Assembly: GCA_037379345.1 (NCBI GenBank)
Contig: CM074511.1
Location: 20,708,001 to 20,772,000, forward strand
From: Perna viridis
Lineage: Eukaryota
Reading direction: 5' to 3'
DNA: 64,000 bases
A program made the position numbers and the translations under genes. Shown here piece by piece: positions 1-64,000 of this stretch. The notes under the pieces are model-generated. The model saw only the letters and a program-made list of their open reading frames with translations. It was not told the origin of the DNA and searched no databases. Position 1 is the first letter of the stretch; the number at the start of each line of letters is the position of its first letter.

Positions 1-14100: not shown

Positions 14101-15112
14101 TATATATCCTTTATCATATTGAATAAATAATTTGTGATAATGCAGGAACAATTACAGAAACCATGGGAGAAAACTCGGGAAAAAACATTTTCAATCTTAT
14201 TCGGTTCCTTCAAATGTTTAAGATAGACTTGCAAAAAAAAGCTAGACAAATCCAATACAGATATACATGTATATATAAAGTATAAGTAAATGAGATTTAC
14301 AGAACCCTGTCTATGAACATGTATTTCATCCTCAAAAACGAACCAACATTCCTAATCATCGATGATACAGATTAACAATGTGGTGATCATAAACCCTGTA
14401 CACGATCACATGAACACTCTCATTTTGACGATAAAAATGTCGATAAATCAATTGTTTGATTCGAGGAAAACTTCAAGAATTGTATTCATTTTCAATTTAA
14501 GATTTGTTTACGAAACATGGACCAGGACATTCACATTTCACATATCAACTAAGATTCAATACTGCCAAATATTCTTCTGTAGGTTAGTGACAACCATCAT
14601 TTCAATTTAGTCTATACATAATATAAGGACGTCCCCTAGAAAAAAAAACATAAAAAATATAACTTTAAATCAGTAGAAAGAGTTAATGTGTAGATTATAT
14701 AAAATCATCTGCAAATCTTCTTTTAGCAATTGATACATTTTCTACGAGACCAAAATTCATTAACAGATCTGAAGATCCTAACAGATTGATTACCACGACA
14801 AGTCGATGAAGACTGCGATTTTATCCATGGCTTGCATCATTATAGTAGTAATTTATAAGTACGAAACGTTGGTAATACTGAAGGGTGTATGTGTTCAGAA
14901 ATCAAAGACGAATAAATAAATTATTTCAATAAATAAAATATACTTTAAGAAAATACAAAGTAACTATGGCATGTGTAAGTTTAGGAAGAACATTGGGAAG
15001 AACATTGGAAAATGAAAGTATTTCAGACAAATAAAAATACTGCTATTTGTAAACAAGCATGCAGTTTATGTTTAACTCCGCACTATTTCTTAATTTGATG
15101 TCACTTCTTCGT

Positions 15113-17691
15113 TTACGTCTTTTCTGGTGCACCTGTATAAGGAGGTGGTTGGTTGTATGAGAATCCACTGCTAGGACCCGGCTGTCCTGGTTGCATCGCT
15201 TGTCCTCCCATTGGTGGTGGAGGATATGCCATATTTTGTGGGGGTGGATACATAGCACCTCCCGTCTGCGGAGGTGGGGGATATTGATTGTACTGTGGAG
15301 GGGGTGGATGCCCATATAATGGTTGCTGTTGTTGTGCTGTATGTACAAAATAAAGTTAAAGAATATAATTTAAAACCGAACTCTTTCACATTCAGATTCA
15401 AAAGGAGGAGTGTGTTTGCAAAAAAAGAAAAGTTTTTTGTTTAACTTTTTTATTTACTCAATGCAATTGATGTTGTAATGCAAGCAAAGATAACTCAACT
15501 AATATTTTAAGTACATAATATATTTAAGAGGCATACTCCAAAAGAGGTATGTAACACTTGGAAATTTCATATGTTTCACTGGTGTTCTAAGATTAGATAT
15601 TTTATCACCTAAACACTTTTAGGTTATTCCACATCTGGACATTACAAGACGCGTTCTAAATTGGGATAAGCTTTACAGCTAGAATGGTTCGTTACCAAAT
15701 ATTCCTAATAGTCAAAAATACACCTTATAGACAACTTGTCAATAACTCATTTCTCGACATACTCAGACCAATAAATGTTGACAATGAAAAATATTGCAAT
15801 TAATTTGAATATTGTATTATGTAAGATTCAAATAAGATGATATAATATTTAAGTGTAAGTGGTAGTAAGAATCAGGCAAAATGGAAAAAATTAGAAACAT
15901 GCATGTCAAAAACCCAATGTTCTGGCAATGTAATATCACTCAAGTATACTTTTCTCCATTTGAAAAAATACCATTATTTGATCTCGGCATCACTGGCTTT
16001 GCTCGGAAATTTTTCAATAGAATGTTAGAAAAATGAGGTTTTCGACAGAGTTATCTACCCTTGATATGTTCATTTTTAGTGAATTTCAATGAAATTATAA
16101 CTCAATGCAACAACATGGTATAGAAAATATTGTCTTTTTTTCTTGATTCTGATGGTGAAAATACCATGTCTCAACTATTGCCTGATTCTTACAGGGACTG
16201 ACACTTAAGTCATATACCTTAGTTGGAAATATTTCATATTGCCACCACTGCGCTAAAAGGGCCGTTAAAGAGAGAGCTTTCTATACAAAGCGTTAAAATT
16301 TACATACTTTTTATGATAAGCTAGAAAATGTTTTGTTTTGATTTTATCTTATTTACGTCATGAATATGTTGAATATTTAAGTTTACTTATTACTTCATTT
16401 TGACTCTTTCGAATGAATATGAATCAAATGATTCTTCAAGGGCATATCTTAGCAACTTTCAAATTTCATTCATTGGTTATGAAGTTAGTGACTTTCAAGC
16501 ATTCTTTGTACTGAAAAGGACACGTTTTAGTCGTCTTCGGAAATGACTAACGATTTGTTGATTTCTGAGACCCTACTCTTCCGGCTGCTTTTTATGCGTG
16601 CAGGGAGAATTTGGAAGACTTGTTTTTTTTTTTTATCTTTTACTTAAAATTAAGTCACATTCATCAGATCAATGGCCATGCACTTCAACAAACTTGCACA
16701 CTTACTATTTTGCACTGTATGTATTGTAGTTTGATTAAGAGGACGGACAACTGTTCCTCTGTTGCCTTGTGTTTTACAAGCACTACAAATTACTACAAGA
16801 ACGACAACCAAAATAACCATTCCGATCATTCCACCTATCACAGCTCCAACAATCGTCCCAACAGACCTGTTATAAAGACAAGAACATAATTCACTGTTCT
16901 GGACTTTTTTTTTCTTTCTGTTATGTATTCTTGTTCCTTCTATTTAGTTGTTTTTGTGATATCATTGTTACCGAAAACCATAATATTATATATATATGTA
17001 TATTCTATATACAAACGATTTTTGTCTGTTCCCTTTTTTACTTTAAAAGTAATGAATAAGGGTAACAACAATATTACTGAACAATAATTCGATTCATAAT
17101 CATGTCAAGTCCAAAATAATCTGGCAAAATAGATATTACACCACCGGCGCAGCTGGTACCACAATTGTCCTGACTTGGTACAGGCACTTTTAAACAAAAT
17201 GGTAGGTTAAATTTAGGTTTAACAGCACGCTAAACCTCCCTTTTCCATTGCGCTGTGACTATACCAGTGATGATTATAAAGCATTCGCATGATATTGTCA
17301 TAATCGGTAAATCAGCGGTCACATCAGCACAAAGAACATTTTATAAAAAAACAATTATTACTCATTGTCAGGCTATAATACGGAAAACCTGACCGCAAAC
17401 CATAGTGGTGCACTGTGTTTGGAAAGATGCCACGTTCCTCGCACGTTAAATAACCCTACTGTGGTATTCTCCCGGAGTAGGAACCATAGGGCTCCGCCAC
17501 AGGAGGCTAAATTGCCCGACCCTACCCACCTCTCCCTATTTCTAGTGGCAATCAAAATTTGTCGACCCCATTGTCCTTGTATCCCATCCCTTTTTCATTT
17601 CATCATCATTTCATGTTCATTTTATCATCCATTTCATGTTCATCGTCTGAATATAGCTGAAGTATTGCTGCTCGGACATTAAACCCCAACT

Positions 17692-17743
<52 letters not shown>

Positions 17744-20700
17744 GCAAACCTGCTTTTCTGTGTAGCACACTTTGCCCTTCTGTGCAAACTAATTTAGAAA
17801 AATATGTGGATTTGTAACCAAGAACAACATACTTAAAAAAAAAACAACAAAAGATTTACGAATAAGTCCTTTCAAACGAGATTTCAATTGATCATGTGGT
17901 AACGTAGTGTAAAGAGTTGAAAAGTCAAAAGTTTAGAGAGAACTAATTTTCGACAATCTGCGGGATTTTAGGTTTTGAAGTATATCTTAAGAATTTTTAA
18001 TTATCCACATATGATTAATGCCACTACGAGAGTAAGCTTGCTGTCCATCCTTCGCCGCGGACAATATCTTTGTAAGATGAATTGACATCTCCTTCGTGGA
18101 GCAAGATGAAGATCCTGTAATATACCTTTCTTTATATGGATTCTTATGAAGTTTGGAAAAAGGTTAGAACCACTTTCCCACAACATTTTGGCAGATATAT
18201 CCAGAATGTTTTCCATTCAATAATCCAGTGAGGTGACAAAAACATGAATACACTAGGTGATTATGCAATCATTGTTGCAGAAATATTAAAAGAATTCATT
18301 GAATACAATTTTTAATCTTACCAATATATACTGTCGCTACAGTAATAATAGTAGTAGTAGTAGTAGCTGTAACAATAACCTGCAAATGCATTCTCAACTG
18401 AAAGTAAACGAAAATTCAAAATTACAGATGTGACTTCAAATTGTAGAACTTCTGTTGTGGTGTTTTTTGTTCCGTATATTTGGTGGTTCAAGATCATTGC
18501 CAGATTTTTGTTTACTTATAAGGTTAATTCTTCATTCGGTAACAACATTTATGTAGATAGAAAAAATGCATAAAATTTTCTTTAACAGACCGATTTGTTG
18601 TCTGACTAAGTTCCACTTGCTTTTGATTTATCGTCTGACATTTGACAACGAATAAGATGTCGAGGAAAGTTACTGAATAAAAAGATTTCAACAAATTGTT
18701 GCACAGGTATATAAATATATATGTATAAATGATCTACTGCGTTTTACAAGGTATATTTTGGAGGCATTTGTAGATAGTTTCATAAAAACGTCATTTATAT
18801 ATACCCTGAACGTAACATTTTATGAGCAACTCGGTGGATGCTACCGGTGCACCTGGTCCATGCTCCCAGTTTTTAGTGGAGTCCGAGTTGCTCATTTACT
18901 TTTGTTACTTTGTATGTATGATTTTAGTTACTTTATGTTCTTTGTTGTGTGTGTCTGTTTTCCATGTCTGGTCTTTGTCCCTGGATTACATTCTTTTGAT
19001 TGCCGCTATAACCTTGGTTCCCTTGATTACTCTTTCCTAAAAATCAGAGGGCGCCTATCCTACCGGTTCAGCTATTCTTTGCTGCCAGTTTTAGTGGAGT
19101 CCGGTCATTTACTTTTGTTTATATGTAAATGTTATTATTTTTATCCTTAGAATATATTCTCTCAGGTTCTGCTCGAATCTTGATTCCCTTAAATACACTT
19201 TAAATGATATTGTTTTTATTTTAGAGACATTCTTTATGATGACTTAAAGAAAATGAACATATATTTGACAACATATCAACAAAAAATACCGAAGCTTTAA
19301 CAATAGGACAAAACAAAAGTACATGGTCTGAACGTGAAAACAGGAAACAATTACAATCTAATGACACACAGAGGTCAACCGAATAAAAAAATAACAAACG
19401 AAACATACGTAACAAATAACTAATGCACTAGTAATATGAATCCCCGCAAAACGTTGGAAGTGACATCATATGATCCGGTGGAGTAAGCATGTCCTGCTCC
19501 GCCAGTGGTACCCATCATACGGAAATTGGGTTTAATCCAGCAACAAATATGCAGTTCCCCAACACGAGTCACAAAGGGGTCCAATCAAAAGCAATTTACA
19601 ATTGGACGACATTATTTAACCCATCAAAGTGTCATGATGTAAATAAAGTAAATCATGCGGAAATGGTGGAATGGAACAAAATCCAAAATAGACAAAATAA
19701 TACACCTGCACAATGGGGTTTCAGAAATTAACATTAAGTATTGTTTAAATGAAATGGTGATCCTATGAATGATTTAATCATTTTAACGTTTATTTTGCAC
19801 TGTGTAATTCAGGCAATGTAGGTAACCCTGCATATTCTGTTAAGTGATGTTTAACTAGTGGTAAGAATCAACAACACACTTGTATTATGACAACAGAATA
19901 CACAAAAATAGTTTACATCCTTAATCGTACACTGTTAATAATAAGTGGAGCGTTAATGTCGATTCAAACCATATTAAACTCAAATTATTCTATCGTACCA
20001 AAGCTATGAATGAAACGAAATCTTGATTCATTCAAATTGATAACTATTTTAGTACCACGAGTGCGCTTATATTGAAGAAATAATATGATTAACCAAAAAT
20101 CAGTCACAAATTCCTGGTATCGAGGTGCAACAACTTTCAAGGTTAACAAACCAGAAAAAAAAACATATACTGTCTTGACAAATGCGAAAAGTACATCCGA
20201 CTTTGTACTTTTTATTTTTTCATTATTCTTTTAATAGCTTTGGTTAATTGCAATAATGCATGTATAAGAAATTCCAGGAAAGAGCCCAATGATGTATACA
20301 AAAATTATAAACGTCATTTCAAAAGTTCCATGGACGTCACCTGGCTGTCCAGAGTGGAGTGTCCGTTTCCAATATGATCAGTAATCTTTAATTTTCATAG
20401 GTGCCCTTCGTCCTTACCGGGCTTTACCTTTGACGGTTGGTGCATTGTAAGATTTAGGATCGATCTATACACCCTCCCGGAAGACCTTGTCCAACCCTTG
20501 CCACAATTTCTGATCATTTTGTTCGCACTTTATGAATTTATGTGGAATCTGCATACATGTCAAAATATTTCTTCAAAGAAAATCCAGGGTGTTTTCATCC
20601 GAATCAAAACAAGAAATCCCTAACTAAACACTATCTGAAACTGATTAACTTCACAAGAAGGAAAAATAGTCTCGTTATTGCCTTTTCTGAAAATCAAGAT

Positions 20701-20942
20701 TCAATAAAAACGCTTGAAGCTCCTGTTTTTGACAATTCACGTTCTAAGTAGGAATGTAATCAAATTAATAATTGACTTCACCAGTGTCGTTTTAACGAAA
20801 TTGATGAAACAATATAACAGAGTAAAACATTATAAAGACTTGAATTGGAAAACTATTTCACTAAAATCATCAGCTTCATCTTACCATTAAAAAGCAATAT
20901 CCAAAGAATAATCTGAATTGTTTGATGAATCTTATATTCCAT
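15113..20942 (-). CDS. Cysteine/tyrosine-rich (CYYR1/Shisa-like) single-pass membrane protein, paralog B, 172 aa
   Basis: Exons 20942..20885, 18397..18322, 16866..16706, 15336..15113 (519 nt, all GT-AG, in frame). Signal peptide MEYKIHQTIQIILWILLFNVENAFA; ectodomain GYCYSYYYYYYYYCSDSIYW; TM SVGTIVGAVIGGMIGMVILVVVLVVICSACK; Pro/Gln/Tyr-rich tail with PPQY and PPPY ending ...NQPPPYTGAPEKT*. Confidence 0.88.
15849..16208. mobile_element. TTAA-flanked MITE (intronic)
   Basis: TTAA-GTGTAAGTGGTAGTAAGAATCAGGCAA ... TTGCCTGATTCTTACAGGGACTGACAC-TTAA. A related element is at 38396-38786. Confidence 0.7.
17060..17245 (+). repeat. Dispersed repeat family R3
   Basis: GGGTAACAACAA..TTAC.GAACA...TCAAGTCCAAA..AATCTGG.AAAATAGATATTACACCA...GCAGCTGGTACC...GTCCTGACTTGGTACA recurs at 23959-24110, and more divergently at ~55270-55480. 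Confidence 0.75.
17365..17742 (+). mobile_element. SINE-like retroposon (family S1) with (AATC)n tail
   Basis: Aligns with 42445-42841. Has a GCCACGTTCCTCGCACGTTAAA core and a 3' end CTGAA.TATTGCTGCTCGG.C.TTAAACCCCAAC followed by an (AATC)n microsatellite at 17692-17742. Confidence 0.75.
18820..19037 (+). repeat. Dispersed repeat family R1 copy
   Basis: Matches 4082-4245 and 24670-24864. It explains the recurring spurious ORFs 'ESELLI.FC.F...FHVWSLSLD'. Confidence 0.85.
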
Positions 20943-23087
20943 TTTGCTTGATAGACTTTCACTTCAATTTAGTTCTAAGAATAGTTATGCACCCAATAAT
21001 CGATAGAATTTGGAAATGCGGATGAATAAGCAAAATATTATGGAGTGGTTTAAATCTATTCCTATATCAAATTCAATCTCTTTTTAAATCTCACTACATT
21101 GCCCCTTTATTCAACTTCTTTGAAGTTATACATACGTCACCTATATACATAGTAAACATTCACATATTGATTTTACACAAATTTTATTATTCAATGACGT
21201 AGTGTCACTTCGTTTACAGATCTCAAGTATAAATTATACCAGGTAAAAGACACAAAATATAGACAGAAACGTCTATGTGATGTTTTCGTAATTATTGTCA
21301 CACATTAAATTTACGCTATTTTAATTGTTTTGTTTTTATTTTTATTTTTATTTATTTTTATTTTTTTATTCTGTGAGCCGAGATTGTTCACTTTCGTGAA
21401 GGGTTTAAAACAAAAAAATAGAATCTAGTAAACATTTTTGTTTAAGAATCTTAAGACATGATGTTGCCGACGTTGCAAGATGAAATTAAGATTAATTGGG
21501 AAGAATCGGTCAGAAAAAGTTTCAAATTTCTATTAACAAATGAAAAAAACAATTTTCCTTTTTGAAAGGTGCATTAACTGACAAATTTGTTCAGTTCTAA
21601 TTCTACTGAATTTTGCTGATTCCATGAAATAAGTATGTAGTAGTGTAATTGAAGCAATTTATGTTGACAATACCTACAAAATATTGTGACAACAACGTTA
21701 TTTAAATTTAAATTTTAAAGAACGATAGGTCTGACCTATTTATCTTTTGCCATTACTTCCGAAGATTTCCGACAGGACATTCATCAGGGTTAAAAATACT
21801 TTAACCTTGGTAAAAAAAAAATAACAATAACGGATACACAGGTAAGCACGCGTCTTGTTTACATTCCATTTCATCTATTTTTATTACTTTTTAAATAAAT
21901 AAAGACAATTCTGACCATATTTATGCCACATTATATTACAATACGTAAATGTCAAAAGGATCCTTGCGTTATATTCAAACCTTTTTCTTTCACGGCCTGA
22001 GACCGTCGGTCGTCCTTGCCTTTGATGAACCACTTTCGTTTGCAATCAAATTTGTTTTTTTTGTAAGTGACCCTTACAACACATTAAGGATTAAGGTCAC
22101 CAGAAGTCACATGCATACGAATTTATCTTGGTCGATTTTTTTTCTTGCAAGACAATAAATATATAGACACCTATTTCTTGTATTTTATGCATTTTACTTG
22201 TGGGATCAAATTAAATTATACAGGAAAAGTACAATTTAGTAGAAATAATTCAAAGTTAAAGCATATTTCAACAGAAACGAAATTCACGAAAATTACAGCT
22301 AATGCAGTTTAACTACATTTGCAATGTATAAAATTGCCATTGCACATACCTTCTATAAAAGTGAGTATTTAATCTTAAATGTGTGCTTTGAGTTAATATC
22401 TAGAAATGCTTTCTACAATCTTAGTAAAAATATCTCTCACTTGCCATGGTTTAAAAATTTGGCAATCGTGTGATCAGATAAGTTGTCCAAACCATTGTTA
22501 AATATCATTGAAGTAACTATGAGTGGGGAAGAGGAGCTCTCCAGAAAACACTTCTAACTACTAAATTTCTTCTTCCACAATACAAAACATTGGTTCTATG
22601 TTTTTGAATGAACGTTTCAAGATACACTAAGCAGCAGTTATGTTCATTTTGTGTAATGTATTTAAAGTATGTTGATTTTATGACAAAGTATTTAGGGCCT
22701 ACATAGTCTATATACTTAATACAAAATCATGCGATGATTTAGTTTTTGACAAAACTATTGAGTTTGTCCTGGTTGCGATTTGTCTACATAGTATAACGCT
22801 AATACAGACTAAAGTACTAAGTAAATAATGCAATTACAAATTTTAGTAAAAACACGGATTTATCAATTTTCAAAACTATAAAAGACACAATCTACAGTTA
22901 TCATCATGTTTCACTTGAAATTTTCTTCTTTATCATCTTATTTGTCTTCTTCTTTTTATTATTACTTTTATTATTATTAACATTATTATTTGTGTCCTTA
23001 GCATTTCAGTCATCATCTACGGTCATATTATCGATTGCAGTAAATAACTCCCTGCACGTTTTATATATACTGAGAAACTGTCGTGGA

Positions 23088-23200
23088 TTTCACAAAAAGT
23101 CGTAAGTGTAAAGTTGACCGTAAGTAATGACTTCACAACCTAAAATAGTATTGTGACGTCATAATTTACGATCAATTTCACACTTACGATTTTTGTGAAA
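23088..23200. mobile_element. Small palindromic MITE-like element
   Basis: TTTCACAAAAAGTCGTAAGTGTAAAGTTGACCGTAAGTAATGACTTCACAA pairs imperfectly with TTGTGACGTCATAATTTACGATCAATTTCACACTTACGATTTTTGTGAAA. Confidence 0.7.
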
Positions 23201-24669
23201 AGGACTGCTGATCTTTACTAAGAAACCACTACAAAGTATTAAAAAGAGTTCATCAAACCAGTGTAGGATGGATACAAGGGTCTAACACCTTTGCCCTTTG
23301 ATGTTGAGATTTTTGTCACTTAATTTGGCGGAGAACTAGAGCAAAAATTAACAAACACCTTCAATAAAAACGCTATAAACATCCACCGTTTACTGTATCC
23401 CCCTTTTATTGACCCCCTCAAAATTACTTGAGCAATTATAAATACTGTCCGATTTAACTTGCCACGATAAAACAATAAAATTCATTAACCCACAATATCA
23501 AATAAAATCTTCTGTATCCATTTCGAGCTTTTTAGGTTTGTTAGATTTAATTACGTAGCTATTAAATCGTAGAAAATATAGTTGTCATTCAAACGAAACT
23601 GTACATTTCTGTTTTTCATGTCTGGTCTTTGTCCCTGGATTACATTCTTTTGATTACTGCTATAACCTTGGTTCCCGTGATTACTTTTCAGTGCTTAACC
23701 AGGCACTATCTTAGCCGCTAATGTATTTTAAAATTCCATCCTAAAATATATTATTTAAATGTTAATTAAGGTTGTTCAGAATTTATTGATAATGCATTTA
23801 GATAAAATTACCACTTTAAATAAGTGAGATATTGGACGGTTAAAAAATCACCTTTTACGCATAACTATGCAGTTACTAGTATCGATCGCATACATAATAA
23901 CAAAAAGCAATTACTTTGCAAATTTGGTTAAAAAATCGGTTTATGCATTGCCAAAAAAGGGTAACAACAAAATTACCGAACACTTATCCGATTTAAAATC
24001 AATTCAAGTCCAAACTAAATCTGGAAAAATAGATATTACACCAACGGAGCAGCTGGTACCTCAATGGTCCTGACTTGGTACATACACTTCAAACGCAATG
24101 GAGGGTTAAAATTAACTATTTGTCATAACTAGCATTCAATATTTCGGTACGGAGTGTTGAAGAGTAACCACATTGTTTTCATAAAAGTTAAATATACTTG
24201 ATACTCTGTATTCCTACGTCTGATTTACATTTAAACCTCCAAATTAATTGAATCAAAATCTAAAATAGAAAGTGCAAAATAGAAATATGTATTTAAGATT
24301 ATGTGAAAGTTTCATTAAATTCCATTCATTGGTGTATCTTGAGGAACAACGGATAAGATATTGGTACCCTTCTGGAAGGACAGACAACCCTATCACTATA
24401 TATTCATTTTCTAAAGGGGGATAACAATGATTATAGTCAGATTATCTACTTATATTTCAATAGCAAATCGATAAATAATAAAAGTATCATGCCTTCCAAT
24501 TTTGGTGTTTAAGTCATTATTCCGAATCAATGAATTTTATAACTTCTTTTCATGTTTTACTATTAATCTACTTCGACCTAGATGTGCTGCAATGCACTAT
24601 TTTAAATATATTTTACTTACCTGTGTTGTTTGTGTTGGTTTTGTTGTATTGAATGAAAGCATATTTTCC

Positions 24670-24864
24670 CTACCGGTGCACATGGTCCATGCTCCCAGTT
24701 TTTAGTGGAGTCCGAGTTGCTCATTTGCTTTTGTTACTTTGCATGTACGATTTTAGTTAATCTATGTTGTTTGTTGCGTATGTCTGTTTTCCATGTCTGG
24801 TCTTTGTCCCTCGATTTCATTCTTTTGATTACCGCTATAACCTTGGTTCCCTTGATTACTCTTT
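24670..24864 (+). repeat. Dispersed repeat family R1 copy
   Basis: High similarity to 18841-19037. Confidence 0.85.
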
Positions 24865-26623
24865 CATTACTCAAACTGTTTTTGTACGACATCAAACGAT
24901 TCGACTTTGTACAAAATAATGTTTGATGTAAGTCGTTTCAGTTTGGATTTTTTTTTTCCGCATCATGTCTTGAGTGAAAATGTATGGATCTCTGTGAAAC
25001 TGTACAACAGTAGTCTATACCACCCACAAGTAAAACTCGATTGAGTTATAACTCTAACCGTTTATGAATAAACGGAATTATAATTTGGCTAAAACAAACT
25101 CAATAACTATTACAACTAATATATTTGGATAAGGACAATTTGATGTATTTTTTGTTGTCAATATTTAGTTTAACTAGATTCATTTTTGACATATTTAAAC
25201 TAAATTGTGCCATCCATCTAAGCACAATCCGAATTTAGAGGTATGAACTTTCCCCTAATGTTTAGAGTTCGATTTCAATGATCTTATCAAGCTGTGCCCT
25301 GCGACGCATTTCATTGTATCTCTTGAAAAAATTCTTTGATAACTCACATTTGATTCGTATTGCAAGCGAATAAAATTTCTGCATTGCCGTGTTTTTTTGT
25401 TATTATTTATAATTTATTTATCTATTTATTTATTTATGTATTATTATTATTATTATTATTATTTTGTCCAAATGTATGTAATGAAAGATATGTCAATTCG
25501 AATTTTTCATTTTTAATATAATTAATGTACACAATTCAAAGTTAATTCTCTAATATATGAATTTATATGACTATAGTCGGTACGAATAAATTTAAGAACT
25601 TATGAATGTGAAAATCTTGAAACAAACAGATATAAAAATTGGGAGATAGCTTTTTATTACTTGAACAAATCTATAGCAGTCATAGCAGAAAGCTAGCATA
25701 TATGTTGTCAATTTCTAATGTATTTGTTAAGTTTGGATTCGTTTATAATTACAATTCTAACACCTCGGCTTTTGTAATCATGGAAAACTTGTATTATTTA
25801 TTTTGTCAATGCTAAGTACCAGGAACAGACTATTACTACATATATAACCCTGATAGTAATGTGTGGAAAATGTAAATATTCTATCTAATCATTAACATGT
25901 TAACTGTTTTAACAAATTTGCACGTAGGATTATTTGATTCATTATTAATTATCGTATGATAATTATAACACGTGTTAATTGTTTATTATATCGTGAAAAG
26001 AACTGTGGATGTGCCTCAATCCTTATAAAAAAATATCGCTTACTTATGCCAACTAGAGATTTTTAATTTCATTTTTTTTTCTGTAAAAATGCGTCCTGGA
26101 GCAATGCAATAGTATTTTGTGTTACTGTAAGCATATTGTTTACCATAGTCTCTGATTTGTGTATATGGTAATGTGCACGAAGATGTGCGAATGCTCGCTC
26201 TGTAGAACAGTCCTCTAGTTAGCAATTGTTCACAAGTATTTGATTAGACGGATATACCAGTTTGTTTTATTTTTCTTAAACAAGTCGCAATTGAAATATA
26301 CAATATACATAAAACAGTGTCCTATTTTCTTTAATAAGGCATTTAGATCGCATATTCAACGAATCAAGACGAAAATTAAAACAGTTTTTAATAACAAATG
26401 TAAAGCTTTACATTTCCAGATAGAAACATAATTACCAATCATTTATCCATACTGAAAAATCATACGTTTATTATATGAAATGAACCAAGTTGAAAAAGCA
26501 TAAGAGGAATGGGGCGTCAGCAAAGAATACTGAATCGTTGGTTGGAAGGAATAAAACAAACAATATTATTTCCCTCTTGTTTCTCGTAGATTCTCAGGTT
26601 GATGAAGAACTGAATAACTGATG

Positions 26624-28709
26624 CTAGTAAGGTGCTGAAAAGAAAAGAAAATTCAAAATGATAAATTAAGCAAGGATGAAAAGGTCTCGAGAGTTTGCAA
26701 TGACAATTTACTACATTTCTTTAAAAAAAACTTGATTTAATTCCATTCTTTCTACAATGTACTTAATAGATACTTGCCTCTGTATGGCATCGTGTGTCCA
26801 CTGTGTATGGTATGGACTGTACGTGTGGGCTGTACAATTTTTGTCTTTTTGCAGCAACATTGATGTATTAATAGTATAACGACTATGAGAATTAACAAAC
26901 ATGCTACACCTCCAATAACTCCACCAGCTATAATAGGTATAGATCTAAAATATAAAGGTAGATAACTCATCATAACTTTTTTCATTTCTGTGTATCCATG
27001 TTATTTCAAGGAAAAAATCAAAGGAACCAAGATTTTAACAGAAATAAAAAAGAACCTAATCCAACAAACACACGAAAAATAAAAACAAAATAAAACGCGC
27101 TTAGAATTAAAGTAAACAAGCAACCCGGATACCACTAAGACAAGGAGCATTCTTGTCCGTGTTTTTAATTCATTTATTTTGGTTTTCTTCATTTTAACTT
27201 GTTTTGTTCATTAATGTAAAAAATTCTATCATGAACGATAAATGATATAGTAATTCTCAATCTTAATTATGTTTGCAATCTGAAATGGATCATTAATTTA
27301 GCAAGTTTTTGTGATAAATATTTTTCTACTTCATTCTACTTCTTGCGTCATGTAATTCAAATTATTTAAATTGGCATTATTCTTTATTCGTAGTAGTATA
27401 AATTAATTCACTGAAAATCGTTCTTTGGTTTCATTTACCTTTTGAACCAAGTAATCTATGCCGTAATAGGCCTTTTTTCAATAATAGTTGCCTGAATATA
27501 ACTGAAATATTGCTGCTCGGGCGTTAAACCCCAACAATCAATCAATCAATTATAGCGTACGAGACTATCCTACTTACATATACGTTGTACATGTATCGTC
27601 ATAGTAACTACTCTGATAATATTGCTGGGTATAATAACATGTTTTGCCCAAAACTTCTGAAATAAAATAAATCTCATTATAGGAGCTGTTTACTATATTT
27701 ATTGAAGCTGTCCTTGAGACCCTACTTAATCGACGTGTCAGAGTTTTCTTTTCCTCTTTCGTCTACCCCGGACTTGACTTGTTATGAACTTCTCAGGGTG
27801 TTTCTAGAAAAGCAAAGAAATCTTATCCTACCGACGCACTACACATGCAAATATTTTTCACATGAAATTCGCGTTAATCGAGCTTCACATGAAATTCACA
27901 TGAACTTCACATGAAATTAACGTGATTTTCACGTGAAATTCACTTAACACGAATTGCATGTGAACAATTCACGTGAATTCTACGTGAAGGCTTGATTCAC
28001 TCGAATTTCAGGTGAACTCTGTCACAAAGTTTATTTGCTCAATTCGGGTGAAAATCATGTGAAATAATTTTGCCTGTGTATGCTCTTCGTTTTTAGTGGA
28101 ATCCGAGTTGCTCATTTACTTTTGTTGCTTTGAACATATTATCTTGGTTATTTTATGTTCTTTGTTATGTGTGTCTGTTTTCTATGTCTGGACTTTGTCC
28201 CTGGAATATAGTCTTCTGATTTCCGATATAATATTGGTTCTCCTTGATTATTCTTCCAAACTCATCTTTTTTTGTATTTTATAAACCATACTCGTAAAAT
28301 CTGAGAGCCTTGATGACAAAACTTTTTATAGATACATAAGTAGTTACAACTGCAAAGCTTACCGTTAAAAACTAGAGTTACAAAATAGTCATCATTTGCC
28401 ATAAGTAGCAGTCGGATTAGCTGGGTCCGGTAAGTTTTACCGTTTTAAGAAAATCCTTTGTGAGCAAAATCATACCGATTCAGCAAGCTGAGGTAGAAAT
28501 GAACAATGATTCGTTAATTTAAAAAAAGAAGTCATTTAGTACTTCGTCTTTATTTTACATATTTTAGCACTTGTTTTCATACTCTTTAACTTCATCACTA
28601 CAGGATTTATTCAATCTTTATGGAATTAAAGTTAAAGAAACTTACCACATGTTAAAACGATTAACATCCAAACAATGCAGTGTATAAAACCATTATAATT
28701 CTGTATCAT
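26624..28709 (-). CDS. CYYR1/Shisa-like single-pass membrane protein, paralog C, short-tailed (~106 aa)
   Basis: Exons 28709..28646, 27656..27578, 26944..26778, 26634..26624: MIQNYNGFIHCIVWMLIVLTCEVLG-KTCYYTQQYYQSSYYDDTCTTYI-SIPIIAGGVIGGVACLLILIVVILLIHQCCCKKTKIVQPTRTVHTIHSGHTMPYR-APY*. Intron phases match paralog B (1,2,1). The last intron has a GC donor (AG|GCAAGT), so the last exon is less certain. Confidence 0.8.
27455..27550 (+). mobile_element. 5'-truncated S1 retroposon 3' end (intronic)
   Basis: GCCTGAATATAACTGAAATATTGCTGCTCGGGCGTTAAACCCCAACAATCAATCAATCAAT, nearly identical to 42777-42841. Confidence 0.75.
27840..28080. mobile_element. TA-flanked MITE with internal TTCAC(A/G)TGAA repeats, inserted into an R1 copy
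   Basis: TA-CACATGCAAATATTTTTCACATG ... CATGTGAAATAATTTTGCCTGTG-TA. R1 sequence resumes on both sides. Confidence 0.75.
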
Positions 28710-31416
28710 GACCAGTATAAGAATATTTCGGTATTTATTATTTACGCCAATGGAGTAAGCAATTCACGATGTAAATAGATCAATAAACTTTCATGAAGAT
28801 GGGTGGTTTCAGGTAAATTTAAATGTATGTCACAAGGTTAAAATACCTGAATAGTTCTTTGGATATAAATATTTTGGGCCCAATTATATTTTCTTTTCAA
28901 TGAACTTCTTAGGGACCAAGTAGAAACATAAACTTTGAAAGCTTATTAGCTTTGACTTAATTGAAACTTGCTATCATGCTATTAATATGAAAGTATTTAA
29001 AAGTATAGACTATTTAAATGACCATGGGTACATGATGTAATTAAGATTTCAGGTGGGGGGGGGGGCGTTAAAAGAATTAAATGCCGAACGAAGTTTGGGA
29101 AAAAAACAAAAAGAAATGAAAGCAGAATTTGTGAAAAGTTATGATTTCAAAATATTTCAAAAAACATAATTTTTCTCAATTTTAGGGTTAGGCGTATCCC
29201 CGGCACGCCCGTCCTAGGATCCGCGCGTTATTCTCGTATTTAAATCCGTTTAGACCAAAATGAGAATGTAAACAGAGAATATCAAAGTGCATATATTTCT
29301 ATTGACAACGTTGAATGTAATAAAATCGAATAAGCCATAAAATATGTTGATAAAGAAATTTTAAAGTGAAGACTTAAGCTTTATCAGATATTTTCTGTCA
29401 GCCATTGACAACTGATCTTATATGCAAAAGGTGTTCTAGTTTTGTAAATACAAACATTTGGTAAGATAAAAGATTGCCTATATATTCTTATGATACATGT
29501 ATAATTAATTGTACTCAGTTTATTCATGTACAGAAGGCTATGCTGCATGATCAAGGTACATGATTTTTTTTAAGTATTTCTAGGTCAAAGTATAAAAAAA
29601 TAAGATGTAAATTTAACTGGTGCGACATCCACCATACCCCCAATAAGATCGAGGAGGAACCTGTGTGCGCTGATAGATCTATCAAAATCTTGACAAAAAG
29701 CATGGTGTATTAAAATTCAAAATTTTAAAACGAAAATGAAAATAGAAATACATATATATGTTTTTAAAATGCTTACATATAACTGTATATAGTCAAACTG
29801 CATACGTGTCTGAATAAGTAGGTCGATCATTATGAATCACCAGGGGTGGATCTGGAAATTTTGAAAAAGTTCTATCATTTCCCTTATTAATGCTCAAATG
29901 CACACAATTAAAGAAATTTCAAAATGAGGGTTTCCAATCCCCGAATCCTCCTGGATTATCCAATAAATGCTTGAAATGGTGTGTCCGTTTTCGTCAGAAT
30001 TAGAAAAAAAACTAATTTCTTTAGTAATAGTAAAAGTTCGTAGTTCTATTTCCAAACGCAAACGAACTGGCACCAAGCATAAAATACGCAGATGCAGTTA
30101 ACATAGAAAAGTAAATGAGCAACTCAGGATTCCTTCTACATGTAATACCTGAAGTCAAGACAGATGCTCTGTTAAGGTAGGTTCTTTCTGTTTTCCTTGA
30201 CTTGAATCATTCACCTAATTAATTGATAATTTTTAGCACGTCAAAGGGGGAAAAATATGACGAAACGTTAAATAAACACAAAATATCGTTCGCCAATGTG
30301 ATTGCATTTTCTGTCCTGTCTGAACGGAATAATATCACAGATCATATAAGTATAGAAATTTGCAGTATCACAAAATTCAACACCCATAAAACACTGTGGC
30401 TTAATTCCTCGTTATTTCGTCGTGCTGGATTTGACTTCCTATTTCTATGTTTTTGGTTTTGAGTATATGTTGTTTCCAATTCGTTTTAATTATGATCTAA
30501 TTAATTAATTGGTTCTATTGCTGATAATTATGAGGTTTACTCTTAGAAACACGTGTACAGGTACAGTAAACCGAAATTTACAATAATCGTATGATTGGCA
30601 TTTTTGTGTTTTGAGTTATGGCCGCCTCTTTTCAAAATACATATTCATTTCCAATATTTTATGAGTGATACATTGTTCTGATGTTCAAAGGTCAATTTAA
30701 TATGTAACTAAAACAAGTTCTTTAATTGTGAGTATGTGTCGTGAGATGATTTATGTAGTCAATACGTAAATATTACAGATATCAAAAAGTTTGTGTCTCC
30801 AATGTATCATATAGTTAAAGATAAGAAGCAGATTCCATGGTGTCGTAAATAGATAGAGAATTGTTCAGTGACAACAATATATAATGATATGCATTGCCAT
30901 CAATCTTTTAAACAACGAGGACGTGTTTTACAGTGAAACTCATCTAAACTGAACCCCTTTCGTACATTTGTAAATAAAAATTGCGCAATTGCTCGGTTCA
31001 ATAAACGAAGGTTAAAAATGCACTACAATTTTATAAACGAACTTTAAGTATCTAATTTGGAAGAGTTTTCGTATTCTTCATCGGTTAGACAGGTTTCACA
31101 GTATTGTTATGTAACGGAATATATTGATGGATACACTATTTCAAACTCATTAATAAAACTTTTGACATCTTGCAACGTTCAAACAAATACAATGAAAGAG
31201 TGACAACTAGCAGTTCAATTTTATTTCAGGTTATTCTATACACATTCTACACAATTCTTGAAAAAAAACCTACAAATTATCTTAATCAATTAAACCCAAA
31301 CTTTGATTAACTACATGTTTTATAGTACATGTAGTCTGGTGCTATTTGGTTGTTCGGTAGACATACGTCAATGTAACATAGATGAATGACTTGTGTCCTA
31401 TTTTTGATCAATTGTC

Positions 31417-34400
31417 CTACACATACATCGGAGGTAATAACACAGAATCAATCACGTGGTAGACACCATTCATGACGGCTTGATCTGCTACAACCACTTT
31501 TGCCTGGTTAACCATTACACCACCTATTATTAAAATGATATTTGTTTCTTATTTTATCGTACAACAGTATTGTTAGTAGGACCGCTCGTCGTTCCGAGCA
31601 ACCGTAGTGTGCGAGTTATGCGTTAGGTTATTAATGAATTTCGTGCTTAATTTTTGTTTTATTTGTGTTTTTTTTCTTTGTTTCTGGTATGTTTTGTCTA
31701 TACTGGTATCCCCTCTTTCGATTTAAGGTATTCTTACATTTATATTAAGTCTAGTTATTTCCATTATTCCTGTGACTTTTTTTAAAGATCCAGGAAATTC
31801 ATTTTGTGACATAAGGTAAGGTTAGATTAGTATATCATTATTACTATTATCATTGGATACAGTAATCTGTCAAACTTAATCTCCCTACTTAACACTGAAA
31901 AGGATGCCTTCAGATATCTTTTAGATCTAACGTGTATGTGTTACCTGAACCCAATCGGATTGTAATTGGTTTGCCCTCTATAGTGTTTGGAGTCATATTG
32001 TCCTCAAGCCCAGCGCTATAGAATGTCCCTGAAACAATGTGATATGTAAGGACGTCTGTGAGAGCCGTCACATTCTGCAGCAGATGGTCGAGTGTCCCTG
32101 GTGGAAGTTTGGAGAATGCTTCATTTGTAGGGGCGAATAGAGTAAATGGTCCTGAACCTAAAATAGATGTATCATGATTAACAAAGTTTGAACTCATAAC
32201 ATCGTTGATGTTTCTTTGTAAAATCTGAAAGAAGAGTAAACTATACAATCTAATGAAAAAAGGTCTGTTGTTTGTGCGCATTATGTTATTATTTTAGTAA
32301 AGTTTCCCAGATTTTTTATTATATTGCTGCTCGGGCGTTAAACGAACAAACAAATAGATTTTTTATTAACTTTTGCGTCAATTCTGACTTTATTAACTAG
32401 GGTGTGGGTTGAAACATGTTCTTTCACATCTCTTTTAAAAATACCTTTAAAGTTATATTTGTTTATTGGCAAAATACCAATTATATATGGCAAATTTCGT
32501 TATTATGTACAAGTGTTTCAAGGAGTAACCTCTCATCAGCAGCATTAGAATAAAATATATTGGAAAATCTAAATCCGAAATACATTGTATACAAGTACTC
32601 AAACCTAAAACTACGGAAATAGGAAGCCAAATCCATCACTGAGAGGTTCTACCATTTGCTATACAAGGAATGAAGCCTCAGTGTTTTAGGTATTTTGAAA
32701 TTTGTAATACTGTAACTATTTATTTGGGTACGCTACGTGCTATCCTGGTAACAATGACATGTGTCTAAACTAACTCGCATCGTAAATTTACCAGTCTGTT
32801 TGAGACTCGTGAAAAAACAGCCAAGGACGTTACTACCCAACGCCGCACATTTATAAAAGGGTGCATTACAAGACATACCAGAGAGAGTTGTAGCAAGCTT
32901 TGCAGCAGTTACTGCCTTCACTAATGTGGTAAGGTTGGACTCCTTAACAACAGTGGACACCAGGTCAGCTAATGGTAATGGAAACATTACCCTGTTGATC
33001 ACGTGGATAACTCCATTTGATGCCTTTTGGTCAGGTAGAACAACTGGACTTCCTGTTGCAGTGATAAGCTGAAAAAGATAATCGAATCTGACGTAGATCG
33101 GGTTACATTTTCTATATTTCAACCTCAATGACAGCTACATTGTACATCGTCCTAAGGTGAAGAATCTAACTAATTGTATTTGGCAGCACCGAAGAGATAA
33201 AAAAGGTAAGGAACTACAGTTGTCAATATGTCTGTTTTTACATTCCGAAATCTATCTGCAATGACATTCTGGAACGATTTCAGAATTTATACGTAAATAA
33301 GAAATTAGTCAAGTTGAAAAAAGACCATTGGAGGGGAGATAATCCTAGTGCAGATTTTATAGCAATAAAAACAATTACGAATTTAATCTTTTATTTTGTT
33401 TTTAAATAAAAAAACATTCTCACTTAAAAAAAACCTACATGTTCTTGCGTGGGTTTTTTTATAAAGAAGTTTCTAAACGATTTGGTGTTTGCTCCATAAA
33501 CTACTTTTATATTGATCTATTACAAAATTAAAATTTCGTTAATATTTCATTCTTTATTTCATACATGTAATTTATCACATTGAAGCGCGTTAAGCATACC
33601 TTTTTATCATGATAGATATTTATTCTTATATCAGCAGCTGTATTAAGAGTAGGTACAACCATTTCATTTTTCAAAGAAGTTGAGAGTACTTCTCCCTTGA
33701 CTACATGGAATTCCAGTACCCGGGCCAACAGTTCCTTGTCCTTCTTGAGAGCATCCACCACTGGTTCAGGAAGCCTGGCAAAAGCGTCATTTGATGGTCC
33801 GAATACTGTGAAAGGGCCTTGAATATATAATCATAGTGTTATCTACAAATGGGGACGTGAATACCAGACATTTCATTACAAGGACAGCTTAATTATTTTC
33901 AGGGTAGAAATAATCCACATTTTTGTATGGGTTAACCTGACATTTCATAACAAGGACAATGTAATTAATTTCAGGTAGAAATATATTTTAAAATACAATC
34001 ATAAAATACAACCCATGATTTGACTTTTTATGAGCAGCTCGGCGGGTGTTTCTAGAGTAGCCGAGGACGCTTACCTTACCGGTGCACTTGGTCCATGCTC
34101 CCAGGTTTAGTACAGTTTATTTAAGAGATTTAAGAAGTTTAATAAAAAGAATATGTTTCATCAATCAAGATTGATTGATCTCATTAATCAAGATTGATCC
34201 CATTGGTTCAGCATATATCGTCTACTGCTAAACTGTACATCGAGTTTGAAATGCTATTACTTATCAATGCGACCAATGTTGATAGAATTTTTTTTAATCT
34301 TACCTCCATTGGCTAAGGTATCTGCAAGTCCAGCATCTTGTACAAATTGCACAAGGGTTGTTGCTCCAAGTTTCTCAGCTAATTGTACTAAATTGTCACA

Positions 34401-34463
34401 GAGACATGAAGGAATCACGATTAAAGCTGTAACTATTATCAATTTGAACGAAAACAGTTTCAT
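31417..34463 (-). CDS. Secreted two-domain fasciclin-1 (FAS1; TGFBI/periostin-like) protein, paralog 1, 295 aa
   Basis: Exons 34463..34304, 33817..33600, 33068..32879, 32157..31945, 31523..31417 (888 nt, in frame). Signal peptide; FAS1 H1 motifs GPFTVFGPSNDAF and GPFTLFAPTNEAF; FH/YH motifs; H2 motifs NGVIHVINRVM and NGVYHVIDSVL. Confidence 0.93.
32322..32355 (+). mobile_element. 34-bp S1 retroposon tail insertion with 13-bp TSD
   Basis: TATTGCTGCTCGGGCGTTAAACGAACAAACAAAT flanked by the direct repeat AGATTTTTTATTA (32309-32321 and 32356-32368). Confidence 0.85.
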
Positions 34464-35342
34464 CTTTCAACAAAATGGTGATGAATTGACAACTTTTACA
34501 AACCGTATATACTTATGAAGTGATAAAATGTATATAACTATTGATTCGTTTTCTGAGTTTTTATATGGTTTAAAACCGGTGATTTGTGAAGTCACCGGGT
34601 ATATTTAGTGGGACTTGACCGGAACGTGACCACTTTAAGAATCACGTGAGTATATAAATTATGCAACATAAGAAATGCAGAATACAGCAAAGGTTTTATC
34701 CCAGATTTTTAACATAATATTAAAATAATGCAAACTAAGTGCTATTTCGCCTTAACAAATAATTTCCAGGTGGTTGCATTTTATTTGACATAGCAGAGGA
34801 CATTCATTGTATAGTACATTGTGTTTACATAAATCTTTTTAAGTGTGTTATATTTATCCCGTCATGGGATTTTAATCTTCCTGTGTACTTAACTGGACAA
34901 TGATGTAGCATGTCAATATAACTCCTTTCACATGACTTTCCTTTATATAAAATTTGATAACAAACACAAAGCATATGTATAGTTACGTACATGGCTGATC
35001 CAAAAATTCCAAAGAGGAGACCCACTGCACTTTGAATAGCCCAGGAGCGGTTACTAGTGTGTGAATTCCTTGTAATCAGCCGATCTTTTTGAACGAAAGG
35101 GTGCCCTTGGTCCCTTCCCCTTAGTTTTATACAGAAAACACAAGATTAAGTTGAATTAAGTCAGAAGGATGCATAGGAAAATATTATCACATTGTAAAAA
35201 ACCGTAAACCACAAGATCAGTTTAATGTTCATTCGACTGAAACAATAACATGCAACGGAGAAAAAAATATAGCAGTTGGTTTCAACAAGGGTCATGTTGT
35301 TAATGGCTCGAGGTGACTTTGCAACTATACTATGACCCGTGA

Positions 35343-36418
35343 CAGGCGCGTAGCTAGGCGGAAGCTCGGAAGTAAGAGCTTCCACATAGTTTTGTCAAAT
35401 ATCAGATATAATTACGATGTAAATATGTTTGCCTCTGAAACCCTTTAAACTTGGTTACAAAATTTAAATTTTTGCCTGTCAATCATAAATGTCGTCCGCG
35501 TTTGATGAAGACATCAAAGAACTATAAAATCCATACAGTATAAATCGATTCCGATGGCTCGCAATGTGCAATTTCTTCTCACTTTAGTCTTGATTCATCG
35601 ATTTGAACAGTTTTATATTAATTTAATTCGATTTACACGGTAAGTTGATAATGCAACGAAATACTAGTATTGACAGTTAAGAAATGATCTAAATCCATTT
35701 ATGCTTCCAAAGCCGGTGAACCTATTGACACTTCAAGTGCCGATAAAGACATTTCAACTCCTCAGTATGGTCACATCTGCAATTGAGCTGCTCAACTTCA
35801 GAGTAGAAGACGACGCTGACCTGGATCAGACTCATATTGAACTGTATTTCATTTCGATGTTTCTGTCACAAGTATACTAGAGTCAATTTTCTAGCTCTCT
35901 TCTTACATTATTAAATATAATGATCCAGTTTTTCTAGGGTTAAATTTTAGGAAAACGAGAAACTCTCGTACGTTTGAGATTGAGAAACCTTAGTCACACG
36001 AGTACTATGTAGAAAATGTTCTTAAACCCATGTAGATACAATTAACGCTTATCCGAAATAAGAAATCTTGTCACTGTGCATGTCAATTTTGCATTCTTTT
36101 TTATAATATGTTTTATGATCATGAGGTAATGATAATTATTTTGGTGAATCAGTGTATGTTATTTTCCTCGTGTCCATTATTATTCATTTAGCGTATACTA
36201 GTATACCACAAAAAGGTGTAAATACTGGTAAGTTTTGGACACAAGATTTTATATCTCCAATTAACGAAAACTCCAGAGCTTCTAAGGAGTTCTGGCCCTG
36301 CACCCTCCCCCAAACTAGGATTTTGTCCTGCATCTACGGTGGGGGGAGGGGCTGAGCGACCCCCGGATCCCTTGCCGTGATGAGCTTCCAAATGCATCAA
36401 TCCTTGGCTACGCCCATG
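35343..36418. mobile_element. Non-autonomous TIR element between the FAS1 paralogs
   Basis: Ends CAGGCGCGTAGCTAGG / CCTTGGCTACGCCCATG are imperfect inverted repeats, flanked by the direct repeat CCGTGA (35337-35342, 36419-36424). Confidence 0.65.
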
Positions 36419-37552
36419 CCGTGACTGTCTTCCTGCTTTTCTGCCATTCCATCATTCTGTGAGAAACACTATTTCTTCATTTGTTTTATTCGTTTTGTAT
36501 TTTGTATGTGAGTGTATACAGAATATTGACAAGTTTAATTGTTCAATTTAATCATTTGCTGAAGGTTACAGGCTACCAATTGCATCATCAATATGGAACG
36601 TACGGGAAAAAAGTCCTACCAAAGGTACCAAGTAGTCCCTTTTACACGCCATTATAAAAAGGTAGACACTATTTTTTTTAATTAATGAACTTTTTTCAAA
36701 AGGGTGATTTTATTCTGATAATTTTATAACCAAAGTAGGTTGCCTCAGACTTAAATAAACTAAATTGATGAAACTATAAATACTATTAGTGTAAAGATTG
36801 ACTAAATAAAGTTTTTAGGATTCCCCAGGCTATTTTTAGGGTAAATGAGTTCCGAGTGTCAGTGCTTCACTGTAAGGTGGTAAACCCCTTGCGAAATTTC
36901 GAGGGACATAGCAGTACATGTGTGTGTTTCAGGTGATATATGGTTTTGGTTAGGTTAAACTAAAGGTAAACTACTGAGGCTCCCTGAAAATGAGCAAATT
37001 AACATAGAGAGTAATGGGAATCTGAATTAGAATTTGTGGTTTGTAACCTGAAGCATTACGGAACTTTTAAAAAGTTTTCAAAGGGTGTCATCCCTAGGCT
37101 TGGGAACTTTTTTCACAAGTAAGTATTGAGTTGTATTGGGGATTAGAGTTTTACATAATTTTCTGCAACTTTTGTGTTTTTTGACTTACAATTAGAGGTC
37201 TTTTAATTATAATAATTCATCAAAACATATATGAATGGCATCTCTGCAACATCAGAACTTTATTTTGTACATTCTGTAAGTGCGTGTACCTTGTTGTAAG
37301 CAAAGCGTATTTAGGTTCTGTACAAAACTATAGTTTGTGGTCTTGATTATATTAATTATAAGCAATGAATGCAGTCAAGTTTGATATGCACAAATATATG
37401 CACCATTCCTACTTTCATAATCAAATATTTATACAATAACTCCATCTTTACAACAGCAATTTTATTTACTAATAAAAATGTAATAATGTAATATGTACAT
37501 GTATTAATGGTAACAACAAATAAAATATTTACAATATATTGCATATCAGAGT

Positions 37553-40206
37553 TTAAGGTAGGATGTATGGTAGATCTGCTGGTGGGATCAAAACAGAGTC
37601 TATGACATGGACAACACCATTGGATGCAGATATGTCGGCCATCTCCACAGTAGCAGAATTTACCATTACTTTCCCTAAAATTTTAAGAATATTATTTGTT
37701 ATTATTTTTTCATATATTGTACAAGTCATTTAGGTACATGTAGTAAGGCCTCGAAAAAGTACAAATATTTGTAGAAATATGTGTGTTCCAGTATTGGTTA
37801 TTTTGAATGAACAAGATTGGTATCAATCTAACTAATGTCTTTCTGATAAAAAATACCGATCGTTTTTTTTACACGAAACGAAAATATGACTAGATATTAA
37901 TATGGTATCACCAATATTTTTATTTCAAACTACCATTATTGTTTTAAATAAGAGCATCAATTATATATAATGTTTTTCTCAATTATTAAATTAAGCATCA
38001 AATATCTATTATATTTCTTTCTCACCTCCATTAATGGTGACAGTCACTGGTTTACCCTCTACAGTGTTGACTGACAATCCATTGCTCAGACCAGCACTGT
38101 AATCTGTTCCGGAAAGCACATGGTAAGTGAGAACATTAGCCAAAGCAGTCTTGTTTTTCAAAAGGTTGTCCAATGTTCCTGGTGGAAGTTTTTGGAAGGC
38201 AGCATCGGTTGGAGCAAAGACGGTGAAGGGACCAGGACCTACAGAAGCAATTGTTATCTCAGTAATACGGACTTAAAATAAAAACACATTACAGGACAAG
38301 CCAACAACAATTCTGTTTTACCTCAAACTATAGCATCACATGCGGAGATAGCCGTTTTAATAATATTATGAAGAACTTGTATACATCTTGAAATATTAAG
38401 TACTTCTCCGTCTAAGAATCAGGCAATATGTGTATAAGGTGTGGCATATGAAAAAATAATACACAGAGATTTTATTGCATTATCCAAGTATTTATACCTC
38501 ATAATCTCAAGGAATAACTGTCAAAGTGCTTGTAAAGTATGCCTTTTTAAGATATTGATAGGTCAAATTTAGTAGAAATGCACCATGGAAAAATGGCGGG
38601 AAAGTTTTCCCGAACTTTTTCCTAATATAAGCCTTCAAAAAATAGCTAAGACACCAATGCTTCGAGATAGATTTAAATAGCTAGTTATTTTCTAGATGTA
38701 TTTGAATATGTTTGAGGATAAAAAGACCAAATTGAGAAAAATGATGTGCCACGTGTTGCCTGATTCTTACACAGAATGGTACTTACAAGGAAAAAAAAAT
38801 AATGAGTTTTTGAAGCGACTGAAAATTCATAGAATATTGAATAAGAAAACTTGATTAGCCTTGTAAGACGTATCGTACCTGACAATGTGCCAACGAGGCC
38901 AGCAGCTTTGACAGCAGTGAGGAGTGTCTTCAACATTGGGTCTTTGGCTACTAAACCTGTGATAGGCTCAATTGGCAGTGGGAACATAACCCTGTCTATG
39001 ACATGTATCACTCCATTGGTTGCGTTCTGGTCAGCTAAAACTACTTTACTTCCAGTTGCAGTTATTACCTATTCAATAAAGAAACCATTTTACTTAATAC
39101 AGATGTACATTTTTGCTTTGTTCAACTAAATTTCTTCACCTCTCTCGGGTATTTATGAGTTACGACCGTAACGGTGGTCCGGCGGTAGCATTGATACAAA
39201 TAATTGTTGCTAGTCTACTTTATTGTATTTACATGTAATAATCACATTATATATTTTGTTTAAACATGCACTTGTGTATGATATTGTTGATGTTAATGTC
39301 ATAAAATTATAATTGTTTGTAAATGTTCATGCCCTTGAAGGTCCTTAATTGGAAGATAAAAAAAATCTTTGACTTCTTTTTCATCTTCTTCTTCAGCTAC
39401 CCGCTTGACTTTCGCGTGGCATGTTTAGAAAACACATCACATTTTAAAAGTAAAAAGCATGCATCTCAAAGCAAAACCAATATTACAGATGCATGATAAA
39501 AACCATCTAGAATAGAGAATAAGCGCCTAAACTTACCTTGCCACCGTTATAAATGTTGATTCTGATTTTGGCCATTGGGAATAGGGATGGTGCGACCAAT
39601 TCATTGGACAGTTGGGATGAGTAGACATTGCCGCTGACAACGTGGAACTTCAGAACATCAGCAAGTAGTTTTTTATTTGCCATCAGGGCTTTAACGATGT
39701 TTGGTGGTAATTTGCTGAATGCCTCATCCGTTGGACCGAAAACCGTAAATGGTCCTATGAAGGTCAAAAATAACATCTTGTACTGGTATTTAGTGTTACT
39801 AATATGAATGTATTAGTTTTGATGGTATTTCATCTTACTGTTAAATAAGGCATTCTTTGATATAAGAACCGGGGAAGAACACAATCTTTTCAAAATATCA
39901 AAAGAATTCAGCCCGGGCGTAACCCTTTTCTGTGTGGCTCTCTTTCTTAAATGTTTCCTTAATGGGAATTCTTTTAAAGGTCATGTAAGGTATGAAGTAT
40001 ACTGCATATGAAAAAATACGATTGCTGAATTACAAAAAAAATATCCTACCTCCATTTGCAAGAGTATCTGCAAGTCCTGCTTCAGTTACAAACTGAACCA
40101 GTGTCTTTGCACCAAGCTTTTCTGCTAGCTTCACAAGATTGTCATTCTGGCCAAAAGCAGGCACAACAAGACAGCAGGCAAATACCGCTAAACAAATAAG
40201 TTTCAT
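37553..40206 (-). CDS. Secreted two-domain fasciclin-1 (FAS1; TGFBI/periostin-like) protein, paralog 2, 299 aa
   Basis: Exons 40206..40050, 39754..39537, 39068..38879, 38238..38026, 37674..37553 (900 nt). Internal exon sizes 218/190/213 are identical to paralog 1. MKLICLAVFACCLVVPAFG-QNDNLVKLAEKLGAKTL...GPFTVFGPTDEAF...NGVIHVIDRVM...GPFTVFAPTDAAF...NGVVHVIDSVLIPPADLPYILP*. Confidence 0.93.
38396..38786. mobile_element. MITE related to 15849-16208 (intronic)
   Basis: TTAAGTAC...TAAGAATCAGGCAA ... TTGCCTGATTCTTAC...GTACTTA inverted ends. Confidence 0.6.
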
Positions 40207-40272
40207 TTCGTTTTGTGGTGTCTTTCCTCGTCTTGCAGGATCTTTGGTCAGTCCAATACATGATTGGGTGTT

Positions 40273-40280
40273 CTTTTATA
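40273..40280 (-). promoter_or_regulatory. Candidate TATA box (TATAAAAG) of FAS1 paralog 2
   Basis: Consensus TATAAAAG on the minus strand ~70 bp upstream of the ATG at 40206. Positional inference only. Confidence 0.4.
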
Positions 40281-41684
40281 GTCTTTGGTCACGATACTAT
40301 GACACGAGACTTTGAAAACAAATATAAGTCTTCTGTATGGACAGGTGCCGGTCTCTTGTTCGATAAAGTCCGGTTACACAATCGACACAAGGACAAATGC
40401 CACGGTTGTTATGTGAAGATTGTTTTGAATTTCCCCAATTCTGAGATAAAGTTATAAGTAGGTCAATGGTGTGGTCAGTTGGACTTTCTAGGGCCTTCAT
40501 TACTCAATTTCTTACATTTTGCTGATGTAAACAAAATTTTACCGACTGATAACATTTGTGCATTTCTTGAACCAATATTAAAGAAATATTCCACACTAAG
40601 ACAACTACACATAAAATTACTTTTAGTATCAGGATTTCAGTTTTTTTTTTAGCTTGACTAATGTTGAACACTTAGAACAGCATGTTTTCAACCCTGAGAT
40701 GTATTTTTAAATAGATTTATTTATAGTTGGGAAAGTTAAACAATTATAACACAACTATCATGAAATAAAAATTAATTTCCATTCAGCTAGGTGAGTTTAT
40801 AGAGAAACGAGGTAAATATTAGAGAGAGATTTTGTCTTCGAAAATCACAAAAAAAGAAAATGAAAAAAAAAAAAAAACAAGCATGACGATACCATTAATT
40901 ATTCTTCAACGCAGGCCAAGCATTGACTCACACTTATACTTGAACAGTAAACTCTTGTTGGCCCCAGGATTTATTTATTGTTTATCTATTATTTGTTTTA
41001 TGAATTATTATCTAAAAAGGTGTTTTTTTGTTTATATTGTTTGTTTTGTTCATTGTTGATGTTGTTATATATTTTTGTTTCTTGGTGTTTTTCATTTAAA
41101 ATTTTCTCATGTGCTCTAAAATATTTTCGCTTTGCATGGTAAGAATTACTTGCATGTGTACTAGTCTTGTATGTACATACAGACGTAAGATTTCAAACGG
41201 TATATTCCAGCCGACTCCAGGAGCTGCTAAAATAACCCATAAAAATCATATCTATTTCTAGCATTGTCGGTCAGATGAACTTACATGTACTATGTTACAG
41301 TACATTACACAATAGACCAGTGATAATGTCACACGAGTTCTGTGTATATCAATTTTATAAGATGTAGTAACAGTGTCTTATATCATTTTGTTTGTCTTTG
41401 TACTTGGTCTAACATTCAGTACAATTAGGTACATGTATATGTACGAGTCAATAGGGGTGATACTCGTGTCATGACATGGTGAGAGCAGATCTTACTTAGT
41501 AGAACGGTACTGTTTTTCGATAGGCGACTTAAATAATGAGAAATAGTACCGTTCTACCTTCTAAAGTAGCTTAACTTACTCGGCCCGTTTATAAAAATTA
41601 CAGTACATGCATATTTGTGACCATAATTACAAAATTGCATGTAATTTTTAAGCTACCTGTTGCGGTGCCTTCTTTATGAACACC

Positions 41685-42030
41685 TTCTTGATTTCAATAA
41701 ATAATTTTATAACTGAGTAATCGTTCAATTTATTGATATAAATAATTAATTATTTACATGTTGATAATATTTATTAAAATGTTGATAATTCATTTATTGT
41801 TATCAATATTTATATTTTAACTATGGTAAGCCATTGTGGAATTTATTCCATATTTATTGATATCAATAAGTTAAACAATGATATCAGTATTTAATTATTT
41901 ATATCAGTAAATCGTCATTATTGATATCAATTAATATGACATATTTTTTATTCATTCCATATTTATTGATATCAATGAATGAATTATTGATATTAGGAAT
42001 AAATTACTAATATCAATAAATATGACACAT
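41685..42030. repeat. Degenerate AT-rich array of the palindromic unit TTATTGATATCAATAA
   Basis: Repeated TATTGATATCAAT / TTGATAAT variants, including a duplicated TTATTC(ATTC)CATATTTATTGATATCAAT. Confidence 0.6.
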
Positions 42031-42146
42031 AGGCCGGCATACTTTTATAATAGTATGGATCTAGCCCCTTCAACGGGTCCGGATGTCAAAAGAATTGGCC
42101 CGTAGCAGCAATAAGTTTGTTGTAAAAGGCGACTAAATAGTGCTCA

Positions 42147-42841
42147 GAACCCTGCCCGGGGGGGGGGCGGAGGTGGTGAGGCTATGGCGTTCTGCAAGAG
42201 TAAGTGGGTTGTGTGCCCCAGGTGGTAGAATGACAGGCCCTTTGGACCAGGATATTTTTTCAATCACAAAAAATATCAAATCATTTTGTTTCGATTTTTT
42301 AGTTATTATGCGTGTTCTCAGACATGTCCGCTTGCTATTTAATATTGTTTATACTATGCCCGGTGTTTCGTCTTTTTTTAATTAAAAAAAATCCTGGTCC
42401 CAAGGGACGGATGGGGTACCCCTGGCATGTTACGTGCTGGGGTCGTCAGGCCATGATACGGAAAACTTGACCGCAAACCATGTTGGGAAAATATGCCACG
42501 TTCCTCGCACGTTAAAGAACCCTTCTGTGGTATTCTCTTAGAGTAGGAACCATTGGGCTACGCCACCTAATACCTTTTGGGATTCGGCACTGGAGATATT
42601 TTTGTTTTGACCGGTCAAAACAAAAAATATCTCTAGTGTCGAATCCCAAAAGGGATGAGACCCTACCCACCTCTCCCAATTTCCAGTTGCAATCAAAATT
42701 TGTCGACCCCATTATCCTTGTGTTCCGTCCCATGTTTTCATTTCATGTTCATTTTATCCCACATTTTATGTTCTTCGCCTGAACATAGCTGAAATATTGC
42801 TGCTCGGGCGTTAAACCCCAACAATCAATCAATCAATCAAT
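42147..42841 (+). mobile_element. Longest S1 SINE-like retroposon copy, containing two internal inverted-repeat modules
   Basis: The 3' 400 bp aligns to 17365-17742 and ends in (AATC)n. Internal inverted repeats at 42238-42406 and 42573-42653. The 5' boundary is approximate. Confidence 0.65.
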
Positions 42842-42933
42842 GGTGAAAAAAAATATATAGAAGCTTGGTATAAAATATTAAAACAAATCAAACATAGTTC
42901 CTTCCTTTGATATGGTAAACACTGGATAACTTA

Positions 42934-43096
42934 NNNNNNNNNNNNNNNNNNNNNNNNNNNNNNNNNNNNNNNNNNNNNNNNNNNNNNNNNNNNNNNNNNN
43001 NNNNNNNNNNNNNNNNNNNNNNNNNNNNNNNNNNNNNNNNNNNNNNNNNNNNNNNNNNNNNNNNNNNNNNNNNNNNNNNNNNNNNNNNNNNNNNNN
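42934..43096. other. Assembly gap (163 N)
   Basis: Run of N. Confidence 1.
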
Positions 43097-45514
43097 ATAT
43101 ATTTTTTAGGGGCGGTCATTATTGCATATATTCCGGAAATTTATCCGATCCGTTGTCGATTTGTTTTGGAAGTAACTGGTTTACGGTAAAATAAATATCT
43201 ATTTTGACTTACTAATCTCTTATGATTCCAGTAGAAAACAAATATGGAAAAATCGTAAAACAAAAATGGGAAGGATTTGTTTCCACCATCTGAGTTAGCT
43301 GCATTCTGAATATACTGAATAGGTAAAAGGATTCAGTTATTGTTCTCGAAAACGATGATGGTTTGCCTTAAATGGGATGGAAAATTACTGTCATGTTGCA
43401 GTAGATGCATTTGTGAAATTTTTATGTGTGTCACTGTCAGTCATAAATGATCCATTACATTTTCCCTTTGGTGTTTAAATGTAATTTGGAGCAAAGTATT
43501 AAAATTGGGATACTATAAGTTATAAGCTCCCGGTTATTTAGACCGTCAGTAAATTCTGTTGGAAGGTGAGGGCACTGAGACCATACACTAATCCCATTTG
43601 GGATTCAGTGTCCGGAGCTATTTTCTGATACATGTATGTGCCCACCGAATCCCACATACATTTTTTGTATTTGTCAAAAGGTGATGATGAATTTGATGCA
43701 GAGCATGGAGTAAGTTTCCTTTTAAATAAAAATGGATTTCATGTCATTTACCGTTTTTGCAATATTTTTGGGGGGATAATTTCATCTATATGATAATGAA
43801 ATACATAAAAAAGGTGCTTTTCTATACATTTATAGTGAGCATTGCTGGCTTACAAATCATTTGTTACATTTGTACATGTACATGTATATTGTTAACCCAT
43901 GCCCATGGTAACATTGATCAATCGTCCCTTTAAAACATATCTGCAAGAGAAAGATTTGATCTGCATATTGCTGTTAGGTTTTCAGTAGCAGTCTTTAAAA
44001 AAAGAGGTGATTACTCCATGTCAAATACATGTACAAACAGAATTCACTTTTATTTCTTATTCTAATACAGTTTTTGATCACAGTCTTAGTTGTCATTCAG
44101 TTGTTGAATTTTATATGAAAAGAATTGACACTTGATTTGCTTTGATTTGGCCGATTTAAGTGGAAGATGAATGTATAGTTTTTCAGTTCTGAATACAGAA
44201 AGGGCAACCATTACATTTTTTTTTTTTAAAAGTAGACCATAAAATCATGGTTTGTTATGTGTTTTTTTTACACCATGAATCACCTCTTCCCATATATTTT
44301 GTACATATAGGCAGTGTCTGAATTTTATATGGACTGATACTTTAATATACATGTACATAGAAAGTCAGTTAAATGCTAGTAGTCCTTAGTGTGTAATTTA
44401 TGTTCAGTTTCTTTGTCTGCATTGTAACAAGGGACTCAGACCTTTTTTAACTTAGTTTTACCGCTATAACCTTGGTTCCCTTGATTGCTTTTTTAAGTAC
44501 ATGTATGTTTAATTGTGTTACATTTTTCCACAAGTGGCCAGATATTGAAGAGGGATTGTTGTGATCACACAAGTGCATGTACTTTAACCCAGCCGCAATT
44601 TTGCGCCTGTTCAAAATCAGTAATTTCTGTCCTCTGTACAACATGTACATGTATGTCTTGTTTCGTTTTCACTTTTATTTTATTTTTATGTTACTTGAGT
44701 ATATGGGACAATTACAATGTATTTCCCTGTACCTGTGTATAATAGTGTATTTGGGCCAGTTGCAGCCTGCTCTGTGATACACTTCTTGAAACGTTCGGGT
44801 TTCCTGCATACAGGATACATAAATGCATGCTAAACACTCACCAAATGCATGAATATTGAACACTTGTATCGTGCATTTAAATGAACACTCCCGTTGTGTG
44901 TTTAAACAATATAAATGAAAACATCCAGGGTGCAGATCAACACGATAAACTAATGCTCTTACCATGCATTTAAACACACGATAAACAAACAATGGAATTT
45001 AATAAAATTAACAAAGGTAATGTAGAAAAAAAAATGTTAAGAACAATGTAGAATAAATTAAAATACAAAAAATAATACAGCAAATATAAAATATAAAAAT
45101 AAATACAGGATATAAATAGAAAATGTATAACAGTTGAATAAAGGAAATATTGAATGTACAAGAATGAATGTACGCTTCTTTCTCACATTTACACTAATGC
45201 TCTCATTGTGTGCTTAAACAAATGCTCCTAGTGTGATTGCTTGTTTAAACGAATGCCAAACAATGTGTAAACTTACATGTAGATAAACAATGCACAAATG
45301 CTAAAATGGGAAACGTGAACATTTCTAGGTTGTATGAGGATTTCCTCGTCATTCATTGAAGACCAATGGGTGGCCTTGAGCTGACATTTTCATCTTGATG
45401 GAGTTGTTGTCTCTTTGACATCTATTTCTTACCTATTCTCATAATATGTACAAGTTTGTATAAGAAGTTAGGAGAAGTTAATCAAAATTTCTTCATTTTT
45501 AATAGGTCCACAGA

Positions 45515-48500
45515 ATGCTTAGGCTCTTCTTTACCAGTGCAGTGTTTTGGTCTGTTCTTGGTACATGTATAGTGGAAGGACAAAAATCAGAATGCCTTAT
45601 TCAACTCCATGACAGCTCTTTGGTGTATGGCAGAGCAGGCCATAAGATGTTGTGTTACCTTGAGAGTATAGACAGTAGCAAGTATGTTGTTGTGTTGGTA
45701 AGTTACTCTTGAAAATGAGGCCAAAATTTTTAAAAAGTTATGTTTTTCCTATTACCTTACAGAGATCTCCTTAGATCCATATAGCATCTGATCACATTGC
45801 CCTGATGCAATATTTTTTACTGGGATGCTATCAGAAAAGAACTTCCCATTGGGTCCAATACAAATGTGATGCAATATTGACATTTGAGGGTTACCTGGAT
45901 GCTGTAAATCATATGGAGAACACTGCCCTACCTTTTTTCAGCTACACTTATATAGTGTACCCTGAATATTTTTGGTATTACAATGTATTTCAATAAGCAC
46001 TGTTAAAGTCAGTAGTTTCCCCATTAGTCTCAATATAATGAAAAATAGTAATATAAAAAAAATCATTATACAGTTTACCTTCGTTTTCTGAACCTCCCTT
46101 TTATACAGATAAATACATGTAGGAAACTTGCATATCATCGTATTTATTCTAATACAATAACTTACACATTTCATTGACGAAATATCCATAGATATTGGTT
46201 CAGTATAATTGTGTATTATATAAGTACAAAAATATATATGTACATGTACATGTAGAACCATACATTTTGCACAGGTGCTGCTTAGTTTCTAAGTTATTCA
46301 AATTTAGTTTATTTGTCATTAGTTGAACTGTAGTTGAAAATGTCTCACTTTCCTGTCACACAGTTGTAGAGCTATTTTTTCAAAAGTTGCTATCAATATT
46401 TTAATGTGCTTTATGTTGCACCAACATAAGTGTATGCATGTACATGTAAATGTGTTTAGCGTTTCTACAGTTCTGTTCAGTAATTCAAGATTATCCATTT
46501 TTAATACCATTCTTCATTTTTATCCCCAAACAATACACAGGCACAAACCATTTGATTTCTCTAGAGGTGGAGGTTTTCTTGCACCAAAAATAATTTGGGC
46601 AGCATCTGGAGAGAAAATGAAATCTGGGCCACATTTTGCCTATTGGGAAATAATGAATTTTCCAAATACAATACATCCAGAGAGTATAGATTCTCAAACT
46701 CCAATTTTGGTGTCACTTTTCGGAGTGACTCCAGCAAATTCCCAAAAATGCCATTAAAATCCTTGAGTGATCTTGGTGTACTTCCTCCAAAAGGCAATAA
46801 AATACTCCAAGCTGGGAGTTTTTATTGCCCTGATTATCAGTTGCAGTACCACCTACACCCCGTCTTACCTGTGAGGTGAACATGATTACAATACACAAGG
46901 TAATAAAATACTTGGAGTGGCTCTGAAATACTTCCAAAAAGACAATAAAATACTCCAAGATGAGAGAAATCACTTGGAGGATTTTAGAAGTGGACTCTGT
47001 AAAACTCAGTGATCCACTGGACACCGAAATAAAAGTAAGAGAATCCTCCCTCTCTGGGTGTACTGTACTTTGTTTTGTATAATAAAGAAGGAAGAAATCG
47101 CTCCCATGAATAAGGCCAAAATAAATTTCTCAATCACATGAAAATCCCACACTCCTTTCAAGGATATCAAAATGTCTGTGCCTTATGCATGTAAGTGGCA
47201 TGTTTGTATAAGTTTGCTTAATCTTCTGAGAATTTAAAAATAAGCTGGTTATTTTAAGTCAATGTGTAAATAGTTGTTACCTCCCTTTGTTTACTTATTG
47301 TACATGTCGGATCTAACATGCATGTACATTGTACATGATATATTTACATAGTAGACAACTGGCATTGTGTCAATTATTCACTTGTCTCCAAAATCATCTG
47401 GCAAAAAAAATATTACAAACACATATTGTATATATACAATGTACACTTATACATGTACAGATTACAAAATTTCATTACAAAATGTACTATTGATAATTCA
47501 TCTACAATTTTCTATAAAAAAAAAAAACCAATGCACCTGTGCTGGTACCTAATTTTTGGAAGATCTTTTTTCAGAGGGACGGTGGAAAGGACTGGCTGCT
47601 TTATGATCCAGACAAGCAGATGATTACTGTTACTCCAGAGAAAAACAATATTGGTCTGTCCAATATATCTATCAGTGTAGAGCCAAATTATTGTAGTGAT
47701 GTTATGACCAAGTCATGGGAAGTAACCGTGATTTTCATTATTGAACTACCTTCGCTGTTATTGTCAAGTGCCACAGGTAAAAGGATCTGTCAACTGCTAT
47801 AATACATCTTATATTGTAGAATTGATAAAACATTGTAATATTTTGAATTGGGCATTATGCTAGGAAAATTTTTTTTTTTTTATAAATCCATCAAAGGAAT
47901 TAACATTTTACTATTGAATTGCTTGGTTTAGTTCAGTTGCATCAGCATGTAGGAACTGCATGGTCATGTGTTAGTATTTGTTGATAAAAGTTGAGATCCA
48001 TGTACATTTTCGTTTGAAATCGGCTCCAGACTTAACTTTACTTTAAGAACTAAAGTTAAATACCTGAAGCACAACTGTATCTCATTAGTTGTTTATAATG
48101 TGCAGAATTTGGATGGTATCACTGATCAAAATTACAGATTTTATTAAAGTTGTTGGGTAAAATAAACCCTAAAATGACATACCTTGGCTTTTCATCTGTG
48201 TTATGTTTTTTGTGTTTTTTACTGGTATATTGAAATTTCTTCATGGATCTTTTTTTTAAATTTTTTAACTGAGTTATGTAATATACATGTAACCAACTCT
48301 GCAACAGTTAAGGATTCATGAATTGACAAGTGTTTTATGAACAAGAGTAAAATGTCTCAAAGTTGGTTATGCAAGCTTAACTTGGTCAAAATTAAAAACA
48401 ATATGTATAATTTAGTTTCTGATACAAAGATTCCAGTCCAAATTAATATTTGACCCTTTATTGAACATTAGTCAGTTTGAGATCCTTTGAACGGCAGACT

Positions 48501-51500
48501 ATGGACAAACCAACATTAATGATGTCACAGTTCCAAAGTACAGATGCAGCAATTAACTGATAATAAGAAATCCCTTAGCTTCCTATTTCATTGGCTTATA
48601 CTATATATATTTTCTATATTGAGAATTCAGATAGTACATGATATAAAAAAAGACTGAAGAAGAAACTGTTTCCGTTAATAAATTCATGACTTCAGTTAGT
48701 CTTTAGATTACTAGTTTGCAAAAAAAACTACATGGTTATACAAGTATTGTAAAACCATCTTCACTAGCCAAGAGTTACAGCCCTGTCACCCTGTATGCTA
48801 CTTGCATAGTTCAATTGTGTAATGTTATGTGTTTTATCTTTATTTATTTTCTGTTTGTGTTTTTGTTTTACATTTTAATTTGTTTTTATTTTATTTTGTT
48901 TGTTTATGTAGTGCACTTTATACTAAGATATTTACACACTTTAGTTGAAATACTGTGATTTGGATTTATACCAATATTGTCCCATTGTTTCACAAGAATG
49001 GCACTTTGAAACAAAAAAGTCACTGTAGAAAATTTATACTAGAATTTACAGGAAAGAGAGGTTATATCTTCATTGGTAAAATTTTGCCTCGGTCAGAATA
49101 AATACTAACAAACACGAATGAGCAGATCCAGAGAGTTTGAAAAGGGGGAGGCTCACGCTTTTATTTTCTCATTAAAAAAAATCTTCAAACGAAAAAAGGG
49201 ATGGTCCAACCCCTGCAGACACTGAGACATGAAGATATATGCAGCACTGATTTTACATAGCATGCCATGTTTTTCAGAGCTTTAGTAATGAACCTTGATG
49301 CATCATGAGTTTTCTGATGTAGTGAAATGAGGCATGTGAATTGAATACTAAAATTTCTAAAGTTATTTAAGCAGATACGGTAAGTTCAAATGTTTTTGTC
49401 ATTGCTTGTATACTACTGTATGAATAAATATATGTAGAGAAGTTTTTTGTCCCCTGCAACAAGGCGATGACCATTAGGCATTTGTCCTTCCATCCATCTG
49501 CAAGGTTACATAGGTGTACATTGTAACTTCTCTGAAACCACTTGACAGATTCATTTGATATTTTGTTTTAAAGTGTAGGTATGCATACTACACCACCATT
49601 TTGCTTTGATAAAATTTTGTAGGAGTTATGGGGCTTGCACTATACACCTTGTGGAAACAACTCCACGAAAACTACTTTACAAATCTTTTGATATTTATTA
49701 TGGTGTATGTTATGAAGTGTAGATTTGCATACCACCTGCTATTTTCAATCATGCATGTACTATACTGCCATTTTGATTTGGCAAATTTTATTGGAGTTAT
49801 GGGACAAAGATGTTGTAGACACAAATCCTCAGAAACTTGTGCTGAAATGTTTAAACCTAAATTGGCCAAAACATAAATAATTTATCAATTTCTTGTAAAT
49901 TTGAAGATTTTAATTATTTCCTCTGTAACAACAAGTGTCTTGTCTAGCTGTATTTCATTAACTTAATCCGCCATGGCTGGGGACATATGGCTACAAGTAG
50001 CTTCATATGTATCTTGTTATAGTACTCATACATGTACATGATATGATGTAACATTTTGTTTATAGTAATACTGTAGTTATAAACGTTTCAATTTTTTCAC
50101 GGTTGCTAATTTGTTATTTGATCTGTCTGTAATTCCTTCCATTCGTCTGAATTGCTTTGCAATTGTCTCAGCTCCCAATGGATGCATTGATTCCATATTC
50201 GATGTGTGGTTATATATAGATGGGGCGTACATTATACACAAATTGGGTGCTGTCCCATATTAGCTTCCTGTACAAGTGGGGGTGTTTATTTGTACCTAGC
50301 GCAACAAAGCATGCAACTTCATTTAAATGTAGATGTAGTTTGAGATGTTGTCAGTGTTGGCTTGAAAAAAATTTAAGGTAACCAACTATCTGTAAAATAC
50401 AACAACAAAAATCAGATATTTATGACAAAGTTATGGACTTTTGCTACAATCTCTAATTTTGCAATTGATTCTTTGAAAAAAAAACAGACTTCTAAGTTGA
50501 GTTCTAACATATACGTACTTGTATACTTTAAAGGTTAAATAAAAATTCACTGGTGATATTATTCTTCTGACATTGTGTAGATAAAATACATTATGTAAAT
50601 TATAAATTTTTCTAGATTACACTTTTCTTTTTCATCCATTCCAGATTCTTGCTTGAGTCCACCAGCTGTTCACAGACCTATTAACCACATACTGACCAAA
50701 GTAGGTCGGGTTTTCAAACATAATCTTGACCCTTTGACCTTTGTTGACAAAGAAGAAGGAAAATCTACTGAACTTCAAATCAGTTTGAAACCCTTGTTTA
50801 CATTTGATTTTTCTGACAGTTTTTGGCTTAAACTGGATGAAACAAGTTTGACATTATATGGACTTCCATTAAAGAAAGACAATGTTTATGTTGTGAGTTT
50901 GGTTGCCATGGATTCCTGTCAACAAACTGATGTGGATTCAATCAGGTTAGAGTTATCTGAAAATGTAGAAGAATACAATCATGAATTTATTGTTTATCTA
51001 GGGGATTACAGTCCTGCTGGGTTTGATATGTATAGATTTGTAAATGGCCTAAGTCAGTGGCTGGAATTTTCTGAACCAAGTCGAATTTATATTACTAGTG
51101 TTAACACAGATAGCTTGACAGTGTCATGGGTTGACACCTCAGTATCTTATGAGCATTGTGAAAGAAATCAGATTTTAGATCTTTACTACCAAATGGCTGA
51201 TGACAACGGAACTATTTTGGAGTCTTTCAGCTGTTTCTTTTCTCCATTTTTTAATCTTTCTGCAGTTTACATAGATTTTAAAGGCTCGTGTAACATTACA
51301 GATATTTTTCTGGTGTCTGATCATGAAAAAGTTACTGAATCTAACACTGATGATATGAATTTGTTGTATATTTTAATTCCTGTTGCAGCACTGACATTCA
51401 TTATACTGGTCATCATTGTTATAATGCTAGTAAGGAAATGTGTCAAACGGAATAAATATGTGATGAACTCTGAAAAACCTATCTATCTTGCAGACAGGCA

Positions 51501-51705
51501 ACCAGTTATATTCCAAAATGAATATAATGAGGATGAAACTAATCTGAAGCCACAGATACCTGTGGTTATAGACAATTTTGATGATCCTAACACCACCATT
51601 GCAAAGACATCTGGTAGAGGTGTAACTAGTCCTCCTTCATATGTCACTCCACCTCAACGTGATCCACCTCAATACAGGCTACCCCCTCCATATACAATAC
51701 CTTAA
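45515..51705 (+). CDS. Dystroglycan-like type I membrane protein (compact, 481 aa)
   Basis: Exons 45515..45697, 47575..47776, 50645..51705 join in frame (phases 0 and 1). Signal peptide; cadherin-like domain 1 (KDWLLYDPDKQMITVTP); cadherin-like domain 2 (PPAVHRPINHI..KVGRVF...TFVDKEEG...WLKLDETSLTLYGLP...LVAMDS); SEA-like region with the Cys pair (EHCERNQI / FKGSC); TM; PVIFQNEY; and the dystroglycan-type end QYRLPPPYTIP. Confidence 0.88.
46669..47065. mobile_element. TA-flanked MITE (Tc1/mariner-like ends) in the dystroglycan-like intron
   Basis: TA-CAATACATCCAGAGAGTATAGATTCTC ... GAGAATCCTCCCTCTCTGGGTGTACTG-TA. Its right part recurs at 56857-56980. Confidence 0.75.
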
Positions 51706-54700
51706 TTATCTATCCATAAGGGAGCGTCCTTTAAAGTATCATGTTATGAATAAATATTGGCCAGTGTGAATTACTTGTTGACAGCAAATAATATTTTCAG
51801 TCATTTTTTAAAACTTTTCAGTCAAATCCCATCAAATACATTGCGACATATGATTATGTTTTTTTCATGTTTTGAAAACGCCTGAAAAACATATTGCAAA
51901 ATTACAGTGGACAAGGTATTGTTTCAATTATAATCATTAGCACTACATGTATGTGCTAACAGTTTGAGGAGGTAATTCTACATTTATACTTTTATCATTC
52001 TGTAAGTGATTTATATAGAATGTTTATCTATAGAGTAGTGAAAAATGTATTATAGAAATATTACATTGATATAGTGTCAAAACAGAGCATGGGAGAACTG
52101 TTTTTAATACTACTTATATTTTATGATAGATTTGTGAAATGTAATTTTTATTTATTTATACATAATGTTGTATTTAAATGTAATGTTAAAATTGTTTAGA
52201 AATACATTGTGTGTTATTAAAGCCCCTGTATTATAAAAGTTTGGGGCATGTAGGAGTCAATTTGTCAGCCTGTTCTTATATTTACAGAACGTCATCATGT
52301 TTTCCCCAAAATGTAATATGGAATTCAATGGAACATTATTTGAAGGTTGGGCATTATACACGAATTTACATGTAGTTGTTTTGAACTTCGATAATTATTG
52401 GTAGATGCTTCAAAAGGGAGATAATTCAAGTTAGGATTTCACGTATGCACAACAAGGTGCATCACTCAGTTAAATTTCTAATTTTTTAAGACTTTTACAA
52501 GGATAAGGTAACATTTCAGAATTAAGAACACTGGATCTAGATTTTCTTGTATGCACCTATACATCAAATGATAATAACATTTGTTAAGCTGAAAATCTTC
52601 AGAACATCTGAGTGCATTGACTAAGTGACGTCCAAAAGTATTTAATCTTGTTAATGATGTACGATAAGTTCGTCTAGTTTATGTGATGGAACTTTGTTAC
52701 CAGTATGTTTATTTTATTATTATCCTTGGGTTGTTGTCTACCATAGACATTTGGTTTCTGAAGATAATCTGTACCATAAGGTTCGATGAATACCACTGTG
52801 GGAAAGTCAAGTTTGTTTTTGGGTAAAGGCTTTTGCTGTTAAGGAATAAGGGGCAATAGATGATGTGGGAAGAAGCTTTTCTGGTTGCCAGTCAATTACA
52901 TGAGTATAGATGCAAGTGTTGAATTTCCTTGACATTTGTTCAGGGTTGACCTTTGCAGTTGTATCAAGACTGAAGTTTGTGAAGAATTGTTATTTATGCC
53001 CAACCCTTATATGCTGATGTAATGTTAATTTACAAGATCTGTTTGTAATTAAAATGTGTTTCTTGTATTTTTTTTATTTTTTTAAGACTCTCTCTTATTT
53101 TACTATGTGCATTCAGTGTAGCCACAGTTAAGATTTTCTTCATACAATCTGCCCAATCTGCCTGAAGCTTTACAAAAATATGCAAAATATAAGTCTTATT
53201 AAGGTAGTAAATATTAGACAATGTAAAGTCAATGGATCAGTTTCATTACAGTTTACATAAAATAAGTTTATTTTCTAAACTGTAATACCACATTGACATG
53301 ATGGATCCTTCACTTGCTTTCCGTTTGTTTGGTATCTTTTTTAGCTTTGTTTATCTCATCTATATTGTGGTTATGTACATTATAGGGTGGTATACGTTAG
53401 TTTATGAGACAATCTGCAGATCGTTGGGCAATTGCAGTCACACTAGAAAATTCTCTTTCTCCTCGCAAAAAGCTGTGATTGCAATTAGTGAATATTTGTC
53501 ATTATGGTCAATTTTTTACAGCAATATAATTGGAATGAGACCTATTTCTGTAATTGTTCCATTTAGTCATTGCATGTATGATCTAACAACTCTCCAGTCT
53601 ACTTTCTGTCTAAATGACCTTTTCAGAATTATCAGGTTTTTGCCTTTGAATGATGCTTTCAAAATCATGAAAGATGAAATATGATTGGCTGATCGGAAAG
53701 GTCACCAGAACATAAAGTATAATGGAGTGTTGTAGGAACAATTGGTGGATGTAATTAAACACCCCCAGCAAATGAAGTTCGGGGGGGGGTATATTGGTTT
53801 CACTCTATCTGTCTAAATTATATTCTTAGCAGCTTGCAGCATTGTTATGGAATTTTGTTGGATATAATATAATCATATGGAATATACATATTGACAGGGT
53901 TTTATGTTTGGACATGATGACTGTTGAACTGAGGCATTTTTCAGCAAAGTTTAGTCTGAGGCATTGTCCACAACTCCCCCTCAACGACTTGCAGAATTAT
54001 TATGAAACTTTGTGCGTGTTACATGTACATTACCATATTTAGGTGTGCATATCTTCAGGAATTTGTTTGGTCAAAATTTGTAGAAATGATGACCATTTGA
54101 ACTTGAGTATTTTTCAGATTTGGACTTATCCTTTTTTTTAGCAGAACTTGGTCTGGTGCATTCTTCATATCAAAAACATAGTACTGATTGCTGTGTGGAG
54201 TAGGTTGTTTTAGAAATGACAGCAAGCTGTGTTTCAAAAGTGCTTAGTCTATCCACCATAAAGATTATATCCAATATGAATCGTATGTCCACATTGGTCC
54301 TCAAATGTATAGGGTTCAACAGGCTGCAGGGGTATTAGTCCCATTAGGGGCAATGTATAGTTTTAATCAGATTGTTTTACAGGGAATGTTTTCATTCTAT
54401 TTTACTGTTTATTTATTTAAATCATTGTCAATATATCAATTAGGCTAAGTAAGATGTATGCATTCCGTTATGTTACATTCCTTCCGGGTATTTTCATCAT
54501 TTTTTCCAACCTCCTTTTAGTTTCTCCCGAAAATACACACAATAAACAGACCTAGGATAACTGCTACTGCTATTTTTATGCATAGATCCCTGAAAAAGAA
54601 ATTGGGTTAAAAATAGTAAAGAAATTAGGCTCTCCTTAGAAAAAAAGAAACAGCTAGGTTTTATATGAATACAAAATGTCGATAATAATTCGACTGAAAT

Positions 54701-56856
54701 CAGTTTATAATTGACAAGCAATTCAATTTACTAACTCAATCCTGTCGCGAAAGTTTGATAAACTATTTTCATATCTCAACATACGGCATGAATTCAAACT
54801 GTATAATCATTCGAAATTGCGTCTTTATCATAAAACTATATCAGAGTAAGAAATTAATTGAGATCACTTGTACAAAACATGAGGATCGATTTTCAATATA
54901 AACGCATTCATGATAAACATCCAGCCCCATGGTGTATTAAAATATGAACATTTATTCAAAGCATACTAATATTTTATATATTGAAAACAAAACGGATTTT
55001 GCACAAGTAACTCATACTAAAGAAATCCTCCCCAGTTCATTATTATAATCAGTACGACATGCATAGTTTGTATATGCCAAAAGGATGTAAAAAGGGAATT
55101 TTGTCGAATTAATTATAAAAGGAAAATTCTACAAAAAATATTACAAGCGATAACCTAACCATCGAAATAAATTTACCTGGTTTTAGCCGTCTGTGATATA
55201 TACTTCCGATGTTGGTTCGAACCTTTCTTTGGACTAGAATAGTAAATAATGACAGCAGTTGGTCACAAAGGGTAATTATAACACAATTACCGAAATTATA
55301 AACTCTAGACAAAAGCTAGAAGAAAAGGGCGAAAGGAAAGCCTTATAACAGGTGACAATATCAGGACAAAAACAGGAAAATTGGAAACAGGTGCTGTGGT
55401 CCTGACTTGGTACAGGTATTTCTGGTAGTCAAGAAATGATGGATTAATCAGGTTTAGCAGTGTGCTTAACAACTCACTTCCGTTATTATTTTTTCCGACT
55501 TGTGTTGTATACAGAAGGCGTGAAGAAATAAATGATTGAAAGTGAATTGAATGATTACCACGGTTGGCATAATGATGAAAGATCAGCTACCAATGTCAGA
55601 TGAAACAGGAATAGCAAACAGAACACCTTAATCAATGAAGCATCCAGTTCTTTTATAAGAGCTGGGTAAATTAACCTGGGCGCCACCAGATAGGCAGACG
55701 CGGAGACCCCAAAATTATGTAAAAGAATTTTATAAGTAGCAGTCTATAAATATCAGACCAGTGAAGATTCATGTATCATGACAAAAAACAACAATATTGA
55801 CTTTATTTACTTATTTACAGATCACACAGTCATTTTGAGTTTATCATTCGGTTGTTTTATATACGAGTTATATAATTAACCAAAATAAATAGAGTGTACA
55901 TGAAGTTAGCGTTTATAAGAGTTATCGTACTTGATTTGGTTGATTTTTGTTGGATTGTCTTTTACTTTTAGTATTACACTCATCTGTAGAACGAAAAATG
56001 CATAGTTTTGGTTTTATCCATAACTATGAATCAATTTTGGTAGAGTTATATCCACAATTATGATTATTTGTATTTGGTGAGACACATTATCGGTCCAACT
56101 GACTACACAATCCTGATCGGAGTTGTAGGGAGTTCATTTATAGATGATAGACAAGAAAATGTACCGGTAATAAAACCACCAACAACGTTTAGACTTAACG
56201 TCAGCATTTTTTTATTCCGTATTAATTATTTACATTTGTCGTTTTCATTCAAAATAACTAGCTTTATTTTGTAAGGTGATTGACATGTTGATTCGATTAA
56301 TGTTAAGTTTAGCGTTCTGATTCCTCTATCAATGGCGATCGGAATGTTCACTTATCCTTAGTATCATCAAATATTTGAAATCATATACATTTTCATAACT
56401 TATTAAGTGAAAAGAAATGTTTTTAAAAAAACTATCTTTGAAGTTTATAACCTTTATATTAAGGCATCTTATCTTACCTCTGCAGTCTCTTGCGGAGCTC
56501 GTACAATGGTCTTCTTGTCAGTAAAGCACGACCACGTCTGTAAAGAACGAATTATTGGGTAGAGCTACATTCATTAGTTCCTGTTTCGTTCTGCCGATTG
56601 TTTGATTATAAATTTATGTCGTGATAGTTTCGTTTTTAAAAAAGCATTTATTGTTGTAGATGTCTCATTATTTCTTCTTGGCTTTAAAGAGAAATTTAAC
56701 TATTTTAATGCTGGCATTTTTGTTATTTTTTCCTATATTTTTGTTTAATCTGCATCCGTTCAAAATTTTCAGTGTTTATATATATATCGATATGCATCTC
56801 CCATTTTGGAGAAATTTGACTAATTTACAGTTTAATCACATGAAAAAAACTTAGCA

Positions 56857-56980
56857 ATAAAATACTTCCAGAAGGCAGAAATCACTTGGAGGATTTTAGG
56901 AGTTGATTCTGCAAAACTCTGTGATCCACTGGACACCGAAATGAAAGTAAGAGAGTCCTCATCTCTCTGGATGTACTGTA
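56857..56980 (+). mobile_element. Fragment (right end) of the 46669-47065 MITE family
   Basis: AGAAATCACTTGGAGGATTTTAG...GTGATCCACTGGACACCGAAAT.AAAGTAAGAGA...CTCTCTGG.TGTACTGTA is shared with 46945-47067. Confidence 0.8.
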
Positions 56981-57303
56981 TGCATACCCTTTTATTGACA
57001 AATTGGATTAATATTTCATACTTATATTACCTGTTAAACTAAGCGTCATATTGCAGCAGTGTATGCCAGTTATATGTTTAGTGTTCAGATATTTACAATG
57101 AATGTGCTGATAAATGTATGGCAGTGACGAAGATGCAAACATGTTACCAGTCTTGTTTGTAGTGATAGTGACGCATATGTGCACTGCAAATTGTGGTGCC
57201 TTCATTGCTTAAATATTTGGAAGCCATTACATGAACAAAATCAATGTACATGCAATTATTAGAATAAGGTTTCTTCTTCCTTTATTGTGTAATTGTCGGC
57301 AAC

Positions 57304-58251
57304 TTACTTATCCTCTGGAAGGGAATATCTATAACTTTCCTCGTCCTCATCGTCTGTGAATTCGCACCTGTTTCTGTAAATCTCAGCGCTGTTATCTTTA
57401 TTATTCACTTTCTTTGATTTATCTGTTGTGGTTTTTGAATTTCTACCTACTTTCTTCACACTTTCTTTTTGAACTACATCATATCTTTCTTCTTTTAAAC
57501 ACCTGCCAGTTTTCATCGGTTCAACTTTTCTTAACTTTAGTCTTTTGCTCAATGCATTTACTATGACTATGTGTTCATGCAAGTCGGTTTCATAAAGAAC
57601 TACCTCAGATGTACTACTATAGAACACAAGCACCTTTAGATACAGAGTAGAAGGGTCCAGGTCTAGAGCTAGAGAATAAATCAAAACCTGTATAAGAGCA
57701 TGGACTAAATAATCTTCCTCATATGTTTCCCGTTTCATTGTAGAATATTTTATATCACAAACGACAAATGGTGACGAACTTACAAACACGTCTGCTTCTA
57801 GCTTCTTAGTCAGAAATGGGAAGATGTGGTAATTCTTAATGTGATGCCCAAATGAGTAACGTATTGACTTGCTTTTTCTTCCATAGATTTTTCGCACATT
57901 TCGTTGAAATATATCCCATGCTGTCTTGCCGGCATCATTCATGTAATTGCTGTACAATTTCCTTTCCTTTGGTTTGATTTTTGGATAGAGATCCTTAAAT
58001 TTTAGCCAAGGGTCTTCTTTTTGACATTGATTACTTGCTGCTTTCTGTACGGAGTACTCGAATAAATCGCCATGAATATATTTCTGAATCGGAGACTCAC
58101 TTACTGGAATCACGTCATTGGAAATTTCGCCTGAAATCGATTTTTTGGTTGTTATTTTGAATCGTTTGTACTTGTCCAAATTTCCATTGTTCTCTTCCTT
58201 CAGTTGTTTAATGAACTGATGCACTGAAAGTAAGTCGCTAGTACTGCCCAT
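57304..58251 (-). CDS. PD-(D/E)XK superfamily, RecB-type nuclease-like protein (315-aa ORF; probably spliced to small exons 56537..56478 and 55983..55980)
   Basis: Long open frame in AT-rich DNA with ordered motifs HGDLFE65, LEAD154VFV, VVCD166IK168YS and IQ188VLIY192, then a hydrophobic strand LKVLVFY and a Lys-rich/acidic tail. The stop overlaps a consensus donor (GATAA|GTAAGT at 57308/57307). Confidence 0.75.
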   Translation of the reverse strand: MGSTSDLLSVHQFIKQLKEENNGNLDKYKRFKITTKKSISGEISNDVIPVSESPIQKYIHGDLFEYSVQKAASNQCQKEDPWLKFKDLYPKIKPKERKLYSNYMNDAGKTAWDIFQRNVRKIYGRKSKSIRYSFGHHIKNYHIFPFLTKKLEADVFVSSSPFVVCDIKYSTMKRETYEEDYLVHALIQVLIYSLALDLDPSTLYLKVLVFYSSTSEVVLYETDLHEHIVIVNALSKRLKLRKVEPMKTGRCLKEERYDVVQKESVKKVGRNSKTTTDKSKKVNNKDNSAEIYRNRCEFTDDEDEESYRYSLPEDK

Positions 58252-61200
58252 GGTACTAAGAGTGGTGTAAAAGGTATCCGGAAATAATTGCTTTCGTTAT
58301 TTCTATGGGCGAGGTCAAATATGAAGCAAACTTTTATTTGGATTAAGTTGTTTACTTTTGTAATAATGTACATATTGTGGAGTACTATAAAGTCAACAAA
58401 TTTGAAAGGTTTTAGTAAAATCAATAACAATAAACGGATAAGTATCTAAATTTTATACGTATGTGACGTAGACCTGTCCTCTTTTGAGGATATGACGTAC
58501 CAATCATCTTATCTATGTAGTGGGTAAACAAAAATGACGAATACACATCTGCATTAAAAACAAATCTGATTTTTCTTTTTTGGGAATACGAATCGTGTAG
58601 GTTGTCAAACGAAATAGCTTCCTTCAATCAAAATCATTTTTCCAAATAAAAATTATTTCAAGTAATAAGGAATGAGTGAAAAGTAACGAAATGTTTTGTA
58701 TTCTTCATATAATTAATGCATAACGATAAAGAAATGAATATGAGTAAATGTAACATAAAACTGCTTATAAATCTTGTTCTTTGTGAGAATTAAATCTAGT
58801 TATATTTTGGTAATGTTCACTCATGAATCCATCTTTTGAATTAAAATGTACTTGATGATAGACACTAATTCCATGCATCAATCATGGGATCACTATAATC
58901 TTTTTTTTCTCAATACGACGATAAGCACAATACAAAACTTTTTTGGTTTTCAGAAAAGTGTATTTGGTTGTTTCATATATCTTTTAATTCCATCAAAATA
59001 CATGATTTCAACATAGTAGTTTAGTTTTAAAAGTAAAATATGAAGTTGTCTGAGGTTTTGACTAAATTACGTGAAGGATACTTATCTTTATGTAGATACT
59101 GACGATTATCATGAATTCTAGAACAGACATTAACGTTGACATTAGAATGTCAAACATTTGTCCATATTTCTTAAATAACATTTGATGAAAACGATTTTTC
59201 AAGCAAAAAAAAAAAAAAAAAAAAAAGGAAAGAAAAAGACCCTGAAGTTAACGAAACTAAATAACACTTCCATTATCGAATAAGGACATATCATGCCAAT
59301 GTTTGACGTCTGTTTAAACTTTTTACCAAAACAAATGTCGACTATTCAATTAAGTTGATTTGTATAATCGGCCAAAAGATATATCATATTGAAACATAGG
59401 TGGGAGTGTACAGAAAGAAACATAAGGGGTCTATGATAAAAAATATTTGCAATACAAATTTTAGCTAAGAAAAAAAAACCGGCATTCACAACAGAAACGT
59501 GTAGCTATATTGCAATTATCATCTTATCAAGATACGATATACTGAATACAGCTGTGTTGTGTCTCGTGTGCATGTAGATTGCTTCCTCATTTTAGTCATG
59601 CCCATAACAATCTTTATTTACTTGGTTTACTTGTGGTTTTCGATATTTTTTTTTATTAATTGAAACATGAGTACCATATAAGTAGCTTTTTACCATTCAA
59701 AAAATAATGAATAATGATTTTTTTCTTCCACGAGTTTGTGCTATCTTTTAAGGCAATATGTAATAATCAACTCGTAATTTAATACTTTGCAGTATGCCAA
59801 TGGTAGATTTAAGCTGCTAAAAACTGCAAGTGTAAAAGTGTGATACTAGTTAAAAATAACAAATTCACCTGACTTGTATATCCTTATTACAATGGTTTTT
59901 GTTTGAAAAAGCACAAGAAAGGAAAAATAAAAACAGGATGTTTTTAAAGTATTGTTCAAGTGCTACATGACGTTGGGAAAGGAAAACACGACAGTTTTAT
60001 AGTTAGCCGATATGTTTCATATCAATAAAAAATCCATCAATTTTTTTATATTTTTTATCATTATTTTACTTTTTCGCAATTACTTAATAAAATGAAGCAG
60101 TAATAACAAAATAGCTCATGTATTTTGTGCTCTTTTGGTTACCTTAATTAATCTACTGGTTTTAAAATCAATAAACCAACTACTTACTGCTATTTACATA
60201 AGCTTCGATCAGAGCAAGTTTTATCAAAATCCATCAAAGAAATCTTCTTCATAGGCCTTCATTACCAACTACTTACTGACCTCAAGTTTCATCGATTCCA
60301 TATGAGTATTTTTCATTACAATCCCCCACTGGAAACTAAGTTTATGCAGAAGAAACGTATTCTGGAAGATTGCTCAAGAAGCCAAATTTTGTAGCCTCAT
60401 CACTCTTCCGGAAAAAGTCAAAAGAAACATATTCTTAAAGGGTAAAAAAGTTAGGAAATAATTGGAAAACACAAGTGTCTAATATTGCATTGCATACTTA
60501 AACTGTACGAAGTCATCCTGGTATGAAAAATGTGTTGAGTGTTGAAAGAGTACTATTTATGAAAAAAATAAAGATAATTTTATTAATTTGACTGCATAAC
60601 GTACATAGTTCAACTACATCAGACTGTCTTTAATATGCAAGTTGATTTTCGTTTAACAAGTATAACTACATTGTTTATTTTCCATTTTTATTAGACATTC
60701 ATAAAATTCGTTAACTGGTTAAATTTCAGACATTTTATTTTATTTCTGACATTAAAGTTACTTTTAGTATTCTTTTATTATTTTATATAGGACAGAAAAC
60801 AATTTTTTTTATTCATTTATTTATTGTAATTTTGAATATAACAACATTTATGAATGTATGAGGACCACATGCTACTTGAATTGTAAGAAATCATTTACAA
60901 TGATGCTTCACTTATACTATACGACAGTTCATGTGTAATTTATCAGCACAAATTTATCTAAAAAAATCAAATTTATACACAGAAAAAGAAAGTGATGCCA
61001 TTTCAATCAACGTTTTAATGACAATAAAGTTGTAAACATACTTATCACTCTGCAAACTTCCGGTAAATATTTACTAAGGAAATACAACATTTTGACTTTG
61101 ACAGATATTTACGTTTTTTCTCAAGATGATACAATTAAGTTATTGTTGCTTACTTATATTAGATTTTTGACAGATAATTACAGGTTCATGCTAACATTCT

Positions 61201-62122
61201 TTTTAAACAAGATTCACACTGTGTTGAAATTGTCCGTGACTCAAAACAGCATATGTATTTTATCATATGTACACGGTACCGAACTTAAAATCTCATAGGT
61301 TTTTGATAAGGCAAGCATGATTTATGAATAGTTCAATTGTTTTTATCTCAGAGGCATGCCTTAGGTTGCTGATGCATTGTTAAATAGCTATATCTTTCCA
61401 TTTGGTCTGATATCAACTTGTCAAGACTGTGACAAAAATGTATTACTCCTAGACATTTGTATTTGAGTTTTGTTTGTAAATGCACGAAAGACTTTAAATC
61501 ATCAGCTTTTAAAATGAAAATTTCAATTCATTACCAGTCCCAGACAAACCACTAATAGTTGACAATTTCCGTTTTCGACACTTTTAGAAGTATTTTATGC
61601 ATGTTAAACTTGAAAAACAATTATCAAAAGATACAGTCGCATCACTTACGTGACATTTTCAAATACTTTCGTCAATACTTATGCAATGATGGTGCTTTTG
61701 TTATTAGAGTTTAACTAACGAAGACAAAAAATGATCAATTAAAGAAATTTTAACAACTCGCACTATACATACATGCAAAACCAGAGACAGGGATTATATG
61801 ATGTCCGAGTGGTGTTAATTTCATGTTCAGTTTTTTAAAAAAATAGTTGAGCATGGAAAGCGCAATACTCAGTCAAAAGGATATAGTTATTTGGTATTAG
61901 CATTGATTAGCTCTTAGGTTCTTCACCTAGAAACTCGCACACTATATTTAAAAGCAGCTTTTTGGCACAACATGGGTTGTGTATGACTTTTGATGTACCG
62001 GAGTTCTCAACCCTGCCCGGGAAGAAGTAATGTTTGTTTTGTGTCTGTTTTTCATGTCTGGTCTATGTCCTTAGAATACATTCTTTTGATTTCCGCTAGA
62101 ACATTGGTTCCCTTGATTACTC

Positions 62123-63235
62123 CCATACCTACACCTTAATCGACAACTTCAACAATATCTTTTCCCGTACCTACCCCTATAATGACATTTCACCTATGCT
62201 TATTCCCATACCTTCACGTATACCTTTTCCCATACCCACATTTATACTGACTTCTGCACCTATTCTTTTTTCCATGGCTACACTTATACTGACACCTTTA
62301 TCTACATTTTACCACACCTACAGCTTTACTGTCACCCTCACTTATGACCTAAACCTTCAGTAGTGTTCACCTAAATCTTTTCCCATACATACACCTAAAC
62401 TGACACCATTACCAACATCTTTTATCAAACCTACACTTATACTGACTCCCTCACTTATACCTTTTCCCATACCAACACCTATACTTACACCTTTATGAGT
62501 GTTCACCTATACCTTTTCCTATACCCACACCTTTACCGACAACTTCACCAATAACCTTTTTCCACACATATACCTATACCGATACTTTCATCAATATATT
62601 TTAAATACCTTCACCTATACCGACACCTTTACCAATAATTTTTTTCCATACCTACTTCTATACCGACACCTTCACCAATATTTATTCCCATGTATACATG
62701 TACACCTATACTGACACCTTCACCAATATTTATTCCCATGTATACATGTACACCTATACTGACACCTTCACTCCTACTTTTCCCAATGCTACACCTATAC
62801 CTACACCTTCTCCAATACCTATTCTTATACCTACACCTACACTGACACCTTAACCAATATCTTGTGTGTACCTATTTTTTTCCTATACCTACACCTATAC
62901 TGACACTTACGCCAATTGTTTTCCGATACCTTCACCATTACCTGTTCCGATACCTTCACCACTACCTATTCCGATTACTACACCTATACCGAAACCTTCA
63001 CCAGTACCTATTCCCATACCTACACCTATACTGACACCTTCACTAATACATATGCCCGCACCTACAACTACATAAACACATTCACCAATACTTATCCTAA
63101 TGCCTATACCTATATCGACACCTCCCCCAATATATTTTATCATATCTTCACACATACTGACACCCTCACATATACCTATTCCCATATCTACACCTATCCC
63201 GAATCTTCACAAGTACCAGTTCCCATATATAATTC
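62123..63235. repeat. Degenerate C/A/T-rich minisatellite (ACACCTATACTGACACCTTCACCAATA-like unit)
   Basis: Many degenerate copies with strong strand asymmetry, including a directly duplicated ~46-bp unit at ~62666-62770. It generates the low-complexity PIP/TYTY/GIG ORFs. Confidence 0.85.
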
Positions 63236-63932
63236 AAAAATGTAAAAATGTGTGCTGAATTTAAGACATTTCTTCTTTGCATTAAATATTTACCTTTTTT
63301 TTGTTTTGATTTTATTGTTGTCGTTGTAGTCGTTTTTGTTGTTATTATTATTGATTTTTGTTTGTTTGGTGTTCTTTGTTTTATTTTATTTTTGTTTTTT
63401 TAATTTAATTTTGTTTTGTTTTTTTTTTATTTTAGGTGTGTTAGGGTTTGAACCATTTCTTTACTGACACTTTAACTACAACATCATACATATAATTGTT
63501 TCAGTCCATCCTTTTAAGTAATATATTGCACTTTCTGATCTCTGTTTTTTTTTTTCAAATCTTATCGAAGTCGTTGAAGGAATTTCCCTATTGATGACGC
63601 CACGAAAAGTTTATTTAATTTTTTGGAATTGAATAGTAAACTAACTGTCAACTCAGTAGGAACTTTCAGACAAAATTAGATTTTTCCCTTTATAATTGAA
63701 AACCAAGCAGTGTTGTCAGATTTATGATCTATCACGCAATTTAAAAAATCAAAACGATATTAAAGTAATACCTGAATGCTGTTTTTCAAAATGAAATAAG
63801 TTTTTAAAAGACTGGATTTGGGGGATTTCATGATTTAATATTATTTCATATACTTTAAACGAAATAAAGTATAAAATAGTGTGCAATAGCATACATTTTT
63901 ATATAACGGTCATTGTTTCTTTTCTTAGACGC

Positions 63933-64000
63933 ATGGCAACTCATCTAAAACTACTGAATGGAATTCCACGAAACTTAATACTTATTGTACTCTTGCTGCC
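63933..64000 (+). CDS. Probable first coding exon (signal peptide) of the next gene, 3'-partial
   Basis: Strong acceptor TTGTTTCTTTTCTTAG (ends 63928), then ATG at 63933: MATHLKLLNGIPRNLILIVLLL..., open to the window edge. Confidence 0.5.
   Translation, partial: MATHLKLLNGIPRNLILIVLLL

Follow-up and report, generated by a model that had tools for sequence, protein, structure and literature searches.

The 315-codon open reading frame (ORF) on the minus strand of the 64,000-nucleotide stretch of Perna viridis DNA analyzed here (the window) is likely exon 1 of an expressed and spliced host gene. Read from the minus strand, this gene would extend from ~58.5 kb down to 54.35 kb and encode a RecB/Cas4-type nuclease held by a C-terminal tail anchor. 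The family to which it belongs has remained unnamed, though its fold and chemistry are well known.

Results

Gene Structure and Splicing

The ORF occupies positions 57304-58251 (315 aa) and starts with an ATG at 58251-58249 in the Kozak context ACCATGG. In spliced contigs from four runs of four studies, exon 1 is joined to three small exons and one optional exon across canonical GT..AG introns (Table 1). The joints 56537/57308 and 56987(8)/57307(8) accordingly have CT..AC ends on the plus strand; the run contigs were taken as RNA on the basis of spliced joints and the lack of a second genomic copy. The apparent TAA stop of the ORF (57306-57304) is intron sequence. Because this codon falls inside the GTAAGT donor, the 315-aa "complete ORF" is an artefact, and the complete stand-alone gene of the preliminary description gives way to a spliced mRNA with further exons. 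The span of 55980-58255 proposed there needs a small correction: below 57304 no exon is found at ~55980, and the exons lie where Table 1 places them.

Table 1. Positions of features of the nuclease gene in the window
Feature	Position	Strand	Basis or remark
5' UTR	58252..58522	-	Contig coverage (X6 records 19-20; X10 loose end)
Coding exon 1	57308..58251	-	Residues 1-313 and two bases of codon 314; end set by spliced contigs
PD-(D/E)XK nuclease domain (predicted), residues ~8-244	57520..58230	-	AF2, fold matches, conservation
Catalytic codons E65, D154, D166	58059-58057; 57792-57790; 57756-57754	-	
Catalytic codons K168, Q188, Y192	57750-57748; 57690-57688; 57678-57676	-	
Splice donor, GT at 57307-57306 within GTAAGT	57304..57307	-	Contig joints
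Optional in-frame exon, 123 nt, 41 codons	56866..56988	-	Joints; open frame
Coding exon, 60 nt, basic linker segment	56478..56537	-	Joints in all four runs; translation
Coding exon, 57 nt, basic linker segment	55177..55233	-	Joints in all four runs; translation
Last coding exon, TM helix, G-R-N, TAA at 54519-54517	54517..54589	-	Joint; translation
3' UTR, AATAAA at 54417	54349..54516	-	Contig X1 record 1

Contigs of X5 and X10 include the optional exon; those of X1 and X6 skip it. When the exons are translated one by one, the frames remain open through to the transmembrane (TM) helix, giving a spliced product of ~376 aa, or ~417 aa with the optional exon. At the 3' end, contig X1 record 1 continues for at least 151 nt past position 54500. 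At the 5' end, one run (organism B) has an acceptor at 58302 whose joined partner sequence does not match anything in the window, and a search for an upstream 5' exon with the loose ends of two contigs gave no match within the window. One contig, X1 record 5, crosses the donor unspliced, which means that pre-mRNA or a soluble isoform is present as well. A single exon holds the whole catalytic domain, and the relative P0017 is a single contiguous ORF.

Stops within donor-like GTAAGT, GTGAG, or GTACGT sequences were observed in five clade-A genes, namely the window's and those of four relatives. Most database entries for the family look truncated at this same donor, with direct evidence for four. 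This carries a practical warning, as an ORF that ends at an in-donor stop may be mistaken for a complete protein.

Catalytic Residues and Predicted Fold

The ORF contains H60, G61, E65, D154, D166, K168, Q188, and Y192, with the N-terminal LSVHQF at residues 8-13. The series E65, D154, D166-x-K168, and Q188-x3-Y192 and the LSVHQF segment are as first described, with identical numbering. Among 16 family members that are 23-61% identical, D154 never varies, position 166 holds either D or E, and conservation of K168, Q188, and Y192 is 90% or higher; loss of Q188 and Y192 is limited to the par3/P0014 clade. Conservation across members of such low identity means that the catalytic series is no chance pattern. 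Cysteines number four (76, 165, 251, and 296) rather than the three scattered ones counted earlier. No cysteine is kept throughout the family and a CxxC is lacking, so the four-cysteine Fe-S arrangement, one N-terminal Cys and a C-terminal CxxC...C, is absent.

The AF2 model of the Perna protein has pLDDT >90 over residues 10-240 and a restriction-endonuclease-like alpha-beta-beta-beta-alpha-beta core, the arrangement of the superfamily. Helices 54-71 and 182-195 carry E65 and Q188/Y192, respectively, and strands 150-157 and 162-170 carry D154 and D166/K168; the catalytic D is thus on strand 2, (D/E)xK on strand 3, and QxxxY on the next helix, as in PD-(D/E)XK nucleases. The distant member P0017 was modeled with pLDDT >90 over residues 1-250 and a confident C-terminal helix at 334-356.

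Structure searches with Foldseek returned RecB/Cas4-type PD-(D/E)XK folds, with E-values slightly better in BFVD (1e-5) than in the PDB (5e-4). The viral (BFVD) hits are phage proteins of a generic RecB/Cas4/RecE-like kind; among the top matches none exceeds a TM-score of 0.46, and human MGME1 and bacterial AdnA are at least as close. The match to the human MGME1 structure was itself tied in score with bacterial AdnA and RecE.

Profile matches were weak. Cas4 HMMs matched the relatives P0019 and P0021 across the catalytic core (E 2e-4 to 5e-4), TIGR00372 matched them at 0.0018, and PDDEXK_1 was matched by one relative at 0.12. The Perna protein had no Pfam match at E≤10, PHROGs returned noise only, and PDB sequences searched with the protein (phmmer) and with the family profile gave only chance matches to mS25 and Arc. 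In ESM Atlas, P0003 scored 0.87, below the usable level. An hhalign comparison with EXO5 of the same genome aligned DIK...IQVLIY with ELK...IQVVLY at E 0.15 and probability 0.4%, too weak to serve as evidence. The predicted fold, the structure matches, and the conserved motif order support a RecB/Cas4/lambda-exonuclease-type PD-(D/E)XK domain with an intact catalytic series, the branch to which the preliminary description had assigned it.

C-Terminal Tail Anchor

The last exon encodes a predicted TM helix of ~17-20 residues (best 17-residue Kyte-Doolittle mean, 2.95), after which only three residues, G-R-N, precede the stop. The same C-terminal anchor occurs in P0003 of Mytilus galloprovincialis and P0073 of Pinctada imbricata, and also in P0017, P0021, and P0076; throughout, it is a single C-terminal TM helix with only 2-5 residues beyond. 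The combination of a lone predicted TM helix at the very C terminus, few residues after it, and no signal peptide at the N terminus is that of a tail-anchored protein. Between nuclease domain and helix lies a disordered, charged linker of ~100 aa with an acidic EF(T/S)D motif that is conserved. The predicted layout is therefore an N-terminal nuclease domain of ~245 aa, the disordered linker, and a tail anchor. A Lys-rich tail had been proposed earlier as a nuclear-localization or DNA-binding extension; the spliced protein instead ends in the anchor.

The N terminus is acidic (D6, E19, and E20), and its helix 10-20 is packed into the folded domain (pLDDT ~92), which argues against a presequence.

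Family Range and Genomic Setting

The 723-Mb genome holds just three diverged copies (100%, 36%, and 23% identity to the window gene), and one of these three old paralogues is without catalytic residues. Only 14 relatives emerged when 1.84 billion proteins were searched with a profile, and all those with a species name are from pteriomorph bivalves. As far as current data go, the family thus appears confined to this group (Mytilidae and Pinctada). Since Mytilus and Pinctada have relatives of it and this genome has two paralogues, the gene is not the "orphan" it had been called. Database entries for the family all read "hypothetical protein," and there is no Pfam model. A full-text literature search found no paper on the family, the text matches being collagen CAS4_EPHMU and herpesvirus exonucleases.

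The neighboring gene is dystroglycan-like (DAG1-like) and convergent, and it is kept in the same orientation in Mytilus galloprovincialis. No terminal inverted repeats of note were found around the gene, and no transposase or viral ORFs near it, in line with the earlier statement that none enclose it. Over the domain, dN/dS was 0.32-0.35 in two close Mytilus-type pairs, the only ones usable, as synonymous sites are saturated between the window gene and its relatives.

Discussion

Origin of the Gene

Because there are only three diverged copies, no inverted repeats, a conserved DAG1-like neighbor, and a dN/dS of ~0.3, the gene is a host gene and not transposon cargo. Mobile elements often carry PD-(D/E)XK nucleases and Mytilus has several diverged copies, yet an origin as cargo, whether in a transposon or in an endogenised virus, is highly improbable here: the low copy number and missing repeats largely refute it, the neighbor is equally convergent in Mytilus, no transposase or viral ORFs lie nearby, and the transcripts are spliced. 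Synteny, selection, and copy number, the checks suggested at the outset, all came out in favor of a host gene. A different proposal, made in the preliminary description, is a soluble stand-alone nuclease that came by horizontal transfer from a large DNA virus, phage, or bacterium, was then domesticated, and used the Lys-rich tail for nuclear localization or DNA binding. This fold class is found most abundantly in phages and bacteria, the better Foldseek E-values come from BFVD, the weak HMM matches are to prokaryotic Cas4 models, the taxonomic range is narrow, and the catalytic domain sits in one exon (in P0017, in one contiguous ORF); the retained-intron contig could moreover yield a soluble 315-aa form. 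Nevertheless, we found no positive evidence for viral or bacterial acquisition, since the exhaustive profile search returned no relative outside bivalves and the viral folds are generic. We regard this proposal as unlikely; the data speak neither for nor against horizontal transfer as the origin.

Alternatively, the gene might descend from an ancestral RecB-type nuclease of animals, such as MGME1, and have diverged rapidly in this lineage, losing its mitochondrial presequence and acquiring a C-terminal anchor; its site of action might then be the outer membrane of mitochondria. This is conceivable but doubtful. The family profile, run against all PDB sequences including the MGME1 chains, gave no match to them even at E≤10, and the structural score for MGME1 was no better than those for the bacterial proteins. 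The acidic N terminus, packed in the domain, is not presequence-like, and the very hydrophobic TM helices with almost uncharged short tails would, by general tail-anchor rules, point to the endoplasmic reticulum (ER).

Proposed Function

We favor a spliced host gene whose product is a membrane-tethered nuclease. The absence of a signal peptide and the terminal position of the helix suggest post-translational membrane insertion. Among tail-anchored proteins, a very hydrophobic helix with an almost uncharged tail tends to direct to the ER rather than to mitochondria, and by this rule the mitochondrial outer membrane would be a less likely target than the ER. The catalytic domain would face the cytosol, where it would most likely act near the membrane as an Mg2+/Mn2+-dependent exo- or endonuclease on free DNA ends, and possibly on RNA. 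Retention of the first intron would yield the soluble 315-aa form instead. A cytosol-facing, membrane-tethered nuclease is thus what we infer, and a role in clearing cytosolic DNA is suggested by analogy.

Bivalves have greatly expanded innate immune gene families and have suffered DNA-virus epizootics. As a speculative proposal that we hold with little confidence, pteriomorph bivalves may have evolved an independent TREX1-like enzyme, a RecB/Cas4 fold anchored at the ER (or outer mitochondrial) membrane that would degrade viral DNA or DNA in the cytosol, or modulate DNA sensing. Alternative splicing, by setting the anchored against the soluble 315-aa form, might regulate its availability, and so might the conserved acidic EF(T/S)D motif as a docking or phosphorylation site; soluble and catalytically dead paralogues could be modulators.

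Comparison with Known Nucleases

The RecB-family relatives (Pfam PDDEXK_1 clan) include MGME1, the nuclease domains of AdnA, AddA, and RecB, RecE, Dna2, EXO5, and Cas4. With the RecB/Cas4/lambda-exonuclease-like enzymes the Perna protein shares a common core fold in which the helix E, D, (D/E)xK, and QxxxY come in identical order at equivalent places. In contrast to Cas4, AddB, Dna2, and EXO5, it has no Fe-S cysteine cluster, and unlike DNA2 it is not fused to a helicase; the earlier view that it is not DNA2 holds. The same is true of EXO5. The genuine EXO5 orthologue is on another contig (locus L005, contig C9 of genome G000; Pfam Exo5 match 6e-35) and was the only hit of a whole-genome PDDEXK_1 scan. 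Both proteins are RecB-type, EXO5 having D...ExK...QxxxY, but EXO5 also has a C-terminal CxxC...C cluster and the Pfam Exo5 match, and the Perna protein has neither. Human MGME1 (PDB 5zyt and 5zyu) is 13% identical to the Perna protein, which the profile result likewise separates from MGME1 by sequence, as had been claimed. The two also differ in targeting, by an N-terminal presequence in MGME1 and by a predicted C-terminal tail anchor here. We know of no other case of a C-terminal membrane anchor on a RecB-type nuclease.

The nearest likeness in layout is mammalian TREX1, an ER tail-anchored 3'-5' DNA exonuclease (tail-anchor status, PMC11904002). In each, an N-terminal nuclease of ~240 aa is followed by a disordered extension and then by one TM helix at the C-terminal end, and in both the catalytic domain is expected in the cytosol. 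The spatial logic would thus be that of TREX1 on an unrelated fold, DEDDh in TREX1 and PD-(D/E)XK here, an analogy and not a homology. If it acts on cytosolic DNA, the mussel nuclease would be a convergent counterpart of TREX1.

A RecB/Cas4-Type Nuclease Fold

The one long open reading frame (ORF) of the window encodes 315 amino acids from an ACCATGG start context, in AT-rich animal DNA (GC ∼0.32). Its translation carries H60-G61...E65, D154, D166-x-K168, and Q188-x3-Y192, exactly the catalytic numbering of the preliminary description, which counted three cysteines where there are four. Across 16 family members (23–61% identical), D154 is invariant, position 166 is always Asp or Glu (16/16), and K168, Q188, and Y192 each show ≥90% conservation. 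Sequence methods alone are uninformative for this protein (no Pfam match at E ≤ 10; only noise from PHROGs and, with the protein or the family profile as query, from PDB sequence search), and the evidence for a nuclease is conservation and structure. An AlphaFold model built from the family alignment (pLDDT >90 over residues 10 to 240; tail disordered from 245 on) shows the canonical alpha-beta-beta-beta-alpha-beta core, placing E65 in helix 54–71, D154 in strand 150–157, D166/K168 in strand 162–170, and Q188/Y192 in helix 182–195. The model of a distant member, P0017 (29% identical), matched RecE (9.5), MGME1 (9.3), and AdnA (9.1), the same list as for the window model; Foldseek against PDB and BFVD gave matches of the same nuclease class with weak scores. 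At the sequence level, Cas4 HMMs match the catalytic core of relatives P0019 and P0021 (E = 2e-4 to 5e-4; TIGR00372, 0.0018). We regard the RecB/Cas4/lambda-exonuclease-type PD-(D/E)XK fold and branch proposed earlier as established; nuclease activity is predicted.

Downstream Exons Encode a Tail Anchor

Four public runs, each from a different study and one of them from a second organism, supplied contigs that were aligned over 54500–60400. The contig joints have CT..AC ends on the plus strand, i.e., GT..AG on the strand of the nuclease gene. Because the GT of the first donor lies at 57307–57306, the TAA of the ORF (57306–57304) is intron sequence, and the gene does not end after 315 codons, as had been supposed, but continues into downstream exons. 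Translated one by one, the exons are open in the frame dictated by the joints; the last encodes a hydrophobic helix (best 17-residue Kyte-Doolittle mean 2.95), then G-R-N and a stop. Codon arithmetic gives a product of ∼376 aa, or ∼417 aa with the optional exon. Since the window holds the genome's single copy of this gene, the spliced forms must be RNA and the gene is expressed. One contig (run X1, record 5) runs unspliced across the exon 1 donor and may be pre-mRNA or an isoform yielding a soluble 315-aa protein.

Features of the nuclease gene, its neighbor, and related loci
Feature	Position	Strand	Basis or remark
Nuclease ORF	57304-58251	minus	translation
Exon 1	ends 57308	minus	spliced contigs
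Splice donor GTAAGT	GT at 57307-57306	minus	contig joints
Optional in-frame exon, 123 nt	56988-56866	minus	in contigs of two runs, skipped in two others
Exon joined to exon 1	56537-56478	minus	contig joints
Next exon	55233-55177	minus	contig joints
Last exon	54589 onward; stop 54519-54517	minus	joint and translation
EF(T/S)D(D/E) motif	57352-57369 (residues ∼295-300)		aligned in P0003, P0017, P0021, P0073, P0076
DAG1-like (dystroglycan) gene	45515-51705	plus	Pfam DAG1, 8e-11; convergent with nuclease gene
Paralogues, contig C5	L002:1399-2169; L003:1468-2199
EXO5 orthologue, contig C9	L005 (G000:C9:13044239-13047820)		separate locus

The tail anchor is a trait of the family. The NCBI model of Mytilus galloprovincialis P0003 ends in a transmembrane (TM) helix plus KSID, and a C-terminal TM helix is also present in Pinctada imbricata P0073 and in P0017, P0021, and P0076; P0017 is entirely encoded by one contiguous ORF, and AF2 gives it a confident terminal helix (334–356). 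In the window's gene and four relatives from its tree clade (clade A), the apparent stop codons lie inside donor-like GTAAGT, GTGAG, or GTACGT, so database entries ending at such stops are truncated. An acidic EF(T/S)D(D/E) motif is kept from Mytilus to Pinctada in the otherwise variable disordered linker; it is compatible with a CK2-type site and loosely resembles FFAT.

Overlapping ORFs on both strands at 62000–64000, with repetitive T/F/Y-rich or G/I/V-rich translations and strongly negative GC skew (−0.455), suggest a block of tandem or low-complexity repeats.

Paralogues, Constraint, and Origin

The 723-Mb genome holds three family copies: the window's, plus a pair on contig C5 separated by ∼30 kb (36% and 23% identity). 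The family tree has four well-supported clades, and each local paralogue pairs with a Mytilus-type orthologue. Clade A comprises several diverged copies in Mytilus-type genomes (P0005–P0013, 45–56% identical to the window protein) versus one here. Both C5 paralogues are apparently soluble and anchorless, since their stops lack donor-like context. In the L003 clade (with P0014 and P0074), E65 is replaced by R/K, Q188 by K/R, and Y192 by Q/H, and this genome's copy also has K168R; these are likely pseudo-nucleases, as catalytic residues are lost yet the clade is still conserved between species. Right after the TAG of the 243-aa L003 product, ∼23 hydrophobic residues follow in the same frame before a second stop (L003:1390–1470), which could be either a relic anchor truncated by a nonsense mutation or a candidate for read-through.

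The convergent pairing with the DAG1-like gene is kept in M. galloprovincialis (L004). dN/dS over the nuclease domain is 0.32–0.35 (two close Mytilus-type pairs), and distant pairs give dN of 0.19–0.31 in the domain versus 0.64–1.2 in the tail; the domain is constrained, yet fast-evolving. A search for inverted repeats flanking the gene found no meaningful ones. Together, the three copies, conserved neighbor, lack of such repeats, and constrained domain led us to reject transposon cargo. A viral or bacterial acquisition, suggested previously, finds no positive support, because a profile search of every one of 1.84 billion representatives detected no viral or bacterial relative (14 proteins, all of this family; named sources M. 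galloprovincialis, M. coruscus, and P. imbricata) and structural similarity to eukaryotic, bacterial, and phage nucleases is tied. The family may also have evolved from an ancient nuclease of animals, for example MGME1. The protein is not EXO5, as already argued: the genuine EXO5 exon lies elsewhere (Pfam Exo5 at 6e-35, ELK, QxxxY, C-terminal Cys cluster).

Proposed Function and Comparison with TREX1

The protein has no signal peptide, a folded, acidic N terminus, and a single terminal TM helix followed by a nearly uncharged tail of 2–5 residues, features that predict post-translational insertion via a tail anchor, more likely into the ER than mitochondria. The nuclease domain, flexibly tethered through ∼100 residues, would lie on the cytosolic side, and its most likely role would be degrading or processing DNA ends near the anchoring membrane. 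No account of the family turned up in full-text literature searches. The family is a lineage-restricted, new version of a well-known nuclease type with an unusual membrane anchor, not a new type of system. Involvement in defence or DNA sensing would be plausible. The predicted cytosol-facing layout is that of mammalian TREX1, which is tail-anchored (PMC11904002) and has an unrelated fold.
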